Positions 1 through 64,000 of a stretch of 64,000 nt of DNA are shown here, in pieces. The first letter of the stretch is position 1, and every line of letters starts with the position of its first letter. Both the position numbers and the translations under genes were made by a program. The stretch spans positions 1 to 64,000 of IMG/VR virus record IMGVR_UViG_3300018080_008436; one strand, given 5' to 3'. The notes beneath the pieces were generated by a model. The model was not told the origin of the DNA, made no database searches, and worked only from the letters and a program-made list of their open reading frames with translations.

Positions 1-720
1 TCATCTTAGGGAACCCCTATTTTTTGGTTTTCTAACTTCAACATCAGGAAGATACATACCACCATACCCATCATCTTTACCAATTGGTTTAGATACAGAC
101 ACTATGTTCTTTAAAGGTATCCTACCTGCCGCCCTTATATAATCATCAGGATCAATCATAAATAAATCTAAACCATCTACGTCAATCGCTAAAACAACAC
201 CAATATGACCACTAGGTATATACTCAGCCGCTGTTTCAGGATAAGGAGATAAATTGATCTGCTCATCCTCTGGAACAATCGCCCCCCTACCATCTGTATC
301 TAAATAACCCTGATCTAATATCCTATGCCAATCCTCTAAAGTAACACCACGATATAAAACCCCACCCGTAATATCAACCCTATACTTAGGACCCAATTCC
401 TTAGTGTAACCTATTATGTCCTTAGTCTTCCTATGACGACGACCCGTATCTTCCATCTCACCTATTATGTTTTCTCTATAATGAGTGGGAATATTGTCAT
501 TGAGAGAATGAAGATCCTTTAAAACTTCATCACGATCTTTAAGCGTTATAGGACTATAACCCTGATTCCGTTTCCGAAACTCTAATAATCGTAATTTGCG
601 CCTGAGAGAATCATACTTCTCATAATCACCCTCTTGATAATTCTTACGTAAATCATCAATCGCTGACTTGAGTCTCTCTATTTCAACATCTAATGAAGAA
701 GCTACACGTATAATTTTCAT
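1..720 (-). CDS. putative ADP-ribosyltransferase-fold protein (Tpt1/DUF952-like C-terminal domain)
   Basis: LYRGVT..W..IL..GYL...INLS....A..Y....VVLAID...IP..I matches the ART-fold pattern. Confidence 0.5.
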   Translation of the reverse strand: MKIIRVASSLDVEIERLKSAIDDLRKNYQEGDYEKYDSLRRKLRLLEFRKRNQGYSPITLKDRDEVLKDLHSLNDNIPTHYRENIIGEMEDTGRRHRKTKDIIGYTKELGPKYRVDITGGVLYRGVTLEDWHRILDQGYLDTDGRGAIVPEDEQINLSPYPETAAEYIPSGHIGVVLAIDVDGLDLFMIDPDDYIRAAGRIPLKNIVSVSKPIGKDDGYGGMYLPDVEVRKPKNRGSLR

Positions 721-745
721 TTTTAGGGAACCCTTATTCGAGCAT

Positions 746-982
746 TTATCTATTATTTAAGGAATCCATTAAATTCTCAAAATTATCTTCTGAAAGAATA
801 GGATAATTACCATCAGGATTTTTGGATATAATACCATAAGGCTTTCTGTCACCAGACCAAACCAACTTTATTGTGTTGTCGAAGATCTTATCAAGAATAC
901 ATTGACTCATTATCTTGCCCTTGATATGAATAACTGTCTCACCCTCTTGAACATTCTGACCTAACATGTCTGTGGCTATCAT
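746..982 (-). CDS. hypothetical protein
   Basis: ORF in minus-strand gene run. Confidence 0.6.
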   Translation of the reverse strand: MIATDMLGQNVQEGETVIHIKGKIMSQCILDKIFDNTIKLVWSGDRKPYGIISKNPDGNYPILSEDNFENLMDSLNNR

Positions 983-1024
983 AAAATAAACCTATGTAAA
1001 AAATAATAAATACATAGTTCTATC

Positions 1025-1381
1025 TTATCCCATCCCTTCCCTTTCTTCCTTCTGTCTATCTGTTTCACCATGGAAAGCTTTGGCCGCATTACTGATTTCT
1101 ATTAAACCCTCATAATGAAGATCTGTTAAAAACTCTGTTCCAATAATTACACCTGGAAAACTTCCATCATCAGCTATTGAAGGATCATTGGACATAATCT
1201 CTAAATACGTATGCCCATTAGAACCAACCTGAATTGTTATATCACAATTACCTAAATTAACCCCTCCATCACTACGACAATTCTCTAAAAAATCATACTT
1301 ATTATCTGAATAACAATACTTACCCTGAGAAAACTCCTTAGTTTCCCTGATAACAGACGTTACTATCCCTACATTAGACAT
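1025..1381 (-). CDS. hypothetical protein
   Basis: ORF with GGAG SD. Confidence 0.65.
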   Translation of the reverse strand: MSNVGIVTSVIRETKEFSQGKYCYSDNKYDFLENCRSDGGVNLGNCDITIQVGSNGHTYLEIMSNDPSIADDGSFPGVIIGTEFLTDLHYEGLIEISNAAKAFHGETDRQKEEREGMG

Positions 1382-1465
1382 ACTAAATCTCCAGTTATAT
1401 AACCATAAGAATATTATACAAAAGCTCTAGGGAACCAATATTTTAGGGAACCCATATACACCTCT

Positions 1466-1510
1466 TTAGTAATTTTTACTAATTTAATATACTTTAGTAA
1501 TTTTTACTAA
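1466..1510. promoter_or_regulatory. paired 17-bp palindrome TTAGTAA-N3-TTACTAA (operator-like)
   Basis: 1466-1482 and 1494-1510, 28-bp period. Confidence 0.6.
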
Positions 1511-1944
1511 TTTAACCCCTTACATGTATACTATTGAGCGTTGCGATTTCACAAGCGAAAATCTTGTGTGGTGTGAAAAAATTTAGGGAACCCTTATTTT
1601 CCTGTGTGAAAAAATTTAGGGAACCCTTATCACCCTGATAGGGTTCAAGGTGGAACCCTTATCGAAGACAAAGAGCTTCACTTTGCCTCAAGGACAAAGA
1701 GCTTCGCAATCTAGTTTTAGGGCACCCCCTACACCTGAAAAAGGTCAAATATTCGGAGGGGGGTGGGGGTACGTTTTCCCATATATAGAACATGCGTTTT
1801 TATATAAAAAATAAAAACAGTAGTACTCTTTTCATAATGCCTGCCGCTGTCCACCTGATTCTGGCAAAAGAAAAACCCCGCCTATCTCTAAGCGGGGTCA
1901 AGTTATTATTAAGTTTGGGATATAGAATCAGGTTAGTTCATACT

Positions 1945-2499
1945 TCATCCTCGTTTGTACAGTCGATGAGCGTTGTATCCTGCTACTTCGTTGTCTTGAG
2001 CAAATTTCCAGTATTTGGTAATGACCTGAGCCGACATGTCCTCATCGTCGATATGCTGGCTCATAAGCGTTACAAACTCAAAGTTGGACTCATCTACGAC
2101 TCCTTGGTCTACTTTGCGCGAGAGGCCGCAATAACGCGCTTCTCCGACCTCTGAAATGAACATCCCAGAGTAGAACCCTGTCAACTCATGCTTGTTAACG
2201 AATTGATCGGCATTGCACCAGATATAGACCGAGTTCTTTTTGGTCTTCAGCAAGGGGACAAACTGTTTGTCAATGCAATACCCTTTCCATCCGTCTTGCC
2301 AATTGAACGCGCCGACGCTAAACAGCCCCTTAGGCGAACCATGACCCATCATCATAATACGATCATGAGAGGCGATAAGTTCTTTGAGTTCTTGAGGGGT
2401 AACGCCCCCTGTTACAACTGTCTTGTCTTGGATATCTTTGTAGATGATTTCCAAGAACTGTGTTGAGTTGTCTTTAGGATGGATGATTAGGGTTGTCAT
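1945..2499 (-). CDS. hypothetical protein, possible caspase/gingipain-like His-Cys fold
   Basis: IMMMGHGS ... YIWCNA; SD and promoter upstream. Confidence 0.6.
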   Translation of the reverse strand: MTTLIIHPKDNSTQFLEIIYKDIQDKTVVTGGVTPQELKELIASHDRIMMMGHGSPKGLFSVGAFNWQDGWKGYCIDKQFVPLLKTKKNSVYIWCNADQFVNKHELTGFYSGMFISEVGEARYCGLSRKVDQGVVDESNFEFVTLMSQHIDDEDMSAQVITKYWKFAQDNEVAGYNAHRLYKRG

Positions 2500-2553
2500 T
2501 TCTTATCTCCTGTTACTATAACATAGCATACCGAGAGAATAAGTCAAATCGAT

Positions 2554-2901
2554 TCAGAACTTAATGTTGTGTTTTTCCATCAATTCTTCCATAAACTTTA
2601 ATTCTTCAACATTCCGTTTCAATTTTTTATGTTTCCGCTTCAACTCTTTGAGATTCTTTACATCCCAATGTAAATCAAAAGCGTATGCAATAGGTCGCTC
2701 ATCCTCTGGGGTATTCGGAAAGAATTTCACATCTTCCCTTGGTTTCCAATCCTTCACTTCATCCCAAGGGACCGTCAGACAAGTTTTATCTTCAAAGACA
2801 CAATGAACGCCGTTATCCCTATGAAAGCCATAGGTCTTGACCAATTCTCCCTCTGGTGTCTCGTAGTAAATTCCCGCTACAAAGTTCTCTTTAGTATTCA
2901 T
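2554..2901 (-). CDS. hypothetical protein
   Basis: Start overlaps upstream stop (TAATG). Confidence 0.65.
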   Translation of the reverse strand: MNTKENFVAGIYYETPEGELVKTYGFHRDNGVHCVFEDKTCLTVPWDEVKDWKPREDVKFFPNTPEDERPIAYAFDLHWDVKNLKELKRKHKKLKRNVEELKFMEELMEKHNIKF

Positions 2902-3116
2902 TAGACGCATCCTCCGCAACATTGGTGACCGCAAGTCTGGCATTCGCCTGCTGTCCAGTTGTCAAGGTCAGCATTTCCGTTTTTAGTTGGTCCGTAATCC
3001 CCTCCGCATTTGGGACAGATACGATAGTTGAAACAGTTTGTATTTTCGCAGGAGACAGGACAATCATTATAATTGTTTTTGATCTCATAGTGAGGTTCGC
3101 ATAAATGGCATTTCAT
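2901..3116 (-). CDS. Cys-rich Zn-binding protein
   Basis: Multiple CxxC; SD AGGAG. Confidence 0.7.
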   Translation of the reverse strand: MKCHLCEPHYEIKNNYNDCPVSCENTNCFNYRICPKCGGDYGPTKNGNADLDNWTAGECQTCGHQCCGGCV

Positions 3117-3349
3117 AGTGTTATCTCCTTTGTTTACTATAACATAGCATACCGAGAGAATAAGTCAAGCTGTCCAGGTGCTTTTCTTTCTTTCGAAAAG
3201 AGTACTACTAAAGTGGTTCAGATCAAGATCTTGATCGATGATCAAAATCAGCAGTATTCTTTTCGGAAATGACAGAAGCCAGAAAAAGGCCCTCAACCGA
3301 AGTCAAGGGCCATTGCGCAATCCCCTCTGGATTTGGGACCTAAATTGTC

Positions 3350-3511
3350 TTAGATTGGCTTATAATGAACCTCTCCGCATTTTGAACAGACAATCTCGTT
3401 TGTCTCGCATGGATGGACATAGCTTTCAAATTCCCGAAAGCAAGTCGAACATTTGAGAACCCAGAGATTCTTTTTGTCGTCATAGCTAATGACTTCAATC
3501 GTTCCGTACAT
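3350..3511 (-). CDS. 53-aa zinc-ribbon protein (not in ORF track)
   Basis: MYGTIEVISYDDKKNLWVLKCSTC...VCSKCGEVHYKPI; SD AAGGAG. Confidence 0.7.
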   Translation of the reverse strand: MYGTIEVISYDDKKNLWVLKCSTCFREFESYVHPCETNEIVCSKCGEVHYKPI

Positions 3512-3535
3512 GGGTATCTCCTTCCGAAAAGAGTA

Positions 3536-3937
3536 CTACTGTTGTGAGTCTTCCCATTCGCGCCATTTTTTGAGGTACTCGCCAGTTTCGGCTCGAATCT
3601 CTTCGACCGTAATGTCGTACCCTTGCAAGGCGTTTACGGTATCCGTAATGTCAAGGGTAATACAAAACTCATGATTCGCCAGTTCTCGATGAATGATAGC
3701 CTTCTTGCCGTTCTCTTCCATGTCCTGAGCGATACCCGCTTTGTGGATCTTTTCCAATCCTTCAAAGAGTTGATCGGCGTTTTCCTTGGGGCAGAAAAGG
3801 CCGTTAATCATCCGAACATAGGTAACGCCCTCTTTTTGTCCTTCGTTGAATTGCTTAATGTTAAAGGCAAAGAACGCACCCATTTCCTTAAGAAGCTTCG
3901 ACTGGGGTTCTTCGATGTACTGGCTAAGATACTTCAT
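3536..3937 (-). CDS. hypothetical phage protein
   Basis: SD AGGAG; stop codon lies inside a repeat arm. Confidence 0.8.
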   Translation of the reverse strand: MKYLSQYIEEPQSKLLKEMGAFFAFNIKQFNEGQKEGVTYVRMINGLFCPKENADQLFEGLEKIHKAGIAQDMEENGKKAIIHRELANHEFCITLDITDTVNALQGYDITVEEIRAETGEYLKKWREWEDSQQ

Positions 3938-3986
3938 CGTTTTCTCCTTTTGAAAAGAGTACTACTGTTGTGAGTTTTTCCATGTT

Positions 3987-4148
3987 TTACCCCAAGTTAT
4001 AGTTATCGGGATTCGGCGGATTTTCAACGTCTCCGGTTGCATAGGCCAACAACTCGACAATGTATTCTTGATTGTCGTCGGCGGTTGTTATTCCGATCTC
4101 TCGGAACTGGAAAAGGACTTGAGCGACTTTTGCTAGGAATTGGTTCAT
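3987..4148 (-). CDS. hypothetical protein
   Basis: SD and promoter upstream. Confidence 0.65.
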   Translation of the reverse strand: MNQFLAKVAQVLFQFREIGITTADDNQEYIVELLAYATGDVENPPNPDNYNLG

Positions 4149-4359
4149 TGTCTTATCTCCTTTGTCTACTTCTAACATAGCTCAAGATAGTGAAAAGTCA
4201 AACCGGTCTCCCGAGTTTTTTCATCTTTCAAAAAGAGTACTACTGTTTCACTTCAGCAGTACTCTTTTCAGAAGGAGGAGAGGGGGAGGGGGGGCAATAA
4301 AAAACCCCCTGCTCAGAAGAACAGGGGGCGGGCTTGGGGGACGCTTGGCGCGTCTTGGG

Positions 4360-4875
4360 TTAGGTAATGGGTTCGGGGGCCATTTCCTCTTCGACTTCGT
4401 CAGCCGTTACGGTATGGAGTTTGCGCAGGTATTCTACGCGAACATTGAAGGTCAAATGACCCTCTTTTGGGGGCCGTTTCTCAGAGGCGATCATTGTATG
4501 CTCGTAGTTCTCTTTGGGGACTTCTTGACCGTTGAGGAAGTATTGCGTTACGGTCTTGACGTTGTCGAAGGTTCCCGACTCCAAACGAACGGCGAGAGTA
4601 CCCGATTTGAGATGCCGTAAGGTCGTCGGATAGTTGACCCATTCATAACCTTTCAGACCTGCATTCTCGGCGGGGAGAGAGCCGTCAACGCGACCATGCT
4701 TGACTTCAAGAATGTTGTCGTACTTGACCGCGATCCGACAGAGCATGAGCGTCCGTTTCGTCAACGGCAGACCCGTATATGCTTTCTTGACCTTGACGGG
4801 GCGTTCCCATTCGACCATGATATTTGCGCCGTTGGGGATGACTTTCAAAGCTTCGTTGAACTGTTCGATTTTCAT
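4360..4875 (-). CDS. hypothetical protein
   Basis: Own promoter and terminator. Confidence 0.8.
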   Translation of the reverse strand: MKIEQFNEALKVIPNGANIMVEWERPVKVKKAYTGLPLTKRTLMLCRIAVKYDNILEVKHGRVDGSLPAENAGLKGYEWVNYPTTLRHLKSGTLAVRLESGTFDNVKTVTQYFLNGQEVPKENYEHTMIASEKRPPKEGHLTFNVRVEYLRKLHTVTADEVEEEMAPEPIT

Positions 4876-5223
4876 TGTTGTTACCCTTTGTTTTGTTGTT
4901 CCCTTGGTAGCCCTTTTGCTGATACCCCTACAGTAGCATCTCTAAAGAGGAAGTCAAGCGCAGTTGTGCGATTTTTTTATTTTCAAAAACAATACTCCTG
5001 TTTCTGTTCAGCAGTACTCTTTTTGAAAACCAGGTGGTTTTCCGCCAGAAAAAAATCGAGAAAAAATTCGAAAAAAATCGGAAATTCTGTCACAGCCGTT
5101 CTGGAGTTATTTCTAAAAAGAGTACTACTGTTTCACTTCAGCAGTAGTCTTTTTGGAATAGCCTCCAGATACCACAAAAAAAGCCCCCGTCCGAAGACGA
5201 GGGCCAGGGCCAGGGGCCAGGGG

Positions 5224-5382
5224 TTAGTTGTTCTTCAAGGCGTTAAGCTTCTTCATTGCGTCAGCGCAGACCTGCTTGTCCTCTGCGGTTGGCTCTTCAA
5301 GACGACCTGCTTTCATGTCTTGCAAGACCTCTTCAGCAATCGCTTCGGGGTTGACGGCGTCGATGAATTCCTGTTCAGTCAT
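5224..5382 (-). CDS. hypothetical protein
   Basis: SD GGGAG, own promoter and terminator. Confidence 0.7.
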   Translation of the reverse strand: MTEQEFIDAVNPEAIAEEVLQDMKAGRLEEPTAEDKQVCADAMKKLNALKNN

Positions 5383-5838
5383 GTTTCTGCTCCCTTGATT
5401 TGTTAGACTGTACTGATAAGATAGCATCTCTGCCTGGGATGTCAAGTCAGATTTCCAAGTAAAATTTTTTGTACTAGCATAAGAAATCTTATGGCTTCGA
5501 GCTACCCCCGCATCCCTTTCAAAAACAGTACTCCTGATTTGATTGAGCAGTACTCTTTTTGTAAGCCAGGTTCAGGCGGAAGGCGATCTGCGGGACAGAA
5601 AAAAGCAAAAAAATCGGAAATCCCTGTCACAGCCGTTCTGGGGCTATTTCTAAAAAGAGTACTACTGTTTCACTTCAGCAGTAGTCTTTTTGTAATCCAG
5701 GTGCTGGAAGGCGAGGGCTTCGGTCAAAGTCATCTGGGAACAAAAAAAGCCCTCGACCAAACGGGGCCGAGGGCTTGACGACGAGGGGAGAATAACCTCG
5801 TCAGCAGAACGGAAGTAGAGAAGAAATGAACAAAGACC

Positions 5839-6120
5839 CTACTTCCGTTTGGAGTCAGCTTTAGGAGGCTTCTGGGGCAACGGAAGCCGAACGGAACATG
5901 CAAGAGCATTAAATGCTTCTCGCGCCGTAAGAGGCTTCATAGGGGTTACAGGAGCGTTGACATAATTTGTTGTTGCTCGTTGATAGAGATTAGTATGCAT
6001 GAGAAGGGGTTCGTTGACATGGTCTTGCCAGTTTGTCATTTCTTGGATCTCCTTGGTTACTGGTCCTACTATGACATAGGTTTGGAAGATGTCAAATCGA
6101 TCTGGGAGATTTTTCTTCAT
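5839..6120 (-). CDS. hypothetical protein (no clear SD; abuts 38-bp site)
   Basis: ORF followed by terminator. Confidence 0.35.
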   Translation of the reverse strand: MKKNLPDRFDIFQTYVIVGPVTKEIQEMTNWQDHVNEPLLMHTNLYQRATTNYVNAPVTPMKPLTAREAFNALACSVRLPLPQKPPKADSKRK

Positions 6121-6496
6121 TTAAAAAGAGTACTCCTAATTTTATTCAGCAGTACTCTTTTTGAAAGCCAGATGCGGGGAAGCCAGATCCGCCAGATTCA
6201 GATGAGGCTGATCTTTCTGTCATGCGCATACATCATTCAGTGGGTAGAGGCGATCCAGGATCGAGTAAGTGTTTTCAAAAAGAGTACTTCTGTTTTAATT
6301 GAGTAGTACTCTTATTGTACGAACTCGCTATCCAGATAGGCTGACCTTCATAAGATTTCTTATATAAATACAAAAATATTTGTCTTTTGCTGTCACGCCT
6401 TCCAGCGGCTCATTTCTAAAAAGAATACTACTGTTTTGATTCAGCAGTACTCTTTTTGGAATCCAGGTGGCACTCGAAGGCTTCGCGGGAACACTA

Positions 6497-6660
6497 AAAA
6501 ACCCCCGATGGGAGGTCGGGGGTTTGTGAGCGGGAGGGTGGACCGCTCTTAGGGCCGAGACGGGTGAGGGTAATCAAGGGGTGGGGAAGCCCGTCTCTAG
6601 GGTTGTCGCATTGCGCGACTGTTGAATTATGTTACCAGTTCATTGCTTGCTCCTTTGTTA
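6497..6660 (-). ncRNA. candidate small RNA / minigene (Met-Asn-Trp-stop) transcription unit
   Basis: Promoter 6666-6693, SD AAGGAG, ATGAACTGGTAA at 6643-6632, three hairpins, terminator. Confidence 0.5.
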
Positions 6661-6712
6661 CTATCAACATAGCATGTTTAGTTTGATTGTCAAATCGTTC
6701 TAGGAAATTTTC

Positions 6713-7438
6713 TTATGCGCATGATAAGTCAAGCTGATATTCCTCGGGTACGTCATCATCACATTCAGTGGGTAGCTGATCCTCAAACCATTTACCAAAC
6801 TTATCAACATGACAGAGCTTGTTTTTGTTCTGGCTTTTGTAGCTCCAGTTACAACCGTTGATGATGTAACCATTACAGTTGAGGTACATTTCTCCTTCGC
6901 TAATACCCCAGTCGTCCAATTCGATTTCTGGGATACAAACCTTTCGGTCTCCCCCATAACCATGTTCTTCTGCAAGACCTTCAATAATGGGTTCGTAGTA
7001 ATATGATTCATGGCTATGCTTCCGACTAAAGAACGTCAAGCCGTCAAGGAGTTCTGTGTCATACATTCCCTCTCCTGCATGAAACTGATCGTTGGATACA
7101 TTGACAGAGCATGAGTCTTTTTCGATACAGTAGTTATACCATTGGAGGCAAGCCACTACGAATTCCTCTGTGATTTTCGCGCCGTTGGTTGCGATGTAGA
7201 AAGAGCCTACATCGACATTATTCTGCCGACAACGAATCAAGGTTTCTTTAATGGCCTTGACATTCAAAGAGGGTTCGCCCCCAGTAAATGTGATTGTACC
7301 GATTGAGGAAACTTGATCGATCAAACTATGGATGTGTTTGATATCGATGGTTTTGTTTTGGGCTTTACCCCGAAGACAGTGGGAACATTGGAACTGACAG
7401 CGTCGGGTAACTTCGATCATCAAATCTCTAACATACAT
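6713..7438 (-). CDS. radical SAM protein
   Basis: CQFQCSHC (CxxxCxxC), TGGEP, ATNG. Confidence 0.9.
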   Translation of the reverse strand: MYVRDLMIEVTRRCQFQCSHCLRGKAQNKTIDIKHIHSLIDQVSSIGTITFTGGEPSLNVKAIKETLIRCRQNNVDVGSFYIATNGAKITEEFVVACLQWYNYCIEKDSCSVNVSNDQFHAGEGMYDTELLDGLTFFSRKHSHESYYYEPIIEGLAEEHGYGGDRKVCIPEIELDDWGISEGEMYLNCNGYIINGCNWSYKSQNKNKLCHVDKFGKWFEDQLPTECDDDVPEEYQLDLSCA

Positions 7439-7675
7439 TGTAGTATCTCCCTTTTTGATTACTTCAACATAGCACAGGTTTTGATGTTGTCAAGTTGAGT
7501 TCTTAGATTTTCTTCACATATGCAGGCGCATTCAGTGGGTAGGTGATGTGCATTCAGTGGGTAGTTCTAGAAAGAGTACTACTAATTTGATTGAGTAGTA
7601 GTCTTTTTGGAAGAGCCTCCAGACACCACAAAAAAAGCCCTCATCCGAAGACGAGGGCGTTAGAGGATTGGTTGT

Positions 7676-7825
7676 TTATGAGAACATATGATACAGATCC
7701 ACGATTTGTTTACGTTTCTTTTGTGGCATGTTATCCCAACAAAGACCAGCATGTTCACGATTCTCTTTGATTCCACCTTTTGCTTGTAGGTAGATGATTG
7801 CTGTGATTCCTTCTTCTCTATCCAT
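7676..7825 (-). CDS. hypothetical protein
   Basis: SD AGGAG. Confidence 0.6.
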   Translation of the reverse strand: MDREEGITAIIYLQAKGGIKENREHAGLCWDNMPQKKRKQIVDLYHMFS

Positions 7826-7851
7826 TGTGATCTCCTGCGCTTTTAAAAAGA

Positions 7852-8277
7852 CTACTCCTGTTTTTGTTTTGGTTTCTTGGCCCACTCGCCAAACTTAGGG
7901 TAATTGATCTTTGGCACTTCTCCATGCCACTCGATTGTTTTGATTCCGTCTTTGAGTTTATAGAACTCTCCAACTATAAAAGGAAATTGAAAATGTTCTT
8001 CATCTCCTTTTTTGCAATATCCTTGATGATGAGGAAGCCACACTAAACGATCTTCCTCAACGGAGTTGAATGCCCATGGTCCAGTATCAGTGACATAGGA
8101 CAACAAGGCTTGTACTCCTTCACCGACAAAGCCCAACATCCCATCTTCATTCCGAACAAGATAATAGTCTTTGATTCGGAATTGATCGTGAGAACATTGC
8201 ACAGGACAAAGAAGTTTCTTTCCAAAGTATTTGTCTGGGAAAGTTTTCTTATAATAACAATGTTTTCGGACTATCAT
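7852..8277 (-). CDS. hypothetical protein
   Basis: ATGA overlap; stop inside repeat arm. Confidence 0.7.
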   Translation of the reverse strand: MIVRKHCYYKKTFPDKYFGKKLLCPVQCSHDQFRIKDYYLVRNEDGMLGFVGEGVQALLSYVTDTGPWAFNSVEEDRLVWLPHHQGYCKKGDEEHFQFPFIVGEFYKLKDGIKTIEWHGEVPKINYPKFGEWAKKPKQKQE

Positions 8278-8687
8278 TTCATCCCCTTGAGCACACATTC
8301 TTCTTTGAGAACTTTGTATGTTACAAATTCGTCTTGTTTTGGTTCTGGGATGGGTTCGTTGAACTCTTCCAACTCATATTGAAATTGTTCTAACTCATCG
8401 TCAGTCCAAGGGATGGTTTTGATTTGGGCAGTCATTTCAATCGTGAAATCCCAAACCTCTCCTTCGTTTTTGCCTTCCGCTTGTTTCAAAACAAACGCAC
8501 AGAAAACTGGAAAGTCCCAGGGGTTGTGAACTTCTTCCAACGTATCTTGAGTTATGGTCTCGCCATCATCGCTAATGGCTACTCGTGCTTTCCCTTTGAA
8601 GGTTCCCAGCTTCCGAAGATGACCCCACGTATCTTCCATTATTTTTGTTTTCTTGCCCATTGCGAAGGCATCAGCAACTACACCCAT
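8274..8687 (-). CDS. hypothetical protein
   Basis: SD GGGAG. Confidence 0.7.
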   Translation of the reverse strand: MGVVADAFAMGKKTKIMEDTWGHLRKLGTFKGKARVAISDDGETITQDTLEEVHNPWDFPVFCAFVLKQAEGKNEGEVWDFTIEMTAQIKTIPWTDDELEQFQYELEEFNEPIPEPKQDEFVTYKVLKEECVLKGMK

Positions 8688-8712
8688 CTTCTTCTCCCTT
8701 TCAAAAAGAGTA

Positions 8713-8946
8713 CTACTGATCTTTTGAGACTTTGACTGTTGTTGTAATTCCCGCCAACGCTCCACATGCTATGAGACCGAAGAGGATGTATTGAGAAAGT
8801 TGATCGGCAGAGATAAGAATTGCTTTAGCTATCTCGTCTTCATAGTTGACAGCTTGTTCAGTCAATGACGGATCAGAATCTCCACAGCCAGTCAAGATTC
8901 CCGCAAAGATAATTACAGCCAGGATGATAATCATATAGCGTTTCAT
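8713..8946 (-). CDS. putative membrane lipoprotein
   Basis: Hydrophobic signal with LTGC lipobox and C-terminal TM segment. Confidence 0.6.
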   Translation of the reverse strand: MKRYMIIILAVIIFAGILTGCGDSDPSLTEQAVNYEDEIAKAILISADQLSQYILFGLIACGALAGITTTVKVSKDQ

Positions 8947-9599
8947 TGTCTTTCTTCCTCTTGTTACTATCAACATAGCATAGATATGGTTGATGTCAAT
9001 CCTATTTAGAAAAAATAAATGAGATCGAGGAGGGTCTCCAGGATCGAGGAGGTATTTCTAAAAAGAGTACTACTGTTTTAATTCTGTAGTACTCTTTTTG
9101 AAAATCCTGGTGTGTATAATCACACTTCTTCACACCTCAAAATCAGGCTTATTATAATAGAATATAATATTATAATACAGAGAGATGAGCTTGATCTTAT
9201 ATAAAAAATAGAAAGAGAGTATATAGAAAGGTATCAAAACAATGGTATCAACACATTAGACACGTAAAGATACACGTGAAGATACACGTGGGCTATTATA
9301 CCAGCACGGGGTTTTCTAAAAAGAGTACTTCTGTTTTGATTGAGTAGTACTCTTTTTGAAAGGTCTGCTGGAACTCGAAGGCGCTTGGCGGGAATGAGAA
9401 ATAAAAAAGCCCTCTCGCAGATTGAGAGGGCTTTGCGCAGAGGAGGGAGGGGCCTCTGCATTGTGGAAAATTGAGGGCCTAAGGTCGGGCCTCAGGAGGG
9501 AGAGCGACCTCCCTAACTTTTCTTGCTAGTCGCTATTGCAATTCAGTCACCTCATTGATTGTTAAATACCTGCGTCCAGCTTCCCTCGGATCAGGAATT

Positions 9600-9827
9600 T
9601 CATCCGATTCGGTCAAGCTCCACCCTGTCTGGAGAAAGTCTTATTTTTCGAACGGCCAGCCGTCCTAGCTTGACATGATCTTCTTGATGCGATCCATATG
9701 TAATGGCAGTTACAGACTTCGCCATCTGCCAATGACCGGCCTTGGGAACCGACTTTGGGAACACCTTGGCCGTCGCATCTTCTTTCGGGGCCATATAGCA
9801 GTTTGAGCCGACTATGACCCCGAACAT
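9600..9827 (-). CDS. hypothetical protein
   Basis: ORF in operon. Confidence 0.5.
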   Translation of the reverse strand: MFGVIVGSNCYMAPKEDATAKVFPKSVPKAGHWQMAKSVTAITYGSHQEDHVKLGRLAVRKIRLSPDRVELDRIG

Positions 9828-9833
9828 CTTTAG

Positions 9834-10055
9834 TTAGTAACCTCCTACTCTTTTCTTGGCGATCATCTTGTCGCCGTTGAACAATTGAAACTCTACGAAA
9901 TCCGCGCCAGGATCATCGAAGCTTGAACCCCATACTTGCATGGAGTCTGCTTGTTCAACTGTCTCCTGGTCGAACCCAGGGCCGAAAGGGGCCGACTGAG
10001 TTGCAGTCTGCTTCATCTTCGGGTCATCGTTTTGGATTGTTTCCATCAAATACAT
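9834..10055 (-). CDS. hypothetical protein
   Basis: SD and promoter upstream. Confidence 0.7.
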   Translation of the reverse strand: MYLMETIQNDDPKMKQTATQSAPFGPGFDQETVEQADSMQVWGSSFDDPGADFVEFQLFNGDKMIAKKRVGGY

Positions 10056-10282
10056 TTAAGATCTCCCATCTTGTTTATAGCATCAACATAGCATCTCTTG
10101 ATTCGATGTCAAATCGTTTTGTATGGAAATCTTCTCTTTTCTTGAGAACTTATGCATATACATGCCTGGGGGTATAGGCATTCAGTGGGTAGCCTGGGTG
10201 TATTCAGTGGGTAGTTTCAAAAAGAGTACTACTAATTTGATTGAGCAGTGGTCTTTTTGGAATGGGAGATCGAGACACTAGA

Positions 10283-10477
10283 TTAGGCTTCTTGGACTTT
10301 CTCTTTCTTCCCTCCAGTACAGAGGTTTCCTTGGATCAGAGCAATGGCAGTACGCCCATAACTACCTTGAAGCTCCCAAGCCATACCTGTGTCGATGAGT
10401 TCCTGAAAGAACTCGATTGCTTGTTCCTTACTCATCTCTCCAGATTCATAGGCGATAATTTTGTCCGAGAGTTCCAT
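10283..10477 (-). CDS. hypothetical phage protein
   Basis: FQELIDTGMAWELQGSYGRTA motif; SD. Confidence 0.75.
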   Translation of the reverse strand: MELSDKIIAYESGEMSKEQAIEFFQELIDTGMAWELQGSYGRTAIALIQGNLCTGGKKEKVQEA

Positions 10478-10669
10478 GATACTTTCTCCGTTTGTTCTAC
10501 TTCTATCTTAACTCGTTACCAACTGTTGTCAACCTTATTCGCAAAAATACTGAAGAAAAAATGATGAGTTCCATCGGAAATCCAGGAGTGTCTGGATCTG
10601 GTATTATTTTCAAAAAGAGTACTACTGTTTTATTTCAGCAGTACTCTTTTCAGAAATAGACCTGGTGGT

Positions 10670-10733
10670 CCGCCAGGCTGACCTTCTTCCGCCAGGAAGC
10701 TGACCTTCTTCCGCCAGGAAGCTGATCTTCCGC
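10670..10733. repeat. tandem ~22-bp repeat CCGCCAGGAAGCTGACCTTCTT x3 (imperfect)
   Basis: Direct reading. Confidence 0.75.
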
Positions 10734-10848
10734 AGGAATAGAAAAAGCCCCCATCGACATACGGATCGATGAGGGCTGAGCATTACATATATAAGTTCAT
10801 ATCTATGATCATTCTTCCATGGCGATCAAACCTCTAATAATGCATTGG

Positions 10849-11076
10849 TCAATCCTCCAATGATACAGTTTCTAACGTTTTGTCTAGGTCGATTTCGGAA
10901 CCGTCAAACCATCCAAACCATTTTCGATTTCCTGCTGACGTATCACCCAGGCTTCCAACGAAAATGGCATCCTTACCTCTGAAACGTGCCATGGTCATTA
11001 ACCTCATGGTTTCGCCATGTTGTCGAACTCGTTCTTTGGCTCGTTTGCTTGTTGGGATGATTTTAACAGTTCTCAT
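10849..11076 (-). CDS. hypothetical protein
   Basis: Directly downstream of promoter 11087-11114. Confidence 0.6.
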   Translation of the reverse strand: MRTVKIIPTSKRAKERVRQHGETMRLMTMARFRGKDAIFVGSLGDTSAGNRKWFGWFDGSEIDLDKTLETVSLED

Positions 11077-11343
11077 AACAGTTACTACTATAGCATGCAT
11101 ACGTATGATGTCAAGCGCGTATACAAAAAAAGTCCCCCAAGTTGTGAGTTGGGGGACTAAGCCAGAGTTTAGGGGGTACTCCGACAACCAGAGAGAAGCG
11201 TCAGTCTAGCATTATAGGAGGTGACCTTTTTGATTCATCTCTCCAGCCATCTTCATTATACAGTAAGAGAACGAATCAATAACCACATCTTGACAAATAA
11301 CCATGTCGTTCCAAGAAGAATAATGATGAGCAACGCTTTGTCT

Positions 11344-11538
11344 TTAGAGATCGTTTGGCTTACCGATACCTGGGTATCCGAAGTTACCTTTCTTGACCTC
11401 TTCGTTTTCTCGGTCAATGGCTTTCTGGAAGTCTGGGTGAGCGCGTTCTTTGGCCTTACATTCCATACAGATGGTATCAGTGTTGAAATAGCTCATGCTA
11501 TGAACGGTTACATCTTTGAAGCATCTATCGCATTTCAT
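11344..11538 (-). CDS. Zn-binding hypothetical protein
   Basis: CDRC...CMEC. Confidence 0.75.
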   Translation of the reverse strand: MKCDRCFKDVTVHSMSYFNTDTICMECKAKERAHPDFQKAIDRENEEVKKGNFGYPGIGKPNDL

Positions 11539-11678
11539 TGATCATTCTTCCATGATTTGTCTTTGCGGTTGTAGCCTCGTTTCCCTCGCTTGGTTCCTTT
11601 GACCTGGGTTTTGATAGGACCATTGGCTAAGGCCATGATTCGGAAGTTGGCTAATAGTTTTTTCTTTTTCTTCTTCAT
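11535..11678 (-). CDS. 47-aa basic protein, ArfA-like motif (not in ORF track)
   Basis: MKKKKKKLLANFRIMALANGPIKTQVKGTKRGKRGYNRKDKSWKNDQ; probably leaderless. Confidence 0.5.
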   Translation of the reverse strand: MKKKKKKLLANFRIMALANGPIKTQVKGTKRGKRGYNRKDKSWKNDQ

Positions 11679-11901
11679 GCTACCACTATAACTTATCTAA
11701 ATAAGATGTCAAGTCGATTTACAAAAAATAAATGCGCATACTATGCGCAGGCATTCAGTGCGTAGCCTGGGTGCATTCAGTGGGTAGTTCTAGAAAGAGT
11801 ACTTCTGTTTTGATTGAGTAGTACTCTTATTGAAAGGAGAGAAGGCACTAAAAAACCCCAGCCATCTCTGACTGGGGTTGATCCTCACACGGTAGAGTGG
11901 T

Positions 11902-12150
11902 TTAGAGGGAGGTTCTGTCTCCTATTAAGGTATCACATTCATCGCCTTCATATACGACTTCGACAACATCGATCTCTGTTCTGTCATAGATCATCTCATC
12001 CCCACAGACAGGACAAATAGGTATGCCAGAGTCTTGAATAGAATCAAGGTTCGCCTCGACCTCAGTTTCTGTTCCAAAGGAGGCACAGGACTTTAGGCAT
12101 TTGTCATCTACCCTCCAGAACATGTGAATCTTGTCATCAGGAATTATCAT
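11902..12150 (-). CDS. hypothetical protein
   Basis: CPVC motif; ATGA overlap. Confidence 0.65.
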   Translation of the reverse strand: MIIPDDKIHMFWRVDDKCLKSCASFGTETEVEANLDSIQDSGIPICPVCGDEMIYDRTEIDVVEVVYEGDECDTLIGDRTSL

Positions 12151-12533
12151 TGCCAATCAACGCTCCTCTCTAAATTATGTGGTTTGAAGAACAATTCCTC
12201 TCCACTTTTGACTTTGACTTTGGCCATATTTGAATTAAGACCTTCGCCAAACCCAATGAATCTTCCCTGCCATTCATCAGGGTGCTTGTAGTGTTTGACG
12301 TATTGACCTTCCTCCAAAGGGGTCATGTTCAACAAATGGTTTTCCCATTTTTTCTGAATGCGATCCATCAACTCGTTCAATTCATCCATGGAAAGATCCA
12401 TGGACTCGCATAAGGCTTCCATGTCGAGATTGTCTTGGGTTGCAATGATCTCGGAAACCAACCGAAGGGCTTGGAGTCTTGTGTCTTTCCATAACAAGAC
12501 AGTTGTAACAGGGGGCGTGTCTTGGTTATTCAT
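12147..12533 (-). CDS. hypothetical protein
   Basis: SD GGAGG. Confidence 0.65.
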   Translation of the reverse strand: MNNQDTPPVTTVLLWKDTRLQALRLVSEIIATQDNLDMEALCESMDLSMDELNELMDRIQKKWENHLLNMTPLEEGQYVKHYKHPDEWQGRFIGFGEGLNSNMAKVKVKSGEELFFKPHNLERSVDWQ

Positions 12534-12738
12534 TGGTTTCCTCCGCAGGTCTGTCTGGGCCTTCCCAGACTTCCTCAAGAACCTTCTTGGCCCCAACCTC
12601 GTTGACCTCTTGGGCTTTCTTGTATGCCCCGCAACCAACGAAGATGAGGGCAATGATAACGAACAACATGATGATGCCAATGACGATAATGACAATGGCA
12701 ACGATCAGTTCAATCAATGTGAAAAATTTGGCTTTCAT
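12526..12738 (-). CDS. prepilin-type N-terminal (FTLIEL) small membrane protein
   Basis: MKAKFFTLIELIVAIVII hydrophobic helix; SD GGAGG. Confidence 0.65.
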   Translation of the reverse strand: MKAKFFTLIELIVAIVIIVIGIIMLFVIIALIFVGCGAYKKAQEVNEVGAKKVLEEVWEGPDRPAEETNE

Positions 12739-12739
12739 G

Positions 12740-13009
12740 TTATTCCTCCATCATGCTGTCATGGCATCCATCGCAAAGCCATTCATTAGGATCATACTTG
12801 TTTGGACGACCTTCGTTTTCCTCAAAGGTTTCTCCACAGTCTTCGCAGATCATCTTGCCGATCTTATCCCGTTTACCGTTCCGCATGTCTTTAACCATGT
12901 TCGCCAGACCTGCGTAGGTCTTCATGCCTCTAGACGTTCGTACTTTCCCATCCACCATTGGCAGGTCCAGGGTATGAACTAACAACTTGCCATATTCTTC
13001 GTCAGTCAT
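12740..13009 (-). CDS. Zn-finger hypothetical protein
   Basis: CEDC...CDGC. Confidence 0.65.
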   Translation of the reverse strand: MTDEEYGKLLVHTLDLPMVDGKVRTSRGMKTYAGLANMVKDMRNGKRDKIGKMICEDCGETFEENEGRPNKYDPNEWLCDGCHDSMMEE

Positions 13010-13208
13010 TTTCAACGACCTCCAACCCATGCTTTCCCCGACAGGTGGAACAGACGGGGGCTTTCTTGTTTGTGTCAATCTGAACCATGTTCTTCTTGAC
13101 TTTGCGCGACTGGATATGATTGGCGCAAATGAAGCAGTTGCAGTTTTCGTTCTTGACTGCATGAACGTGGGCCTGGATGCGCTTTCTACGATGTCGTGAC
13201 ATTGCCAA
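13002..13208 (-). CDS. Zn-finger hypothetical protein
   Basis: CFIC...CSTC; SD. Confidence 0.6.
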   Translation of the reverse strand: MAMSRHRRKRIQAHVHAVKNENCNCFICANHIQSRKVKKNMVQIDTNKKAPVCSTCRGKHGLEVVEND

Positions 13209-13299
13209 TCTCCTTTTTGTCGAAAACGAAGTTTGAAGGCCAAACTTCTTTTTGTTTATATCATCAACATAGCACAGGTTGTGATGATGTCAAGTCGTT

Positions 13300-13662
13300 C
13301 TACAAAATAATTCCTTCTCCTTGACAGTTCTTGCATTTGGGATTGATTGCTCCATCCAGGTTACATTCCTCGCAACCATGAGTATCATGCCAAATATCCT
13401 CTGCATCGTACTCAACCTGGTTTAATGCGTCCCAGAATGCTTTCTCTGGGAAAGGGTAGGTCAAGGTCTGGATCGGGGTTGTTGCGTCTGTACCTTCAAC
13501 GATAGACCCCATCGATACTCCGTCCTCATTGAACTTGATCCATGCTCCGCAGGACGTACTTCTAAAGATGGATTTGCTGACCAGGGCTTCGATGTCTTCT
13601 CCCTTGATTGGACCTCTTCCCCTTACGAGACTGAATACATTGTTCTTGTTTCTGACATTCAT
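13300..13662 (-). CDS. hypothetical protein
   Basis: SD GGGAG; C-terminal CxxC pair. Confidence 0.75.
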   Translation of the reverse strand: MNVRNKNNVFSLVRGRGPIKGEDIEALVSKSIFRSTSCGAWIKFNEDGVSMGSIVEGTDATTPIQTLTYPFPEKAFWDALNQVEYDAEDIWHDTHGCEECNLDGAINPKCKNCQGEGIIL

Positions 13663-13683
13663 TTTGTTTCTCCCTTTTTAAGA

Positions 13684-13831
13684 TGGAGGCCCCTTCAGGA
13701 GTTCAACCTGAATCTTCTCATCTGGATCGCAATGCATGCCCTTTACGACGAGCCATTTGCAACTAACTACTTACCCTGCTGTGTCCAACAACGTAACCGT
13801 CCGAGATGCTTTATCATTAAGCTAAGGGGCT
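13684..13831 (-). ncRNA. tRNA-like RNA with ~70-nt insert in place of anticodon loop
   Basis: Acceptor GCCCCT/AGGGGC, D arm GCTT/AAGC, T arm TCAGG-TTGAACT-CCTGA, 3' CCA; first gene after promoter 13871-13898. Confidence 0.65.
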
Positions 13832-14101
13832 ATCAAATCTCCTGTTTGTTCCTGTTTCAGTTTATAAGTCACAATAGCATCTCTATTGGGGATGTCAAGC
13901 GCATTTAGAAAAAATAAATCCAGCTTGATGAACCTGGCTTCCCTGGGCCTGAACTAGTGTTTCAAAAAGAGTACTCCTGTTTTTATTCAGGAGTACTCTT
14001 TTTAGAAGATGGTCCAGAGGTCCCAGGTCCTGGCTTTCTGGGCACTAAAAAACCCCCCGCCTCGAAAGGCAGGGGGCTTGACTGGGATCTCCTATCGGAG
14101 A

Positions 14102-15025
14102 CTAGTTGGTCTCGGTTTCAGCCTCGACCTGGGTCTGGGGTTCGGGAGTCGCAGGTTCGGTCTCAGGGGCAACAGTCTTGGCGATCTGCGCCTGAGCCTT
14201 GGCCTGAGCCTTGGACTTGGCAGTCTTCTTGGCAGGAGCCTTCTTCTTGGCAGGAGCCTTCTTCTTGGCAGGCGCTTTCTTCTTGGCAGGCGCTTTCTTA
14301 GCCGTTGTCTCGGCCTTGGGCTTCGACTCGGACTTGGACTTGGCTTCCTGCGCCTTCAAGCGTTCCTGGCGCTTCTCTTCGCGTTCCTTGGCCTTCTGAG
14401 CCTTTTCCGCTTCCTTCTTGGCCTTCGCCTCTTCTCGCGCTTTCTTGCGCTCGGCAACGCCCTTCTGGCGTTCGGCTTCTGCCTCGGCGCGTTCCTTCTT
14501 CTTGGCTTCGCGTTCCTCGGCGCGTTTCTGCTTGTCGGCTTCAGCCTTCGCCTTGGCCTCTTCCTTGGCTTTCGCCTCCTGGGCCTTCTTGGCTTCCATC
14601 TTCTTGATCTGGGCAGGCGTTTTGCCGATATGGTCGCGATTCAGCTTGGGCAACGGTTCCTTGCGGAAGCGCAGGCGATAATGCTGTTCCTCCTTGACCT
14701 TTTCGCCATCGGCGTTCTTGACCATTTTGCGAGTACAACGTTCCATGTAGTACAGATGACCCTTTGCGGAGTAGTTACCCCGATTGGTCTCGGTCGGCCC
14801 CATGAGAACGTTGACGGTTGCCAGAGTCGCTTTGTCCTCGGTCCCCTCCTTGATGACATCCGCTTTGAAGGTCATGTTCTTACGAGCGAAGTCGATGACC
14901 TGTTGCTTGGTAAAGCGTTTGGCATTGGAGTTGTACCCGAAGGTCTCCATGATATGGGCCATGATCAGGTTGTAGTTTGAACCTTGGCGCGGATAGGGAT
15001 TCTGGATTTTCTGGAACTTGGGCAT
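14102..15025 (-). CDS. protein with histone H1-like Lys/Ala-rich C-terminus
   Basis: (K)KKAPA x4, KAEA-rich coil; GC-rich codons; SD AAGGAG. Confidence 0.8.
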   Translation of the reverse strand: MPKFQKIQNPYPRQGSNYNLIMAHIMETFGYNSNAKRFTKQQVIDFARKNMTFKADVIKEGTEDKATLATVNVLMGPTETNRGNYSAKGHLYYMERCTRKMVKNADGEKVKEEQHYRLRFRKEPLPKLNRDHIGKTPAQIKKMEAKKAQEAKAKEEAKAKAEADKQKRAEEREAKKKERAEAEAERQKGVAERKKAREEAKAKKEAEKAQKAKEREEKRQERLKAQEAKSKSESKPKAETTAKKAPAKKKAPAKKKAPAKKKAPAKKTAKSKAQAKAQAQIAKTVAPETEPATPEPQTQVEAETETN

Positions 15026-15473
15026 TTTGAAATGCTCCTTTGTTTGAGTTGGCTTTGAGGATTGTCCTCGATCTACCAGTTACGTTAGCATGTCTTTCGA
15101 TGTTGTCAAGTGCAATTTCGAGATTTTGTCAGCTTTTTTCGATCCTCCATTTTGTTCTCGGTTGTGCAGGTTCTTTGTTATCATGCGACTACTATGGCAC
15201 TCGAAACGGTACTTGTCAAGTGCGGTTCTCAAAAAAAGTTGAACTTTCTCATTTCAGGCACCCATTTCCCTATATACCTTATAATATACTGGCGATATGT
15301 GAGTCGAATTCGAAGACCTGGAAGACCTGGGACGGTGGCTTCTGGAGACCCTGAAAACCACTTTTCAAAAAGAGTACTACTGTTCTGATTCAGTAGTATT
15401 GTTTTTAGAAGGGGAAAAGGCACCAGGATACTTTGCGATACAAAGTACTTGGGATCTAAAACAGGTGGGGACT

Positions 15474-15518
15474 TTAGTAAAAATTACTAAAATTACACTA
15501 ATTAGTAAAAATTACCAG
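15474..15518. promoter_or_regulatory. paired TTAGTAA-N3-TTACTAA palindrome
   Basis: 15474-15490 perfect, 15502-15518 imperfect. Confidence 0.55.
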
Positions 15519-15880
15519 TGGTTTCCGATCTGATACAGATAATTGTGAGAAGTACCAAGATAATCAGAAAATTCTTTGGCCTCTTTCAATCCGATACGAA
15601 ATCGATTACGAAGTTCTTTGATGAAGGCGATCTTACCTGCGTACTGTTTGTTCCCACGCGCCTCATCATAACACTGCTCGACTGCGTCCCATGCGTATGT
15701 GTTACCATCATACTCTACGGTATGCGCAATGTCAAAGTCAACGACAGTGACATTCTTTTGTTTCTTGACCAGTTCATCGAGAGTATCTCGAAGCTGTAAC
15801 GCTTCTGATCTAATCTCTTGAGTGAGATTAGAGGCCGTTAGAATTTTGGTGAGGAAATCTCTGAGAGTATTCTTTTTCAT
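15512..15880 (-). CDS. protein with ribosomal L7/L12 C-terminal-like motif
   Basis: KIAFIKELRNRFRIGLKEAKEF. Confidence 0.65.
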   Translation of the reverse strand: MKKNTLRDFLTKILTASNLTQEIRSEALQLRDTLDELVKKQKNVTVVDFDIAHTVEYDGNTYAWDAVEQCYDEARGNKQYAGKIAFIKELRNRFRIGLKEAKEFSDYLGTSHNYLYQIGNHW

Positions 15881-16191
15881 AATTTCTTCTCTAATACCTG
15901 ATTATTTGGATCGAACTCATTCCAACCAACAAACTCACAGCGATAGTGTTTACCATCTTCATCAACAACAACATCTCCAACTGATGTCGAACGATGATCA
16001 ACTCCCATGAGAACTGTGACTTCTGGATTCTTTGTCCAAGAGTCTTCAATATGATTGGTAACTCGAAAGACTTCTTCAAATGCTTTGACTTCGACTTCAG
16101 CAACTTGACAGAAATTCAAATCGTTGAAATAGATATGAGGAGCATTGACATTGAAGTTCGGTTGAACTGCATGATAGACTTTGAGTTTCAT
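15877..16191 (-). CDS. YodL-like protein
   Basis: HRSTSVGDVVV motif. Confidence 0.6.
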   Translation of the reverse strand: MKLKVYHAVQPNFNVNAPHIYFNDLNFCQVAEVEVKAFEEVFRVTNHIEDSWTKNPEVTVLMGVDHRSTSVGDVVVDEDGKHYRCEFVGWNEFDPNNQVLEKKL

Positions 16192-16511
16192 GATCCTCTC
16201 CTTTTGTTCTTTATATACCATAACATCATATGTATGTATTTCAAGTTGACTTAGTAAAATAACTTCCCAGGTGTCTGCCTTCCTGGAAGCATTTCTGAAA
16301 AGAGTACTTCTGTTTTTATTCAGTAGTACTCTTTTTAGAAGTAGCTGGCACCGGCGGCTGGTCCGCCAGGGCTATGAACTCATTGGGGAAAAAAGGAAAG
16401 CCCCTACCCAATTAAGGATAGAGGCTTTAACGACCCTGCCAAGGTTGAGATCGCAGGGGCCTGCGTAGGCAGGCATTCAAGGACGCGCATTCAGTGGATG
16501 CGCTCAGGCAT

Positions 16512-16745
16512 TCAGTGCATGCATTCCGTGGATGGTTCTACCCATCTTGCAACTGAATCGCAATGACAACAACTATGATACTTGCCAGCGATGTTCTTGG
16601 AGCTATCAATAGCATCTCCATGTTCATCAACTGTCAACTCGACTGTAAACATTGGGTTGGACCCATTGTTGGAATCGCATTCGTCATTGGTACATTGCAG
16701 TTGCAATTCTGGTTTGAATTTCTCAGCCATGAGTTTCTCAGCCAT
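16512..16745 (-). CDS. hypothetical protein
   Basis: Cys pairs. Confidence 0.55.
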   Translation of the reverse strand: MAEKLMAEKFKPELQLQCTNDECDSNNGSNPMFTVELTVDEHGDAIDSSKNIAGKYHSCCHCDSVARWVEPSTECMH

Positions 16746-16871
16746 CGGAATTCTTTTCCAGTTCTTTGATCCTTTTATGGAGGCGTACTACATGAAGTAC
16801 AGCCCCCAGGATGATTGCGCAAAGCGCGATGATGAGTGGAATGGCGAATAGTTGATACATAATCAACCTCC

Positions 16872-17756
16872 CTACTTCATGATCTTGGGCAAGAGACGTT
16901 TCGGAACCTGCCAGATCATGTTGCTAGTTTTGGTATACGCCTTCTGGTTGTTTTCGATGTAGTTCTTGAGAGCTTTCTGAGTCCGCAAGAAATACTCGAT
17001 ACGAGAAACCCCTCCGACAGATACCTTGCGATTTGCCAGGATTTGATCGCGGAACTTGACAACGATGATGTCCTTCTGGGACCGAGAGATTCCCGAAACA
17101 AGAACCTTGATGAAACCCAGGAGGTCATTGTCAGAGACTGCCCCTGAGCAACGAGCCGCATACAGAGCCGCTTGGACATAGGAAACAGCGATACCCGAAG
17201 GAATCTTGCGTCCTCCTGCGGACTCCGTATATGCTTCCAAAATGAAGGCGACATGTTCCTGAGTTGCCTCAAGAAGGTCGAGCTTCTGATACGCCGAGGT
17301 CTTACCCCGAATGTTGTGCATCTGAAGGTAGAAACCGACAACCTGCATGGCGTTCTTGGGAACATCATCTCCGCAGGCCATCTTCGCCAACTGATTGGCA
17401 TTACGAGTCTGACCAACGTCGATGGATGCAACGGCATCCTCGTCAATGTTCCAGACAACGACAGCAGTGACAGGAATACCCGTCTCTTTGATTGCAGTCA
17501 AACGAGTCTGACCATCAGCCAGATCTCCGCTAGAATAAAAACCAATTCCATTGGAGTTGGTCTTCCAACGGCCCATCTTGATGTCGTTCTTCAACTTCGT
17601 CAAGGAGTTCCGATTGAGTCGGCGGTTCCGATTGTTCTTGGAGAGGAATTCCTCTGCCATTTCGGGGGTAATTCGAGTCAGAACAGGAACGATCATCTGT
17701 TCTTTCTTCTTCTCAACCCAAAACCCATTCTCGTAGACTGTCATTGTTTCGTTCAT
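16872..17756 (-). CDS. ParB/Srx-like N-terminal domain protein
   Basis: ITPEMAEEFL..N.RNR ... LADGQTRLTAI. Confidence 0.7.
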   Translation of the reverse strand: MNETMTVYENGFWVEKKKEQMIVPVLTRITPEMAEEFLSKNNRNRRLNRNSLTKLKNDIKMGRWKTNSNGIGFYSSGDLADGQTRLTAIKETGIPVTAVVVWNIDEDAVASIDVGQTRNANQLAKMACGDDVPKNAMQVVGFYLQMHNIRGKTSAYQKLDLLEATQEHVAFILEAYTESAGGRKIPSGIAVSYVQAALYAARCSGAVSDNDLLGFIKVLVSGISRSQKDIIVVKFRDQILANRKVSVGGVSRIEYFLRTQKALKNYIENNQKAYTKTSNMIWQVPKRLLPKIMK

Positions 17757-17774
17757 ATTCTTGCTCCTATGTAT

Positions 17775-18029
17775 TTAGTTTTGTTTGACTTCAGTCTTTC
17801 TTTTGGACTGTTGCTTTGCTTCTTCCCGCGCTCGACGCTTCTCCTCTTTCCCTTTAGACTTGTACATCTTTAACTGCTTACGAGCCGTAGTGCAGGCATC
17901 ATTCGCCTGCGATTTGGACAACCCAGGATACTTTGACATCAAGTCTTCCCGAACTTCCTTGGTCCGAAGACCTTTGTTGAAATTGTCTTTTGCGAAGGCA
18001 TGATGATCAGAAGTAACTACGTTGGCCAT
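17775..18029 (-). CDS. hypothetical basic protein
   Basis: ORF with SD. Confidence 0.65.
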   Translation of the reverse strand: MANVVTSDHHAFAKDNFNKGLRTKEVREDLMSKYPGLSKSQANDACTTARKQLKMYKSKGKEEKRRAREEAKQQSKRKTEVKQN

Positions 18030-18074
18030 AATCTTGATTCCCTTTGATTTGTTATGAGGCTAAAATAACCTCTT

Positions 18075-18380
18075 CTAGGACGTTGTCAAGTCCTTTGGTT
18101 GACTTTTGATCAACTTTTTCAATTCTGGCATTGAAAACTTCTCAACCTGAACCAAATGAGGAACGACCAGAATAAGAACATCGGGAATACCCTCAAACAA
18201 ATAGTTCACTGTTTCAGCAACCTTTTGCATATCATTCTTTGTTGCTGGCTCCTCTTTGTTACCAACAGTGAGAACAAGAAGAGATGGATTAAGATTTACT
18301 TCTTCCCCTTTGACAGGGATAGGCATGGATGCAATGACTGGCAATCCAAGCAGTGATTTGACGAATGAACCTCGTTTCAT
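18075..18380 (-). CDS. hypothetical protein
   Basis: SD GGAGG. Confidence 0.6.
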   Translation of the reverse strand: MKRGSFVKSLLGLPVIASMPIPVKGEEVNLNPSLLVLTVGNKEEPATKNDMQKVAETVNYLFEGIPDVLILVVPHLVQVEKFSMPELKKLIKSQPKDLTTS

Positions 18381-18381
18381 T

Positions 18382-18780
18382 TTACGGACCTCCATATGGA
18401 TCATAGTTGTTGGGGACATAGTAGTCATCATAATCATCATAATCGTCATAATCGTCATAATCGTCTGGGGGAGAGAAATCGTATTCCTCCTGGGCCTCTT
18501 CCCCATTCTCTTCGATCCAACAATTGATTTCATTCATCATCTTTTCTTTGACCTCTCCCAACAAGTCTTCGAATTTGACAATGGTATCACCATTCTCCAG
18601 AATTTCAATGATAGAGAAATCCGAGTCGAAATCGGCAGGAGTCCAATTATCAGGATTCCCTGAAAGACGAGCAGGAGTGTAATGCGCATAGAAGTCAAAA
18701 GTAACTTCATACGTATCGCAAGCCGATTCGTCGTTGATCAGATCCATTTCATGTTCGATGGTGATTGTTGCTTCAGGCAT
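18382..18780 (-). CDS. acidic protein with DDY repeats
   Basis: (DDY)x5 tail. Confidence 0.7.
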   Translation of the reverse strand: MPEATITIEHEMDLINDESACDTYEVTFDFYAHYTPARLSGNPDNWTPADFDSDFSIIEILENGDTIVKFEDLLGEVKEKMMNEINCWIEENGEEAQEEYDFSPPDDYDDYDDYDDYDDYYVPNNYDPYGGP

Positions 18781-19088
18781 TAGTCCCGTCCTCCCAACAA
18801 GTCTTGAAAGATTGAAATGTGTTTTTCCAGGTCATCCCGATTGTAGTCAGTTTGATATTCATGTTGATGAATGTAGATCCGATGACGATAAGCTGTTTGA
18901 CAGATCGTCTTGATCTTATGTTTCCGAGCAGGAATGGTGGTATATGCCTCATCCCCTGATTCCTTCTGATAGGAAAGGTAAAGGTCTGTTCCCAGTTCCC
19001 GTTCAATGACCTCCCAAAGACGAGTAACGTTCGTCTTATTAGTAAGGTAAGTTCCATTCAATGCGACGATGTAGACTGTTCGAACCAT
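18780..19088 (-). CDS. hypothetical protein
   Basis: SD and promoter. Confidence 0.7.
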   Translation of the reverse strand: MVRTVYIVALNGTYLTNKTNVTRLWEVIERELGTDLYLSYQKESGDEAYTTIPARKHKIKTICQTAYRHRIYIHQHEYQTDYNRDDLEKHISIFQDLLGGRD

Positions 19089-19356
19089 GGTACTGCTCCC
19101 TTGTTTATATAGTCACCTTAGCATATGTTAAATATATGTCAAGCCCATTTACAAAAAATAATTCAGACATCGATCAAAATCTCCTGAACAGCTCCTGGAC
19201 AGCGGCTCATCTTTCAAAAAGAGTACTACTGTTTTTATTCAGTAGTACTCTTTTTAGAAGTAGCTGGCACCCGGCGGCAGGCGGCGGGGCCTGAAAACAA
19301 AAAACCCCTGGCATTTCTACCAGGGGTTCTTCGGTATGGCTCGTTGCTTCGTTCGG

Positions 19357-19935
19357 TTATTGTTCTATTGTCACATACTTCTTCCAGTCATCATCGATGT
19401 TGAATCTGAATGCAACCAAATCAGTTGGATCAATTCCAAGGTTCCTGCATCTCTCAGCATAAAGAAACATTTTGATCTGACAGATAGCAACCCTTCTGTC
19501 TTTCCCATACTTGTAATATGGCAAACCTCTTTTGGTCCATCCATAGATACAAGTTCCAGTTCTCTCAAATTGTTTCCCTGCTTCAGTAGTTGTAACTGTA
19601 TTATGATTGATCCACACAATCCTATCGAAGTCTTCTTGTTTCAGATAGTGATTCCGACCAATCTTAATGACAATATCTGTCATCAAATGTTTGTTGCGAG
19701 AGGGAAGAAAGTTGCAACGATCTTTTCCACATTCTTCTGCCAACTCAGCAATCGTTCTCAGTTTGAGTTTGTCATATGCAATAGTGATATACTTCTTCGC
19801 CCATTCCTCAGGAATATAAACTCTTCCATTCTTTCGTTTGGAAGGACAATGTCCTGTTCGAACATGCATACGAACAGTATTCATTTTGACTTTGGTAAGT
19901 CTTCCGATATCAGCTATTGGTATCCACTTGCTCAT
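19357..19935 (-). CDS. MerR/excisionase-like HTH protein with tandem domains
   Basis: IADIGRLTKVKMNTVRMHVRTG..PS.RKNGRVYIP and two similar units. Confidence 0.65.
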   Translation of the reverse strand: MSKWIPIADIGRLTKVKMNTVRMHVRTGHCPSKRKNGRVYIPEEWAKKYITIAYDKLKLRTIAELAEECGKDRCNFLPSRNKHLMTDIVIKIGRNHYLKQEDFDRIVWINHNTVTTTEAGKQFERTGTCIYGWTKRGLPYYKYGKDRRVAICQIKMFLYAERCRNLGIDPTDLVAFRFNIDDDWKKYVTIEQ

Positions 19936-20075
19936 TTTTCATTCAACACTTTTTTGAGCCAGACGCAGAGCCAATGAGTGAAGGTATTAGGAGACAGTTT
20001 GCCTTCCTTGTAATCCTTTACCAATTTCTTGATCTCGTCTACTGATTCATCTGTCATTGTTTTCCTCCATAATAT

Positions 20076-20152
20076 TGGTACGCCCGACAGGATTCGAACC
20101 TGTGACCTACGGATTAGAAGTCCGTTGCTCCATCCAACTGAGCTACGAGCGC
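20076..20152 (-). tRNA. tRNA-Arg(TCT)
   Basis: Full cloverleaf, ACGGA-CTTCTAA-TCCGT, CCA. Confidence 0.95.
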
Positions 20153-20158
20153 ATTACC

Positions 20159-20470
20159 TCAATACCGTCCTCGTTTTCCACCCAGGATTATGCCAATGAA
20201 TTTGAAGACATGAACAAGGGCAAAGAAAAACCAAAAAGCCGAATAGCCCAACTGTTCTCCAATACCATTGTTCTTGACATAAGTCAAGTCATTCTCAGCA
20301 ATTGTTTTGAGCATCATGACAATGAAACAGATTGATGCAACGACAATGTAGACGACAACAATCGTCTGCCAATGCACCATAATGGGGGTCAGAATCATTT
20401 CTCCAATGTATCCCAACCCTTCCCAGGCTTCGCGTTCTCCAGGTCGATAAACTGTGATTTTGTCTTGCAT
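20159..20470 (-). CDS. membrane protein
   Basis: Two hydrophobic segments. Confidence 0.65.
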   Translation of the reverse strand: MQDKITVYRPGEREAWEGLGYIGEMILTPIMVHWQTIVVVYIVVASICFIVMMLKTIAENDLTYVKNNGIGEQLGYSAFWFFFALVHVFKFIGIILGGKRGRY

Positions 20471-20480
20471 TGGTCAACTC

Positions 20481-20864
20481 CTAACCGCAATAAACGATTT
20501 CTCCGAAACAACCCGCTTGGACAATGACATCTGCCAAGCCTGCATCAATATACCCTGCATTCCCTTCATGCACTGCTTTCAGAATATCCTTCTGGTAATC
20601 AGGGTGTACAATCTCATCAGATTCCAGGATTGCTTTGAGGCCCTTGCCGATCAGTTCGAGGGTCAACTCATGAGTGTCTTCATCGGGATCAATCTCTCCC
20701 CAGTCGGTAAGGATGTGTAACGTCCCAAACTTTTTCCCTTCCCATTTGAGTCCTTCGATCTGAGACCAGTAACCAATTCCACCTTCCAAGGCGATGCATC
20801 CAATGTCATGCAGGAACTGATCTTCGACTTTCTTCTTGGTTGTAATTTCCAATTCCAAGGCCAT
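20481..20864 (-). CDS. hypothetical phage protein
   Basis: IDA..ADVIVQ...FGEIVY motif. Confidence 0.75.
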   Translation of the reverse strand: MALELEITTKKKVEDQFLHDIGCIALEGGIGYWSQIEGLKWEGKKFGTLHILTDWGEIDPDEDTHELTLELIGKGLKAILESDEIVHPDYQKDILKAVHEGNAGYIDAGLADVIVQAGCFGEIVYCG

Positions 20865-20875
20865 TGTTCTATCTC

Positions 20876-21205
20876 CTATCGTTCGATCTCGATGTCGCCG
20901 TTCCCCATGAGAACAGCATTCTTATTCACAATTTGCTTGAAGATTTCAAAACGCGCATTGTCGCTAAGCCAATGAACCGCATCCGTAATCTCATCAATGA
21001 CATCCTCTTTGGACAAGTAGATCTTCTCCCCATGAACAGGAATGACATCGGCGGTATTGATCTTCTTCTGGCAACCTGCGCAAACAAAAACAACTGGACC
21101 TTTATTCAACAAATGGCCTGCATTGATACCTGTCTGGAAACCACAATCGCATTCGATGACTTCCATCTCCGTATGCTTACCCTGAATGTTCTCAACCCTT
21201 TTCAT
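20876..21205 (-). CDS. hypothetical protein
   Basis: CDC/CAGC. Confidence 0.6.
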   Translation of the reverse strand: MKRVENIQGKHTEMEVIECDCGFQTGINAGHLLNKGPVVFVCAGCQKKINTADVIPVHGEKIYLSKEDVIDEITDAVHWLSDNARFEIFKQIVNKNAVLMGNGDIEIER

Positions 21206-21434
21206 TTTTGTCCTCAATTGATTTAAGAAATGATGCGTTGCAAGCATGACAAAATAAACCCAGATGAACCCCATGATCGCAACAGTCCGTCAGATCTTTC
21301 TCAGCGATCTCATTGCAGGCAGACTCAACAATGTCAAGGATTCGTTCAACGCATTGAGGGCTTACATTCTCAGCCAGTTCTACTCGGATAGCGTCTCTAG
21401 CTTCATCCTTGATTGTATCCAAATCTCGTTTCAT
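21192..21434 (-). CDS. hypothetical protein
   Basis: SD and promoter. Confidence 0.65.
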   Translation of the reverse strand: MKRDLDTIKDEARDAIRVELAENVSPQCVERILDIVESACNEIAEKDLTDCCDHGVHLGLFCHACNASFLKSIEDKNEKG

Positions 21435-21573
21435 TCTCTGTCTCCGCTTTTTGTTTATACCTCAACATAGCATACCAATACATGATGTCAAATGCATTTA
21501 GAAAAAATAATTCAAAAGGACTTGCAATGCTGTGAAGACATGCCATAGTATACCTAAACCAAAGGAGCATCTC

Positions 21574-21993
21574 ATGGTTAACAAAACATTCATCCTGGCA
21601 GGGAAAGCAATCTTTACCATCAACAATAATAAAGGAGAGCATTTGACTTTTCGAATCGATGGTAAGCCAGACCGCAACAACCCTAATGCTAAGGTCTACT
21701 TCGCTAAGGTTCTGACTGGACCTGATAATCTCTCCAACTATACGTATATGGGTCTCCTTCGTCAAAAGGATCTGCGGCTCATCCTTACTAAGAACTCTCG
21801 ATTTACGAAAGAATGTCGTAGCATTCGCGTCTTCTGTTGGGCCATGCAAATCATCAATGGAACCACCAAACTTCCTGAAGGGTATGCGATCAAACATGCT
21901 GGTCGCTGTTGTCGATGCGCCAAACTGTTGACAGATCCTGAATCCATTGAAGTCGGTATCGGTCCTGAATGTCGGAAACGCATGGGTCTTTAA
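21574..21993 (+). CDS. DUF6011-like Zn-finger protein
   Basis: CCRCAKLLTDPESIEVGIGPEC; SD AAGGAG; terminator 22013-22046. Confidence 0.8.
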   Translation: MVNKTFILAGKAIFTINNNKGEHLTFRIDGKPDRNNPNAKVYFAKVLTGPDNLSNYTYMGLLRQKDLRLILTKNSRFTKECRSIRVFCWAMQIINGTTKLPEGYAIKHAGRCCRCAKLLTDPESIEVGIGPECRKRMGL

Positions 21994-22211
21994 TCTCTCT
22001 CCTCCTTAGTCGCCCCCTACTGAGCAATCGGTAGGGGGTTTTCTTTTGCCTGGACCTTTCCTGGACAGCGGCTCGCCTTTCAAAAAGAGTACTACTGTTT
22101 TAATTCTGTAGTACTCTTTTTAGAAGAGATAGGGCACACCAGGCTACCCATCAGGGCACAAAAAAAGCCCCTACCGAAGTAGGGGCCAGGGAATAAACAC
22201 GAGGAGATGGT

Positions 22212-22400
22212 TTATTTCCCTAACATATCTGCAACTGGGGCCTTAGTATTGCGAGTTTCGATCTCCTTTTCCTCATCGGTTCCGACTCGAACCTTGAGAA
22301 CCTTGAACCATTTGTCGCTTGGGATGTCTTCAGGAGTTTTGATCAACAGAGTTCGAGTGCTATTCTCGAATTGAATGAAGATTGGGAAGTACGATTTCAT
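22212..22400 (-). CDS. hypothetical protein
   Basis: ATGA overlap. Confidence 0.55.
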   Translation of the reverse strand: MKSYFPIFIQFENSTRTLLIKTPEDIPSDKWFKVLKVRVGTDEEKEIETRNTKAPVADMLGK

Positions 22401-22579
22401 GGTAAAAATCTTCCTGTTACAATTTCTTTTAAGAATATAAAACACCAACTCATCATTCCAAAAATGAAGATAAGACCTGTAGCATCTTCATTACCTCCCC
22501 AGATCCACAAAAGGAATAAACCCCAGAAGAGTGCAATTAGTACTCGTTGGTTTAATGAAAATTCCTTCCAGAAAATCAT
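22397..22579 (-). CDS. small membrane protein
   Basis: Two TM segments. Confidence 0.55.
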   Translation of the reverse strand: MIFWKEFSLNQRVLIALFWGLFLLWIWGGNEDATGLIFIFGMMSWCFIFLKEIVTGRFLP

Positions 22580-22582
22580 TTG

Positions 22583-22906
22583 TCAAATCTCTTTGTATGT
22601 TCCTTTAAATGTCTCTGGATCAAATATAGTCGCTAAACCCTCTTTGTCAATCAGAACTACAGAATTTATTTCAGTTCTTGCGGTTCCCAGATCTACCACA
22701 GGATCATCGACAGTAAATTGTCTTGCTTCAACAATATACTCTTCTTGAGTCAATGCTGTGCATTTATACTTCTTCCAACCAGAAAGTTTCTTGGCTTCTT
22801 CGAGATTGATAACCTTGGGTTTCTCTATCTTGAATTCTTCGCCTTCATCTTGCTGTGGTACTTCAACTGGTTTTCTTTTGAATAATCGTTTAAAAAATCC
22901 CATCAT
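22583..22906 (-). CDS. hypothetical protein
   Basis: SD AAGGAG. Confidence 0.7.
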   Translation of the reverse strand: MMGFFKRLFKRKPVEVPQQDEGEEFKIEKPKVINLEEAKKLSGWKKYKCTALTQEEYIVEARQFTVDDPVVDLGTARTEINSVVLIDKEGLATIFDPETFKGTYKEI

Positions 22907-22919
22907 TATCTCCTTTAAT

Positions 22920-22996
22920 TGGTGGGCCATGTAGGACTTGAACCTACGACCTGTCGATTATGAGTCGAATGCTCTGACCAACTGAGCTAATGGCCC
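22920..22996 (-). tRNA. tRNA-CAT (probably Ile2; elongator Met possible)
   Basis: Cloverleaf, GACTCATAATC anticodon arm, CCA. Confidence 0.9.
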
Positions 22997-23007
22997 TTTG
23001 CAATTTC

Positions 23008-23253
23008 TTAAGATGGAGAGTAAGATCCAAGGGGTCTTCTCACCTTGTTCCTTTCAATTCTCCACTTCTCTTGTTTCTCGAAATCTTCTTCAAAAGTGAA
23101 GCTAACAAAAGTAGCTGTGACATTCCCCCCACTTGCAATACGATAGATCAAACCATTGGGAACTCGCATAACGCTTGTTCTATCAGAGACTGTTCGAACT
23201 TCATGAAGTTCCATTGATCGAAGATCTTCATAGTTGTTAGCTTCATCATTCAT
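23008..23253 (-). CDS. hypothetical protein
   Basis: ORF in operon. Confidence 0.6.
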   Translation of the reverse strand: MNDEANNYEDLRSMELHEVRTVSDRTSVMRVPNGLIYRIASGGNVTATFVSFTFEEDFEKQEKWRIERNKVRRPLGSYSPS

Positions 23254-23476
23254 TTTTCTTTCTTCCTTTTAGCATTACTTCACAATCTTCTCGATCTGGA
23301 CAACCGTAACGACAGTACATATCTCTTAAGATTGGTCCGAACTCTTCATTGAAACTCATCAAGGCTTCTTCATCATTTTGAATGCCTCGATACCACTTAT
23401 GTTTTTCGAGATGACTTTTAATAACATCGATCTCTGCTTTTGTTAAATCGCCTACTCGCGTACAATGCTTGTGCAT
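23246..23476 (-). CDS. hypothetical protein
   Basis: ORF in operon. Confidence 0.65.
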   Translation of the reverse strand: MHKHCTRVGDLTKAEIDVIKSHLEKHKWYRGIQNDEEALMSFNEEFGPILRDMYCRYGCPDREDCEVMLKGRKKNE

Positions 23477-23699
23477 TACTGTACCCCCTAAATGACATAC
23501 TCATTATACATTCCGTGCATGTCATTCGGTTTCCTCCCTTGAAACATTTTTCCTTTTACGAACCCATGACAAGAACATATAAATGATAATCATTGTCATG
23601 GTTGAGAAAATATAGCCCCAGACCAATCCCCTCAAATAGAAGTACATCGGATCTGGATTATTCCAATCAGTTAATAACATTTTCTTTCTCCTGTTAAAT

Positions 23700-23896
23700 T
23701 GGCAGGCTGGGTTGGATTCGAACCAACGTCCCTTCGTATACTACTCTCCGCTTTCCTGTCTAGCCTCAACAGTACATATCACTTTGAGTGACTCCAGATG
23801 TTTCATTTGACTTTTGGAACTAACCGCGTATCAGTTCCTACTAACAGACTACTTTATCCTTCTGTCTAACGATGCTCTCCTATGAGCTACCAGCCC
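23700..23896 (-). ncRNA. tRNA-like RNA with ~120-nt structured insert in place of anticodon loop
   Basis: GGGCTGG/CCAGCCT acceptor, GCTC/GAGC D arm, GTTGG-TTCGAAT-CCAAC T arm, GCCA end. Confidence 0.75.
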
Positions 23897-23904
23897 GTTA
23901 AATT

Positions 23905-24108
23905 TTACTCGACCTCTTCGATTGTGATCTTAAATTTCTTTCCGACAGGTTGTTTCGCCAACCACTCATCAAATTTGTCAAGCTCCACGTGAGCCTCTTC
24001 AGTTATCGAAGGAGAACAAAGCAACAGAAGGGTTGCGTTATATCTTTCAAGAACGTCAGGACACTCCTCTTGATTGTACTCGACATGTGCTTCGGTTTCA
24101 AATTTCAT
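23905..24108 (-). CDS. hypothetical protein
   Basis: SD AGGAG. Confidence 0.6.
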   Translation of the reverse strand: MKFETEAHVEYNQEECPDVLERYNATLLLLCSPSITEEAHVELDKFDEWLAKQPVGKKFKITIEEVE

Positions 24109-24123
24109 CGCCTTTCTCCTATT

Positions 24124-24209
24124 TGGTAGCTAGGGGGGGACTCGAACCCCCAATCCCAAAGGGCGGTTGATTTTAAGTCAACTGCGTATACCAATTCCGC
24201 CACCTAGCC
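24124..24209 (-). tRNA. tRNA-Leu(TAA)
   Basis: Cloverleaf with variable arm, GTTGA-CTTAAAA-TCAAC, CCA. Confidence 0.95.
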
Positions 24210-24215
24210 ATAAAA

Positions 24216-24575
24216 TTATTCCTCATACTCCGCAATGAACTTCAATGCTTCTGCAAGTGCATCAGCAATCTGTTTGTTCGTTGGATTCTCAGGAAGAGCA
24301 TCAAATGTTGACTCCATCAAACGTTCCCGATATCTACGACGACAAAGGATGATCAACTCTTTGTCAAATGCCTTGCGCCTATCATCTGACAAATGTGAAA
24401 TTGTTTTGGGCGACGGAAGCAAAGGAATGTACACCGCTCTAGGTTGATGATACTGAGGCTTCGATTGTGGAATATAAGCCGAGATCAACATCCCAATCGC
24501 AATTCCAAGAAGTGCGCATAAAGGATATACAGTCGGAAGAAACCATTTTGGAAATGTTTTCTTTTCTTCAGACAT
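24216..24575 (-). CDS. membrane-anchored hypothetical protein
   Basis: N-terminal TM. Confidence 0.65.
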   Translation of the reverse strand: MSEEKKTFPKWFLPTVYPLCALLGIAIGMLISAYIPQSKPQYHQPRAVYIPLLPSPKTISHLSDDRRKAFDKELIILCRRRYRERLMESTFDALPENPTNKQIADALAEALKFIAEYEE

Positions 24576-24774
24576 TCGGTTCACCTTTGAGTGACATTAC
24601 ATAGGCTTCCATGCAATCATATTCTGATTGATTCGGATTGTCATACTCTGACTCTCGAAACCAAACGTAGTGTTTCTGAACCAAATCCCATAACAGATCT
24701 GTTTCCAAATCAGGATATTTGATTCGAAGGAGTTCTGCTAAACAGAACATTGAATAGTTCATTGAGCCTTTCAT
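24568..24774 (-). CDS. hypothetical protein
   Basis: SD. Confidence 0.65.
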   Translation of the reverse strand: MKGSMNYSMFCLAELLRIKYPDLETDLLWDLVQKHYVWFRESEYDNPNQSEYDCMEAYVMSLKGEPNV

Positions 24775-24793
24775 TTCCTTTCTCCGTTAGAAA

Positions 24794-24911
24794 TGGGAGC
24801 CAGCCAAAGTTCCTGAACTTCGTTCAAGAGGCGGATAACCAAGTAACCCGTAAGCTTGCCATCAAACGAATTAAAAGCTTGTCCGAAGGACATCTCCTTG
24901 GCTGACTCCCA
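24794..24911 (-). ncRNA. candidate structured ncRNA A
   Basis: 15-bp closing stem GGGAGTCAGCCAAGG/CTTTGGCTGGCTCCC, C(UUCG)G hairpin. Confidence 0.6.
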
Positions 24912-24917
24912 AAAAGA

Positions 24918-25017
24918 TGGGATTGACATCTTTTGGCAAATGCACACCTTGAATCCACTTTCAAGTTCCAGTTATCCCGCTTACCTTTTACGTGGACTTT
25001 CAGCAGGACCAATCCCA
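24918..25017 (-). ncRNA. candidate structured ncRNA B
   Basis: Closing stem TGGGATTG/CAATCCCA, internal CTTGAA/TTCAAG hairpin. Confidence 0.5.
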
Positions 25018-25022
25018 AAAAT

Positions 25023-25262
25023 TTACGCTTCCTCGGTCTCAGCCTGGATCTGTTTGACATCCGAGAACAGAGTCAGAGTGACTTCCTGGGGAACCTCATA
25101 GATGGTTGAAGGTTTCCCCTTACCATCTGCTCGACGCTTCTGACCAACTTCTTTGACCATTCCTTTGTCCTGAAGAACATTCAGAAGGTTGCTGGCCTCG
25201 GCATAGTTGTTGAAGCCTCCCATTTCCTGGAATTCTTTTTTCGTGACTTCGACTGTTTTCAT
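25023..25262 (-). CDS. small winged-helix-like protein
   Basis: LLNVLQDKGMVKEV...GKGKPSTIY. Confidence 0.6.
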   Translation of the reverse strand: MKTVEVTKKEFQEMGGFNNYAEASNLLNVLQDKGMVKEVGQKRRADGKGKPSTIYEVPQEVTLTLFSDVKQIQAETEEA

Positions 25263-25272
25263 GTCTATCTCC

Positions 25273-25590
25273 TTATGTTTTCGGATCGAATGCTACTTCT
25301 CCACACATCTTAATGAAAGCCCTAGCCATAATCATAATGAAAGAGACCTGGACTATCTCAATAAAAAACAAAACAAAAAACGCATCAATGATACCCAAAT
25401 GAGTGTACCAAAGATATCCAACAGCAATCAGGTTCCCTGGAATCCAACCAAAGAAGAAAGAAACAGATCGACGGTATTCCATCATAGGATGAGCCGCCTT
25501 AAGTATCAACATCACTATCAACGGTGGTATGAAAAGAAGGCAAACTGCTGTCGCCCAGGCCATCGTTCCTATGAATGTCGGTTCTTCCAT
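25273..25590 (-). CDS. membrane protein
   Basis: Three hydrophobic segments; promoter upstream. Confidence 0.65.
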   Translation of the reverse strand: MEEPTFIGTMAWATAVCLLFIPPLIVMLILKAAHPMMEYRRSVSFFFGWIPGNLIAVGYLWYTHLGIIDAFFVLFFIEIVQVSFIMIMARAFIKMCGEVAFDPKT

Positions 25591-25868
25591 TGTTATGCTC
25601 CAGTATCTTTACTAATCAACATAACCCCCATTAACATTAAGTCAAGGCCATTTACAAAAAATAATAACCCGCTGTCGATCCAGGAGCCGCCGCCATCTTC
25701 TAAAAAGAGTACTACTGTTTTTATTCTGTAGTACTCTTTTTGAAAATCAGGACCCCAGCCGCCACACCAGCAGACCCTGATCGGACCTGAACAACAAAAA
25801 AGACCCCTACCAATTAAGGTAGAGGCCCATATGCCTATATGTACGAGATAAGCAACTATATTATACAA

Positions 25869-26621
25869 CTAAATCCCAATAACGAAATCCATATCCCCCA
25901 TTCTTTCGCTTGGATAACCCATCGGATTACGTACAAAACGTATATCGCCTAAATATCTATCTACGAAATCATGACTGTGTCCATGTATCCATAACGACAC
26001 ATCATCACCATGCATCATGATGAACGTATCCATGTCAGCCGCGAACGCCTCATTTAACGTATGATTACGCCAATTGGAAGAAATCAAATTGAATGATGGA
26101 AGATGATGAGTTACAATTATCCTCTTGGTCTTAACATTGACCAACTTGTACATCGACTCATTCAAAAAACCACGATTCAACAAATGATACTCATTAATCT
26201 TATCAACAGTCAAACCATCGATCATATGATAATCCCCCATCGAGTTCTTAATCGAAAAGGAATTGACTGCCCCTATATGTGTCCATAATGTTGAACATAT
26301 GAAAGAAACATCTTCGATCTCAACAATTTGGTTGTTGACATAATAACATTTGTTCCCATTCTTCTCAAACACTTGACGATGAGAACCAAAACTCGGATGA
26401 TCCCATGAGTCTTCCCAAAGATCATGATTACCAGGAATCATTACAATATGTTTCCACTTCGGCAATAAATGTTCTTGAATGAACTTCTCCCTCATCGGAG
26501 TATGATTACAGAAGTCTCCTGCAATTACCAGAACATCAGCCCTTGGAATCATTCGGTTAATAACATAACCGTAGTTCTTCTTAAACTCAATATGTTGATC
26601 AGAAAGGATCTGGATTTTCAT
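25869..26621 (-). CDS. calcineurin-like metallophosphoesterase
   Basis: SDQH, AGD, PGNHD, THH, HGHSH. Confidence 0.92.
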   Translation of the reverse strand: MKIQILSDQHIEFKKNYGYVINRMIPRADVLVIAGDFCNHTPMREKFIQEHLLPKWKHIVMIPGNHDLWEDSWDHPSFGSHRQVFEKNGNKCYYVNNQIVEIEDVSFICSTLWTHIGAVNSFSIKNSMGDYHMIDGLTVDKINEYHLLNRGFLNESMYKLVNVKTKRIIVTHHLPSFNLISSNWRNHTLNEAFAADMDTFIMMHGDDVSLWIHGHSHDFVDRYLGDIRFVRNPMGYPSERMGDMDFVIGI

Positions 26622-26838
26622 CTAAGTATTTCTCTTTTTGTTCCTGAAACCAAGGACCATATAAATCCCCAAGAGCATGCCACTCTTCAAGATTCAATTC
26701 TTTAATCCTGTCTCTAACATCCGAAGACTTCTTGAACCATTTATTCAGAAACTCCTGGTTTGTTTTCATCTCAGGTTGTTTCAAAGCTAAAATGACATCT
26801 TTCATGTCCTCAAATAATTGTTTTACTTTCTCATTCAC
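26599..26838 (-). CDS. hypothetical protein
   Basis: ORF in operon. Confidence 0.6.
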   Translation of the reverse strand: MNEKVKQLFEDMKDVILALKQPEMKTNQEFLNKWFKKSSDVRDRIKELNLEEWHALGDLYGPWFQEQKEKYLDENPDPF

Positions 26839-27273
26839 ATATGCCCCCAGGCATTCAGTGCATAGTTTGCATAGCCTGCACCAATTCAGGTTAAGAATGT
26901 GCTTGCATTCGCAGACCCATTCAGTGGATGGTTACATCGTAGCTACTCTCTTATGACAATGTGGACATTTGACAATTCGAGTCTTTCGATGGTAGGCTTC
27001 CTCTGCCGCTCGTTTCAGGTTATAACGTTTCCGACAATGACGACACGTAAAATATGTGTTAAGGTCAATTGGTCTTGGCATTTTTGTTCTTTCATTGAAT
27101 GTTCCTGTCTCTCCCTTTATTATATCGCATAATTGAAGGATGTCAATCCCCTAAGGAATCTCAATCCTCCTGGAGTATGTCGCGATTATTATACTTCTTG
27201 CGGCCTGCCTTCTGAGCCTTGAACTTCCGACGCTTGTCACGAGTGTAAGGGTCCTGCTTCTTGCGATGTCTTT

Positions 27274-27609
27274 TCATATGATACCTCCTGCATCTTGTTG
27301 TAGTTTGTTCAACAGATATTCTTCACCACCCTGGTCCTTGAACATTTGATCATGCAACTTATAACGAAGACCACGAGTCTCAGTCTCTAACCGCTTGGTC
27401 AAACCTTCCCAGGACTTCATCGCCAAATCCAAACACTCTGAAGGAACATGAAAACCTTCTTGCTCCTGTGCAATGGTCTCAGATTCAACTGACATATAGA
27501 AGCTGGCCAAAGCTTCTGCAACATCATAAGCAGTTGTCTGCATATAAATATCACCATCAGCCTCTTCCAACATCTTGTCCAACTGATCATTAATTTGTTG
27601 TGGAGTCAT
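27274..27609 (-). CDS. hypothetical protein
   Basis: ORF in operon. Confidence 0.65.
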   Translation of the reverse strand: MTPQQINDQLDKMLEEADGDIYMQTTAYDVAEALASFYMSVESETIAQEQEGFHVPSECLDLAMKSWEGLTKRLETETRGLRYKLHDQMFKDQGGEEYLLNKLQQDAGGII

Positions 27610-27778
27610 CTTTCTTTCCTTCTCTCAGTTCTTTCCAGAATTTCCGCAAATCACTCAGGCTACCAATCTCAAGTATCGAGAGTGTTAAAGCAAAAAAGGA
27701 TATGAAGAGCATCACGATGATGAAAGTAATCAATATCATGATAACTACAGGAAAGAAAATGTTAAGCATGAAATTCAT
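27590..27778 (-). CDS. small membrane protein
   Basis: Hydrophobic N-terminus; SD. Confidence 0.6.
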   Translation of the reverse strand: MNFMLNIFFPVVIMILITFIIVMLFISFFALTLSILEIGSLSDLRKFWKELREGKKDDSTTN

Positions 27779-27875
27779 CCGATCTCTCCTCGTTCTCTTT
27801 TGTCCTCATACTCAGCTTGCTTAGCAAGTCCAGGCAAAGCTGGTATCAGGTAGATTAACATAATGATGAATCTGA

Positions 27876-28082
27876 TCATTCCCACTCCTTATGATCGCCA
27901 AATTCCATCGCATCTTCATAGCCTTGACGGTACTCAGCAATTTCTTCTTCTGTCATTTCTTCTTCACCAATCCGCAGACCATGATAGGTGCCTTCTGGAT
28001 ACCAATGAGGTTTCTGGCCCCTTCTATAATAAGCGTCTGCTCTTCCTCTATCATAAGGGCTACCATGTTTTACCTGATTCAT
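27876..28082 (-). CDS. hypothetical phage protein
   Basis: HGSPYDRGRADAYYRR motif; SD GGAGG. Confidence 0.75.
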   Translation of the reverse strand: MNQVKHGSPYDRGRADAYYRRGQKPHWYPEGTYHGLRIGEEEMTEEEIAEYRQGYEDAMEFGDHKEWE

Positions 28083-28112
28083 CGCCGCCTCCTAGTCCTT
28101 TCAAAAAGAGTA

Positions 28113-28589
28113 CTACTGATCCTCTTCAGGATCTTCGGGATTCAAATGCTTGAACTCCTCAACCATATCCCGTTTCCAGAGCAATTCAACATCATGAACC
28201 TTACCATCATTCATGTTAATCTGAATATAGTTGGGAAAGATCTTGAGATCCTGAATATCAAACTTGCAGATCTCAAACTCTTCGTCACAAGAGGAAATGA
28301 CCAAATCATCTCGAATGATCTCCCCCTCAGTAACATCAACAAACAAAGACATACCATCGGCAATGATAGCTTCACAATCCCGAACCATATCAAAGAACAA
28401 ATCGATATGTTTATTATATCGATGCTCGATCTCAGTGGTATACTGGACATCATCAGCCTTTACGTCTGAGAAATTTGTATTGGCCGCTTTGAACTCTGCC
28501 TTTGATCGAGCATCCTCATCACTATCAGCTTCAACATCGACAATGATGGTCTTGGCTTCGATTCGACTAACTCTAACTCGGAAATTCAT
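28113..28589 (-). CDS. hypothetical protein
   Basis: Stop inside repeat arm. Confidence 0.7.
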   Translation of the reverse strand: MNFRVRVSRIEAKTIIVDVEADSDEDARSKAEFKAANTNFSDVKADDVQYTTEIEHRYNKHIDLFFDMVRDCEAIIADGMSLFVDVTEGEIIRDDLVISSCDEEFEICKFDIQDLKIFPNYIQINMNDGKVHDVELLWKRDMVEEFKHLNPEDPEEDQ

Positions 28590-28802
28590 TTACTTCACCT
28601 TTACAACTGTTACTTGGGTTAACTTTTTGTAACGAATCTGAACGCTAGTCACTCCAGCATTCTTCAGGTCCGACTTGTTGCAAGGCTTCCCATCCCATTT
28701 GGAAAAGAAATCCGCAACAATGAAATCCTTGTCGGCCTCAAAGTCTTCCTTGACTTTCTTGGCAGAAGTGTAATCTCGGTTATAGGCTGGGGTCAATGTC
28801 AT
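28590..28802 (-). CDS. hypothetical phage protein
   Basis: LTPAYNRDY motif. Confidence 0.7.
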   Translation of the reverse strand: MTLTPAYNRDYTSAKKVKEDFEADKDFIVADFFSKWDGKPCNKSDLKNAGVTSVQIRYKKLTQVTVVKVK

Positions 28803-29179
28803 TTTTCAATCTCCTTTACTTCAATGATCTTGGTTTCTTTGTTCGTCAGAATCTTTAATGCACAAGTCAAACAGTAACGATCTGATTCATCATCCTGAGA
28901 AATGATTGTGACTGAATCATCCCCAATGTTACAAATCTTGTCGCAACCAGCACATTCAAATTCATCTTCCTGAATTGCTTTCATATCTTCATAAAGACAA
29001 CAGGTCGTTGCAACAACTTCATTCCGTCGTTCATCAAGAATGTCAACGACTACGCCTTCATCGTCTAACTTAATCTGTACTTGACCAGACGCAAGGTCCA
29101 GATAAAAATAATCATGAGGTCCAATTTTCTGGTGAGAAATTGGACGACCTCCAAGATCCGTAATTGTCATCTGAGACAT
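28799..29179 (-). CDS. hypothetical protein
   Basis: CAGC...CLTC; SD. Confidence 0.7.
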   Translation of the reverse strand: MSQMTITDLGGRPISHQKIGPHDYFYLDLASGQVQIKLDDEGVVVDILDERRNEVVATTCCLYEDMKAIQEDEFECAGCDKICNIGDDSVTIISQDDESDRYCLTCALKILTNKETKIIEVKEIEK

Positions 29180-29191
29180 AACAACTCCCCT

Positions 29192-29395
29192 TTATTCTAC
29201 CGTTCCGTTCAGTTTGTCAATCCAACCATCATCATCCGAAAAGTAAACAGCTACCTCTCCGTTGTCCCAAATATCAATCTCGACCTTGTAGCCTTTATCA
29301 AGCTCAATGGTCAACTCTTCCTTGGGAGAGCTATCAGGTCTTTCATGAGTGATCTTGTAACCATTGAAAACAACTTCCTTGGAATTATCAGACAT
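29192..29395 (-). CDS. hypothetical protein
   Basis: SD AAGGAG. Confidence 0.65.
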   Translation of the reverse strand: MSDNSKEVVFNGYKITHERPDSSPKEELTIELDKGYKVEIDIWDNGEVAVYFSDDDGWIDKLNGTVE

Positions 29396-29406
29396 AATAA
29401 CTCTCC

Positions 29407-30117
29407 TTAATGTTGGGGAACCCAGGTCTTGCTTCCCCGCTTGGAACAGCGGTCACATTTTTTGCAATTCATAGGACATTCTTTGTAACCCTTGGGGGGC
29501 TTCTCACCTTTGGGAACCATTTTGAATTCATTGATAACCCCAGCCTTTTGGAAATTTGAACCATTGACAACCAGGGTCCGAACATTCTTGAATTCCAGAT
29601 CATGACGAGAAGTGTAACAGTATACCGTAATGTCAAACTTCTTTAACAGCCGAGCAATTTTCTCAGCTTTGTCAACACATGCCTGGGAATGAAAATCCCC
29701 AGCTTCATTCAAACGAATTTTGTCAAACTTATCCCGTTTGGTTGCATTAATGATCAGGAAATGAGAAACGAATTTCTCTGGGGTGATTGTCAGCCAGTAG
29801 CCAGTTTGGCGGCGGCGGAAAGGAAGAACATTGGGCCGATACTCCCGTTCGGACTTCTTGGCATAACAAATGTTCTTGCCATCGATAACAGCCTTACAAA
29901 TGCCTCGAAGCCGAGAAGGACAGTCAGTAGCGCTAGACATATTAAATATAGCTGTGGTATTAGGGATTTTGGTATTGCCTGCGCGAAGCAATCCGTCAAG
30001 AACGGAAATGTCTTGATCCAGGAGTTTGGCGAAGCTATAAAGCAAAGACATCCCCTGAGTCTTGCCATAGGCTTCAATTGAGGTTAAAACGTTTGTGGGT
30101 ACTGATCCGGTCGCCAT
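29407..30117 (-). CDS. phage Gp88-like Cys-cluster protein
   Basis: GNTKI, DCP....C.......CYA, IRLNEAGDF, YCYT, C-terminal CP..CxxCxxC. Confidence 0.7.
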   Translation of the reverse strand: MATGSVPTNVLTSIEAYGKTQGMSLLYSFAKLLDQDISVLDGLLRAGNTKIPNTTAIFNMSSATDCPSRLRGICKAVIDGKNICYAKKSEREYRPNVLPFRRRQTGYWLTITPEKFVSHFLIINATKRDKFDKIRLNEAGDFHSQACVDKAEKIARLLKKFDITVYCYTSRHDLEFKNVRTLVVNGSNFQKAGVINEFKMVPKGEKPPKGYKECPMNCKKCDRCSKRGSKTWVPQH

Positions 30118-30602
30118 ACTAAATCCTCTGTTTAGGGTTTGCGATCTCAACAGCAACAACATAGCATCCCAATACCAGGCTGTCAAACCCATTTAGCAAA
30201 AATAATTCGAGTTTCTATTTTTACGGTCTCAAATTATTATAAGCGGTTAAACTATTAAAAGACCCCTTCGGGGCTTTTTATAGTTTACTTTTTTACTTTT
30301 TAAAAAGAGTACTACAGAATAGAAACAGGAGTACTCTTTTTGAAAATAGGAGTATCAGCCGCCAGGTCCTGGATCGAGTTCATTGCCTGAATCGCCTGGT
30401 TCGACAGCCGCCCACACCAGGCTTCTTTCAAAAAGAGTACTACAGAATTAAAACAGAAGTACTCTTTTTAAAAGGTCTGCTGGAGACCAGGCTAAAAGGT
30501 TTGCTGAAGACCATGATGGGCTGTTTATATACTACGTATATAAAAAAAATGGCTCAGGAACAAAATCCCAAGCCATTTGAATTGTTTAGAATGTATGTGA
30601 AA

Positions 30603-31037
30603 TTACTTAATTTCGTAAGTAACTCCATCAACGCATACCCTGGTGACATTCTCAAGAGGAACTGTTCTCCAGGCTCCTCTCATCCTGTTACCATTTTCGT
30701 CCAATTTATACTCACCACTGCGATCTTTGCAAACTTTGTTAACATCAAACACAGTCATTTGATTGTTCTTCTTGTTGATGGCCTTTCTGGATTGACTCGA
30801 TCCCTTAGGACGGCTGGCAGAAGAAGGATTGGTTACATGTAAGCGATAACACATCTTTCTCAGACTCTTATCACTACGCTTTGTGAAATGAACTGAGGCG
30901 ATTTTGTTACCTGCTTTCTTCATCAATGTTTCCACGTCTGAGGGGTGGACATCTTCAAGAACGACGGTTTGGCCCATTTGTTTGGCGACAGTGTGGACCT
31001 GCTCTACTGTCTGGTTTCCTACGATTGTTGCTTTCAT
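30603..31037 (-). CDS. WYL_2/SH3-like phage protein
   Basis: VHFTKRSD.SLRKM...VFDV...AWRTVPLENV. Confidence 0.6.
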   Translation of the reverse strand: MKATIVGNQTVEQVHTVAKQMGQTVVLEDVHPSDVETLMKKAGNKIASVHFTKRSDKSLRKMCYRLHVTNPSSASRPKGSSQSRKAINKKNNQMTVFDVNKVCKDRSGEYKLDENGNRMRGAWRTVPLENVTRVCVDGVTYEIK

Positions 31038-31079
31038 GGTTTTTCTCCTTTGTTGCAACGGTTTTTAGTTATTTAGTCT

Positions 31080-31496
31080 TTATCGATCATCTTCACTCGA
31101 AGTTGACTCGATCTCATATTTGAGGATCTCTTTCAATAAGTCCTGACTTTCCCTGTCTTCTTCAATATCCTGAAGCTCTTCCATCAAAGACTCAATTGTG
31201 CGATTTTCCTCATTCTCAAGGCCCTTTGAGACCTCTATTCTATTATACCTTAAAGAAGTAATTTCCCACAGAAAATGACAGATTATTTCGGCATTAGAAT
31301 AACGTACAAACATAGATGGATTGATAGCAGAATTTAACCATTCTTTTACCTCTTCATCTTCATCCTTTAAAGCTTCAAATACACTCTCAAGCTTTACGGA
31401 ATTCTTCGTGTAATCGTTACCATACAATTTCGTAAAGGGAGCCTCTAAATCCCCATACTCGAAATTGCCCATCAAATCATAAAATGTCACGTTCAT
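31080..31496 (-). CDS. hypothetical protein
   Basis: SD GAGGAG. Confidence 0.7.
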   Translation of the reverse strand: MNVTFYDLMGNFEYGDLEAPFTKLYGNDYTKNSVKLESVFEALKDEDEEVKEWLNSAINPSMFVRYSNAEIICHFLWEITSLRYNRIEVSKGLENEENRTIESLMEELQDIEEDRESQDLLKEILKYEIESTSSEDDR

Positions 31497-31599
31497 TGGT
31501 CTATTCTCCTCTGTAAGCTTTACGCTAAAGCACAACAGCTTCTTTACAAGCATTTCGAACAATATATTGTTCAAAAGACACAATGAAGATACCTGCTTG

Positions 31600-32290
31600 T
31601 TACTCTATTATTTTACCCCATAAATACCATATGTCAACATTCAAATCAAGAATTATTCTACATTCGTAGATCCATTCAGTGCATAGTATTTATCAAATTA
31701 GTAAAAATTACTAAATTATCACAAATTAGTAAAAATTACTAATGTCTACATAGATGATTCCGTGGATGGATTTGGGGGCTATTTTAAGGTATTTTGAAAA
31801 AATCTTCAAAAATTAGTGCAAAAAACTAGATAGGCAGTTTATTGCCTGGAACTCGATTCAGTGCATAATTCTAGGCAAGAAATTCACCCCGAGATATTGC
31901 CTTAACATCCCCGAATATGGTTCGCGTCATCACATTTAAATTTCATGAATTGGTGAAAAATACGGTTTAAGATTAGTAAAAATTACTAAAGTGTCAGACA
32001 TTCCGTGCGTGTTAAAAAGAACGTTTTATTGCCTGTGATGTTATTTTTCCCTATAGAGAAAAGTTACGAATCCACATTCCGTGCATATGTATCTTTTAGG
32101 GTATGTGAGAAATTTTGAAGGAAAAACTCACATACAAGAGGATCGATACCAAAGGGGGGTTTTAGTGCAAAAACTGGTCTAAAATGGTCTGAACTGGCTG
32201 ATTTTGGTCAATCTTGGTAGGACTGAGTTCAGTCCAGGTCTCCCCCAAGATAGGTCAATCTTGGTCTCCCCCCAAGATAGGTCAGCTTAT
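31600..32290. other. long non-coding repeat-rich region (possible origin or regulatory hub)
   Basis: Palindromes at 31698, 31726, 31973; five ATTCMGTGSRT motifs; direct repeat GGTCTCCCCC(C)AAGATAGGTCA x2. Confidence 0.5.
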
Positions 32291-32295
32291 GGAAA

Positions 32296-33147
32296 TCAGT
32301 TAGAAATCTCATTGTACTGACATTCAGTGCATGATATCTCATTCCCATGTGGGCAGGGTCCTCCCCAAGTACATCGATATTGAGGTGGTCCTACCCAAGT
32401 ACATCGATATTGAGGCTGACTAACGTTCGCAGTACTGGCATTAGTATTCGATTCATCTGAATGATCTGAATGATCTGAATGATCTGAATGTGAACGATTC
32501 AGTTCTTCTGAATGTGAACGATTCAGTGGATGATATACTCTTAGGTTATCTCCCCAATCATCTCCAGGTCTTATTGGTCTTATTCCTTCTTCATTTATAA
32601 CGTATACACCATTAGGATTATCTCCACTTCTTATTCTTCCTTCAATAATATTTTCCAACTGAGAGATAGAATTCTGAACATCAATTTGAAGATTATTTTC
32701 TTGTATCAGATCTCCATTTCTATTTGGATAAATATCGTTTGGTACTTCCTCTTGTGTTTCGGGGACATCATCTGAGAAAACTTCATTGTAATAATCGCAT
32801 GTATCGCAATCTAATTGCATGCAGTCTGAACATGGGTCACAATCATTATTGATTGTTGGGTCATAATCGGTATCTATAGTGTCGATATCTTGTCTATAGG
32901 ATCTACTGACTTGTGGATTATAGTTTGTTCCTCCCCCATTCAGACTCAATGAATACATACCAACGTTTAGTTCTATGTCTTCATGAAGCTTAGGAAGCGT
33001 TTTAATGGCCTTTACAGCCCTCAAAGCCTCATCATGGGTATCCCAGACCGAATCGGGCTTATTATTGATTGTGACAATGTATACGGCTTTATATTGCCCC
33101 ATAGGTTGACAATCTAATGTAAGTGTTCTTGTTCTTGTTTTCTTCAT
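32296..33147 (-). CDS. MIKPIILD-family paralog with long acidic/Cys tail
   Basis: TLTLDCQ..VYIV..DSVWDT..EA. Confidence 0.75.
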   Translation of the reverse strand: MKKTRTRTLTLDCQPMGQYKAVYIVTINNKPDSVWDTHDEALRAVKAIKTLPKLHEDIELNVGMYSLSLNGGGTNYNPQVSRSYRQDIDTIDTDYDPTINNDCDPCSDCMQLDCDTCDYYNEVFSDDVPETQEEVPNDIYPNRNGDLIQENNLQIDVQNSISQLENIIEGRIRSGDNPNGVYVINEEGIRPIRPGDDWGDNLRVYHPLNRSHSEELNRSHSDHSDHSDHSDESNTNASTANVSQPQYRCTWVGPPQYRCTWGGPCPHGNEISCTECQYNEISN

Positions 33148-33377
33148 AAGTTTTTTTGATGCTCAAATTGTGAGTACAATCTTCTTTGAATAATTTTGTA
33201 TGTGTATCCTTGAGGTTTCTTTTTAGCGTTTTCTATATATTCCTCTGCTTGTTCTTTTGTGGACCATATACATGCTATGACAGTTTCTGTTGTCAACATA
33301 TTACGAGTTCTAACCAGATATACGTATGGAGTGTCTTCTTCATATTGACAATCTAGTTTAATTGGTTTTATGCTCAT
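33144..33377 (-). CDS. MIKPIILD-family paralog
   Basis: IKPIKLDCQ..VYLV..IWSTKEQA. Confidence 0.8.
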   Translation of the reverse strand: MSIKPIKLDCQYEEDTPYVYLVRTRNMLTTETVIACIWSTKEQAEEYIENAKKKPQGYTYKIIQRRLYSQFEHQKNL

Positions 33378-33442
33378 TGGTTTTTATTAACCTAATTTAT
33401 TAACCTAATTTATTAACCCGTAGGGTTAATCCTCACTATTAT

Positions 33443-33655
33443 TTACCAATCGTCTTGCCAATTATCTTGCCAGTCTTTTTCTATCCATTGTGAGCATGCT
33501 CGACAATATTCTCCGTTATTTAATTGAACTCCTGGCCATACAGCGCCTTCAGATTCTGAATGTACTGTTGGAGTTTCTTTCTTACATTGTTCATCGACGC
33601 AGTAGACACATGTATTGCATCTTTTCTTACGCCATATGTGTTGATTTTTACCCAA
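33443..33655 (-). CDS. Cys-rich hypothetical protein
   Basis: CNTCVYC...C. Confidence 0.6.
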   Translation of the reverse strand: MGKNQHIWRKKRCNTCVYCVDEQCKKETPTVHSESEGAVWPGVQLNNGEYCRACSQWIEKDWQDNWQDDW

Positions 33656-33941
33656 TTATATATCCATCCTTATTTAGGTATTCTTTGATAGTGTGTGGGT
33701 CCATGCCCATATTTCTCATTTCTATGGCGGCTCTTAGTGCTTTTCTTTTTATTTCTATCAATGCCTCTGAGTATGTGACGATATAGTATCCTCTATGTGG
33801 GTATAGGAATCTACACATTTCTACGTAGTCTTTAGCTTCTTGTTCATTTGTCCAGACGCTTGATATAGCATCTTGTCCTGCTCCTTCGTGGCATTTGACG
33901 ATATATGTTTTTTGGCATTCTAGTGTAATAGTTTTAATCAT
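33648..33941 (-). CDS. MIKPIILD-family paralog
   Basis: MIKTITLE..YIV..SSVWTNEQEA. Confidence 0.8.
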   Translation of the reverse strand: MIKTITLECQKTYIVKCHEGAGQDAISSVWTNEQEAKDYVEMCRFLYPHRGYYIVTYSEALIEIKRKALRAAIEMRNMGMDPHTIKEYLNKDGYIIG

Positions 33942-33964
33942 TGATTATCTCATTCTTCGAATGG

Positions 33965-34435
33965 TTATCTCATTCTTCTATATACAACGCCTTCGTAAGT
34001 TATACAGTCGTCAGTTGGTCCTGTTGGTGTTGAACCAACTGGTTCAGTTGGTGTTGAACCAACAGGACTAGTTGGATCTGAAGAATATGGATGGTCTGCT
34101 GGAAGCACTAGGATATCATCTCTTGGTACAACTGTTTGTTCAGCCATATCTCTTTCATTAACTCTAATGAGTTCTTCTACAGCTTCAGCCACTCTTTGAC
34201 TATCCAATGGTACTTGTGTAACATAGTATCGTTCTGAATTATTGTATCGTTCTGAATTATTACGAGGGCTAAGTTGTTCTCTGATGTTGAGTGTCATAGC
34301 TTGTTTTGTTGCCATATGTCTTTCTGACCATACGCTTATAACTCTTACTCTTCCATCGCTTGTTTCTGCGAGGACGCTATAGGCGACTTCGTCTCTTTCA
34401 TTTGGCATTGTATCTAATATGATTGGTTTAATCAT
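33965..34435 (-). CDS. MIKPIILD-family paralog
   Basis: MIKPIILD..ISVWSE. Confidence 0.8.
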   Translation of the reverse strand: MIKPIILDTMPNERDEVAYSVLAETSDGRVRVISVWSERHMATKQAMTLNIREQLSPRNNSERYNNSERYYVTQVPLDSQRVAEAVEELIRVNERDMAEQTVVPRDDILVLPADHPYSSDPTSPVGSTPTEPVGSTPTGPTDDCITYEGVVYRRMR

Positions 34436-34668
34436 GACCTTTCTGGAGTTGGGCTATATGATTGTAATAATGAGATTCTTCTTTCTCGAATGTTCAATGT
34501 GTATCCACTAACCTGATGGAGAGTGTATAGGCTTTTAATTCTTTCGTATTCTCTGGAGGCTTCTTTTCGGTCATTATACACAGCATATGGACTTTCATTT
34601 ACCATAATGAGGTATACTTTTTGTGAGCTTCCTTTTTCTTGACAGTCTAGTGTTAAGGGTTTAATCAT
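34432..34668 (-). CDS. MIKPIILD-family paralog
   Basis: MIKPLTLDCQ..VYLI. Confidence 0.75.
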   Translation of the reverse strand: MIKPLTLDCQEKGSSQKVYLIMVNESPYAVYNDRKEASREYERIKSLYTLHQVSGYTLNIRERRISLLQSYSPTPERS

Positions 34669-34715
34669 ATGCCTGTTGCGTTATATGGACTTTCATTTAT
34701 TATAATGAGGTATAC

Positions 34716-35366
34716 TTAGTACATCTTGATTTGGCCGTTGTCTGCAAACTTACGAACCTCGCAAAGTTTGACATCGCGCACAAAAACCTCTAGCCAGCAG
34801 TCGCCTGTTTCGTCGTAAGCACACTCGACGCGCAATCCGAACACCTCATGTGCTAGTTTGGTCTCACTAACCAATCGGTCCACGCTGACTTCATTTGCTT
34901 CGTTTGCTTCGCTCATTTGCGGGTTACCTCCTTGTTTAGCTATGTGGTCTGTCCACCGCTTTGCCATCCTCCACGCCAGCGCGACTTGCCAGCACTGGGG
35001 AAACTCGATGTTGTCGGGGACAAAACCCTCTGGCCAAAATCCATACTTTTCCAGGTTCGCCCATGCTTGGATGTGCTCAACGTCTGTCTCGTCAAACCAA
35101 TCCAAGATGCTAACCACTAGTTTCTGCTGATTCGCTTCGCTCATTTGCAGGTTACCTCCTTGTTTATCTTTGATGGTATTGTATTTTTCTTTAAGCTCTT
35201 TGTATTCTTTTTTGAGCTTATTGAGTTCTTCTTGTTGTTCGATGAGTTTCTTTTTCATCTCTCTAGGAGTGCCATAGAGTTTACATGTACTGCACATTCC
35301 TGAGACATCTCCCCATGATGCTCCATACATTTGTCCGCAGTAATCGCATTTAGTAGGTGTAGACAT
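34716..35366 (-). CDS. mosaic hypothetical protein with internal SD-ATG repeats
   Basis: KQGGN(L/P)QMSEAN twice. Confidence 0.55.
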   Translation of the reverse strand: MSTPTKCDYCGQMYGASWGDVSGMCSTCKLYGTPREMKKKLIEQQEELNKLKKEYKELKEKYNTIKDKQGGNLQMSEANQQKLVVSILDWFDETDVEHIQAWANLEKYGFWPEGFVPDNIEFPQCWQVALAWRMAKRWTDHIAKQGGNPQMSEANEANEVSVDRLVSETKLAHEVFGLRVECAYDETGDCWLEVFVRDVKLCEVRKFADNGQIKMY

Positions 35367-35411
35367 AATTTTCCTCTTATTAACCTAATTTATTAACCCT
35401 ACGGGTTAATA

Positions 35412-35900
35412 TTATTCTCTTGAGCAATTAAAGCATGGACTTGGTGTTCCTTCATGGTCGAATGTAAGGTTTTTATATATGTTGGCATCTCCAGGAATAC
35501 CTGAGACTATTCCTTCTTGATGTGGGCATTCATTTTCTGTAGCGTATCTACATACAGTTAGTGAGTCGAAGCTTTGTATGTTTAACAGTCTTGATGCTTG
35601 TTTTCTTTCTTGTGCATCTACTTTTGCTTCTTCTGGCGACATTGTTCTTAGTTCTAATACCCTCATCCCTTGTGCTGTCATATTTTGTTCAGCGAGTTCT
35701 ATACCTTTGAGTATTAATTGTGGGTTAATAACTCTTTTTGTGTAATTTGGTCTGAAGTTTTCTGAGACATGGTTGATAGCTCTGATATGTCTTTGGGCAT
35801 CTTCTTCAGTATTCCAGACGACTTCGATACCGTTTCGATCTTTAACGATATAGACGTAGTTGCCATCTTCCTGGTTATCTAATGTGATATGTTTAATCAT
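35412..35900 (-). CDS. MIKPIILD-family paralog
   Basis: MIKHITLDNQ..VYIV..VVWNTEEDA. Confidence 0.8.
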   Translation of the reverse strand: MIKHITLDNQEDGNYVYIVKDRNGIEVVWNTEEDAQRHIRAINHVSENFRPNYTKRVINPQLILKGIELAEQNMTAQGMRVLELRTMSPEEAKVDAQERKQASRLLNIQSFDSLTVCRYATENECPHQEGIVSGIPGDANIYKNLTFDHEGTPSPCFNCSRE

Positions 35901-36121
35901 AGTTCTTCTGGGGTTACTCCCCCATATATAGGTTCGTTTGTTTTTAGTTTCATGTAGAAGCACTTTCCTGCTTGATCTTGTGTGAGTGTTGATCGTTCTT
36001 TTCGAACTTGAAGTATGGCATCTTCTCTTTCGCCCCATATTCCTAATATGATATCTTGATATTTGACAACATAAACAACTTTCTTATCTTCCTGACCATC
36101 TAATGTGATAGGTTTAATCAT
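35897..36121 (-). CDS. MIKPIILD-family paralog
   Basis: MIKPITLDGQ..GIWGEREDA. Confidence 0.8.
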   Translation of the reverse strand: MIKPITLDGQEDKKVVYVVKYQDIILGIWGEREDAILQVRKERSTLTQDQAGKCFYMKLKTNEPIYGGVTPEEL

Positions 36122-36420
36122 TATTGTGTCTCTTCTGAGGCTTCGTTCAGTCTTTGTATTCGTTCAATTCTTTCTCTTTTTTCTTGACTATTGATAGGTG
36201 TTGCTTTAACATGGTAGTATCTTTTTAGCATAGGGAATCTATACATAAGATATTCCAGGTGTTCTTCTGCGAGTTCTTCAGTATCCCATATTCCAATGAC
36301 CACATCGACCACATCATAAATGATTTCATCTTCTATTACATCCACTGTTACGACTCTATGCTGATATACTATGTATACCATTCTTTCTTCATGTTGCTGT
36401 AGGACGACAGGTTTAATCAT
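36121..36420 (-). CDS. MIKPIILD-family paralog
   Basis: MIKPVVLQQ..GIWDTEELA. Confidence 0.8.
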   Translation of the reverse strand: MIKPVVLQQHEERMVYIVYQHRVVTVDVIEDEIIYDVVDVVIGIWDTEELAEEHLEYLMYRFPMLKRYYHVKATPINSQEKRERIERIQRLNEASEETQ

Positions 36421-36637
36421 TGTTTTCCCATTCATGGATTTCTTTGATCCATGCTTCGTCATTGACCATCCTTTTGGAATACCAGTAATCGTCTGGTGGA
36501 TTTGAGTTAGTTTTTCTCAAATACTCTACGTGTTTTTTGGCTTTTTCTTCTTTATCCCATGCGCCGAGTATGAATGACCTTCTATGTACGATGAAGATAT
36601 TTCCTTCTTGGTGATCTAATAAGATTGTTTTAATCAT
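36413..36637 (-). CDS. MIKPIILD-family paralog
   Basis: MIKTILLDHQ..GAWDKEEKA. Confidence 0.8.
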   Translation of the reverse strand: MIKTILLDHQEGNIFIVHRRSFILGAWDKEEKAKKHVEYLRKTNSNPPDDYWYSKRMVNDEAWIKEIHEWENND

Positions 36638-36873
36638 TGGGTCTGTTTCAATGTGTTTTTAATCAATTTAGATATGAGTGTATTATCTAATGTTCTTCTT
36701 ACCACTTCCATTGGTATTTTTGATCCTGCGAGACTGCATGCTTTTACATAATCTTTTGCCTGTTCTTCATTAGACCACACTGTATCAATTTTCATTGTAT
36801 CCATATTCTGTACGAGATATATGTCTGAATCTCTTGTATTCAGTTGGTGATCAAATATGATTTTTCTAATCAT
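36634..36873 (-). CDS. MIKPIILD-family paralog
   Basis: MIRKIIFDHQ..TVWSNEEQA. Confidence 0.8.
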   Translation of the reverse strand: MIRKIIFDHQLNTRDSDIYLVQNMDTMKIDTVWSNEEQAKDYVKACSLAGSKIPMEVVRRTLDNTLISKLIKNTLKQTQ

Positions 36874-36880
36874 TGGATTC

Positions 36881-37294
36881 TTATACTTCTTCCATTATTC
36901 CGACAAATTCTTGTCGAATTTCTTCTTCAACTCTGATTCTTTCTCTAAGATGTCTATGTAGTGATCTTGATCTATCGTCCCTCTGTATCGCTGTAATAAT
37001 AGGTCTATCTATGCCGTATGCATCAGAGTTTGGATCTTGATGTTGCAATAATCTAATTGATCCATCGCTTCTTCTTTCGAGTGTTCCATTCTCGAATCTT
37101 TCTTGTATAACCCAATTACCATCTGAATGTCTTACAGAGATTTGGCGTCCTTCTTCATTGAAATCGAACAATGAATCACCAAGTTTTTCAGTATAATGGG
37201 TTGTTTCTTTGATAAACTTGAAACCCTTCCATTTTGAAAGGTCATCTGTTTCAGGTGCTTCAGGTGTTGTATCTAATATGATAGGTTTAATCAT
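36881..37294 (-). CDS. MIKPIILD leader fused to unrelated body
   Basis: MIKPIILDTTP, no SVW domain. Confidence 0.75.
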   Translation of the reverse strand: MIKPIILDTTPEAPETDDLSKWKGFKFIKETTHYTEKLGDSLFDFNEEGRQISVRHSDGNWVIQERFENGTLERRSDGSIRLLQHQDPNSDAYGIDRPIITAIQRDDRSRSLHRHLRERIRVEEEIRQEFVGIMEEV

Positions 37295-37634
37295 TTTGGT
37301 AAACCCTTATATTTTCTCGATATTGTTCGCAATTAATATGGCAGTATCTTGAGCCTGTTCTTTCGCAGTTGACACATGGTAGTTGTGATATATTATCTTC
37401 AGCTTGCAAACTTTCTTGAGCTTTTATTGCTATCAGCAACAAATTAGAATCAAGGGTAGTTCGAGTATACATTGCCTGTCTCTGGGGATTGAGTTTATTT
37501 ATTGCCGCAACATGTCTATCAGCATCTTCTCGTCTCATCCATACGCCATCTATGACTCTATGTTTTGTATGAACGACGTATACGCTGACATTCTTGCCTT
37601 CTGGCTGGTTATTTAATATGATTGTTTTAATCAT
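37287..37634 (-). CDS. MIKPIILD-family paralog, Cys tail
   Basis: MIKTIILNNQ..GVWMRREDA. Confidence 0.8.
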   Translation of the reverse strand: MIKTIILNNQPEGKNVSVYVVHTKHRVIDGVWMRREDADRHVAAINKLNPQRQAMYTRTTLDSNLLLIAIKAQESLQAEDNISQLPCVNCERTGSRYCHINCEQYRENIRVYQND

Positions 37635-38038
37635 CTTTCTTGACACCTTTCGCATTGGCAATCAGTATTCAGTTCTGGTGCTACTTTTTGGTCATTGTAT
37701 TGACATCTATAGCAATCAGTTGCTTCGAAGCAATCTTGAGGGTATTGACAACCATGTTTCTTTGAGTATTCGCAGATACCTCTAAGGTCTTTTTGATTGA
37801 GGATTTCTTGTGATTGATTTTTCAATGCCTGTTCATCGATTGATCTCATAACAGTATATAGTGTTATTCCTGGGACATCTATTTGGGATGATTTTACATA
37901 GAGTTCCGCATCTTCTTTTCTTGTCCAGACGGATAACATCTCATCAACTCTTTGACCGTTGTATCTTTGTGTTACTTTCATAACAATATAGATACATTCC
38001 AACCTTTCTTGTTGGTTGAGTATGAGTGTTTTAATCAT
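37631..38038 (-). CDS. MIKPIILD-family paralog, Cys tail
   Basis: MIKTLILNQQ..SVWTRKEDA. Confidence 0.8.
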   Translation of the reverse strand: MIKTLILNQQERLECIYIVMKVTQRYNGQRVDEMLSVWTRKEDAELYVKSSQIDVPGITLYTVMRSIDEQALKNQSQEILNQKDLRGICEYSKKHGCQYPQDCFEATDCYRCQYNDQKVAPELNTDCQCERCQER

Positions 38039-38214
38039 TGCTCACCATTTCTATCTGTATAGATTGGTCCGCATGGTCCTCCGAAGTCTGTTTCAGAGCT
38101 ACCGTCTTCATATTCGGTTTGTTCATATGGGGCATCTTGCCAAGTGCCTTTAGTCTTTTTGACCTTGACCCTTTTGCCATCTTTCCATTCGTATGTCCAT
38201 TCTTCTTCTTTCAT
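38035..38214 (-). CDS. 59-aa hypothetical protein (not in ORF track)
   Basis: ATGA overlaps at both ends. Confidence 0.6.
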   Translation of the reverse strand: MKEEEWTYEWKDGKRVKVKKTKGTWQDAPYEQTEYEDGSSETDFGGPCGPIYTDRNGEQ

Positions 38215-38306
38215 CTGTTACCTGGAATTAGTTTTCCGCATTTTGGACATATAAGTGACCAAGCTGGAATTTTCTTCTTACAATGTGGACATCTTTCTTT
38301 TTTCAT
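38211..38306 (-). CDS. 31-aa zinc-ribbon peptide (not in ORF track)
   Basis: CPHC...CPKCG; ATGA overlaps. Confidence 0.6.
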   Translation of the reverse strand: MKKERCPHCKKKIPAWSLICPKCGKLIPGNR

Positions 38307-38602
38307 TTATCCCATCCCATTAAGTATCTTGCTACTTTGTGTTCTACCTTTCTTTGTTCTTTCTCTGCGAGTTGTTGTGTTATGAGACCGTTGACATGTT
38401 CCCTCATATGTGGAGGATTCATAACTCTTTCGCAGTAATATACCTCTCGTCTTCCCTGCCATGTATATGCCTCTACTTGTTGTTTAGCATCATGTTTATT
38501 ATCCCATACCGAGATGATTTCATCACCTTGAAAGACGATGTAGACCATAACTCCATCACTTGACTGTCCATCTAAAGTAATTTGTTTGACATCTGTTTTC
38601 AC
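38303..38602 (-). CDS. MIKPIILD-family paralog
   Basis: VKQITLDGQ..ISVWDNKHDA. Confidence 0.8.
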   Translation of the reverse strand: MKTDVKQITLDGQSSDGVMVYIVFQGDEIISVWDNKHDAKQQVEAYTWQGRREVYYCERVMNPPHMREHVNGLITQQLAEKEQRKVEHKVARYLMGWDK

Positions 38603-39282
38603 ATGATACCTTCGTTGACAAACGGTTTAATGATATCTGCTTTTTTCAGTTCTTCCTCATGCTCATCGTGGCATTTATCTGAGCAGAACCAGAGCCAAAT
38701 TCTTTCTCTTGGACTTTCTTTTATATGTGTAAATGTACTAGCAGTCTTTCTGGAGTTTACATCTTTCATTTCTTTGCATTGGCATCGGTAGCATACAAGT
38801 TCGGGCAATTTGTCGAGTGTATCAAGTGTTTCTTGTCTATAGATCTCAGATATCCTTATCGCTTCATCGTATTCTTTTGCAACAGCTAGAATCTCATAGG
38901 GAACCCACTTTATATCTGGATCATGTCTTCCTCTAAACATCCATATTCCATCAATTATCCTTAAAATTGCTCTTGCGTATATATGATTAAACCATCCAGT
39001 ATGATTGTCATAAACATGGTCTTCTTCATCAATAACAGATCTTTCGACTTCGACTACATCACCAGTAGTTAAGTTCATCATCACTTCATATCCGACAATA
39101 ACTGGTCTGTTGTTGATTTTTTTCTTTACAATAACTGCATTTGGATATGAAATTTTTAATTTCTCCAACATTTCTTCAGCCACATGTATTTGAGACCATA
39201 CCGAATGTGGACATGTATATTCGGGGCCTTCCCATAGTTCGTAAACAACATTTTGGTTTTCTAATATAATTGGCTTAACCAT
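38599..39282 (-). CDS. MIKPIILD-family paralog with C-terminal FCS/TRASH-like Zn finger
   Basis: MVKPIILE..HSVW; CYRC..WFCSDKC. Confidence 0.8.
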   Translation of the reverse strand: MVKPIILENQNVVYELWEGPEYTCPHSVWSQIHVAEEMLEKLKISYPNAVIVKKKINNRPVIVGYEVMMNLTTGDVVEVERSVIDEEDHVYDNHTGWFNHIYARAILRIIDGIWMFRGRHDPDIKWVPYEILAVAKEYDEAIRISEIYRQETLDTLDKLPELVCYRCQCKEMKDVNSRKTASTFTHIKESPRERIWLWFCSDKCHDEHEEELKKADIIKPFVNEGIM

Positions 39283-39824
39283 CAGAATGGAATCTCTATG
39301 TTTATCCAATCATTATTGGACTCAGTTACTGTTTCATTAGTGTCTACGTAAGGTTCTTCCTCTTTCGATTCTTGAAACTCTTCAGGGTGAGTATATTTTC
39401 TTACCATATTTTTTCTTGCCATCAGATGACCATATTTGTAGCAGAACTCCGTCATTGAGATTTCCAAATCAACTGACAGGATGAGGTGACATCTTACATG
39501 ACTTCCGTTAGATAGTTTGTAATCAACATCTATCATAACATATTGATTGTCATCTGGGAACCTATTTGACACAGCTAAGTGTCTACAGGATTGAGGGATG
39601 ATCATGTATTCTACAGGGAACGATCCCTCTTGTAGATCTTGTTTTGTATAGAGGAATGACTCATTCATACACCATGGTCTTCCTATTTTTGGAAGGATGT
39701 AGTGTCTGAGTTGTTTGTCAAAACATCTGACAATCAGATCCAGGGAATCTTCATGAAACCCTAAGACCTTTTCCAAAGTATCAAAGTGTTTATCTTGAAA
39801 TGGTAATGTAACAGTGTTTTTCAT
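39282..39824 (-). CDS. hypothetical protein (divergent leader)
   Basis: ORF in array. Confidence 0.7.
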   Translation of the reverse strand: MKNTVTLPFQDKHFDTLEKVLGFHEDSLDLIVRCFDKQLRHYILPKIGRPWCMNESFLYTKQDLQEGSFPVEYMIIPQSCRHLAVSNRFPDDNQYVMIDVDYKLSNGSHVRCHLILSVDLEISMTEFCYKYGHLMARKNMVRKYTHPEEFQESKEEEPYVDTNETVTESNNDWINIEIPF

Positions 39825-40249
39825 TATCTTAGGTTCACATCGCAGGGGACGTATCTATCTTTAAAAACTCTCAATGTTAATCGGTTTTCTACTTTGAAGA
39901 TGAATGAAGTTGTTAGTCCCTGGTAATTTACTTCAAACAGGGAGTATCCTTCGACAGTCATCCCATTCTCTCTTCTTGCTCCAGTAGGCGTTTGGGTCAT
40001 TTCTTCCCTGATTTTATATTTTTGGGTTGAGACATATAAATAGTTAGAATCTACATATGCCACATATTCTCTTCCATGACACCAGATTTCATCTTCAAAA
40101 ATCTTTATTCTTGGCAATCCTGAACTTGGGATTCTGAACTTTGATATCACCAATTGTTGAAAGAACAAATAGTTTTCCAAGGCATCACCCAATTCGATTT
40201 GAGTTGGCCTTCTTTTTGGTGTACTGCTCAATATAATTGGCTTAATCAT
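39824..40249 (-). CDS. MIKPIILS leader fused to unrelated body
   Basis: MIKPIILSSTP. Confidence 0.75.
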   Translation of the reverse strand: MIKPIILSSTPKRRPTQIELGDALENYLFFQQLVISKFRIPSSGLPRIKIFEDEIWCHGREYVAYVDSNYLYVSTQKYKIREEMTQTPTGARRENGMTVEGYSLFEVNYQGLTTSFIFKVENRLTLRVFKDRYVPCDVNLR

Positions 40250-40641
40250 CCTTGAAGATTTACCAAGTTATATTTATCTTTATATTCTTCTGGATTCATC
40301 CGCTTGTTGATTGGACCAACAAAAGTTCTCAATGCTTGTTGATAATTAACTGATCCAAAAGACATGTCGCAGATGAAGTACCCATGTCTTTGCATCCTGT
40401 TTCTTTGATCTCTGATCCTGCCATAATACGATCCTGTTCTTGATCTTGCATCAGCCCAGTGAATTCCACTCCCATATATTGTCCAATCAGAAACAGGCAT
40501 CAACATACAATATTTGAATCTTCTTCCGAAGCATTCTTCTAATGCCATTGATGTTCTGTTGTGAACTTTCAGAGTTTTTTCAATCTGAGTGAAATCTGGT
40601 ATAAACTCATTCATACTTTCTAATGTGATTATTTTAATCAT
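40246..40641 (-). CDS. MIKIITLE leader fused to unrelated body
   Basis: MIKIITLES. Confidence 0.75.
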   Translation of the reverse strand: MIKIITLESMNEFIPDFTQIEKTLKVHNRTSMALEECFGRRFKYCMLMPVSDWTIYGSGIHWADARSRTGSYYGRIRDQRNRMQRHGYFICDMSFGSVNYQQALRTFVGPINKRMNPEEYKDKYNLVNLQG

Positions 40642-41533
40642 CGGATTCTTCTCTTTGGATTTCTTGCCATGTGAGATCTTCCATGACTGTTCTGAATGTT
40701 TCCATCATCTCCCTGTCCAATTCATATTTGATTTGATCAGAGCTAGACTGTTGATCGAAATTCATCAGATATGGGGAATAATCTACGTGGTTAATATTGA
40801 TATTCATTTTGCTAAATCTTTTAATGTCATTGTAGATCTTATCATATCTTGACTGATATTCTTGATCTTTTTTCTTTGATTTAGCTCGTCTCACTTTCTC
40901 TTGATATCGTCTAAAGCATTCATCAGAGCAGAACCAGACATATTGTTCTTTGTCGGGTGATTCAAGAGTATAAATATATGCCTCTGGTCTCTCATATTTC
41001 TTTATGTCTTTGTACTCATTGGCCTTACAGTTTTTACACTCAAGTTCTGGAAGGTTTTCCAGTTCTTCGATCTGAGCAGGGATTAAAGCTCTAGCTTCTT
41101 CTATAGCTCTGTCAGCATCGACATGGATGTAGGATATCATACAATCAATCCATCCTTTTGAAAAAGCACTGGCATTAGCTCTACATTTCCAATCTCCATC
41201 TTTTTTATAGTAATTGGCTTTGGGGAAGTTTGAAGGGATGTTTAAAGCCGCTCTGTATGACATCTCCACTGTTTCCAGTTCTGGATCATAAACAATTGCT
41301 CTGGTTTCCTCAACTTCTCCAGAAAGTTTCACCCAAACTTTGTAGGCAATAACAACAGGATTGTTATTCGCTTCTTCTTCGAGGATATAAGCATCTGGTT
41401 TAGCTATAAGAAGTCTTTCCAGGTTCTCTTCTGCCAAATTTTTACTTGTCCAGATTGAGTGAATTACTCTTCCTCCTGATGAAAGAAGCTTATAGATTTT
41501 ATTATGTTCATCAAGTGTGATTGTTTTGATCAT
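40634..41533 (-). CDS. MIKPIILD-family paralog with FCS-like Zn finger
   Basis: MIKTITLDE..IHSIWTS; CKNC..WFCSDEC. Confidence 0.8.
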   Translation of the reverse strand: MIKTITLDEHNKIYKLLSSGGRVIHSIWTSKNLAEENLERLLIAKPDAYILEEEANNNPVVIAYKVWVKLSGEVEETRAIVYDPELETVEMSYRAALNIPSNFPKANYYKKDGDWKCRANASAFSKGWIDCMISYIHVDADRAIEEARALIPAQIEELENLPELECKNCKANEYKDIKKYERPEAYIYTLESPDKEQYVWFCSDECFRRYQEKVRRAKSKKKDQEYQSRYDKIYNDIKRFSKMNININHVDYSPYLMNFDQQSSSDQIKYELDREMMETFRTVMEDLTWQEIQREESDD

Positions 41534-41546
41534 TTTTAAAATTCCT

Positions 41547-42353
41547 TTAGTAATCGTCTGAGTCATCCCATCTCAATGATTCTGGGAGGTCTTCATATTC
41601 TTCATCTGAGGTTGATGCTGATTCTTCTGATGAGGACTCTTCTTCTGATTCTTCTGAAGATGATGAGGTGCCATATTCATAATTTCCTGAAGAGGTCATA
41701 TTACGGAAAGTTTGATTATTTTCCGCAAATTCAGCATGACATTCGTCTGAACAGAACCAAATGAATCTACCTCCGACAAAATTCCCCATAGTGTTTTGGC
41801 TATCCCAGTCCTTAACTTCTTTTGATCCACAGTTTCTACATGGGATATCATTAACAATTGATGGCAATACTTCTAACAGTTCTTGCCTAAAGCTCTCTAA
41901 TTTTGCAAGAGTGATTTCTCTATCCAGGTCAATTGCTTGCATGACTATTGGTCTTATGAACAACGATCCTGCGTAGATGTATCTAAACATCCACTCTTCA
42001 TTCATATATCTAACTCTTACTGGAGAGAACGTGTCATCAATATGGATTTCTTCTGTTTCAATCTTTGGTGTATTGACCCTATCTTCTCCCATTACAGTCA
42101 TCCAAACACGTTCGTCATTAAGAATATTCCCTTTAAGGTCCATTCTGATTTTACTAACCAATTTTGTATCGAAGTCTGGATTAATCTTAATTTCTTCAAT
42201 ATATGTCTCACCATACTTAGGAGTAATCAATTCAACAACTTTCTGCGCTCTTTCTTTTGAGGTCCATCTTGAGTGGATTGCTCCACCTCTTTGATGAGTC
42301 CAAACATTGTACAGTGTGTTTTGCTGTTCTAAAATGATTGGTTTAATAGTCAT
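41547..42353 (-). CDS. MIKPIILD-family paralog with FCS-like Zn finger and acidic tail
   Basis: IKPIILEQQ..IHSRWTS; CRNC..WFCSDEC. Confidence 0.8.
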   Translation of the reverse strand: MTIKPIILEQQNTLYNVWTHQRGGAIHSRWTSKERAQKVVELITPKYGETYIEEIKINPDFDTKLVSKIRMDLKGNILNDERVWMTVMGEDRVNTPKIETEEIHIDDTFSPVRVRYMNEEWMFRYIYAGSLFIRPIVMQAIDLDREITLAKLESFRQELLEVLPSIVNDIPCRNCGSKEVKDWDSQNTMGNFVGGRFIWFCSDECHAEFAENNQTFRNMTSSGNYEYGTSSSSEESEEESSSEESASTSDEEYEDLPESLRWDDSDDY

Positions 42354-43042
42354 CGCCCGAGTGATTCTCTATATTGCTTGTCATATGTCCTTTGGCAGTT
42401 AAGACTACAAAAGAACATGTTTTCTACTCCATTGCCACCGAAGACTCTGAATTCTCGTCCCATCGTCATTCCACAATCCAGATCTTTAATATAATCTGCC
42501 TTACATATACGACATTCGAGTGGCGGCATGGCTTCAAGTCTTTGTATTTCACGTACCCTTTCTTTCATCGCCTCTTCCAGAGCGAGTTCTCTTGTTTCAT
42601 GGATAGAAGTGAGAACCAACTTAAAGAATCTCATCATACCTGAGCCATCATTGTATTCTCTTTTTCTCCATTCTCCGTTCTCATTTTGAACGAAGACTGC
42701 TCTGGGGATGGGATAGATATAGGTGTCAATATTATAATGTGAGAAAACTTCTGTACGATTTTTCCATTCTCCATTTGGCCATTCGATTTGAGCACATCTT
42801 CTATCAGAGACCATTTCACATGTTGAAATATCCATTTCAAGTAGATGCCCCTCTTTCACAGAGGCTTCGTCTGCATGTATTCTAAAGCTATAGATAGAGT
42901 TATTTAAGTCTCTCTCCAAATTAAGAACGTTACAGATTCTTTCTGCTTCTTCACGAGTTGCGACTCTTATGGTCCTATCAGCTCCACTTCTCACTTCATA
43001 GATATGATCTATGCATCCCACCATAATTGATTTGACATTCAT
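42350..43042 (-). CDS. divergent paralog with FCS-like Zn finger
   Basis: CRIC..FFCSLNC. Confidence 0.75.
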   Translation of the reverse strand: MNVKSIMVGCIDHIYEVRSGADRTIRVATREEAERICNVLNLERDLNNSIYSFRIHADEASVKEGHLLEMDISTCEMVSDRRCAQIEWPNGEWKNRTEVFSHYNIDTYIYPIPRAVFVQNENGEWRKREYNDGSGMMRFFKLVLTSIHETRELALEEAMKERVREIQRLEAMPPLECRICKADYIKDLDCGMTMGREFRVFGGNGVENMFFCSLNCQRTYDKQYRESLGR

Positions 43043-43044
43043 TG

Positions 43045-43353
43045 TTATTCTCTATAATCGTCATAAATTTCTAATGTGGGGAATCCACCTACTGTTTGTG
43101 GAGGGGAGATAACAATGTTCCCCCATTCATCGATAAAATCCATTAGTTCTTTCAAAGAACCGAACTCTTTAATATCACCTTCGCAAAGTTTATGAAAATT
43201 ATCTTGGGAACCAACACTCCCTAATTTAGTTTCCTCAAAATTGAATCCAAGCTTTTCCATTTCTTTGGCTTCATCTTCAGTATAGTATGAACCCGCAGAG
43301 TTTATATGGAAGGTGTAAGAGGACTCTTCTAAAATGAGATTTACTACTTGCAT
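43045..43353 (-). CDS. hypothetical phage protein
   Basis: LEIYDDYRE C-terminus. Confidence 0.7.
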   Translation of the reverse strand: MQVVNLILEESSYTFHINSAGSYYTEDEAKEMEKLGFNFEETKLGSVGSQDNFHKLCEGDIKEFGSLKELMDFIDEWGNIVISPPQTVGGFPTLEIYDDYRE

Positions 43354-43598
43354 CTGATATCGATAACTTTTACATTGGGTGTTCTTTTGGTTATACTTTC
43401 TTTGCCAGCGAGTATTTTCATTGATTCCATAAAGTGAGCTTGTTCTTTATGTTTATAGAAGACTTGAATATATTCGCCTCTATTCTCCAATTCCCACTTA
43501 AGTACTTTAATGAGCTTAATAGCTTCTTCGCGTTTCATCCTCATGCCGATAGGATCTTTTCTTGCATCAAAGACTTTACTTCCAGCCAGGATTTTCAT
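43344..43598 (-). CDS. hypothetical protein
   Basis: ORF in operon. Confidence 0.6.
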   Translation of the reverse strand: MKILAGSKVFDARKDPIGMRMKREEAIKLIKVLKWELENRGEYIQVFYKHKEQAHFMESMKILAGKESITKRTPNVKVIDIRCK

Positions 43599-43975
43599 AG
43601 ATCAATTACCTTAACGTTTTTAGAGCGTTTAACAACTTTTGCCTCTGACGTAGGTCTGGGTCTAGGTTTGGGAATTGGTCGCGGTTCTACGTTCTCTGAC
43701 GCTCTTATATCGGACTTCTCTTGCGATTCGTTGTTTGGCAATTCCCAATATGCCATAAACAGTTCTTTCAGAATCAAAAGTGGCCAGATAAGACATTTTA
43801 GGAACCACATGTTCATGGCTTTCTTATTTCTGAAAAACGGGTCTTTGTCTTCTCCTAGAGATCCAATAACAAATGCCATGAATCCTAATACACATCCTAT
43901 ACCAGAGATGATTCCCCAAAACATGAGAATCATCTTTCCAAGTTGTTTAAGCACAATAATGTGTTCTGGATTCAT
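43595..43975 (-). CDS. membrane protein
   Basis: Two TM segments. Confidence 0.65.
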   Translation of the reverse strand: MNPEHIIVLKQLGKMILMFWGIISGIGCVLGFMAFVIGSLGEDKDPFFRNKKAMNMWFLKCLIWPLLILKELFMAYWELPNNESQEKSDIRASENVEPRPIPKPRPRPTSEAKVVKRSKNVKVIDL

Positions 43976-44295
43976 TTTTCTTCTCCGAGTATTTCATCTA
44001 ACATTCCTGGGACAGCAACTTTAATCGCTTCCTTGATATCTTCTTTTAGCCTTCCTTGGGATGCATTAAGACCTTCTCGCAAAGCTTTGATGTAACCTTT
44101 TTTAAGCTGTGTAGGATTCAAGACACATGGTTTTACAACAATCTCTGTATTTGGAGCGCATATCTTCATGGTAACGAAAATAAGATTAGCGTCCTCCATA
44201 TGTTCCCATGATGAGTGTATTTCTCCATCCATCATAATTACCCATATGTGTTCGCATTCAGGGATTTTATCTAGAATGATTGATTTTGTTGTCAT
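43972..44295 (-). CDS. MIKPIILD-family paralog
   Basis: TKSIILD..IHSSWE. Confidence 0.8.
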   Translation of the reverse strand: MTTKSIILDKIPECEHIWVIMMDGEIHSSWEHMEDANLIFVTMKICAPNTEIVVKPCVLNPTQLKKGYIKALREGLNASQGRLKEDIKEAIKVAVPGMLDEILGEEK

Positions 44296-44310
44296 TAGGA
44301 GCTAAAAGTA

Positions 44311-44565
44311 TTAGAAACTGAAAGTTGGCTCACCAGTCATCGTATCGATTCCTGGAATCAGTTCAATTTTCGGTCCAGTGGGAGTGATTTTGATGATTTC
44401 ATGGTTGCTATCATCTTTAATCATCCTTTCTTCTGGATGGGGTTTAAAATCCAGTGGTTTTGTTCTTGGGTCTGGCGGATTAGACAGAATGTAGGCAAGA
44501 AATCCGCAAAAGACCAAGATGATTAACAAAAACATGTGTTCAATTCTGAATTCAAAATTGTGCAT
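44311..44565 (-). CDS. membrane-anchored hypothetical protein
   Basis: TM segment; SD AGGAG. Confidence 0.6.
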   Translation of the reverse strand: MHNFEFRIEHMFLLIILVFCGFLAYILSNPPDPRTKPLDFKPHPEERMIKDDSNHEIIKITPTGPKIELIPGIDTMTGEPTFSF

Positions 44566-44575
44566 TGATTTTCTC

Positions 44576-45031
44576 CTAACTAATGATTTTCTCACATATT
44601 ATTAAAACGATGATCATAGAGACCCAGGCCATCAGGATTGTTGTGGCAACTTTTTCTGAGTGATTGTGGAGGAATTCTTTTATCCACTTCTTAATTTTAT
44701 AAGACCTTTTTACTTTTTCCGTTCTATCAAATTGACAATAGATGTTCATGTCCCTTTCATCAGGGAAAGTTCTTTTAAGGTTATTTTTGAAGTAATGGGC
44801 ATCCCAGTTATGAGGATTCAAATCGTTGATCCTTATCCTCTCAACATATCCTCTATCTTCACATTCATCGATATTGCGACACATATCATTGAATAACATT
44901 TCTGCATCCCACGCCGTATCCCTGATTCCAACGATTCTATCATTAAAGACGATGACATAGACAGATGCTCCACCATAACTTCTTCTGGGGGTACTGGCCA
45001 GTATGATTGGTTTGATTGTTTGGTCTTTCAT
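44576..45031 (-). CDS. MIKPIILD-family paralog with C-terminal TM
   Basis: IKPIILAS..VYVIV. Confidence 0.75.
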   Translation of the reverse strand: MKDQTIKPIILASTPRRSYGGASVYVIVFNDRIVGIRDTAWDAEMLFNDMCRNIDECEDRGYVERIRINDLNPHNWDAHYFKNNLKRTFPDERDMNIYCQFDRTEKVKRSYKIKKWIKEFLHNHSEKVATTILMAWVSMIIVLIICEKIIS

Positions 45032-45330
45032 GATATCATCTCTCTTGCCAGTGTTTCTCCTTCTTCATCAGGGATGAATCTGGCGACAATATCTCCATCT
45101 TCAAAGAAGTGAGGATCAAGTTCCTTACTACTTGGAAGTATGGCGAACTTTCTGGTTACAAGTATTTTGACCCCATCGAATGTTGTACAATGAGGATACT
45201 TGACTTTTAACATATCATACCGCTTCCCCCTAATAATTTCAAGTATCTCGAAGACAAATTTATTAGGGTTTGGCGTAGTATTCGTTTCAACTACGTAGGT
45301 AGTGTCTTTTGAGAATAATGAAAGCCCCAT
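45028..45330 (-). CDS. hypothetical phage protein
   Basis: PNP..F ... YP.C..FDG.KIL ... LDPHF. Confidence 0.7.
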   Translation of the reverse strand: MGLSLFSKDTTYVVETNTTPNPNKFVFEILEIIRGKRYDMLKVKYPHCTTFDGVKILVTRKFAILPSSKELDPHFFEDGDIVARFIPDEEGETLAREMIS

Positions 45331-45333
45331 AAA

Positions 45334-47364
45334 TCATACCCGAAATGCATTTGCAAGTTCTTGTTCCTCAAGCCATTCATTGAACTTGTGTTCATAACCT
45401 TCAATAATGCTTGACCCCATGCTCTTTTTTGTGATTTGGTATCCACATTCTCTAAAGATTTCAACCATTCTGTCTTGACTGATCTCTTTGGTTTCATTCA
45501 ACTCTTTGGCAACGACTTTGTAGAGATCGGTGTTTTCCTTAAGAAGTCTCATCGCAGTCTTCTTAGACTCTTCGATCAGACTCTCCAACTCTTCATTGGT
45601 CTCTCCTAGAGCCGTATTGTAAGAGCATGAACCGTTGGTTGTCTCTGAGACTACTTTTGATAATGTAGACCCCATAGCGTTCCTCCTAATATATCTAGCG
45701 AGGGCTACGGTTGCATTATCAACATCCAGATAACAACCTGAGGATCTTGACGACTTTCCAAAGACCATTTCTTCTGCACAAAGTCCAGCAAGCCAAACAG
45801 CGCACTGTTTCTTTATATTGTCTTCTGAGTCGATAATTTGATGAGGCATAACATATCCACCCATTTTACCAGAAAGAAGTGAGACAGTATACAATGGAGC
45901 ATGTCCAAAGAGTAATCCATAGACAACTGCATGCCCTGCTTCATGAACTGAAACATGAGTGATGAAATCATACTTTTGGAGCTTTTCCCATTTGATGAAG
46001 TCAATTTCTCCAACATGATTTTTCTCATATGAGAATTTACGACCAGTCAGAACAATCTGCTTATCTTCATAAGAGACCTTAGCCTTTCTGAATTTTTCAC
46101 CAGCGATAAGTGCTTTCAGGATGAGTTCTGTTACACCTGATTCCAGAATGGATTTGATCTCTGAGAAGACTGGTCTTGTCCCTTGAGTTGGATAAACACC
46201 ATTTCTATAGATCAAATCATAGATGGAGTCCTCAATAGTCAGAGTAATTTTAAAATCTTTTTTGATATTCTGTACATACTCATCACATTTCATCTTGATG
46301 ATTGTTCTAAAGTTAGCTTCAGACAATGCAGGATAAATCACATGATTGTTCCCAAGACGAGCAATCTGTTCTGGTAAGAAGACATCCCCCAATGATCTTT
46401 TGATCGTATGGATATTGATGTGTTTGCAAAGTTCATGGTAGTAATCAGCAGGGATGTCATTTCCGAACTGAGTTGAAACATTATAAGCGTTGTCCAAATT
46501 TCCACTTACGAAAACCAACAGCTTACTGTAGTCATGTTCGGTATGAGTGAATTTCTCTTTGTCGTCTTTGAATTCTTTGACCAGATCGATCAGTTTCTCT
46601 TTGGGCCAGTTGGCGATCTCGTAAGCTGACTCAGTCAGTTTGAGTACTCTTTTGATTCTTCTGGCATTGTAAAGACATCCACTTCTGAAGGCATATGAAC
46701 TAAGAGTAGGGGGTTTTGATTCTTCTTCTTCATCATCATCATCTTCATCATCTGTGAGAGGGACCTCACGCTTGTCAAGAATTGTATCAACAAATTTTTT
46801 ACTTGAGCTTTTCTTTGGAATCTTCCCTTCTTTCTGTCTTTCGTTATACTCTTTGAGACGTTTGAGATAGTCCTCATAATCAAGTGTCATCTCATAGAGC
46901 ATGTCGATTGAGACGGTAGATCTGATCTTTCCATCTGAGAGCAGTTCCCAAGTGTCCATATAAGGAAGGTTACGCATCTTGCGTCCAGATTCATCCTTAC
47001 ATCTAAACCGTTGCATTTCGTCAAGCAGAAGGATTCCAGGTTTACCCTCATCGATAACGCCTTCCAGTTTGTCGATGAGCATTTTGGATGCAAGTGAGGA
47101 CTCATCGAATGTAACTTCGCAATAGTCCTCTTTCATATGAAGAAGGTCTCTGAGTGTTCTGACCAGATCTGTTTTACCAACCCCAGTCATACCCCAGAGA
47201 CAAATGATAGTAGGATGGTTGACGATCTCAGGTACGCAGTACCATGCCTCCATCTCACTAATGATTCTATCTATAACCTCGTCTAACCCAACAAACTTTT
47301 TCTTGAGTTCTTCGCCTGCGTTAGCGAGTTCGTTTTTTCTTTTCTCAATAACTTTGAGGTCCAT
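45334..47364 (-). CDS. AAA+ ATPase fused to peptidase M41 (soluble FtsH-like protease)
   Basis: Walker A GMTGVGKT, Walker B LLLDE, HEAGH zinc motif, LAG..AEE..FG. Confidence 0.85.
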   Translation of the reverse strand: MDLKVIEKRKNELANAGEELKKKFVGLDEVIDRIISEMEAWYCVPEIVNHPTIICLWGMTGVGKTDLVRTLRDLLHMKEDYCEVTFDESSLASKMLIDKLEGVIDEGKPGILLLDEMQRFRCKDESGRKMRNLPYMDTWELLSDGKIRSTVSIDMLYEMTLDYEDYLKRLKEYNERQKEGKIPKKSSSKKFVDTILDKREVPLTDDEDDDDEEEESKPPTLSSYAFRSGCLYNARRIKRVLKLTESAYEIANWPKEKLIDLVKEFKDDKEKFTHTEHDYSKLLVFVSGNLDNAYNVSTQFGNDIPADYYHELCKHINIHTIKRSLGDVFLPEQIARLGNNHVIYPALSEANFRTIIKMKCDEYVQNIKKDFKITLTIEDSIYDLIYRNGVYPTQGTRPVFSEIKSILESGVTELILKALIAGEKFRKAKVSYEDKQIVLTGRKFSYEKNHVGEIDFIKWEKLQKYDFITHVSVHEAGHAVVYGLLFGHAPLYTVSLLSGKMGGYVMPHQIIDSEDNIKKQCAVWLAGLCAEEMVFGKSSRSSGCYLDVDNATVALARYIRRNAMGSTLSKVVSETTNGSCSYNTALGETNEELESLIEESKKTAMRLLKENTDLYKVVAKELNETKEISQDRMVEIFRECGYQITKKSMGSSIIEGYEHKFNEWLEEQELANAFRV

Positions 47365-47376
47365 GTATATAATTCC

Positions 47377-47613
47377 TTATTCGAAGCGGATTTTACTTTT
47401 CTTTCTAGTATGGCCACAAGCAGGACAAGTTTCTTCGTCGTTTAGCTCCTTTAGTTCACTTAGGTCTGGTTGATTAACAACTCTTTTCGGGAGGTCACTT
47501 GATGGGACATCATTACAGATGGCAACTTTGTCGCAAATTTCGCATTTTCCTTTACTGGTCATGAATGATGCAGGCCAGTCTTTTTCTCTTCGACAATCCT
47601 CGCAGTAAAACAT
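47377..47613 (-). CDS. Zn-binding hypothetical protein
   Basis: Three CxxC. Confidence 0.65.
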   Translation of the reverse strand: MFYCEDCRREKDWPASFMTSKGKCEICDKVAICNDVPSSDLPKRVVNQPDLSELKELNDEETCPACGHTRKKSKIRFE

Positions 47614-47622
47614 GTTCCCTCC

Positions 47623-47880
47623 TTATTTCAACACTCTTTTCAGAACCTTGTCGATATCCTCGCTCTTCACTCTTTCCCAAATAATTTCTCTATCCAGATG
47701 TTTCTCATCTTCAACGACAGGGGAGTATGCTGTTGGCCCCCATTTCTTCATAAGAAACTTCACTTTATTTCCATTTCTTTCAAGAATGGCTCCCCCATTA
47801 ATAAACTCCATGGAAGTTCCAGGTAGTGACTTGTTGATCAAGTTCCTGATCATTGTATTGATCATTGTTTTGTCATTCAT
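47623..47880 (-). CDS. hypothetical protein
   Basis: ORF in operon. Confidence 0.6.
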   Translation of the reverse strand: MNDKTMINTMIRNLINKSLPGTSMEFINGGAILERNGNKVKFLMKKWGPTAYSPVVEDEKHLDREIIWERVKSEDIDKVLKRVLK

Positions 47881-48254
47881 TTTATGACCTTAAAAAATGG
47901 GGTTACTTTGACAAAGACTTCCTCATCATCTGCTGGCAAACTCAGCCATCCAGCACATAATGAATCTGAGTACAGTTCCCAGAGTCTTTGGGCTTGTGAT
48001 TCTGTAATCGTAATTCCTTTTTCATCAAAGATACTCATGATGCGAGAGATATCTTTGTCATCAGTGTAGAACCTCTGTCTTTTGCTCTTGTTTATTTCAA
48101 TCTTTACAAGAGGTTGACTGTTGGTCAAAATATCAATCTCGCTATCTCCGCACTTACAATCTGGCAATTCATCGTATGGAATGCATGGAGATGAGAAATC
48201 CCCTGCCAGGGACAACCTAATATCTTCGTATTGCCGTCTTGTTATTTTCTTCAT
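47877..48254 (-). CDS. hypothetical protein
   Basis: ATGA overlap. Confidence 0.65.
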   Translation of the reverse strand: MKKITRRQYEDIRLSLAGDFSSPCIPYDELPDCKCGDSEIDILTNSQPLVKIEINKSKRQRFYTDDKDISRIMSIFDEKGITITESQAQRLWELYSDSLCAGWLSLPADDEEVFVKVTPFFKVIK

Positions 48255-49000
48255 CGTTCTTCTTTGTTTGTAATGATTGAGATTGGTGTTTCTTCATCCT
48301 CATCTTCTAGGGGTATAAGCTTCAACCTTCTTCTAATCTCATCAGTGTTTAATAGCTGGGCCTTGTTGCCTTGAGTCACAAGGAAATCAAACCAAGATAT
48401 TTTATCATAGAACTCATCTACTACATCAGCACCAATATTTTTATTATTAGAAAGACGAAGCCAATTAATCTTGTCCTGAAATTCTCTAATGAACTCAACG
48501 CTGAGTGTCTGACTAGATGAGATCATCCCCCAGTCCAGTTTTTCATGGTATTTGCGCATTAAGTCTTCGCCCATTTTTTGATATCGACTTGCACACTTCC
48601 AATCAATTCTTTTACTGAATTTGTCCATGAACTCATCACTAAGCTCTTGGTAATTTACAATACTGTACCAAGCCATTTTTTCTTTGTTCTCTTCGATGAA
48701 CCTCTCGCTCAAAATCTGATAACGACATATGATCCAAAATTCATCGTCCCCCAAAGAATCTTTAACTTTATCGAGTAATTCCTCTGAGACTTTATTATTC
48801 TTAAGAACAGTAGGAAGATTAAGGTGATCCAGGAACTCAATGATAAATTCCTCACTCAGCTTAAGCAGACTGATATGCTTCCAATGAACTTTTTCAATGA
48901 ACTTCTTAATGTCCTTTTTGCGGAGCTTTGTTTTCCTGTAACTCCACAGTCCCTTTTGGTTACCAAGTTCAAGTATTTCATTTTTGAGTTTTCTTTTCAT
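48251..49000 (-). CDS. tryptophan-repeat protein
   Basis: ~23-aa repeats W..IS.YQ.LSE.FI..F.DKI.W. Confidence 0.8.
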   Translation of the reverse strand: MKRKLKNEILELGNQKGLWSYRKTKLRKKDIKKFIEKVHWKHISLLKLSEEFIIEFLDHLNLPTVLKNNKVSEELLDKVKDSLGDDEFWIICRYQILSERFIEENKEKMAWYSIVNYQELSDEFMDKFSKRIDWKCASRYQKMGEDLMRKYHEKLDWGMISSSQTLSVEFIREFQDKINWLRLSNNKNIGADVVDEFYDKISWFDFLVTQGNKAQLLNTDEIRRRLKLIPLEDEDEETPISIITNKEER

Positions 49001-49248
49001 ATCTCATCCAAACATTCGCCGTCGAGGTTAAAATCATCCCAGGCCCATCGGCATGTATCTTTCTTATCGCATTTGTAACAAGTAAATTTCTTTCGAGATG
49101 GTTCACTGTCTTCACCAAGAAACAGTTCCTGTATACGTTCCTGGCAGAAGTTACACCCTTCTACAAACGCTTTAACCCAAAGATCCTTTTGTTCTTTGGT
49201 TAGATCTTTGGGGGCGGTTTCTTGTGCTATCTTTTTGATATTTTTCAT
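48997..49248 (-). CDS. hypothetical protein
   Basis: Cys cluster. Confidence 0.65.
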   Translation of the reverse strand: MKNIKKIAQETAPKDLTKEQKDLWVKAFVEGCNFCQERIQELFLGEDSEPSRKKFTCYKCDKKDTCRWAWDDFNLDGECLDEI

Positions 49249-49757
49249 GGGTTTGGAGTAAACTTCATTCCATCATCAATTGGGTTTCTGGTTTTGACTT
49301 CTGCTGATCTGAGCGTGTCGAAATATCCGCGCCAGAACGCATTAACCCTAACGAGTTCTCCTTCATCGTTAGGTACAAAGAGATAGGATTCAGGCATCCC
49401 TTCAGTGTCGTCGTACCAAGGTTCCTTCTTGGCTTCTTCTTTCATATTCTCGATTTCTTCATCGTCAAACTCGAATCTACCATACCCTTTGATATTCTCA
49501 AAGAAAGTGTGATGAGCTTCAATACACTTTATGGCTTCTTTTGCTTTCTCAACATAATCCCAATAAATCTCTTCAACCATCTCAACCTGATCAGTTTCTC
49601 GGTGGAATGAGTCACCAGTATCATAGATGATTTCGATGTAGTATCTCTTACTGTTTTGGGACTCACGCCATTTCTTCCAACAGGCTTCGCAACCACAGAC
49701 TGGCTTTCTGGTTGCCTTATATTTACTGGCATATGAACATTTCTTTTTCATTTGCAA
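49245..49757 (-). CDS. hypothetical phage protein
   Basis: IEIIYDTGDSF...FWRGYFDTL. Confidence 0.7.
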   Translation of the reverse strand: MQMKKKCSYASKYKATRKPVCGCEACWKKWRESQNSKRYYIEIIYDTGDSFHRETDQVEMVEEIYWDYVEKAKEAIKCIEAHHTFFENIKGYGRFEFDDEEIENMKEEAKKEPWYDDTEGMPESYLFVPNDEGELVRVNAFWRGYFDTLRSAEVKTRNPIDDGMKFTPNP

Positions 49758-49972
49758 TGTCTCTCGAATAGTTCTCGTTCTTCATCTGTCAGAAGACTCT
49801 TGAAAACAAGGATTGATCCGTTGCCAGGATTACCTTCAGCACCATATCCATAACCAGTTAGTTCATACATATCGCCTCTAACTGATTCCACTTTGAAGTC
49901 AATCCCAGGAGGTATTCCCATCCAGACAGAATGCTCCATGCCGAACTTGATTTTATTAGGTTCCAATCTCAT
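49748..49972 (-). CDS. hypothetical protein
   Basis: ORF in operon. Confidence 0.6.
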   Translation of the reverse strand: MRLEPNKIKFGMEHSVWMGIPPGIDFKVESVRGDMYELTGYGYGAEGNPGNGSILVFKSLLTDEERELFERHCK

Positions 49973-49975
49973 TGG

Positions 49976-50257
49976 TTACTCCCATGGGTCAAAATCACCA
50001 ACTGATTCAAGAATCTCTTTGGCTTCTTCGATTAATTCTTCTGTGACGAATGCTCCATCTGTTGCAATATGGTCAATAATTCTGAGCATACGCTCTGCAT
50101 TGACAAACAGTTTAGCATCTCTCTCCCATTGTTCATCAGAAACAAATTTTGGAGCTTTAGCTACACAATATGCGTGACCAGGGAATTTTTCAAAGAAGAT
50201 TGATCCATTGTTTGTCCCGTCATCATTGCGACTTTTGTGATATTGAAGCTTTCTCAC
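49976..50257 (-). CDS. hypothetical protein
   Basis: ORF in operon. Confidence 0.6.
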   Translation of the reverse strand: MRKLQYHKSRNDDGTNNGSIFFEKFPGHAYCVAKAPKFVSDEQWERDAKLFVNAERMLRIIDHIATDGAFVTEELIEEAKEILESVGDFDPWE

Positions 50258-50594
50258 TTTCTTCGATCCTTTCTTTGCATCTTGGGCATCGTTCGCAGAG
50301 ATCTTTTAATGAGATATTGATATCAACTCTTGCGTTGATTACCTCATTGCCATAATGATCGATTCTAGGCTGTTCGTAAGGACTTTTATGGTTCATCCCT
50401 CTACGCAACATCTCTTCTGCCAATTCGTCATGTCTTTGTCCCATTTTAGAGGGTTCTATTTGAACAACAGGATTCAACCTGCCATGCATACGATGTCCTT
50501 TGACGAAGTTATGTTTATGTTTATGGATCTCTCCGTGCTCACCACATAAGTGTTGATTGCATAGCAACTTAGGATTTACCATCCACATTCTCAT
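50223..50594 (-). CDS. pyrimidine dimer DNA glycosylase (DenV-like)
   Basis: MRMWMVNPKLLCNQHLCGEHGEIH ... RHDELAEEMLRRG.NH.SP. Confidence 0.8.
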   Translation of the reverse strand: MRMWMVNPKLLCNQHLCGEHGEIHKHKHNFVKGHRMHGRLNPVVQIEPSKMGQRHDELAEEMLRRGMNHKSPYEQPRIDHYGNEVINARVDINISLKDLCERCPRCKERIEESEKASISQKSQ

Positions 50595-51097
50595 TGAGAA
50601 TCTCCCAATCCAAAAAGTCCGCCGATTGCTTCCACGTCTTGATCTGATGGCCTGAAAATCCCCTCACTATCAAGATTGTTTATTGTACGAGACAAAACGG
50701 CTTGGGCTATCTCTAAAGATCCAATATAATCCTGATCATCATCCAATAAAAAACTAGCCATAACTCTGGTGTCTTCTTGACACTTTATAAACATGTCAAC
50801 AGCGTCCTTATGTCCTGCCAGAATGTAACCAGTAGAAAGAGCCTGTGACTGTTGTGAAGCTTGAACCCACTCTATCAAAGCAGGTTTATTATTCTCTCTG
50901 AACTCCTGGAAAAGTTCTCTGATTCTTCGTACAGCAATTGTCGCGACAGCTTTGATTTGCGCATCATCTTCGGCCTCTTGCCTTTCCTTCTCATATTCTA
51001 TGATGATAGCACTATGCTCCAAAGCAACTTTCGACATAGCCTGCATACGACTTTGTCTAGTTCCAATCTCATTTGCCATTTTTTCCAAGCTACTCAC
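50591..51097 (-). CDS. hypothetical protein
   Basis: ORF in operon. Confidence 0.65.
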   Translation of the reverse strand: MSSLEKMANEIGTRQSRMQAMSKVALEHSAIIIEYEKERQEAEDDAQIKAVATIAVRRIRELFQEFRENNKPALIEWVQASQQSQALSTGYILAGHKDAVDMFIKCQEDTRVMASFLLDDDQDYIGSLEIAQAVLSRTINNLDSEGIFRPSDQDVEAIGGLFGLGDSQ

Positions 51098-51401
51098 TCT
51101 TTTTCTCCTCGATAGGTTTGATCAGTTCATACAGTTCCTCGACATCTTTCTGAGTAACAGTCATGGTCTTGAGTGTTTCAAGCATGTCTTCAGAGATATC
51201 CTTTCTACGACGATGCTTGTCTTTGTATGGATCAAGTAGGCCATTGCCGATCCACATCTCATGAGTGAGATACATCTTGCCCTTCTGGTCTTTGGCGACT
51301 GCCAGTTTCCCCATCTCCAGAACTACATCTTCTTTATGAGTCCCATAATGAATGAACTCATCTACTCTTTCAGCTTTTGTCTTTTGTGATTTTCTGCCCA
51401 T
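51090..51401 (-). CDS. hypothetical protein
   Basis: ORF in operon. Confidence 0.65.
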   Translation of the reverse strand: MGRKSQKTKAERVDEFIHYGTHKEDVVLEMGKLAVAKDQKGKMYLTHEMWIGNGLLDPYKDKHRRRKDISEDMLETLKTMTVTQKDVEELYELIKPIEEKKSE

Positions 51402-51573
51402 TTTGTGCCCCTTTGATACTCTGCTAGTATCCTTCTGTAAGTGCTTTGTAAACTACATAGATTAAAACGACAGCAACGACTCCGACGATAACAATAGTAT
51501 TCATGGTAGCCTCCTGCTTTTACTAAATATAGCTTGGTTCTTGGGCTTATCAAGCCGTAATAAGAAAATATTT

Positions 51574-51915
51574 TCAGAAAGGGATCTCGTCATAAATTTG
51601 GATTGTCATACGACTTTCCATGACCAATCCATCTGGCAAGATGATCTCTCTATGATTATAGGAATTTCGATATCCCAACACTGCTTCTGTATCATCAGTA
51701 CCCATGCCCTGAGTGATATCCTGGTTGATATAAATTTTATCGATTCTCAACTCATCTTTGAGATCTGGCATTCGCTCTTCCAACTCTTTGAGCATCTTGT
51801 TTGCATCATCTAATGATGTCCAGAGAGAATGGACAGCGGCTCCTGACATAAGGAAATAAATATGTTTTTCCAGAAGTCCACTCAAAGTAATTGTTTTTGT
51901 ATTAGTCGAAGTCAA
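51574..51915 (-). CDS. MIKPIILD-family paralog
   Basis: TKTITLS..VHSLWTSLDDA. Confidence 0.8.
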   Translation of the reverse strand: MTSTNTKTITLSGLLEKHIYFLMSGAAVHSLWTSLDDANKMLKELEERMPDLKDELRIDKIYINQDITQGMGTDDTEAVLGYRNSYNHREIILPDGLVMESRMTIQIYDEIPF

Positions 51916-52123
51916 GGTATGTCACCATTTTTCCTACTGGTATTGAATAAAGTTTGGCATCTTTATGATACTTTTCAACATGGCCCAACATTAATAAAGC
52001 TTCTTCTTTGTCAAACCATATAGAGTGAATTTCGACTGACGATTTCCCCCATCTTACTCCATTAAATGTCACAACATAAACTCGTTGGTTTTGTCGATCT
52101 AATATTATTGGTTTTACTTCCAT
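51902..52123 (-). CDS. MIKPIILD-family paralog
   Basis: MEVKPIILDRQ..IHSIWFDKEEA. Confidence 0.8.
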   Translation of the reverse strand: MEVKPIILDRQNQRVYVVTFNGVRWGKSSVEIHSIWFDKEEALLMLGHVEKYHKDAKLYSIPVGKMVTYLDFD

Positions 52124-52578
52124 CAAGTCACCATAAATAAAAACATCATCAAAACAATAACAATCACTGCAATTGGGATGAACGCAAATATACCGAAAAG
52201 TTCCAAACAAATACTAGTAGCGATTGCCAATGCTGTTGAAAAAGTGATTACAACAGTTAACATAAATGAGAGTACTGAATTGGGGTATTTTCTTGCCAAC
52301 TCTCTGGCTTTCATTTTAGTGACTCTACAGATGTATTTCCATCTACTCTCTCGTCTCTCATCCTGTATGTAGGTCTGAGAAAATCCACGCTCTATGATCT
52401 CGTCCAGCGCAATTATTTTTACATAAGAGTCGTGACGGGAGCAGTCCGTATATTCATCCAAAGCGGCTCTTGCTCTATCCATTGTACTCCAGATAGAATG
52501 CATACAATTATGTCGGATCACTGCATATACTTGCTGAACCTCTTGATCATCCATACAAATTGTTTTGACATTACTCAT
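52123..52578 (-). CDS. MIKPIILD-family paralog with two C-terminal TMs
   Basis: VKTICMDDQ..HSIWSTMDRA. Confidence 0.8.
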   Translation of the reverse strand: MSNVKTICMDDQEVQQVYAVIRHNCMHSIWSTMDRARAALDEYTDCSRHDSYVKIIALDEIIERGFSQTYIQDERRESRWKYICRVTKMKARELARKYPNSVLSFMLTVVITFSTALAIATSICLELFGIFAFIPIAVIVIVLMMFLFMVT

Positions 52579-52741
52579 GATACAATGATTATTCTCTTTG
52601 CTTTCTTGCAGATCTTACACTCTTGATCTTCGGTAAACACCTGGATGTCTCCAGTATCAGTGTCAATAGTAGCTACAGATCTCTCCTTGGCTGTCCAAGT
52701 ATGCCAGCCCAAAGAACATAAGATCTCTTGTAGCCTTCTGA

Positions 52742-52936
52742 TCATTTCAGATCTTTTTCACTTACCCAGGTTGTCATGTAAATTTCCAGATGTTTAATCT
52801 GAAATCTTACTTTGCGCATTTGTTCATTCGTCTCAAGAACCTTGCCAACTGATCCTCTCATAACAGTGAATTCAGTTCCGCCACCAACATGAATGATGAT
52901 GTTGTTCTTCAATGTGACTTGATCTTCTGCTTTCAT
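52742..52936 (-). CDS. hypothetical protein
   Basis: SD GGGAG. Confidence 0.6.
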   Translation of the reverse strand: MKAEDQVTLKNNIIIHVGGGTEFTVMRGSVGKVLETNEQMRKVRFQIKHLEIYMTTWVSEKDLK

Positions 52937-52948
52937 TTTCTTATCTCC

Positions 52949-53407
52949 CTAGATAATTTGTAGTGCATGTAAAACCCAATACAATGTTGCCCCTATAATA
53001 GTGATATCTAATATTAACGCTACAGGCAACCATTTTTGTATCTTTCTCATCCTTTCAAGTCGAAAAGCTTCCTCATGCTTTTCCGCAAACTGACATTCTC
53101 TTATCGACTCTTCTCCTTCAGTCAACTCAAAATCTATAAAAGGAATTAGAGATCCAATAGGTGCTTCATGTATCCTAGCCTTCGGATATGTAGAAATGAT
53201 GTTATCCAAAATATATTCAGCCTCTTCTCTCGTCTTCCAAATGGAATGGATCTCTAAATGAGGTGGATAATCCGTACATGATGTTCTATCAAATGGATAG
53301 CTCTTATGGACTCTGAATTCTGGGGGAGGAAGATATACACTCCTGACAATAACATAAACATTGGGGGTGACTATCTGATCTTCTAATACAATTTGTTTAA
53401 CGTTCAT
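52949..53407 (-). CDS. MIKPIILD-family paralog with C-terminal TM
   Basis: VKQIVLEDQ..IHSIWKTREEA. Confidence 0.8.
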   Translation of the reverse strand: MNVKQIVLEDQIVTPNVYVIVRSVYLPPPEFRVHKSYPFDRTSCTDYPPHLEIHSIWKTREEAEYILDNIISTYPKARIHEAPIGSLIPFIDFELTEGEESIRECQFAEKHEEAFRLERMRKIQKWLPVALILDITIIGATLYWVLHALQII

Positions 53408-53691
53408 GACCTTGTCGCTCTAGTAGTTATTTCAGCCATAACTTCTTGGATCTGATCCCTGACGCTCAAATGGGTACATAAATGGGGAGTCGGATTTACA
53501 TCTAACTCAACGGTAACGACACTACCTTCTGTCAGTTCTGAACCACTAGTAAGTTGGTTGACTATTCTTGAGGCATGCTCTCTTCTTGTCCATATAGAAT
53601 GAACAGCGCCCTCCCAAATAACAACACAAACTTGCAACGGGACTTTTACTTTATCAGGTGTACTATCAAGAATTATCTTCTTCGTTGACAT
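53404..53691 (-). CDS. MIKPIILD-family paralog
   Basis: TKKIILDSTP..VHSIWTRREHA. Confidence 0.8.
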   Translation of the reverse strand: MSTKKIILDSTPDKVKVPLQVCVVIWEGAVHSIWTRREHASRIVNQLTSGSELTEGSVVTVELDVNPTPHLCTHLSVRDQIQEVMAEITTRATRS

Positions 53692-54031
53692 CGTTTCTCT
53701 CATGTTGATAATGATTTGGCATGTCATAATCCCATACAGAAGAATCAAAGTTATCTTCAGGGATTGTCCTGGCAGAGTTTAAAGCAACACCGTTATGGAC
53801 TACAACAGATCTTCTTTCATTTTCTCGAATATTGATTGCAATCTTTTTTATAAACACTAAGTTGAATTGATGCCCATGCCTTGTCTCATGATCAATTAGT
53901 GCTTTGACTTCGCAGGCAGTGTCTTCACTTGTCCAGATAGAATCAACAACATTGTTGTGTATAACAACATAAACATATTCTCGCTCTTCTATCGGAGTTC
54001 TATCCAGTACAATTGTTGCTGATTCCGACAT
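53666..54031 (-). CDS. MIKPIILD-family paralog
   Basis: ATIVLDRTP..VDSIWTSEDTA. Confidence 0.8.
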   Translation of the reverse strand: MSESATIVLDRTPIEEREYVYVVIHNNVVDSIWTSEDTACEVKALIDHETRHGHQFNLVFIKKIAINIRENERRSVVVHNGVALNSARTIPEDNFDSSVWDYDMPNHYQHERNDVNEEDNS

Positions 54032-54345
54032 TAAAAACCCTCATTGAAACCACTATCTGAAAACACATCCATCAAAGTTCTTCCCCTTCCTCTGCCATAC
54101 CGTCTTTCATCTTGTTCTCTTGCTCTTCTAACAACATGATCAGTTCCAGGGCAATTTGTGTTTTCATTAAGGTATACTCTTTGGAGTATCCCACTCCCGT
54201 TTTCTTCAACAATCTGACCAAAGACTTCCTGAGCCTCAAATGGGTCTGTCCAGGCAGAATGCACCACATTACCGACTACGATAAGGTGAAGTAAGATCCC
54301 GCTTTCTACAGTATCTTCCAGATTAAATATGCGAACTTTAGCCAT
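54031..54345 (-). CDS. MIKPIILD-family paralog
   Basis: VRIFNLED..VHSAWTDPFEA. Confidence 0.75.
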   Translation of the reverse strand: MAKVRIFNLEDTVESGILLHLIVVGNVVHSAWTDPFEAQEVFGQIVEENGSGILQRVYLNENTNCPGTDHVVRRAREQDERRYGRGRGRTLMDVFSDSGFNEGF

Positions 54346-54392
54346 AGCCTTACTCTTATACAAAGGTTACTTGAATTAATATAGACGCAAGA

Positions 54393-55202
54393 TCAGTCTA
54401 ATCCAAGAATTATCCTCTGTTTTTTGCAACAATTCTCAGAGCAGGCCCAAAGATGGTCATGTTCGAATATGTTGGTAAATTGATGAAGAACTCTGACTTC
54501 GCTGATATCTGCCCCCGCTGGCTTAAAACCTATGATCCATACGTCCTTAGAGTTTCTTGCAATGCTTTTGCCACAATTCTGACAATATCTTGGTGGAAGT
54601 GATCTAAATAATTGACAGATTTCATTTTTGTATGCCAATGCTCTTTCATATGCCAATACAGCAGTGACATCACTGGCCATGACTTCAGGTTCTACTTCAT
54701 AGCGGCTCTCTTTCCACATCCAAATTCTTCTATCAAAAAATGTCTTCCTTTTCAAGCGACGATACATTTCATGATTCATTTTGAAATTAGCGGGAGAGGC
54801 AGAGGCGGGAAAGTCATTTTCGATAATCACTTTATTAACCAGGTCTGGTCTCTGTTCCAAGACCTTTTTCACCTTTTCGGGATCATTTAAGTCTTCAGCA
54901 GTATAGAGTGATTTGAGAGTTTCATTACGAGATGGGTCAATGATCGCTGAAAAAAGTTCAACGGGAAGGCCGTTATTGACGTTAATGCTAATCTCATAGC
55001 CTCTCTGATCGCTTACAACGGGGTTTGTAGGCATTTCGATGATATGAGCGTCATTGTATGCATGTCGAAGTAATTCGAGCGTTTCCTGGGCTTTCTGAGG
55101 GTCCGTCCAAAAAGAGTGTATATCATCGACATAGTCCCCCATAGAGGCCATGACAATATAGATGGTCTCTTGTGGTTTTAGGATAATAGGTTTGGTCTTC
55201 AT
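54393..55202 (-). CDS. MIKPIILD-family paralog with FCS-like Zn finger
   Basis: TKPIILKPQ..IHSFWTD; CQNC..WACSENC. Confidence 0.8.
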   Translation of the reverse strand: MKTKPIILKPQETIYIVMASMGDYVDDIHSFWTDPQKAQETLELLRHAYNDAHIIEMPTNPVVSDQRGYEISINVNNGLPVELFSAIIDPSRNETLKSLYTAEDLNDPEKVKKVLEQRPDLVNKVIIENDFPASASPANFKMNHEMYRRLKRKTFFDRRIWMWKESRYEVEPEVMASDVTAVLAYERALAYKNEICQLFRSLPPRYCQNCGKSIARNSKDVWIIGFKPAGADISEVRVLHQFTNIFEHDHLWACSENCCKKQRIILGLD

Positions 55203-55232
55203 GGTTTGTCTCTTTACGAACCTCGGACCTAT

Positions 55233-55568
55233 TTACCAATACTTCTTGGCTTTTTCCTGCTTACTTTCAAGTTTGTAAATCTCTTCACCCAATTTCTTAA
55301 AGACTTCAGCATAATGTGTTTCAAAAGCTTTATAATTATTCTTGATGAAAACCATCAGAACAATGTTAATACCACCAAACATCCAAGATACACCAATTGC
55401 CATCCATTCAATAGTTTCTCCACTTAAAAACTTCCCCCATGCATCATAGGCACTAAAAGAATGCACTGTAGTCAGGAAAACTATCATAAAGAAGTTCAAG
55501 TAGTAGCCGAACAAATAAGTTCTAGAGAGAATTTTGTGAATTTCCTTACAGGACTCAAGTTCACTCAT
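55233..55568 (-). CDS. membrane protein
   Basis: Two TM segments; SD GGAGG. Confidence 0.65.
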   Translation of the reverse strand: MSELESCKEIHKILSRTYLFGYYLNFFMIVFLTTVHSFSAYDAWGKFLSGETIEWMAIGVSWMFGGINIVLMVFIKNNYKAFETHYAEVFKKLGEEIYKLESKQEKAKKYW

Positions 55569-55866
55569 CTTCTTCCTCCTTGGGATACGTCTTGTACTTG
55601 ACACCATATTTCTCAGAGATTTGACATCGGTTTGGTGCCAAGTAGTTCCATTGTTCAATAGTTGGCATCCCATCCAGTTCTTGAAAAAGTTCTTCACTGT
55701 ATTGTCGGGTAATTCCACAACAGAGAAATTGCTCTCCTGTTTCCTCGTCCTCAACCACAGGAATTCTCTCTTGGAAAAGTTTGGCCACTTTCCCAACGAG
55801 TAATTCGTCATCGGGTTCATTCGAGACTGTAATGACTCTATCGCCAACTTTGATATCTTCTTTCAA
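55561..55866 (-). CDS. hypothetical protein
   Basis: SD AAGGAG. Confidence 0.65.
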   Translation of the reverse strand: MKEDIKVGDRVITVSNEPDDELLVGKVAKLFQERIPVVEDEETGEQFLCCGITRQYSEELFQELDGMPTIEQWNYLAPNRCQISEKYGVKYKTYPKEEEDE

Positions 55867-55867
55867 T

Positions 55868-56203
55868 TTACCACTCCTTGTTTTCGACTGGTGTAACAGA
55901 TTCTGTTTCTGTAGAAGTCTTCAGAGTGTTGATCGCCCTAGTCTTAACTGCCTGCTCTTTTTCTCTGTTAATTTCGTGATATTCGCTTAAGATGATTTTA
56001 TCATCCTCCAAAGCTTTCTGGACAACAGGGAGGATCTCAGGATACTCTTCAGCGAGACGATGAACCTTACCATATTCCTGGGTAGTGATCTCTTTCTTAC
56101 CAACTGATTTGATTGCCATGACAAAAAAGAAAATAGTAAGTCCGACGACAAAAGCTATTGCTGTATGACAAGCAGTTCTTGATTCACAATTTGAACAACC
56201 CAT
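55868..56203 (-). CDS. membrane-anchored hypothetical protein
   Basis: N-terminal TM; SD GGAGG. Confidence 0.7.
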   Translation of the reverse strand: MGCSNCESRTACHTAIAFVVGLTIFFFVMAIKSVGKKEITTQEYGKVHRLAEEYPEILPVVQKALEDDKIILSEYHEINREKEQAVKTRAINTLKTSTETESVTPVENKEW

Positions 56204-56214
56204 GGTAAGCCTCC

Positions 56215-56952
56215 TTAACCAATACAGAAACGTTGCCGATTCAATGCCTTGCCATCCTCAAGCCCTTCAAGAACGACTTCGGCAATTCGAGGGTCAACAT
56301 CGTTATCAGGATGTTCGGGATCTTGAAGAATCTCCTTGAGGCGTTTTACGCGCCCTTGACGAATTTGCTCATCCAACTGGGACCGTTTCTCCTTCAGAGC
56401 CTGGATCTGCTTTTCAACCTCATCCAACTCTTTTGTTACTCCTGGGGCATCCAATCCATCAATCCATTCTTTTTGATATGAATTGACATTGCAATAGAAT
56501 TGTTTCCCCTCTCTACACACTTTGTCATTCTGGGTCATAATGAAAGTGTCAATCCGATAGTTAAGTGCTTCCAGGCCGTCATCAATGAACTGCTCAAGAT
56601 TGTCAGCAATCTTTTCAGTGACCTCTCCGACTACTCTATTAAACTTTTTGACTCGTCCTTCCCACCCTCTACAACCGTTGAATTTGAGATATTCGAGGAT
56701 CTGTTTAAGAGTACCTTCGATTTTTACTTCCCCACTCCAACCAATGATGAATTTGCTTTTCTCAAAGAACTCTCGAAGAGATGGATGCAGAGCCTTGTAG
56801 TCAACTGTCCCGATAACACAATGGGGCAAAAGAGTTTCAACCCCTTCTGAAACTTTTTCAGTTACGTTGGTTGTGAATTCCAGGTCATCGCGAGTAATGT
56901 CTCTAGTCTTCTTGTAGAGATTGCCAAAGCGGGTTTCTGTAATTTCGATCAT
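56215..56952 (-). CDS. hypothetical coiled-coil protein
   Basis: SD AAGGAG; promoter upstream. Confidence 0.75.
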   Translation of the reverse strand: MIEITETRFGNLYKKTRDITRDDLEFTTNVTEKVSEGVETLLPHCVIGTVDYKALHPSLREFFEKSKFIIGWSGEVKIEGTLKQILEYLKFNGCRGWEGRVKKFNRVVGEVTEKIADNLEQFIDDGLEALNYRIDTFIMTQNDKVCREGKQFYCNVNSYQKEWIDGLDAPGVTKELDEVEKQIQALKEKRSQLDEQIRQGRVKRLKEILQDPEHPDNDVDPRIAEVVLEGLEDGKALNRQRFCIG

Positions 56953-56993
56953 TGTTGCCTCTCCTTAGTTGGTTTTATTTAGATTATAGAACC

Positions 56994-57021
56994 AACATAG
57001 CCTGTAATTTCAAAATGTCAA
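56994..57021 (-). promoter_or_regulatory. sigma70-type promoter
   Basis: TTGACA-N16-TATGTT. Confidence 0.75.
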
Positions 57022-57036
57022 GCTATAAAAGAAAAT

Positions 57037-57687
57037 TTATTCTTCGACAACGTCAATATGATCGCCTTTGGCTGAATTACAATGCTGACACATAGTTTGC
57101 ATGTTACTAAGACAGTCCTTACCGCCCTTTGATCTTGGCATGATATGATCTTTTGTAATCAAAACCTTTTCACCATCCTTCATGCCATAAAGATTGAAAT
57201 GCCATCTATTGTCGCCTGGGTTTTTAACCTTCAAGAAGAACGTTCCTTCCAGACCGCAGATGGTACAGACACAACCTTTCTCTTTGAACGTCCTGAGTCT
57301 CAAGGAATTCATTTTGATGTCATCACCATCAAACTCTTTGAGTTGTGGTTTCATGCCATATCGTTTCTTGACATGTTGAAGAACCTCATCAACTGAGTAC
57401 TTCTTTTCACCATACAAAATTCTTGAAGGTTTCTTCTTATTCTGTCTCTTTCTTCTTTGGGTCTTCGAAGGGGTGCTGAATCCTTTTGACGAAACCGTAA
57501 AAAGATATGTGCCTCGGTTGTCGATGATTTTGATATTGAAACCTTGCTCCAAAACAAATGCACCAACAGCATTCAGCATGATCTCATTAGTCCAATTGTC
57601 GAAAAACATCCCACTTTTCCAACCGAAGTCATCGAAAGCTTCTTGAACCTTTTTATCCCCCTGTTTACAAATTACTCTAACTCTCAT
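57037..57687 (-). CDS. HNH endonuclease domain protein
   Basis: CTIC...TKDHIMPRSKGG....N....C..CNSAKG. Confidence 0.88.
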   Translation of the reverse strand: MRVRVICKQGDKKVQEAFDDFGWKSGMFFDNWTNEIMLNAVGAFVLEQGFNIKIIDNRGTYLFTVSSKGFSTPSKTQRRKRQNKKKPSRILYGEKKYSVDEVLQHVKKRYGMKPQLKEFDGDDIKMNSLRLRTFKEKGCVCTICGLEGTFFLKVKNPGDNRWHFNLYGMKDGEKVLITKDHIMPRSKGGKDCLSNMQTMCQHCNSAKGDHIDVVEE

Positions 57688-57688
57688 A

Positions 57689-58153
57689 TCAGGCATAAGT
57701 CTCCATCTTAAGCACTTCCAATGCTTTTCTGAGTGCTCCCATAACAGGAACATCAATGTTGTCAATATCGAACCATTTCAGTTCTGAGCACTTATCGTGC
57801 TCCATGATATTCGGAACTCCCCGCCAATCTGTTGCTTTGAAGAAGAGAGTGATGTAATGAAGACCTTCTTTTTCGAAGATGACATTCTCGAAGCAAACCT
57901 TCTTTATGTTGATCAGATCGACTCCGATCTCTTCTTTGACTTCTCTCTGGCAACAGGTCAGGAAGTCTTCTCCAATGTCCATATGTCCACCAGGGCAGGC
58001 CCATTTCTCTGACTGGTGAGATCCTTTCCTCTTCATTAGAAGGATCTTTCTGACATGATAGGGGTCATGTTGGACATGGTGTATGAACATGATACCAACT
58101 CCAACCTTGGGGGTATCCTGTTTCTTCTTCATCGGACTGAAATCAACGCTCAT
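57689..58153 (-). CDS. Nudix hydrolase (MutT/NUDT15-like)
   Basis: PGGHMDIGE....CCQREVKEEIG; HYITLF; EHDKC. Confidence 0.9.
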   Translation of the reverse strand: MSVDFSPMKKKQDTPKVGVGIMFIHHVQHDPYHVRKILLMKRKGSHQSEKWACPGGHMDIGEDFLTCCQREVKEEIGVDLINIKKVCFENVIFEKEGLHYITLFFKATDWRGVPNIMEHDKCSELKWFDIDNIDVPVMGALRKALEVLKMETYA

Positions 58154-58175
58154 TGTTCTAACCCATCGATAAATT

Positions 58176-58694
58176 TTAGCGGTTAATGTAAGAGATTCTT
58201 GTGTCATCACTTATTGTTTTTGGGGAAAGCCAGATCAGTTTGGCACATTCTTCATTGGCCACCTTCACAGCAAGATCAACTACCTCGTCATGGTCGAATG
58301 CCATGTCGTCTGGGTGCAGGTCATCTATTTTGACCCATTCCGCTTTTTGAACCTCTTCTGGATTTACATTTAATTCTGGCTTCTCACTTAAGAGGAAATA
58401 GTACACAACAGTGACATATCTACCTCTTGGGTCTCTCCCCTTAGTGCTGATTGCCCCAGCTTGACCGAACATGACAATCCTTTCGTCATGAGGATGAATA
58501 CCCGTTTCTTCCTGAAGCTCCCTCAATGCAGTATCATCTGTATTGAGATCGGTCTCGTCCAAATGTCCACCAGGAACAGCGTATTTGCCCCTGAAAGGTT
58601 CGTTATTCCGTTTGATCAAAAGAATCTCATCTCCGCAGATTACAACTGCATCTGCTGTGACCGATTGCATCGGCCAATCATAAGTATAGGACAT
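58176..58694 (-). CDS. Nudix hydrolase (ADP-ribose pyrophosphatase/NrtR-like)
   Basis: PGGH...ALRELQEETG; RDPRGR; MAFDH. Confidence 0.9.
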   Translation of the reverse strand: MSYTYDWPMQSVTADAVVICGDEILLIKRNNEPFRGKYAVPGGHLDETDLNTDDTALRELQEETGIHPHDERIVMFGQAGAISTKGRDPRGRYVTVVYYFLLSEKPELNVNPEEVQKAEWVKIDDLHPDDMAFDHDEVVDLAVKVANEECAKLIWLSPKTISDDTRISYINR

Positions 58695-58695
58695 G

Positions 58696-58920
58696 TTATA
58701 GTTCCTTCCATTTTTGGATTGCGTGAGGAATTAAGAGTATGGGCCATAGAAATACCCAAATGATAAATATTTTAGCCTCATCTCTCGATGAGAAAAAGGC
58801 TGAGCTTCCTTTTTTGGATAGTGCAAGAAATACTAAAAAGGTGGGAATGCCAAATGTAATCCCAGATACATATGACATGAACAAAATGAAGACAATTATT
58901 CTCAAAGTCATCTCAAGCAT
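58696..58920 (-). CDS. small membrane protein
   Basis: Two TM segments. Confidence 0.6.
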   Translation of the reverse strand: MLEMTLRIIVFILFMSYVSGITFGIPTFLVFLALSKKGSSAFFSSRDEAKIFIIWVFLWPILLIPHAIQKWKEL

Positions 58921-58963
58921 TTCCTACATTCCTTATTGGCCAAATTCAAACTCTTCATCATCT

Positions 58964-59338
58964 TCAACACTCTTCTTCTAGATCTTCATGTTCATACAGT
59001 TCTGGATTTAGATCAGTGTCTTTGATGATCTTTTCGCAAGCATCCTTGACTATATACTCAAGAGTTTGAATTCTATCTGATACACAGTTCATCTTTCTTT
59101 CAAGAAGTTCTTGAGCCTTTTCTCTAATCAATCGATTTCGATCTGCATGGAACTTCCGTATCAATTCAGAGAATTTAACCTCATGCCCATTAATCTTTAG
59201 TTCGATCTCATAGACACCATCTTTAGATTCACTTACTAATTGTTTAAATTCTTCTCTTGAAAGAGTTGTAGTGAGAGTAACCAAAGCCCAATGCTCTGGT
59301 GTATCTCTTTTTTCTGCCCTGAAATTGAACAGTTCCAT
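58964..59338 (-). CDS. hypothetical protein
   Basis: SD GGAG. Confidence 0.7.
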   Translation of the reverse strand: MELFNFRAEKRDTPEHWALVTLTTTLSREEFKQLVSESKDGVYEIELKINGHEVKFSELIRKFHADRNRLIREKAQELLERKMNCVSDRIQTLEYIVKDACEKIIKDTDLNPELYEHEDLEEEC

Positions 59339-59436
59339 TATTCAAACTCCGCTTTGAGTTTCTCGTATTCCAGACGGCGTTACGATAACCGTTTAAATTA
59401 AACATTACGATGAATATAACATGTTTACTGGCAATG

Positions 59437-59655
59437 TCAAGTCTTCTTGCCCCATTTTATCCAGTTGATTACATTGAAGGTAAAATAGGTTATTTGAAGG
59501 AGCAATAGTCCCCATAGTTGATTGGTAATCGCCACATATGTTAATAGAAAATTCGATATGGAGAAAAGCACAAAACAGGAACGATTCTTCTCTCCTATCA
59601 AATATATGGCGGGAAGTGTTATAAGGAAGGCTGATATATCAACCCAGTTAATCAT
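59437..59655 (-). CDS. PnuC-like small 3-TM protein
   Basis: Three TMs, LLQ..Y......W..W pattern. Confidence 0.6.
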   Translation of the reverse strand: MINWVDISAFLITLPAIYLIGEKNRSCFVLFSISNFLLTYVAITNQLWGLLLLQITYFTFNVINWIKWGKKT

Positions 59656-59858
59656 TGGTCATCCATCTTCTGAAGGATGATCGAGAAGTAGCCTTCGTCT
59701 GACACCACTTTTTGATAACTATTGCCACTTGATACAGATACGTTTTTCCAGACAGCAACATGAGTATCTGGGACTGGATACCATCCATCCTTAAGATGTG
59801 TATTGACTTCATTTTGAAATTTCCATGGTTCCTCTTCGTAAATCATTTTGAACTGCAT
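59652..59858 (-). CDS. DUF1737-like protein
   Basis: FQNEVN.HLKDGW.P. Confidence 0.55.
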   Translation of the reverse strand: MQFKMIYEEEPWKFQNEVNTHLKDGWYPVPDTHVAVWKNVSVSSGNSYQKVVSDEGYFSIILQKMDDQ

Positions 59859-59870
59859 TGTGTTTCTCCA

Positions 59871-60464
59871 TTAAATGTTGTTAATACGATCTAAGTTATC
59901 CTCAAGGATCTGAATCATTTCATCTTTGTATTCTCTTGCCCTCCTGAGCGCTTCTTCTTTTGTTGGTCCTAAGGCTCCAATAAGGCATTCTTTGGTCATG
60001 TCTCTCCAATCGGGATACTCAAAAAATGTTGACCAGTTATCGTCTGTATGTTGAACAACCCACTTATTGTCTATCTTCCTGGGAAGCTCTCCATCTACAA
60101 TGAGTGCCTCTGGAATACCAATTCTTGAGAAGTAGGCTTCTGGAGTTATGAAGTTATATGGATAGGCGGGAGGATCTGTTCTAAGATAAACGCAACGATA
60201 GTCCATGCTAATCAAATCATCGGCAACTTGTTCGCCATTATTTAAGTTAACTAAGACTTCATATCCTGCAACTTCAGGCATCTTTCTGTCCAACTCAATG
60301 TTAAGAAAGAAAGCGTTTGAATGTTGGTCATTAGTCAAGATATCCACCATTCTTTGAGCGTCTTCTTCGGTTGACCATAATGAATGAGCATAATCATTCT
60401 GGGTGCTACCCTCAAAAACTAAATAGTATACATGTTGACTTTCGAGTATGATCGTATTGTTCAT
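59871..60464 (-). CDS. MIKPIILD-family paralog
   Basis: NTIILESQ.VYYLV..AHSLWSTEEDA. Confidence 0.8.
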   Translation of the reverse strand: MNNTIILESQHVYYLVFEGSTQNDYAHSLWSTEEDAQRMVDILTNDQHSNAFFLNIELDRKMPEVAGYEVLVNLNNGEQVADDLISMDYRCVYLRTDPPAYPYNFITPEAYFSRIGIPEALIVDGELPRKIDNKWVVQHTDDNWSTFFEYPDWRDMTKECLIGALGPTKEEALRRAREYKDEMIQILEDNLDRINNI

Positions 60465-61012
60465 CTCATCCAGTGTTGTCTTCTATTCCTTGGATCAAGT
60501 CTATTATACCATGGTTCTTGAGAGTTTGCTCTTTCTCTGCGTCTAAATTCTCGGTTAAATTCAGGATGAACTCCTTCTGACATCTCACTGATGATGTATC
60601 TTGGAGTTGAGTCTGTTGGTTTCTTACAAGAGGTCACTCTTCGCTCTTGATGTCTTTCTTGATCTCTTCGTAATCGATCTTGATCCTCCCGCTCCAAGGC
60701 TCTTCCTTCTGCACGAGCTTCTCTTCTAATCTCTGCCATTTTGGTCATATGGTTATAGACCACTTTTAAATTAACACAACGATCATAAGAGAATGAGATC
60801 AGACGATCATCAACTAATTCTTCATCAAGGATTACCTCTTCACCATAAAGATCTACGATCCCTTTGTACCATCCGTTCAACCAGTTGGAAGCTGTTTGCC
60901 CAGTTTTTTCATCAATGATAACAGTCACAACTCCCATATATGAGTAAGGACCTTCTGTCATCCTTCCCATAGTGCAAACTTCAGGCTTTATGTCTAAGAT
61001 CGCAACATTCAT
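60461..61012 (-). CDS. hypothetical protein
   Basis: ATGA overlaps. Confidence 0.7.
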   Translation of the reverse strand: MNVAILDIKPEVCTMGRMTEGPYSYMGVVTVIIDEKTGQTASNWLNGWYKGIVDLYGEEVILDEELVDDRLISFSYDRCVNLKVVYNHMTKMAEIRREARAEGRALEREDQDRLRRDQERHQERRVTSCKKPTDSTPRYIISEMSEGVHPEFNREFRRRERANSQEPWYNRLDPRNRRQHWMR

Positions 61013-61404
61013 CTTCCCAGAAACTTCCTTGTTGCTGAAACACTCATCTTGTTCAGGTTCTTGAGATCAGGCATTTGAATAACAAAACCTTCTTTGTCTC
61101 TCATAGTCTCGATCTCTTTCCAAGCCCCTGCTGAGACAGTATTTGTTTTTGCTGTTGAAAAGGCAAGACCATCACATGTCTTTACAATTCTGACAAAGAA
61201 CTTCATAATATAAGCACTGTCTTTGCCTCTTGCCTTCATCTTTTGAACATGCTTTTCAAATTTTGGATGACCAGGATCAATTACTTCAAAACCCATATCC
61301 TTCAACATTTGGACATGCATCTTGGATCTTTTCGATCCGTAGTGCTTCATGCAGTAAGCGTAATAAACTCTAGGCTTCGCCTTCGTTTTCTTCGACGTAT
61401 TCAT
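61009..61404 (-). CDS. nucleoside 2-deoxyribosyltransferase-like fold protein
   Basis: VYYAY..VIDP..VKTCDGLAF..SAGAWKEI. Confidence 0.55.
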   Translation of the reverse strand: MNTSKKTKAKPRVYYAYCMKHYGSKRSKMHVQMLKDMGFEVIDPGHPKFEKHVQKMKARGKDSAYIMKFFVRIVKTCDGLAFSTAKTNTVSAGAWKEIETMRDKEGFVIQMPDLKNLNKMSVSATRKFLGR

Positions 61405-61936
61405 TTGTTGCCTCTCCCCATCTTTTGTTAAGGTCATGCATCATGTCATAAAATAGATCAAAGAATTTGTTTTTGTCACCAAATTCTTTGTTAATTTTAT
61501 GATACTTCTCGGCAATGTCGCACATAAGTTCATCCCTTACCCTTCTGGCGATATTTTGTGCAGTTCCTGAGTCTCCTTTCCCAGGTCTAACCCAAGCAAT
61601 ATCATGAGTGGATGCTAATGTCATAGCCGAATCTCTTTCCTCGTCACTTCGAAATCCCCCCAACTTAAAAGACCAGACGCAATATCTTGGCTTCTTAAGC
61701 ATATGGTGGACTCTGACCTTCATCTCATCATAGCTTTTCTTCTTGAGGTAGTCTTGGGCTTTCTGGTCAGCACCATAGTAGTCTCCGACAACAAAGATCG
61801 CTCCCTCTTTGATCCCTTGGTCAATCTTAGGTATGTAGTGCTCTGCGAATTCTTCGTCTGTAATATTCCTGTGCCCACTAATGAAATAAACAAGCGTTGT
61901 CAATCCTCGAACTCTTTCCGTTACCATCTTGGCCAT
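61370..61936 (-). CDS. SLOG-superfamily-like protein
   Basis: FISGHR..VGDYYGAD..RDSAMT..SGTAQNI. Confidence 0.65.
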   Translation of the reverse strand: MAKMVTERVRGLTTLVYFISGHRNITDEEFAEHYIPKIDQGIKEGAIFVVGDYYGADQKAQDYLKKKSYDEMKVRVHHMLKKPRYCVWSFKLGGFRSDEERDSAMTLASTHDIAWVRPGKGDSGTAQNIARRVRDELMCDIAEKYHKINKEFGDKNKFFDLFYDMMHDLNKRWGEATNEYVEENEGEA

Positions 61937-61940
61937 GACA

Positions 61941-62552
61941 TCACCTTTCAAATTGTTCAATCATCTTTTCAATGGCTTTGATTCGGCTTGGAGCCTCCCC
62001 ATTGTAATGAATGACTTGTGGATGCTTAAAGTCCTTGTTCCAAGGTCTCAACGGCATAATTCCCAAACCTCTTGGTCTTTTATCCAACCAACTGAGCATG
62101 TAGTCAGGATAGTCATCGATCAAAATCCTGCCATACACAAGGCTTTTGTCTTGGGTAATGGTTACTCCTACGTTTGGTGGAAGATGCTTTGCACACCACT
62201 CTACTTTCTGAGTCCATGCAGTTTTGGTGGTTCTTGGTCCTTTGGTCAAGACATGAATCTCGAACCCAACACCAATTGCAGATTTAACAAGATCAAAGCC
62301 ATCTTCAAGTCTTGGCAGGTTTAGCCACCAATCCTTACTGTTTTTGATCATATCAATTCTGTTCTGCAAGTATTCAGGATACTTTGTGTCGTGATTCATG
62401 TCAAATTCGGGTTCATTGGGGGATCTCAACCTTTCGAGATCTTTCTCCAACTGACCAGTGTAATCAGCGACAGTACCATCCATATCGAGTAGACAGATCT
62501 TCTCGCCTGTAGTGGATTCGGGGCCATTCGTCCTTTGATCGACTTGTATCAT
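61941..62552 (-). CDS. 5'(3')-deoxyribonucleotidase (NT5C, HAD)
   Basis: LDMDGTVAD; K.EW; DKSLV.G.ILIDD; PWN. Confidence 0.88.
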   Translation of the reverse strand: MIQVDQRTNGPESTTGEKICLLDMDGTVADYTGQLEKDLERLRSPNEPEFDMNHDTKYPEYLQNRIDMIKNSKDWWLNLPRLEDGFDLVKSAIGVGFEIHVLTKGPRTTKTAWTQKVEWCAKHLPPNVGVTITQDKSLVYGRILIDDYPDYMLSWLDKRPRGLGIMPLRPWNKDFKHPQVIHYNGEAPSRIKAIEKMIEQFER

Positions 62553-62767
62553 CACTTACCTCTATATACAATTCGACCTTTGCTCAGATCATAAGGTGAC
62601 ATTTCAACTCTGACTTTGTCACCTGTCATGATCTTGATGAAGTTCATTCTCATTTTGCCCGAAATGTGGGCAAGGATCTCATGATCATTGTCAAGTTTGA
62701 CTTTGAACATGGTGTTTGGGAGGACTTGCGTAACAACGCCCTCAACTCGAATTGTGTCTTTCGCCAT
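62552..62767 (-). CDS. infA: translation initiation factor IF-1
   Basis: EGVV...[42 protein letters not shown]. Confidence 0.97.
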
Positions 62768-62784
62768 TTCTGGTCTCCTTTTGT

Positions 62785-63078
62785 TTACGTTAAGTCTGTG
62801 TCTTCATGCCAGTCTTCTGGATCTTTGAAGGCAAACTGAAATAGTTCTCGAACATCCCCTTTAATATACTCCTGTTTCTTCTTATCCTCAATATTTGAGA
62901 CATACTCTTCAAGACTAGAAGCTACCTCTGAGAGGAATTCCTCAAACTCACTATGATACCCCCAACGATTAAGGGAGCAACGCATGATCTCTGCAACCAA
63001 CTTGTCAGTTTTTAGCTCCACAGAGACTTTAATTTCATTGTCAGAATCTTCGAATTCCAAATCAATAGTTTGCATCAC
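62785..63078 (-). CDS. hypothetical protein
   Basis: ORF in operon. Confidence 0.65.
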
Positions 63079-63958
63079 AAAAACCTATCTTTTGCCACAG
63101 TTTGTTGTAATCAACATTTGCCGCAACCTTATCCATACCCATGGGATCAGTTCCCCATCCACCATCTCTTCGATAAGGTCTTCCTTCTACCCAACCGAAT
63201 ATCTCTGGATGGAAATGACTCACTGCCGCCGCTGGATCGTGGAACTTCTTCTCACTATGCTTTGCAAGATACATGTCCATAGCTTCAACAAACAGTTCTC
63301 CTGCTCTGTCTCTGACCTTGAGCGTAGGAGCAACCTGTTCATGAACATCCTGGTTGTAAAGAATCGTATGGCATACGTTCTTGCCGACGAATCTTCTATC
63401 ACCAATAAGCGCATTGACGAATTCAATCGTTCCCTTAACATCACCATTCATATTGAAGGTCGGGACAGTGATTTTATCTCTGAACTTGTCAAGAACGGGA
63501 ACCTTGTGCTTCCCATGCAGATTGTATGACAGGAACCCTCCCTGCATAGTTGCCTTGGGGATTGTTGAATTTGAATAAGGGTAATACTCTTTTAGGTAAT
63601 TACCCGTACTGATTGGAGGTCCACAGATAAAAAGATGGCAATCAGGGTCTTTATCTCTAGCTTCCTTCATCAATTCTGCACCATCACCATCATGGGTATG
63701 TTCCAAAGGATATCCGTACTTCTTGAGCATCTTGTAGTGAATGCTTCCTGAAGATCTTTTGTTCCTGTCAAGCTTTCCAACTCCGATAGGAAAGTCTAAG
63801 TCAAGTTGATCTCGAATCAAGTGACAAACAGCAACTTGATCTGCATCTCCAGGTGAGATGTTGACGAGCTTAATGTCTACTCCTGACGAGATAAACCAAA
63901 GCAGAGCAAAAAAATCATCGGGGTCTCTTCCGATATCAGTATCAATTATCATTTTCAT
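63062..63958 (-). CDS. nucleoside hydrolase (IU-NH family-like)
   Basis: IIDTDIGRDPDD; GP; QGG; FN; FHDP. Confidence 0.85.
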   Translation of the reverse strand: MKMIIDTDIGRDPDDFFALLWFISSGVDIKLVNISPGDADQVAVCHLIRDQLDLDFPIGVGKLDRNKRSSGSIHYKMLKKYGYPLEHTHDGDGAELMKEARDKDPDCHLFICGPPISTGNYLKEYYPYSNSTIPKATMQGGFLSYNLHGKHKVPVLDKFRDKITVPTFNMNGDVKGTIEFVNALIGDRRFVGKNVCHTILYNQDVHEQVAPTLKVRDRAGELFVEAMDMYLAKHSEKKFHDPAAAVSHFHPEIFGWVEGRPYRRDGGWGTDPMGMDKVAANVDYNKLWQKIGFCDANY

Positions 63959-64000
63959 TGTATTTCTCCAATTTATATAAACATAGCATGTTGTTTGGGG

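What the first reader, a model, noticed from the sequence alone, without database searches (positions are those of the whole stretch)
13684..13831. tRNA scaffold 1: anticodon loop replaced by ~70 nt
Seen: acceptor, D and T arms plus CCA, and an anticodon stem TCTCG/TGAGA enclosing a long insert; T loop (TTGAACT) and D loop are non-canonical. It is the first unit after a strong promoter. The insert holds CAA-ATG..TGA (MARRKGHALRSR) ending at the 3' stem. It is too short for a group I intron and I see no splice product giving a normal anticodon loop. Inference: a tRNA-mimic ncRNA (nuclease decoy or tmRNA-like hybrid) or a pseudo-tRNA.
Basis: partly seen in the sequence, partly recalled or inferred. 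Interest (0 to 1): 0.7.

Follow-up and report, generated by a model that had tools for sequence, protein, structure and literature searches.

The report
Interrupted tRNA-like gene in a megaphage
Just behind an early promoter, a giant phage carries a gene with a complete tRNA body whose anticodon loop is split open by 74 extra bases; it is real and tRNA-derived, but sequence alone cannot say whether the extra piece is removed, carried as cargo, or marks a decaying tRNA copy.

Summary
On the minus strand, 13831→13684 folds as a full cloverleaf. It has a 6-bp acceptor stem plus an A1·C72 mismatch, U8A9, a 4-bp D arm, a 5-bp anticodon stem, a 4-nt variable loop, a 5-bp T arm, discriminator U and an encoded CCA. 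81 nt lie between the anticodon-stem strands. A strict scan finds this shape only at 20 true tRNAs and here. It found none in 40 simulated genomes.

The host is a megaphage of at least 476 kb with about 60 tRNAs, a tmRNA, RtcB and at least 9 other interrupted tRNA genes. This element is the odd one out. It has G56 and A19 where all 59 phage tRNAs have C56 and 58 of 59 have GG. Its insert matches nothing. Rfam's tRNA model does not score it.

No relatives, RNA data or insert-free variants exist, so conservation, expression and splicing are untested.

Best reading (0.38): an interrupted tRNA-Trp-like paralogue, released by tRNA processing as a ~148-nt non-decoding tRNA-like RNA. Rivals are a decaying relic (0.30), a spliced tRNA-Trp (0.15) and a cis-acting leader (0.07). 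tmRNA-like is rejected.

The parts
13871..13898 (-). Sigma-70-type promoter TTGACA-16-TATTGT with an extended -10 TG. The predicted transcription start is near 13864.
   Evidence: 10 of 12 matches. It is one of 20 such promoters in the first 32 kb of the window.
13832..13864 (-). Inferred 5' leader of about 32 nt. Its GGAG can pair with CUCC over the discriminator and CCA. Position -1 is U.
   Evidence: Fold and sequence. The transcription start is inferred, not mapped.
13684..13831 (-). Whole tRNA-like unit, 148 nt, from A1 to the encoded CCA.
13825..13831 (-). Acceptor stem 5' strand, AGCCCCT. A1 is mismatched with C72.
   Evidence: Sequence and fold.
13808..13822 (-). D arm, GCTT-AATGATA-AAGC. 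It has A19 in place of G19.
   Evidence: The same D arm occurs in real tRNAs of other phages.
13802..13806 (-). Anticodon stem 5' strand, TCTCG.
13728..13801 (-). 74-nt insert. It holds hairpin 1 (13795-13770, loop GACA) and hairpin 2 (13763-13726, GTTGCAA..TTGCGAT). The last two bases of hairpin 2 are the first two of the heptamer.
   Evidence: Fold (insert z = -2.2). No similarity to other inserts or to the rest of the genome.
13721..13727 (-). Heptamer ATCCAGA. It would be the anticodon loop (U33, CCA, G37, A38) if the 74 nt were removed.
13718..13756 (-). Mini-ORF ATG..TGA (MARRKGHALRSR). It has no Shine-Dalgarno sequence and lies inside hairpin 2. It is probably not translated.
   Evidence: Sequence. 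Inference.
13716..13720 (-). Anticodon stem 3' strand, TGAGA.
13695..13711 (-). T arm, TCAGG-TTGAACT-CCTGA. T54, T55, A58 and G53-C61 are kept. Position 56 is G instead of C.
13684..13694 (-). Acceptor 3' strand AGGGGCC, discriminator T, then CCA.
13300..13662 (-). Co-transcribed 120-aa ORF. Its Shine-Dalgarno GGGAG starts 8 nt after the CCA. It has a C-terminal CxxC..CxxCxGxG zinc-ribbon-like motif. Function unknown.
   Evidence: No hit in Pfam, PHROGs or the Atlas.
13960..14008 (.). Upstream boundary of the unit: a repeated bidirectional hairpin (AAAGAGTACTCCTG..CAGGAGTACTCTTT).

Best explanation
This is an interrupted, partly degenerate paralogue of a phage tRNA gene, most like tRNA-Trp(CCA).

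The early sigma-70 promoter at 13898 transcribes it together with the 120-aa ORF. The body keeps every helix of a tRNA, U at -1, an AU-rich trailer and an encoded CCA. I therefore infer that the host's tRNA end-processing enzymes release it as a stable RNA of about 148 nt ending in CCA. Those enzymes would be RNase P at U-1|A1 and RNase E with exonuclease trimming after the CCA. The same cuts would trim the ORF's mRNA to a short leader.

I think the 74-nt insert stays in. The RNA would then be a non-decoding tRNA look-alike: a tRNA body carrying two extra hairpins where the anticodon loop should be. The elbow pair G19:C56 and the 1:72 pair are damaged, so ribosomal use is unlikely. A role as a tRNA mimic or carrier early in infection is the most likely function, if there is one. 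One example would be soaking up a tRNA-binding host factor.

Shown: the tRNA architecture, its non-random nature, the promoter, and the genomic context of many interrupted tRNAs.

Inferred: transcription, processing, retention of the insert, and any function.
For: - The cloverleaf with CCA is not chance.
- All 20 stem pairs outside 1:72 are intact, and U8, A14, A21, T54, T55, A58 and G53-C61 are kept.
- With the insert deleted, ARAGORN calls a tRNA spanning exactly A1 to A76.
- The unit sits directly behind a strong promoter, in a region built of hairpin-promoter-gene cassettes where true tRNAs are also interspersed with small ORFs.
- The insert is more structured than shuffles (z = -2.2, 2% of shuffles).
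- The same genome holds at least 9 other tRNA bodies carrying inserts of 23-126 nt. Six of them pass Rfam's tRNA cut-off despite the insert.
- The genome also has a mini tRNA-like (acceptor, T arm and ACCA) carrying a conserved module that shows compensatory stem changes. So tRNA bodies carrying extra RNA are a theme in this phage.
- The inserts share no common splice motif and sit at different positions. That argues against one splicing system that removes them all.
- Precedent: T4 species 1 RNA (rnaC, 139 nt) is a stable RNA with a tRNA T arm plus long hairpins.
Against: - There is no evidence of expression, because no RNA run holds it.
- There is no evidence of conservation. Every other copy found is at least 99.7% identical over 6 kb, and the element itself is identical in all of them. 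The flanking proteins have no useful relatives.
- The element is unique in its genome, so purifying selection cannot be shown.
- Overall fold stability is unremarkable (z = -1.7).
- The damaged elbow could also weaken RNase P recognition.
- If the ancestor already had A19:U56, as in other phage tRNAs with this D arm, the intact stems are compatible with a recent neutral relic.
Confidence: 0.38

Rival explanations
1. It is a decaying relic. A redundant tRNA-Trp-type gene was hit by a 74-nt DNA insertion and is now drifting. It is still transcribed because of where it sits, but the RNA has no function.
For: - The phage has a canonical tRNA-Trp(CCA) at 303339-303413.
- This copy deviates at positions that are invariant in the phage's own tRNAs: C56 in 59 of 59, GG in 58 of 59, plus the 1:72 mismatch and a purine at 32.
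- The insert is unique and resembles nothing.
- Rfam's tRNA model does not score it.
Against: - No stem pair is broken in 20 pairs, and the CCA is intact.
- If the ancestor had G19 and C56, a rough neutral expectation is about 5 broken pairs. That is my own estimate. It is not significant if the ancestor had A19:U56.
- The insert is modestly structured.
- Phage genomes usually lose dead DNA quickly (general knowledge).
Confidence: 0.3
2. It is a pre-tRNA whose 74-nt intervening sequence is cut out between positions 31 and 32 (or 32 and 33) and the halves rejoined, giving a 74-nt tRNA-Trp(CCA). Rejoining would use the phage RtcB ligase after cleavage by an unknown endonuclease.
For: - A 74-nt deletion gives a product that ARAGORN calls tRNA-Trp(CCA), with U33.
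- A1 is otherwise rare and is shared with the phage's own tRNA-Trp (alignment).
- By inspection, two other interrupted tRNAs (23700-23896 and 78389-78589) also keep an anticodon-loop-like heptamer at the 3' end of the insert.
- The phage encodes RtcB and an Rnl2-family ligase.
- Lak megaphages have tRNAs with unexplained introns (PMC6784885).
Against: - There is no group I signature and the insert is too short for one.
- No tRNA-splicing endonuclease is found, and by inspection there is no bulge-helix-bulge fold at the junctions.
- The inserts share no motif or position.
- RtcB next to tRNA clusters is common in phages whose tRNAs are uninterrupted, so it points to repair rather than splicing.
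- The product would have A32, G37, a broken 19:56 elbow pair, an A1.C72 mismatch and U73. Bacterial TrpRS usually wants G73 (general knowledge).
Confidence: 0.15
3. It is a cis-acting 5' leader. The tRNA-shaped fold stays on the mRNA of the 120-aa ORF and controls its stability or translation.
For: - The element lies between the promoter and the ORF with no terminator. The Shine-Dalgarno sequence starts 8 nt after the CCA.
- This leader is about 200 nt, while neighbouring cassettes have leaders of about 20-60 nt.
- The damaged elbow might reduce RNase P cleavage (inference).
Against: - The fold does not sequester the Shine-Dalgarno sequence or the start codon.
- No known leader family matches.
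- tRNA-mRNA co-transcripts are normally cleaved apart (general knowledge).
- An encoded CCA and a full D arm are not needed for a leader.
Confidence: 0.07
4. It is a tmRNA-like hybrid. It would be charged, enter stalled ribosomes, and have the internal mini-ORF (A)RRKGHALRSR translated as a tag.
For: A tRNA-like body with an internal short reading frame that ends at the 3' stem.
Against: - Pair 3:70 is C-G, not the G.U alanine determinant.
- A full D arm and anticodon stem are present, which tmRNA lacks.
- There are no pseudoknots.
- The tag is basic and lacks a hydrophobic degron end.
- ARAGORN and Rfam give no tmRNA call.
- The phage has a genuine tmRNA with the tag AKKVIEFPTASAVAA.
Confidence: 0.02

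Closest known systems
Interrupted ('enigmatic intron') tRNA genes of Lak megaphages (Devoto et al. 2019, PMC6784885)
   Same: Both are genes in ~0.5-Mb phages with dozens of tRNAs. Both have a tRNA body plus a short insert in the anticodon region that fits no known intron class. In both cases the mechanism is unknown.
   Different: The Lak cases were recognised by tRNAscan as otherwise normal tRNAs. This element fails both tRNA models because of G56, A19 and the 1:72 mismatch. The phage lineage and genetic code also differ: the standard code fits here. No sequence comparison with Lak introns was made.
The other interrupted tRNA genes of this same phage (for example 23700-23896, 78389-78589, 195772-195897, 198200-198319, 282011-282138, 282509-282626, 315782-315915, 315930-316051)
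   Same: A tRNA body, mostly with an encoded CCA, and an insert of 23-126 nt in or next to the anticodon arm.
   Different: They keep canonical T and D loops, and six pass Rfam's cut-off. Five of them carry a shared 30-nt module that this element lacks.
Phage T4 species 1 RNA (rnaC, 139 nt)
   Same: A small phage RNA of similar size with a tRNA-type T arm and terminal stem plus long extra hairpins. It is encoded among tRNAs. That its function is still unknown is from my own knowledge.
   Different: There is no evident sequence similarity by eye, and no formal alignment was made. rnaC lacks a D arm and anticodon stem in the predicted fold. It has a canonical TTCGAAT loop and folds far more stably (z = -4.6).
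tmRNA
   Same: A tRNA-like acceptor and T domain with a large internal insertion that contains a short reading frame.
   Different: This element lacks G3.U70, has no pseudoknots, has a full D arm and anticodon stem, carries a tag-unlike peptide, and gets no model hit.
Bacterial tRNA genes with group I introns, and archaeal tRNAs with bulge-helix-bulge introns at non-canonical positions
   Same: An insertion in the anticodon arm of a tRNA gene. Archaeal introns can be of this size and can lie outside position 37/38 (general knowledge; PMC4090602 appears but was not read).
   Different: There is no group I core, no EndA gene, no bulge-helix-bulge fold by inspection, and the gene-expression signals are bacterial.
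Engineered 'tRNA scaffold' for expressing recombinant RNA (Ponchon and Dardel 2007; from my own knowledge)
   Same: The design is identical: the anticodon loop is replaced by a cargo RNA, and the tRNA body provides processing and stability.
   Different: That is a laboratory construct. No natural phage counterpart has been established.

Membership tests
Canonical tRNA (Rfam RF00005) | Score at or above the family's gathering threshold (29 bits) | tested here: not met
   No RF00005 hit at this locus at gathering threshold, at E<=10 on 1.2 kb, or at E<=1 genome-wide. ARAGORN makes no call, even with -i.
Canonical tRNA (Rfam RF00005) | Four-helix cloverleaf with 7/4/5/5-bp stems, U8, a variable loop and a 3' NCCA | tested here: met
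   The acceptor has 6 pairs plus an A1.C72 mismatch.
Canonical tRNA (Rfam RF00005) | Elbow nucleotides G18, G19 and T54-Psi55-C56 | tested here: not met
   The D loop is AATGATA (A19) and the T loop is TTGAACT (G56). All 59 phage tRNAs have C56 and 58 of 59 have GG. Other phages' tRNAs with this D arm have U56.
Canonical tRNA (Rfam RF00005) | Closed 7-nt anticodon loop with U33 | tested here: not met
   81 nt lie between the stem strands. A 7-nt loop arises only after a hypothetical 74-nt deletion.
tmRNA | Detection by ARAGORN or Rfam RF00023, the G3.U70 pair, pseudoknots, and a tag ORF with a hydrophobic end | tested here: not met
   Pair 3:70 is C-G. The tag would end ..ALRSR.
Group I intron in a tRNA gene | Catalytic core (Rfam RF00028) and a length of roughly 200 nt or more | tested here: not met
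   No hit at E<=10. The insert is 74-81 nt.
Archaeal or eukaryal protein-spliced tRNA intron | Bulge-helix-bulge motif at both junctions | tested here: inconclusive
   Checked only by inspection and in the MFE and centroid folds. None was seen. No dedicated search was run.
Archaeal or eukaryal protein-spliced tRNA intron | A splicing endonuclease (PF01974) available | tested here: not met
   no match in the phage, and the control rang in archaea. The host genome is unknown.
Megaphage interrupted tRNA genes (descriptive class, PMC6784885) | A tRNA gene longer than expected because of an insert in the anticodon region that no known intron family explains | tested here: met
   The class has no mechanistic definition.
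Megaphage interrupted tRNA genes (descriptive class, PMC6784885) | The insert is removed from the RNA | not testable with these tools
   No RNA runs hold the sequence.
Y RNA-like (YrlA) tRNA mimics | An Rfam RF02553 match, a Ro-binding stem formed by the 5' and 3' ends, and a Ro/TROVE protein | tested here: not met
   No hit at the locus. No TROVE gene in the phage. Here the ends form an acceptor stem with CCA.
This phage's hairpin-YUNCNGCAA module family | Match to the module profile | tested here: not met
   nhmmer finds 7 copies and none is here. Pairwise z-scores against all other inserts are below 2.

The most novel reading that the evidence does not exclude
The phage uses a tRNA body as a natural scaffold. 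Host tRNA-processing enzymes would release and stabilise a 74-nt cargo RNA, or a non-decoding tRNA mimic, very early in infection. It might act as a decoy or sponge for a tRNA-targeting host defence or another tRNA-binding factor. Together with the module-bearing tRNAs and the mini tRNA-like of the same genome, this would be a family of tRNA-scaffolded phage RNAs.
Probability: 0.2. Interest if true: 0.8.

Novelty: new variant of a known kind. Interest (0 to 1): 0.5.

Why it matters
Interrupted tRNA genes in megaphages were reported in 2019 as enigmatic (PMC6784885). To my knowledge they have no mechanism yet.

This genome is a compact test bed. It offers at least 10 interrupted tRNA bodies of three kinds, an RtcB ligase, and this one element, which has lost the decoding hallmarks but kept the fold and the CCA.

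If the RNA is stable and unspliced, phages would be shown to use tRNA bodies as carriers or mimics. That bears on phage counter-defence against tRNA-cleaving systems and on natural RNA-scaffold design. If it is spliced, it would be a protein- or RNA-dependent tRNA intron of a kind not known in bacteria or their viruses. If it is a relic, it documents how megaphage tRNA sets turn over.

Tried and rejected
1. Comparative analysis was exhausted.
- blastn against 50,697 phage records gave no match.
- The flanking proteins of 120, 294 and 307 aa have only identical copies, plus 38-41% hits on contigs of 1-3 kb that show no synteny.
- All other contigs carrying the element are at least 99.7% identical over 6 kb, and the element is identical in all of them.
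- TerL relatives at 50-76% identity are fragments of 8-94 kb. The five searched hold no tRNAs.
- A pattern for an insert-free version found nothing in the metagenome collection.
- A body 20-mer and an insert 21-mer are absent from 185,579 species genomes.

2. Expression and variants. No RNA run holds the sequence. DNA contigs from the three runs that hold it (of four laid) show no variant or skipping joint in the element.

3. Paralogues. blastn-short, the module HMM and covariance model R1 each find only the element itself.

4. The T-arm 17-mer hits in IMG/VR are chance matches in GC-rich coding DNA. ARAGORN -i's 'tRNA-Val intron' calls there are spurious.

5. Alternative genetic code was rejected. 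Table 11 gives ORF coverage of 65-98%.

6. RtcB adjacency was downgraded as evidence for splicing. RtcB sits beside uninterrupted tRNA clusters in other phages.

7. The insert shows no complementarity to other parts of the phage genome.

8. The idea that hairpin 2 is a solitary CRISPR-like repeat could not be tested. The phage has no matching array and the host is unknown.

9. The function of the 120-aa ORF stayed unknown after Pfam, PHROGs and the Atlas.

10. The 524-kb parent records could not be searched with R1.

Full report
**Setting**

The window is the first 64 kb of a single-contig virus record of 476,248 bp with 39% GC. The same phage occurs on contigs of 524 kb in JGI and ENA assemblies. 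The IMG/VR record is flagged as a provirus, so it is probably a trimmed version of those contigs.

The phage encodes a large terminase, a DnaB-type helicase, a Lon-like protease and a RecB-like exonuclease. It also has about 60 tRNAs and a tmRNA. The standard genetic code fits it.

The first ~31 kb is a distinctive early-type region. It holds about 25 copies of one hairpin and 20 TTGACA-N16-TATnnT promoters, each in front of a small ORF, nearly all on the minus strand.

**The observation**

Read on the minus strand, 13831→13684 has this order:
- A1, then GCCCCT (acceptor 5' strand)
- TA (positions 8 and 9)
- GCTT-AATGATA-AAGC (D arm)
- A
- TCTCG (anticodon stem 5' strand)
- 81 nt
- TGAGA (anticodon stem 3' strand)
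- AGAT (variable loop)
- TCAGG-TTGAACT-CCTGA (T arm)
- AGGGGC, then C72 (acceptor 3' strand)
- T73 (discriminator)
- CCA

The consistent register is six Watson-Crick pairs plus an A1·C72 mismatch. That register places U8A9, the discriminator and the CCA exactly where a tRNA has them.

The MFE and centroid folds recover all four helices.

A strict positional scan required a cloverleaf, a TTxxA T loop and NCCA, and allowed any insert up to 150 nt. It returns 21 places in the genome. Twenty are ARAGORN tRNAs and the other is this element. It returned nothing in 40 simulated genomes. The scaffold is therefore real and tRNA-derived.

The promoter is confirmed, as is the 12-codon ORF ending in the 3' stem. 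That ORF has no ribosome-binding site and lies inside a hairpin.

The last seven bases of the 81 are AUCCAGA. Deleting the preceding 74 nt (13801-13728) yields a 74-nt molecule. ARAGORN calls it tRNA-Trp(CCA) spanning exactly A1 to A76. Out of 1,136 single deletions tried, only 27 give any tRNA call, and the 74-nt Trp solution is the clean one. A near-normal splice product therefore exists on paper.

**How it differs from a working tRNA**

Rfam's tRNA model does not score it at all.

All 59 tRNAs of this phage have C56 and 58 of 59 have GG in the D loop. This element has G56 and A19.

The D arm TAGCTTAATGATAAAGC is not itself aberrant. It occurs in genuine Gly, His, Thr and CUA-anticodon (amber-suppressor type) tRNAs of other phages. 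There it goes with T loops of the form TTTGAnT, giving a compensated A19:U56 pair. Here the partner is G, so the elbow pair is broken.

Add the 1:72 mismatch, a purine at 32 and G37. Even a spliced product would then be a poor decoder. It would also be redundant with the canonical tRNA-Trp at 303339-303413.

**Context in the genome**

This phage has an unusual number of interrupted tRNA bodies.

Five of them carry a conserved module of about 30 nt: a 6-bp hairpin followed by YUNCNGCAA. These start at 195772, 198200, 282011, 282509 and 315930. The module also occurs once between tRNAs, and once in a mini tRNA-like made of an 8-bp acceptor, a T arm and ACCA. Its hairpin shows compensatory changes at two pairs across the seven copies.

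In three of these tRNAs the module sits between position 26 and an intact anticodon arm (GCA, GAG and AUU). In two it lies inside the anticodon loop.

Four more carry unrelated inserts of 42-126 nt. They lie at 23700-23896 (inside this window), 78389-78589, 79219-79380 and 315782-315915.

The present element shares no sequence with any of them and has no paralogue.

The phage encodes RtcB 92 nt downstream of one interrupted tRNA and an Rnl2-family ligase. It has no tRNA-splicing endonuclease and no Ro protein. RtcB next to tRNA clusters is common in phages whose tRNAs are uninterrupted, so it speaks for tRNA repair as much as for splicing.

**What could not be tested**

- Every other copy found is at least 99.7% identical over 6 kb, and the element itself is identical in all of them.
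- Neighbouring proteins have no informative relatives.
- Related terminases sit on short fragments, and the five searched hold no tRNAs.
- No insert-free version exists in the metagenome collection.
- No RNA run holds the locus.
- DNA contigs show no variants in the element.

Conservation, covariation, expression and splicing are therefore all open.

**Mechanism, committed**

I rate as most likely (0.38) that this is an interrupted tRNA-Trp-type paralogue. It would be transcribed early with the 120-aa ORF and released by ordinary tRNA end-processing. The supporting features are U at -1, an AU-rich trailer and the encoded CCA. The product would be a ~148-nt tRNA-shaped RNA that keeps its insert and does not decode. 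Any function would be as a tRNA mimic or as a carrier of the two-hairpin insert.

Arguments for this reading:
- All stems and the CCA are intact.
- It sits in a prime promoter position.
- The insert is modestly structured (z = -2.2).
- The mini tRNA-like that carries the module cannot be 'repaired' by splicing, so it suggests that tRNA bodies serve as carriers in this phage.
- The inserts share no common splice signal.
- T4 species 1 RNA is a precedent.

Rivals:
- A neutral relic (0.30). This cannot be excluded, because the ancestor may already have had A19.
- Enzymatic splicing to tRNA-Trp (0.15).
- A cis-acting leader (0.07).
- A tmRNA-like hybrid (0.02). It fails every defining test.

**Comparison and novelty**

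The closest described things are:
- the 'enigmatic' tRNA introns of Lak megaphages (PMC6784885);
- the other interrupted tRNAs of this genome;
- T4 species 1 RNA.

It is not a member of the tRNA family as Rfam scores it, nor of the tmRNA, group I intron, archaeal bulge-helix-bulge intron or Y-RNA-like families.

I class it as a new variant of a known but unexplained kind. Interest is moderate for the element alone, because nothing shows that it is used. Interest is higher for the genome-wide set of interrupted tRNAs, which makes the question experimentally approachable.

Noticed in passing
window 23700-23896 (-): A second interrupted tRNA in the window. It has canonical arms (GGTTCGAATCC T arm, GCCA end) and an insert of about 124-126 nt after the 5' strand of the anticodon stem. 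A heptamer GTAGTAT (anticodon AGU by inspection) sits at the 3' end of the insert. The RF00005 match is only partial (E = 0.86).
   Followed up: partly
genome 195772-195897 (+), 198200-198319 (+), 282011-282138 (-), 282509-282626 (-), 315930-316051 (-), 281854-281885 (-), 239032-239069 (-); loci L007, L008, L009: Seven copies of a ~30-nt module: a 6-bp hairpin GArnyT..ArnyTC followed by nYTnCnGCAA. Stem pairs 3 and 4 show compensatory changes. Five copies lie inside tRNAs, either between position 26 and the anticodon arm or inside the anticodon loop. One lies between tRNAs. No Rfam family matches it, and it was not found in other IMG/VR phages by exact pattern.
   Followed up: partly
genome about 238985-239095 (-): A mini tRNA-like with an 8-bp acceptor stem (GGAGAAGA/TCTTCTCC), a GC hairpin in place of the D arm, the conserved module, a 4-bp T arm with a TTCGACT loop, and ACCA. 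It has no anticodon arm at all.
   Followed up: partly
genome 198412-199680 (+) and 98705-99301 (-); loci L035, L036: An RtcB RNA ligase gene lies 92 nt downstream of an interrupted tRNA. The phage also has an Rnl2-family RNA ligase. No tRNA-splicing endonuclease or Ro/TROVE gene was found.
   Followed up: yes
window 1800-30500, e.g. 13960-14008: About 25 copies of one inverted-repeat hairpin (arms AAAGAGTACTCCTG / CAGGAGTACTCTTT) are confined almost entirely to the first 31 kb. Together with 20 TTGACA-N16-TATnnT promoters they form hairpin-promoter-small-ORF cassettes. The repeat breaks Logan contigs.
   Followed up: partly
window 14102-15025 (-): A 307-aa protein directly upstream has a long Lys/Ala/Glu-rich tail that includes four KKKAPA repeats. 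It is histone H1-like or nucleoid-protein-like low complexity. The repeat length differs between strains (301 versus 307 aa). No Pfam or PHROG hit.
   Followed up: no
genome 409748-409822 (-): A well-scoring tRNA (62 bits) with anticodon CUA, the amber-suppressor type, which ARAGORN labels 'Pyl'. ORF statistics nevertheless fit the standard code. Its role is unexplained.
   Followed up: partly
genome 192972-193352 (-): A phage-encoded tmRNA with the tag AKKVIEFPTASAVAA. It lies at the edge of a plus-strand island (193.6-202.3 kb) that holds a tRNA cluster and RtcB.
   Followed up: no
loci L040, L042-L044, L047, L057 and others (IMG/VR phages): Genuine phage tRNAs (Gly, His, Thr, CUA) share the D arm TAGCTTAATGATAAAGC, which lacks G19. 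They pair it with T loops TTTGAnT, an apparent A19:U56 replacement of the universal G19:C56 elbow pair.
   Followed up: partly
window 12740-13662 (-): The two small ORFs after the element (120 and 167 aa) both end in CxxC..CxxC zinc-ribbon-like motifs. Neither has relatives outside this phage strain.
   Followed up: partly

What the first reader, a model, noticed from the sequence alone, without database searches (positions are those of the whole stretch)
23700..23896. tRNA scaffold 2: canonical arms carrying a ~120-nt structured insert
Seen: canonical acceptor, D and T arms with GCCA end; the stem TCGT/ACGA encloses hairpins (GGAACTGA/TTAGTTCC, TCACT/AGTGA) and, as in scaffold 1, CAA-ATG opening a short ORF (MKHLESLKVICTVEARQESGE-stop) that ends just before the 3' stem. 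Two independent examples with unrelated inserts suggest a class of tRNA-scaffolded phage RNAs. The ORFs may be chance.
Basis: partly seen in the sequence, partly recalled or inferred. Interest (0 to 1): 0.8.

Follow-up and report, generated by a model that had tools for sequence, protein, structure and literature searches.

The report
Huge-phage tRNA gene with a 124-base insert
A roughly half-megabase marine-sediment phage carries a well-formed tRNA gene split in its anticodon loop by 124 extra bases. This feature has been reported before in huge phages and is still unexplained, and nothing here shows how, or whether, the extra piece is removed.

Summary
Window 23896-23700 (minus strand, 197 nt) has a complete 7-bp acceptor stem, D arm, canonical T arm and G-CCA end. 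A 4-bp stem (UCGU/ACGA) encloses 124 nt inserted between anticodon-loop positions 32 and 33.

Removing the insert gives an ARAGORN-recognisable tRNA-Thr(AGU) whose loop, UUAGUAU, resembles that of ordinary phage tRNA-Thr(AGU). Three features of that product are atypical:
- The acceptor is not Thr-like.
- Nucleotide 26 is missing.
- Pair 27-43 is A.A.

The insert is not a known RNA family. It is too short for group I and lacks its core, and it has no bulge-helix-bulge motif. It folds no better than shuffled sequence apart from one 9-bp hairpin. The 21-codon ORF has no Shine-Dalgarno and is not conserved.

Only DNA contigs were available, no RNA reads. They show no insert-free allele.

Insert-bearing tRNA genes ('enigmatic introns') are already published for Lak megaphages and jumbo phages. 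This case differs: the insert lies 5' of the anticodon, has no nested tRNA, and probably shares ancestry with the body of a tRNA-like RNA in another 467-kb phage contig.

Best reading: the element is cut out as a CCA-ended tRNA-like RNA and does not self-splice. Protein-dependent splicing to tRNA-Thr(AGU) is the main rival. I rate it a new variant of a known kind, of moderate interest.

The parts
23700..23896 (-). Whole tRNA-framed element, 197 nt, from G1 to the encoded CCA end
   Evidence: ARAGORN intron mode; custom frame scan; sequence
23890..23896 (-). Acceptor stem, 5' strand GGGCUGG
   Evidence: Pairs 7/7 (G1.U72 wobble) with 23704-23710
23874..23887 (-). D arm: stem GCUC/GAGC with a short 6-nt loop AUAGGA containing GG
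23868..23872 (-). 5' strand of the anticodon stem (UCGU) plus U32. No nucleotide 26 lies between the D stem and this stem.
   Evidence: drawing: A27.A43 mismatch above 4 pairs
23744..23867 (-). The 124-nt insert, lying between anticodon-loop positions 32 and 33
   Evidence: no Rfam family; fold z -0.76
23839..23867 (-). 5' end of the insert: blocks AGACAGAAGG, AAAGUAGU and CUGUUAGUA, shared with L065:951-1103
   Evidence: Collinear alignment, 0 of 4000 random real segments score as high
23816..23838 (-). The only clearly stable hairpin of the insert (9 bp, 5-nt loop)
   Evidence: -9.5 kcal/mol, z -4.3
23741..23806 (-). 21-codon ORF (MKHLESLKVICTVEARQESGE) with its stop. Probably not a gene.
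   Evidence: Translation. No Shine-Dalgarno upstream, while the next gene has AGGAGA. The peptide is not conserved in the L065 relative.
23732..23752 (-). 3' junction block AGCGG-N4-UAGUAUACGAAG, shared with L065
23734..23743 (-). Rest of the anticodon loop (U33, A34 G35 U36 at 23742-23740, A37, U38) and the 3' strand of the stem (ACGA)
   Evidence: The loop UUAGUAU compares with UUAGUAA/CUAGUAA of ordinary phage tRNA-Thr(AGU).
23711..23727 (-). T arm GUUGG-UUCGAAU-CCAAC
23700..23710 (-). Acceptor 3' strand CCAGCCU, discriminator G, and CCA
23905..24108 (-). Upstream 67-codon ORF. Its stop lies 8 nt before the element.
23522..23680 (-). Downstream 52-codon ORF. Its AGGAGA ribosome site (23687-23692) starts 8 nt after the CCA end.
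13684..13830 (-). 'Scaffold 1': a second, less canonical tRNA-framed element with a 74-75-nt insert at the same side of the anticodon loop
   Evidence: ARAGORN at lowered threshold; sequence and fold

Best explanation
This is a tRNA-derived gene of a ~0.5-Mb marine-sediment phage. Its anticodon arm is interrupted by 124 nt of foreign sequence, inserted just 5' of the anticodon. It is of the same general kind as the published 'enigmatic introns' of megaphage tRNAs.

Shown:
- The acceptor, D and T parts are intact and canonical.
- The gene sits between two small ORFs exactly as the three ordinary tRNAs of this region do.
- The insert belongs to no known ribozyme or intron family and has no significant fold.
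- The insert is probably related to the body of a free-standing tRNA-like RNA in another megaphage.

Inferred:
- The element is transcribed within the operon.
- The cell's tRNA-end enzymes (RNase P at G1, 3' trimming to the encoded CCA) recognise the acceptor/T-arm unit and cut it out as a ~197-nt CCA-ended tRNA-like RNA. This also separates the two flanking mRNAs.
- It does not splice itself.
- Unless the phage supplies a dedicated cutting and joining enzyme, it stays unspliced and does not decode.
For: The frame is far beyond chance and carries all universal tRNA marks.

The genomic layout matches tRNA-Leu, tRNA-Met and scaffold 1. In each, a stop codon lies a few nt upstream, and a ribosome site and ATG follow a few nt after CCA.

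There is no Rfam match at any threshold, group I included. At 124 nt the insert is well below the ~200-nt minimum of natural group I introns (established knowledge).

The insert fold is at chance. Anticodon-insert pairing is also at chance.

The product after removing the insert is an atypical tRNA:
- It has no N26, an A27.A43 mismatch and a 6-nt D loop.
- Its acceptor is GGG.../G73, whereas nearly all of the ~70 phage tRNA-Thr sampled begin GC (G1-C72, C2-G71).
- Its acceptor and T arm are instead identical to insert-free tRNA(CAU) genes of other viral contigs.

The insert aligns collinearly with L065:951-1103. That region folds as a tRNA-like RNA with a non-decoding loop.

Precedents for non-decoding tRNA-like RNAs in phage tRNA clusters:
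- T4 rnaC, which has a canonical T arm (PMC3014915)
- four paralogous tRNA-framed RNAs in L057
Against: No RNA data exist for this phage in the runs served, so processing, stability and lack of splicing are all inferred.

Removing exactly 124 nt restores a loop almost identical to that of genuine phage tRNA-Thr(AGU). ACU is among the commonest Thr codons of the phage. Both points favour a spliced, decoding tRNA.

The helices of the L065 relative are not kept in this insert, so a conserved 'cargo' function is doubtful.

Only 64 kb of ~525 kb was visible, so a phage-encoded splicing enzyme cannot be excluded.
Confidence: 0.42

Rival explanations
1. It is a true intron. A protein endonuclease plus an RNA ligase (phage- or host-encoded, for example RtcB-type) removes the 124 nt and yields a decoding tRNA-Thr(AGU) that supplies the phage's frequent ACU codons.
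For: Removing the insert gives an ARAGORN-positive tRNA with U33, AGU and A37. The loop matches ordinary phage tRNA-Thr(AGU), which is the second commonest A34 tRNA in sampled phage arrays (6 of 1168). ACU and ACA are the top Thr codons. In Lak phages the same tRNA gene occurs with and without its insert (PMC6784885).
Against: The acceptor lacks the G1-C72/C2-G71 found in nearly all sampled phage tRNA-Thr. The product has no N26, an A.A mismatch and a short D loop. There is no bulge-helix-bulge, and no insert-anticodon pairing above chance. Bacteria are not known to have a tRNA splicing endonuclease (established knowledge). No insert-free allele appears in viral, metagenome or run contigs.
Confidence: 0.3
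2. It is a decaying relic: a tRNA gene killed by a rearrangement or insertion. The RNA has no role of its own beyond perhaps still being a processing site.
For: The insert is unstructured. The helices of its L065 relative are lost. The anticodon arm is imperfect.
Against: All 20 pairs of the acceptor, D and T stems, the T loop, G18G19, U8 and CCA are intact, which neutral decay would not preserve. A second element of the same build lies in the same genome. The phage genome is tightly packed here.
Confidence: 0.17
3. It is a tRNA-scaffolded functional RNA. The insert is the working part (regulatory, decoy or antisense RNA), and the tRNA frame provides processing and stability.
For: The insert has conserved blocks at both ends shared with a tRNA-like RNA of another megaphage that has a different frame. 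Several tRNA-framed RNAs with the same acceptor but different middles occur in L065, and there are four paralogues in L057. T4 rnaC is a precedent.
Against: There is no significant fold. Complementarity to anything else in the window does not exceed 11 nt, which is chance level. The family is only two members, with pairings not conserved.
Confidence: 0.06
4. It is a self-splicing (group I-like) mini-intron.
For: It lies in the anticodon loop. With the ARAGORN boundaries, the 5' exon ends in U and the insert ends in G.
Against: No match to Rfam group I or any ribozyme, even at E up to 10 on a 241-nt search. The insert is 124 nt with no core helices and no significant fold.
Confidence: 0.03
5. 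It is a tmRNA-like or peptide-coding RNA: tRNA-like ends around a translated 21-codon ORF.
For: An ORF is present. An A-rich...GUAGUC word in the insert loosely resembles the region before tmRNA resume codons (from memory, a lead only).
Against: There is no G3.U70, and a full D stem is present. ARAGORN tmRNA mode and both Rfam tmRNA models fail. There is no Shine-Dalgarno. The ORF is not conserved in the L065 relative.
Confidence: 0.02

Closest known systems
'Enigmatic introns' in tRNA genes of Lak megaphages (Devoto et al. 2019, PMC6784885); also reported for jumbo phages in PMC13037316
   Same: The phage genome is about half a megabase. Otherwise normal tRNA genes carry one continuous 79-114-nt (here 124-nt) insert in the anticodon loop. 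There is no Rfam family and the mechanism is unknown.
   Different: Lak inserts are placed 3' of the anticodon (37/38). They begin with a small hairpin and contain a nested T arm or mini-tRNA. Here the insert is 5' of the anticodon (32/33), has no nested T arm and shows no sequence similarity. Lak phages have insert-free alleles; none was found here.
tRNA-like RNA at L065:951-1103 (IMGVR_UViG_3300021431_002946, 467 kb)
   Same: Collinear sequence blocks match the insert from its first base through UAUACGAAG (0 of 4000 random segments score as high). It also ends in a T arm, an acceptor strand and CCA.
   Different: It has its own acceptor 5' strand (GAAAGAA/UUCUUUC), an expanded D-like hairpin, a 7-bp arm with loop GAAGCUG and a long variable arm. 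The shared blocks form helices there that are not formed in the window's element.
Group I introns in bacterial tRNA anticodon loops (cyanobacterial tRNA-Leu(UAA), tRNA-fMet; Azoarcus tRNA-Ile)
   Same: The position is in the anticodon loop. A U precedes the insert and a G ends it.
   Different: The insert is about half the minimal size, has no catalytic core, and gives no Rfam hit.
Phage T4 species 1 RNA (rnaC), a stable RNA of unknown role in the T4 tRNA cluster
   Same: It is encoded among phage tRNA genes. A canonical T arm and terminal pairing flank a non-tRNA body.
   Different: rnaC has no D arm and no encoded CCA, and it is strongly structured (z -4.6). No sequence similarity was seen.
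tmRNA
   Same: tRNA-like ends enclose an internal ORF.
   Different: This element has no G3.U70 and no pseudoknots, has a D stem, and is 197 nt. Detectors are negative.

Membership tests
Insert-bearing ('intron-containing') tRNA genes of huge phages | Encoded in a phage genome above 200 kb | tested here: met
   The window is identical to a 476,248-bp IMG/VR contig and lies in a 524,692-bp metagenome contig
Insert-bearing ('intron-containing') tRNA genes of huge phages | Removing one continuous stretch in the anticodon loop restores a full cloverleaf | tested here: met
   ARAGORN intron mode and ARAGORN on the insert-free sequence
Insert-bearing ('intron-containing') tRNA genes of huge phages | Insert has no match in Rfam | tested here: met
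Insert-bearing ('intron-containing') tRNA genes of huge phages | Lak-type anatomy: insert 3' of the anticodon, with a nested T arm or mini-tRNA | tested here: not met
   The insert lies at 32/33. There is only one T-loop motif in the element.
Insert-bearing ('intron-containing') tRNA genes of huge phages | Same gene also found without the insert | tested here: inconclusive
   Only identical copies were found. No skipping joint appears in DNA contigs. No close relative of the phage is available.
Group I intron | Conserved catalytic core (P3-P8, G-binding site), i.e. a match to the Rfam group I model | tested here: not met
   No hit at E up to 10
Group I intron | U before the 5' splice site and G as the last intron base | tested here: met
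   ARAGORN boundaries ...CGUU | ...GAGAG | U. About a 1-in-16 chance event.
Archaeal/eukaryal protein-spliced tRNA intron | Bulge-helix-bulge at the two junctions, or an anticodon-intron helix | tested here: not met
   No 3-nt bulges separated by 4 bp can be drawn (inspection). Loop-insert duplex is no better than shuffles.
Archaeal/eukaryal protein-spliced tRNA intron | Splicing endonuclease and ligase available in phage or host | not testable with these tools
   Only 64 of ~525 kb is visible and the host is unknown. None was found among 20 window proteins scanned.
tmRNA | G3.U70 alanine identity pair; D loop without a stem; pseudoknots; detector match | tested here: not met
   G3-C70 and a 4-bp D stem. 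ARAGORN and Rfam are negative.
Decoding tRNA-Thr | Anticodon loop with U33, NGU and A37 | tested here: met
   UUAGUAU after removing the insert, compared
Decoding tRNA-Thr | Acceptor pairs G1-C72 and C2-G71 | tested here: not met
   G1.U72, G2-C71, G3-C70 and G73. Nearly all of ~70 sampled phage tRNA-Thr begin GC.
Decoding tRNA-Thr | Five-pair anticodon stem and nucleotide 26 | tested here: not met
   Four pairs plus A.A, and no N26

The most novel reading that the evidence does not exclude
Megaphages carry a modular class of tRNA-framed non-decoding RNAs. An acceptor/T-arm frame serves as a processing and stability handle, and exchangeable middle modules sit inside it. This element and the L065 RNA would share one such module in different frames.
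Probability: 0.2. Interest if true: 0.8.

Novelty: new variant of a known kind. Interest (0 to 1): 0.5.

Why it matters
Inserts in huge-phage tRNA genes have been reported since 2019, but nobody knows whether or how they are removed. Bacteria are not known to have protein-dependent tRNA splicing.

This example is a clean test object:
- The frame is perfect.
- The insert sits on the unusual 5' side of the anticodon.
- The insert has no ribozyme features.
- It has a probable relative in a second megaphage.

Two outcomes would each be informative. Junction reads would imply a new splicing system in a bacterial virus. A stable 197-nt RNA would add to the old puzzle of non-decoding tRNA-like RNAs in phage tRNA clusters, such as T4 rnaC and rnaD.

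Tried and rejected
1. Known RNA families. Rfam at gathering and lenient thresholds over the whole window, 7 kb and 241 nt gave nothing.

2. Close relatives.
- The exact 5' half, the 3' half, a both-halves-with-gap pattern and the flanking protein returned only identical copies of the same phage.
- The phage database has no relative.
- No cellular genome has a tRNA with this frame.

3. RNA evidence. No RNA run was listed. DNA contigs show no variant or insert-free joint.

4. Anticodon masking by the insert. An 8-bp helix can be drawn, but it is at chance level in S2, S1 and L065.

5. Insert as a decayed tandem duplicate of the tRNA's own halves. By eye, GGUUAGUUCC resembles a T arm and AGGCUAG resembles an acceptor. 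Similarity is at chance. The weak Rfam tRNA hit that uses AGGCUAG is expected by chance.

6. Motif scans built from S1/S2 and S2/L065 blocks. All other hits were ordinary coding sequence. One was the D arm of a normal tRNA-Thr (L156), forced by the pattern.

7. Promoter or terminator inside the insert: none.

8. Antisense targets in the window: none above 11 nt.

9. ARAGORN with a forced minimum intron fuses neighbouring tRNAs, so it was discarded as a control.

10. The first S2-L065 significance value (z 4.4 against shuffles) was too optimistic, because real AT-rich tiles reach similar scores. I re-tested from the insert's first base against 4000 real segments in each direction.

Full report
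**What is there.** The feature lies on the minus strand, 23896 down to 23700, and is 197 nt long.
- It begins with a 7-bp acceptor stem (GGGCUGG/CCAGCCU, G1.U72).
- U8 A9 follow, then a 4-bp D stem around AUAGGA.
- After one A comes UCGU.
- 131 nt later its partner ACGA appears, followed by a 5-6-nt variable region.
- Next is a canonical T arm (GUUGG-UUCGAAU-CCAAC), then the acceptor 3' strand, G73 and an encoded CCA.

Default ARAGORN and Rfam see only the three ordinary tRNAs of the window: Arg-UCU, Met-CAU and Leu-UAA, all on the same strand and all with encoded CCA. ARAGORN in intron mode calls this element tRNA-Thr(AGU) with a 124-nt insert between loop positions 32 and 33.

**Is it more than chance?** I ran my own relaxed scan for acceptor + D + T frames whose halves lie up to 420 nt apart.
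- In both strands of the window it returns only this element and two normal tRNAs.
- Simulated windows give 0.15 hits on average.
- Those criteria do not yet count U8, GG in the D loop, the exact T loop, the CCA end, or the position between two ORFs.

**Source.** The window is the start of IMG/VR contig IMGVR_UViG_3300018080_008436 (476 kb). The same sequence lies in a 524,692-bp metagenome contig. DNA runs that hold it are marine sediment and seawater metagenomes. No phage in the reference collection is close. Genes here are small, packed and nearly all on the minus strand. Each tRNA, this element and 'scaffold 1' are followed within about 10-20 nt by a ribosome site and the ATG of the next gene.

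**The insert.**
- It matches no Rfam family, even when only 241 nt are searched at E up to 10.
- At 124 nt it is far below natural group I introns, and no core can be drawn.
- No bulge-helix-bulge can be drawn at the junctions.
- It does not fold better than shuffled sequence (z -0.76). Only the 9-bp hairpin at 23838-23816 stands out.
- An 8-bp helix between the anticodon loop and an upstream insert segment can be drawn, but such pairing is at chance level here, in scaffold 1 and in the L065 relative.
It has no Shine-Dalgarno, unlike its neighbours, and the related sequence in L065 does not keep it.
- The insert contains no promoter-like or terminator-like site and has no notable complementarity elsewhere in the window.
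- The idea that the insert is the decayed inner halves of a tandem tRNA duplication looked attractive by eye but is not supported.

**The tRNA that would remain.** Taking out the 124 nt gives a 73-nt tRNA that ARAGORN accepts.
- In favour of a decoding tRNA:
  - Its loop, UUAGUAU, is almost that of ordinary phage tRNA-Thr(AGU) (UUAGUAA or CUAGUAA).
  - That species is the second commonest A34 tRNA among 1168 phage tRNAs I sampled.
  - ACU and ACA are the phage's commonest Thr codons.
- Against it:
  - There is no nucleotide 26, pair 27-43 is A.A, and the D loop has only 6 nt.
  - The acceptor (G1.U72, G2-C71, G3-C70, G73) lacks the G1-C72/C2-G71 start that nearly all of ~70 sampled phage tRNA-Thr show.
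  - The acceptor stem and T arm are identical to insert-free tRNA(CAU) genes of eleven other viral contigs.

So the frame is excellent as a tRNA shape, but its identity as a Thr acceptor is doubtful.

**Relatives and the 'class'.** Inserts of 79-114 nt in tRNA anticodon loops were described as 'enigmatic introns' in Lak megaphages, some with insert-free alleles (PMC6784885; sequences). A 2026 survey reports them in many jumbo phages (PMC13037316). The class therefore exists in the literature.

In 131 IMG/VR loci with tRNA arrays, ARAGORN intron mode flags 30 of 1194 tRNAs. These include:
- Lak-like inserts with nested T arms (L026)
- four paralogous tRNA-framed RNAs with covarying acceptor stems (L057)
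- L065 and L089

The present insert differs from the Lak type. It sits 5' of the anticodon and has no nested T arm.

**The one sequence relative I found.** It is L065:951-1103 in a 467-kb contig.
- From the very first base of the insert to UAUACGAAG, collinear blocks align: AGAmAGAAkG, AAAGUAGU, CUGUUAkUA, CCAAA, UGAUA.wGUAC and AGCGG-N4-UAsUAUACGAAG.
- The alignment score was reached by none of 4000 random real segments in either direction (earlier versions).
- In L065 these blocks belong to a free-standing tRNA-like RNA. It has its own 7/7 acceptor, an expanded D-like hairpin, a 7-bp arm with the non-decoding loop GAAGCUG, a long variable arm, a T arm and ACCA.
- Those helices are not preserved in the window's element. 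The similarity therefore speaks for shared ancestry, not for a conserved structure.

Pattern scans built from these blocks found no third member in viral or cellular collections. Scaffold 1 (13830-13684) has the same build, with its insert at 31/32, but a non-canonical T loop (UUGAACU) and a CUCCA end. It shares only a weak motif with this insert.

**How it most likely works.** Shown: an intact acceptor/T/D frame, tRNA-like placement in an operon, and no ribozyme features. Inferred: RNase P and 3'-end trimming release a 197-nt CCA-ended RNA and thereby also separate the flanking mRNAs. The RNA does not splice itself.

Whether a protein system then removes the insert to give tRNA-Thr(AGU) is the main open question. 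I give the unspliced tRNA-like reading 0.42 and protein-dependent splicing 0.30. A dead relic gets 0.17 and a scaffolded working insert 0.06. Self-splicing (0.03) and tmRNA-like or peptide-coding readings (0.02) take the remainder. No RNA run was available, and the single read-laying run could use only DNA contigs, which show no insert-free form.

**Verdict.** This is a real, well-formed, insert-bearing tRNA gene of a huge phage, and a new variant of a published but unexplained kind. The 'structured insert' and the ORF are not supported. The 'scaffold' idea remains possible but unproven. Interest is moderate.

Noticed in passing
window 13684-13830 (-): 'Scaffold 1': a tRNA-framed element with a 74-75-nt insert at loop position 31/32, a non-canonical T loop UUGAACU, a 6-7-bp acceptor and a CUCCA end. 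It is found by ARAGORN only at a lowered threshold. It shares a weak motif (RGUAGUNWGUU) with the insert studied here; that pattern, which I took from these two inserts, has no other match in the window.
   Followed up: partly
window 22078-22126 and 9055-9102: A repeat of about 48 nt (96% identical) that breaks the assembly graphs of the public runs ('goes back' joints). Its function is unknown.
   Followed up: no
L065:470-1460 (IMGVR_UViG_3300021431_002946, 467 kb): A cluster of odd tRNA-framed elements. Two start GAAGUAGUGG, and one (1264-1458) has a perfect GAAGUAG/CUACUUC acceptor and a T-loop variant UGCAAAU. There is also a thrice-repeated ~40-nt element (478-520, 699-735, 915-950), which reads either as a sigma-70-like promoter or as a hairpin with a compensatory change.
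   Followed up: partly
L057:7646-10507 (-) (175-kb contig): Four paralogous tRNA-framed RNAs lie inside a 39-tRNA array. Their acceptor stems covary, and they share a conserved middle containing ...CCGCAAGGGUGGCG...UUACUUAG.
   Followed up: partly
L026:1258-7913: Several tRNA genes have 66-87-nt inserts, and at least two of the inserts contain a nested T arm, like the Lak megaphage introns, but in a 36-kb contig.
   Followed up: no
L135:1909-2047 (-) = phage T4 rnaC: T4 species 1 RNA has a canonical T arm (CCGGG-UUCGAAU-CCCGG) and a very stable fold (z -4.6). rnaD does not (z -0.8).
   Followed up: partly
L002-L013: Eleven viral contigs carry an insert-free tRNA(CAU) whose acceptor stem and T arm are base-for-base those of the window's element. 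No cellular species genome has this frame.
   Followed up: partly
L123:2694-2875 (41-kb contig): Another insert-bearing tRNA-like gene (103-nt insert, 7-bp stem CUCGUCA/UGACGAG). It shares the words AAAGUAG, CAAAAGUCA and AGACAGAA with the window's insert, but in a different order (z 2.4).
   Followed up: partly
window 45334-47364 (-), 6713-7438 (-), 57037-57765 (-), 63062-63958 (-): Context genes with Pfam matches: an FtsH-like AAA+/M41 protease, a radical-SAM protein, an HNH endonuclease and a nucleoside hydrolase. No RNA ligase or tRNA-processing enzyme was found among the 20 proteins scanned.
   Followed up: no

What the first reader, a model, noticed from the sequence alone, without database searches (positions are those of the whole stretch)
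24794..25017. Two tandem closed-stem RNAs near the tRNA cluster
Seen: 118-nt and 100-nt units 6 nt apart, each beginning TGGGA and ending TCCCA; one has a 15-bp closing stem with G-U pairs on the minus strand and a C(UUCG)G tetraloop. They fill an otherwise non-coding gap. I do not recognise SRP, 6S or riboswitch motifs.
Basis: partly seen in the sequence, partly recalled or inferred. Interest (0 to 1): 0.6.

Follow-up and report, generated by a model that had tools for sequence, protein, structure and literature searches.

The report
New structured RNA in huge phages
One of the two proposed RNAs (the 100-nt unit) is a real, previously uncatalogued, pseudoknotted four-way-junction RNA conserved behind a small winged-helix gene in a clade of ~0.5-Mb environmental phages, while the 118-nt unit is an unusually stable but unconserved structure that may lie inside a small protein gene.

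Summary
On the minus strand a 100-nt unit (A, 25017..24918) and a 118-nt unit (B, 24911..24794) lie 6 nt apart, each closed by a long-range stem.

Unit A is a genuine RNA family. Seven related phage contigs carry it at 70-86% nt identity, directly after a homolog of the upstream 79-aa winged-helix gene, which is only 35-51% identical. Of 33 predicted pairs, 26 show compensatory changes, and a 5-bp loop-loop pseudoknot also covaries. It matches no Rfam 15 family, is not tRNA-like and occurs once in the 476-kb genome.

Synteny is kept upstream and breaks downstream. In relatives, unit A is followed by a U-tract or terminator and then a promoter. My best guess (about 0.3) is a cis-acting element at an early-operon boundary, put/EAR/conAn2-like, possibly working with the winged-helix protein. 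A 3'-UTR-derived RNA or RNP is nearly as likely.

Unit B folds exceptionally well (z -5.35; 14th of 11,903 genome windows) but has no homolog anywhere. It overlaps an open 52-codon frame with gene-like codon usage, no usable SD, and a start codon buried in unit A. Whether it is RNA or coding stays open.

The shared TGGGA/TCCCA ends are not conserved in relatives. The link to tRNAs is only neighbourhood.

The parts
24918..25017 (-). Unit A, a conserved pseudoknotted four-way-junction RNA. The closing stem is 8 bp here, within a 100-nt unit; relatives have an 11-bp stem and span 105-106 nt. P1 pairs 25017-25010 with 24925-24918. P2 pairs 25009-25002 with 24981-24974. P3 pairs 24965-24960 with 24953-24948. 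P4 pairs 24943-24938 with 24931-24926. The pseudoknot pairs UCCAC (24996-24992) with GUGGA (24958-24954).
   Evidence: blastn and nhmmer hits in 6 syntenic loci. RNAalifold on MAFFT alignments gives 19/34 and 26/33 pairs with compensatory changes. Pair counts are 95.9% paired with 0/500 shuffles as good. The pseudoknot is 100% paired and 3 of its 5 pairs covary. cmsearch scores 82-128 bits.
24912..24917 (-). U-rich linker (UCUUUU) directly after P1 of unit A. Most relatives have a U-tract here: U7 in L019, U8 in L020, U5 in L043.
24794..24911 (-). Unit B, a lineage-specific and very stable multibranch structure with a 16-bp closing stem (3 G-U pairs) and a cUUCGg hairpin. Whether it is a separate RNA, a processing or insulator structure, or part of a small ORF is unresolved.
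   Evidence: Fold: dG -51.2, z -5.35. Genome rank 14/11,903. No homolog found with nhmmer, blastn or CM R2.
24771..24929 (-). Candidate 52-codon ORF (ATG at 24929, inside P4 of unit A; alternative starts GTG 24947 and ATG 24893). Its stop overlaps the next gene's start as ATGA.
   Evidence: ORF list and frames. Codon-usage LLR of 0.155-0.17 per codon lies in the range of real genes. Null P is about 0.004-0.07. No SD at a usable spacing. Gene callers disagree: 52 aa, 40 aa or none. No real relatives. AF2 single-sequence pLDDT is 76.7, helical.
25023..25262 (-). p79, a small winged-helix protein gene. Its stop codon lies 5-6 nt before unit A's closing stem (6 nt by the covariance-model alignment). 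It is the conserved upstream partner of the RNA in all 8 loci.
   Evidence: tblastn gives 37-51% identity in every RNA-bearing locus; alignment A6 gives 35-51%. AF2 pLDDT 84.5. Foldseek gives weak winged-helix hits (ROK, RTP, GntR, TFE-alpha, MarR).
25273..25590 (-). p105, a small predicted membrane protein and first gene of the conserved unit p105-p79-RNA.
   Evidence: tblastn gives 35-48% identity in relatives; synteny tables.
25618..25645 (-). Sigma-70-like promoter candidate (TTGACT-16-TATGTT) upstream of p105. It is preceded by a terminator (25828-25801) and a palindromic repeat (about 25745-25700).
   Evidence: Promoter and terminator scan. Palindrome positions. Multi-copy signal at 25693-25751.
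24568..24774 (-). p68, the first gene downstream. It has a strong SD and is not conserved in relatives, so synteny breaks after unit A.
24124..24209 (-). tRNA-Leu(UAA), the nearest tRNA, on the same strand. No promoter candidate was found between unit A and p68; the scan's only minus-strand candidate before the tRNA lies inside p68 (24644-24616).

Best explanation
Shown: unit A (25017..24918, minus strand) is a member of a previously uncatalogued structured RNA family. It is about 105 nt long: a closing stem P1, three hairpins P2-P4 around a four-way junction, and a 5-bp pseudoknot between the P2 loop and the P3 loop. Several unpaired stretches are strongly conserved: GAAU.UCCACG.AAAUGGUAAG, AACUGGAAC and AGUGGA. 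It follows a small winged-helix gene (p79) on the same strand, 1-20 nt after the stop codon, with no promoter signal seen between them, in the conserved unit promoter - membrane protein - p79 - RNA. This unit occurs in a clade of roughly 0.5-Mb phages from sediment and seawater metagenomes.

Inferred: the RNA acts at the operon boundary on the elongating RNA polymerase or its own transcript, as a cis-acting read-through (antitermination) element. This would resemble HK022 put, EAR or conAn2, possibly with p79 as protein partner as in the conAn protein+RNA pair. It would let transcription continue into the variable downstream genes, which in this phage are p68, p122 and tRNA-Leu, with no promoter candidate between unit A and p68.

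Unit B (24911..24794) is not a second member. It is a lineage-specific, extremely stable long-stem structure in the slot where relatives carry terminator hairpins and a promoter. It is either a non-coding processing or insulator structure (for example an RNase III-type substrate) or the folded mRNA of a 52-codon ORF.

The confidence given is for the mechanism. That unit A is a real conserved structured RNA I put at about 0.95.
For: Reality of unit A:
- It is 70-86% nt identical in syntenic loci whose flanking p79 protein is only 35-51% identical.
- 26 of 33 pairs show compensatory changes on an unfitted MAFFT alignment.
- 95.9% of cells are paired against 78.7% in shuffles (0/500 as good), and slid controls give 36-50%.
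- The pseudoknot is 100% paired and 3 of its 5 pairs covary.
- G-U pairs fit only the gene strand.
- There is no Rfam hit.

Placement:
- It always follows p79 within 1-20 nt.
- P1 is followed by a U-tract and/or a classical terminator hairpin, then TTGACA promoters, in L019, L020, L022, L026 and L040.
- Downstream genes differ between loci.
- In the window no promoter-like site lies between unit A and p68; the scan's only minus-strand candidate before tRNA-Leu is inside p68 at 24644-24616.

Precedents:
- HK022 putR lies about 270 nt downstream of the PR start site and acts alone on RNAP (PMC9378689).
- conAn is a protein gene followed directly by an antiterminating RNA (PMC8191782).
Against: - There is no functional or expression data. 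No RNA run holds this phage.
- The architecture (four-way junction plus pseudoknot, about 105 nt) differs from put (two stem-loops, about 70 nt) and from conAn2 (260-600 nt).
- In most relatives a promoter follows the terminator, so read-through is not obviously needed.
- P1 plus a U-tract looks like a terminator itself.
- Winged-helix proteins of this size are usually DNA-binding repressors, and p79 may simply bind the palindromic operators of the early region.
- The conserved linkage is to the upstream gene, which equally fits an RNP or a 3'-UTR-derived sRNA.
Confidence: 0.3

Rival explanations
1. Unit A is a stable small RNA released from the 3' end of the p105-p79 transcript. Its ends would be set by cleavage after the p79 stop codon and by P1 plus the U-tract or terminator. 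It would work in trans, most plausibly as an RNP with p79 or as a decoy or titrator of that winged-helix protein.
For: - The gene order p79 then RNA is strictly conserved, with 1-20 nt spacing, in 8 of 8 loci, while everything downstream varies.
- Terminator-like 3' ends are typical of sRNAs.
- Highly conserved unpaired nucleotides suggest a specific binding surface.
- p79 has a conserved basic wing, GKKRRxDGRGKPxxIYE.
Against: - No promoter of its own was seen.
- Nothing shows that p79 binds RNA. Its fold matches DNA-binding winged-helix factors best, and only weakly.
- No expression data exist.
Confidence: 0.27
2. Unit A is a riboswitch-like sensor. Ligand binding in the junction would stabilise P1, which with the following U-tract forms or masks a terminator and so sets read-through into the downstream genes.
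For: The architecture is aptamer-like: a closing P1, parallel helices locked by a loop-loop pseudoknot, and conserved junction nucleotides. P1 is directly followed by U-runs in several members.
Against: - Downstream genes are not conserved or functionally coherent, unlike for riboswitches.
- Promoters follow the terminators in most relatives.
- I could not see a convincing alternative pairing between the P1 3' strand and the terminators on reading the sequences.
- No riboswitch class is matched.
Confidence: 0.1
3. Unit A is only a 3'-end stabiliser or processing signal for the operon mRNA, acting as an exonuclease block or an RNase P/E/III site, with no further function.
For: It sits at the operon's 3' end, is a compact stable fold, and lies in a tRNA-rich region where processing enzymes act.
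Against: Simple hairpins do this job elsewhere in the same genome. A pseudoknot and about 30 conserved unpaired nucleotides are more than protection needs. No tRNA-like features were found.
Confidence: 0.1
4. Unit B is not an RNA gene. The region encodes a small protein of 52 aa (or 40 aa), translationally coupled to p68, and the strong fold is a property of its mRNA, incidental or regulatory.
For: - A 63-codon open frame ends in an ATGA overlap with p68.
- The codon-usage score lies within the range of real genes and above 95% of spurious same-strand ORFs.
- Only 0.4-0.8% (against background) or about 7% (against shifted frames) of random open frames score as high.
- Two of three gene callers call it.
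- AF2 gives helices at pLDDT 76.7.
- No homolog of B as an RNA exists.
Against: - No SD lies at a usable distance, whereas 61% of long ORFs have one, with spacing peaking at 6-9 nt.
- The ATG at 24929 lies inside the conserved P4 helix of unit A, and the ATG at 24893 and its SD-like AAGGAG are inside or next to the 16-bp stem.
- The strongest-folding windows whose folds I inspected show terminator, palindrome or tRNA features.
- There are no protein relatives in 5.8 and 1.8 billion-protein searches; the only other hits are to long proteins matched in several short stretches, which I take as spurious.
Confidence: 0.4
5. Both units are chance inverted repeats in an intergenic spacer, with no function.
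For: Long G-U-tolerant stems are common: 12 observed against 5-8 expected for 16 bp or more. Unit A alone has only z -2.5.
Against: Unit A shows covariation and conservation beyond that of its protein neighbours. Unit B has z -5.35 and sits in the top 0.12% of the genome.
Confidence: 0.03

Closest known systems
HK022 put RNAs (putL/putR), RNA-only processive antiterminators of a lambdoid phage
   Same: A phage early-operon element that folds in the nascent transcript and lies upstream of terminators. putR lies about 270 nt downstream of the PR start site (PMC9378689), comparable to unit A after the small winged-helix gene.
   Different: put is about 70 nt with two stem-loops and a short triplex. 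Unit A is about 105 nt, a four-way junction with a loop-loop pseudoknot. There is no sequence similarity, and function is untested here.
conAn bipartite antitermination system of Gram-positive conjugative plasmids (ConAn1 protein + conAn2 RNA)
   Same: A protein gene is followed immediately by a structured RNA element in the same transcript. The RNA acts in cis and the protein adds processivity (PMC8191782). This is the same gene order as p79 then unit A.
   Different: conAn2 is 260-600 nt and poorly conserved. ConAn1 is 172 codons in pLS20. The system sits on plasmids, not phages. Homology of p79 to ConAn1 was not tested, and p79 matched no Pfam family significantly.
EAR (eps-associated RNA) of Bacilli
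   Same: An RNA-based processive antiterminator located within or upstream of an operon (PMC8191782 discussion).
   Different: No Rfam family is hit by unit A, whether or not EAR is among them. EAR is tied to polysaccharide operons, not phage early genes.
tRNAs and tRNA-like RNAs (Y RNA/YrlA, skipping-rope and related mimics; T4 stable RNAs C and D in the tRNA cluster)
   Same: About 100 nt, cloverleaf-like topology (closing stem plus three hairpins), located among phage tRNA genes.
   Different: - No T-loop or anticodon features; ARAGORN and RF00005 are negative.
- The tertiary contact is P2 loop to P3 loop, not D loop to T loop.
- No encoded CCA, unlike nearly all tRNAs of this phage.
- No Ro/TROVE gene in the genome.
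- No blastn similarity to any of 50,697 phage records.
- The comparison with the T4 RNAs rests on my memory of them and is only a lead.
Riboswitch aptamers with a junction and loop-loop contact (purine, lysine, SAM-I classes)
   Same: A P1-closed multi-helix junction, helices tied by a loop-loop or loop-junction pseudoknot, and conserved junction nucleotides.
   Different: No class is matched in Rfam. It sits 3' of a gene rather than 5' of a coherent regulon, and the downstream genes vary.

Membership tests
Any Rfam 15 family (4227 models, including SRP, 6S, riboswitches, ribozymes, Y RNA, C4 antisense and skipping-rope) | Covariance-model score at or above the gathering threshold | tested here: not met
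   Only tRNAs reach threshold in the window and in 7 related loci. At E<=10, only sub-threshold matches to unrelated families overlap either unit or the L020 homolog; the best are bxd_4 at 15 bits (E 1.8) and SIB_RNA at 23.5 bits against a gathering score of 56.
tRNA / tRNA-like | Cloverleaf with D, anticodon and T arms, T-loop consensus, 3' NCCA | tested here: not met
   ARAGORN finds nothing, also with introns allowed and a lowered threshold. RF00005 gives no hit at E<=10. No CCA follows P1, whereas nearly all of the phage's 59 tRNAs encode CCA.
Bacterial Y RNA (YrlA/YrlB) | Ro60/Rsr (TROVE) gene in the genome, usually adjacent; Ro-binding stem plus a tRNA-like domain | tested here: not met
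   PF05731 is absent from the 476-kb genome. RtcB is present but 174 kb away. No Y RNA model was hit.
HK022 put-type antiterminator RNA | About 70 nt with two stem-loops forming a V that binds the RNAP beta' zinc-binding domain; suppresses downstream terminators in cis | tested here: not met
   The architecture is a four-way junction plus pseudoknot of about 105 nt. The position relative to a small regulator gene and terminators is analogous. The activity is not testable with these tools.
conAn-type bipartite antitermination | Protein gene followed directly by a cis-acting RNA element; both needed for long-range read-through | tested here: inconclusive
   The gene order p79 then RNA is conserved in 8 of 8 loci. 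Homology of p79 to ConAn1 was not tested, and function is not testable.
Intrinsic (Rho-independent) terminator | GC-rich hairpin immediately followed by a U-run | tested here: inconclusive
   P1 of unit A is followed by UCUUUU here and by U5-U8 in L019, L020 and L043, but the 'hairpin' is a 105-nt branched fold. Unit B is followed by AUUUCUAA, not a U-run. The scan reports only the inner UUCG hairpin.
Conserved structured RNA (general criterion) | Compensatory base changes supporting a common structure, beyond controls | tested here: met
   Unit A meets it: 26/33 pairs, 0/500 shuffles reach the observed values, and slid controls give 36-50% paired against 95.9%. Unit B could not be assessed because no homologs exist.
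Protein-coding gene (unit B region) | Open frame, gene-like codon usage, usable start with SD, and homologs | tested here: inconclusive
   Open frame and codon usage are met. SD and an accessible start are not met. No homologs were found.

The most novel reading that the evidence does not exclude
Unit A and the 79-aa winged-helix protein form a new phage RNA-protein module. It would be a fourth, structurally unrelated class of RNA-based processive antiterminator, or another RNAP- or ribosome-directed RNP. Huge phages would use it to control read-through from an early operon into their own tRNA genes. Unit B would be a dedicated long-stem processing or insulator element of the same transcript.
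Probability: 0.2. Interest if true: 0.8.

Novelty: new variant of a known kind. Interest (0 to 1): 0.55.

Why it matters
Huge phages carry many genes and RNAs that reshape host transcription and translation, but very few of their non-coding RNAs have been defined.

Unit A is a compact RNA with unusually clean covariation from only eight sequences. It has a supported pseudoknot, a fixed protein-gene partner and no Rfam family. That makes it a well-defined target for structure determination and for a simple read-through or binding assay.

[quoted passage not shown] If unit A acts on RNA polymerase, it would add a fourth.

Tried and rejected
Searches for relatives that found nothing:
- Paralogs of A or B in the 476-kb genome, using blastn, nhmmer and covariance models.
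- GenBank phages, blastn in 'distant' mode.
- Relatives of p79, p68 and the phosphoesterase in IMG/VR by single proteins. The one p68 hit, L002, is not syntenic. The p79 profile also found none.
- Word search with p79, which returned only itself.
- Pattern scans of IMG/VR and of GTDB genome representatives, which gave only chance matches that the covariance model rejects. Three of the six metagenome pattern hits were also chance.
- More distant phosphoesterase contigs (36-41% identity), which have no unit A within 10 kb.

Data that carried no information:
- Four other contigs of the same phage are identical across the gap, so they show no variation.
- Laying contigs of three DNA runs at 80% likeness gave no variants either.
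- No RNA run holds the phage.

Hypotheses rejected:
- Stop-codon recoding as an explanation of the gap. The genome has a tRNA(CUA), but the gap has no in-frame TAG; its in-frame stops are TAA.
- Y RNA, because there is no Ro gene.
- A tRNA with an intron.
- The palindromic AGTACTCTTTTT repeats, which are a different element and absent from the gap.

Technical failures and weak results:
- Two genome-wide folding scripts timed out. A coarser one worked.
- The terminase Pfam look-ups failed and were not pursued.
- AF2 of the 52-aa ORF and the exhaustive HMMER search did not settle whether unit B is coding.

Full report
CONTEXT

The window is the first 64 kb of a 476,248-bp virus record. The same phage occurs on contigs of about 524 kb from sediment and seawater metagenomes. 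Nearly all of its long ORFs (49 of the 50 of at least 500 aa) lie on the minus strand. It has 59 tRNAs, a tmRNA, a tRNA(CUA) and an RtcB gene. Cultured phages are only remotely related: the best DnaB hit is Bacillus phage G at 25% identity.

THE OBSERVATION

The gap 24775-25022 lies between two minus-strand genes that both have strong, well-spaced Shine-Dalgarno sites. These are p79 (25262-25023) and p68 (24774-24568).

- Unit A is 25017..24918, 100 nt. It has an 8-bp closing stem and three hairpins, with dG -31.3 and z -2.5.
- Unit B is 24911..24794, 118 nt. It has a 16-bp closing stem with three G-U pairs and a cUUCGg hairpin, with dG -51.2 and z -5.35.

The plus strand folds worse. Unit B's window ranks 14th of 11,903 genome windows by composition-corrected MFE. 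The higher-ranked windows whose folds I inspected show terminator, palindrome or tRNA features. A bare 16-bp G-U-tolerant stem is not rare on its own, at 12 observed against 5-8 in shuffles.

Rfam 15 finds nothing, even at E<=10. ARAGORN finds nothing, also with introns allowed.

FINDING RELATIVES

Direct searches with the flanking small proteins failed. Other contigs of the same phage are identical across the gap.

The metallophosphoesterase gene about 850 nt upstream has homologs at 50-58% identity on metagenome contigs. I fetched their neighbourhoods. These show conserved gene order: DUF6557 - GP88 - ... - phosphoesterase - small membrane protein - p79 homolog.

UNIT A IS A CONSERVED STRUCTURED RNA

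blastn and nhmmer with the gap hit exactly one place in each of these loci, directly after the p79 homolog. Identity over unit A is 70-86% nt, while p79 itself is only 37-51% identical in those loci by tblastn.

A pattern from the conserved loops, and then a covariance model (R1), added L026, L040 and L043. This gives eight distinct members.

An unfitted MAFFT alignment with RNAalifold gives 33 pairs, 26 of them with compensatory double changes. With only the first five sequences the figure was 19 of 34.

Counting pairs on the model alignment gives 95.9% paired cells against 78.7% in shuffles, with 0 of 500 shuffles as good. Structures slid by 1-3 columns give 36-50%.

Reading the alignment, I noticed that UCCAC in the P2 loop is complementary to GUGGA in the P3 loop, and that the two covary. 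L019 has UCUAC/GUAGA and L043 has CUUAC/GUGAG. Tested formally, this 5-bp pseudoknot is 100% paired and 3 of its pairs covary.

Many pairs alternate through G-U, which fits only the gene strand. So this is RNA rather than a DNA element.

The RNA spans a constant 105-106 nt from P1 to P1 in the relatives. It begins 1-20 nt (mostly 5-8) after the p79 stop codon. It occurs once in the genome.

I did not find it in IMG/VR, in GTDB representative genomes, or next to more distant phosphoesterase homologs. It matches no Rfam family in any member.

WHAT SURROUNDS UNIT A

p79 is predicted with pLDDT 84.5 as a small winged-helix domain. Its structural matches are weak and are mostly DNA-binding winged-helix factors. 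No sequence family matches it significantly.

Downstream of unit A, synteny ends: p68 and p122 have no counterparts in the relatives. In the relatives, P1 is followed by a U-run and/or a classical terminator hairpin. A TTGACA-type promoter and unrelated genes come next.

In the window, the upstream terminator (25828-25801), a palindromic repeat (about 25745-25700) and a promoter-like site (25645-25618) precede p105. No promoter-like site lies between unit A and p68; the only minus-strand candidate before tRNA-Leu sits inside p68 at 24644-24616. So p68, and probably p122 and tRNA-Leu, appear to depend on transcription passing through unit A.

HOW UNIT A MAY WORK (INFERENCE)

The fixed partner is upstream and the variable part is downstream. 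This argues against a riboswitch for a defined regulon. It argues for a function tied to the p105-p79 transcript or to p79.

The position, after a small regulator gene and before terminators in a phage early operon, is comparable to HK022 putR, which lies about 270 nt downstream of the PR start site (PMC9378689). A protein gene followed directly by a cis-acting antiterminator RNA is the conAn layout (PMC8191782).

I therefore rank a cis-acting read-through element first, at about 0.3. A 3'-derived stable RNA or RNP with p79 follows at about 0.27. A riboswitch-like terminator switch and a pure stabiliser or processing signal each get about 0.1. None of these was testable here.

UNIT B

No homolog exists in the genome or in any related locus, by nhmmer, blastn or a covariance model built on its fold.

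For coding:
- The frame is open for 63 codons and ends in an ATGA overlap with p68.
- Codon usage scores like real genes.
- That score lies in the top 0.4-7% of random open frames.

Against coding:
- No SD lies at a usable distance.
- The first ATG is part of the conserved P4 helix of unit A, where it arises from helix covariation.
- The second ATG and its SD-like sequence are locked in or next to the 16-bp stem.
- There are no protein relatives.

AF2 gives generic helices. I leave this at roughly 0.4 coding and 0.55 non-coding structure.

If non-coding, unit B occupies the slot where relatives have terminator hairpins. L026 has two long-stem hairpins there, with z -4.8. Unit B may be an RNase III-type processing site or an insulator. 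Long-stemmed terminators are reported to resist processive antitermination (PMC10325885, abstract only). That is only a lead, because unit B lacks a U-run.

VERDICT

Unit A is a real, uncatalogued RNA family with a defined secondary structure and pseudoknot and a conserved protein-gene partner. Unit B is unproven. The common TGGGA/TCCCA ends and the tRNA connection are incidental.

Noticed in passing
window 3191-3268, 5009-5130, 5546-5666, 6151-6288, 8990-9110, 10550-10710, 13910-14070, 22030-22230, 25700-25745, 30330-30441: The early region is built from repeated intergenic cassettes. Each has a strong intrinsic terminator, then a near-perfect palindrome AAAAAGAGTACT(N)CNGAAT..AAAACAG(N)AGTACTCTTTTT, then a TTGACA-type promoter. 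The palindrome is multi-copy (depth spike at 25693-25751) and absent from the related phages. It is probably the operator of a phage repressor, and p79 is one candidate.
   Followed up: partly
G000 409748-409822 (-), 192972-193352 (-): A tRNA with anticodon CUA (called 'Pyl' by ARAGORN), a possible amber suppressor, and a phage tmRNA with tag AKKVIEFPTASAVAA. I did not test whether late genes use TAG as a sense codon.
   Followed up: no
G000 78813-78899, 79926-80014, 195678-195768, 222350-222437, 282409-282499, 303188-303278, 318294-318381: Several tRNAs for normally short (class I) species, namely Gly, Met, Asn, Lys, Glu, Ile and Cys, are 87-91 nt long. This suggests long variable arms or insertions. 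Nearly all 59 tRNAs encode their 3' CCA.
   Followed up: no
G000 198526-199671 (+): A full-length RtcB RNA ligase gene (224 bits) lies next to a plus-strand tRNA cluster and near the tmRNA. No Ro/TROVE partner exists in the genome.
   Followed up: partly
L042 1289-2431 (-), 5729-6250 (+); L048 2755-5412 (+): Contigs carrying phosphoesterase homologs (47% and 41% identical) hold TnpB/Cas12f-like (OrfB_IS605) genes right next to the phosphoesterase gene. One locus also has a Cas3-like helicase.
   Followed up: no
L026 1814-1925 (+): After its unit A homolog this phage has two consecutive long-stem hairpins that share the arm GAAAGCCUCUUC. The second is followed by a U-run (z -4.8). This looks like a duplicated terminator in the slot that unit B occupies in the window.
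   Followed up: partly
window 25593-25868 (-): The 91-aa ORF listed here spans a terminator, the palindromic repeat and a promoter-like site, so it is probably not a gene.
   Followed up: partly
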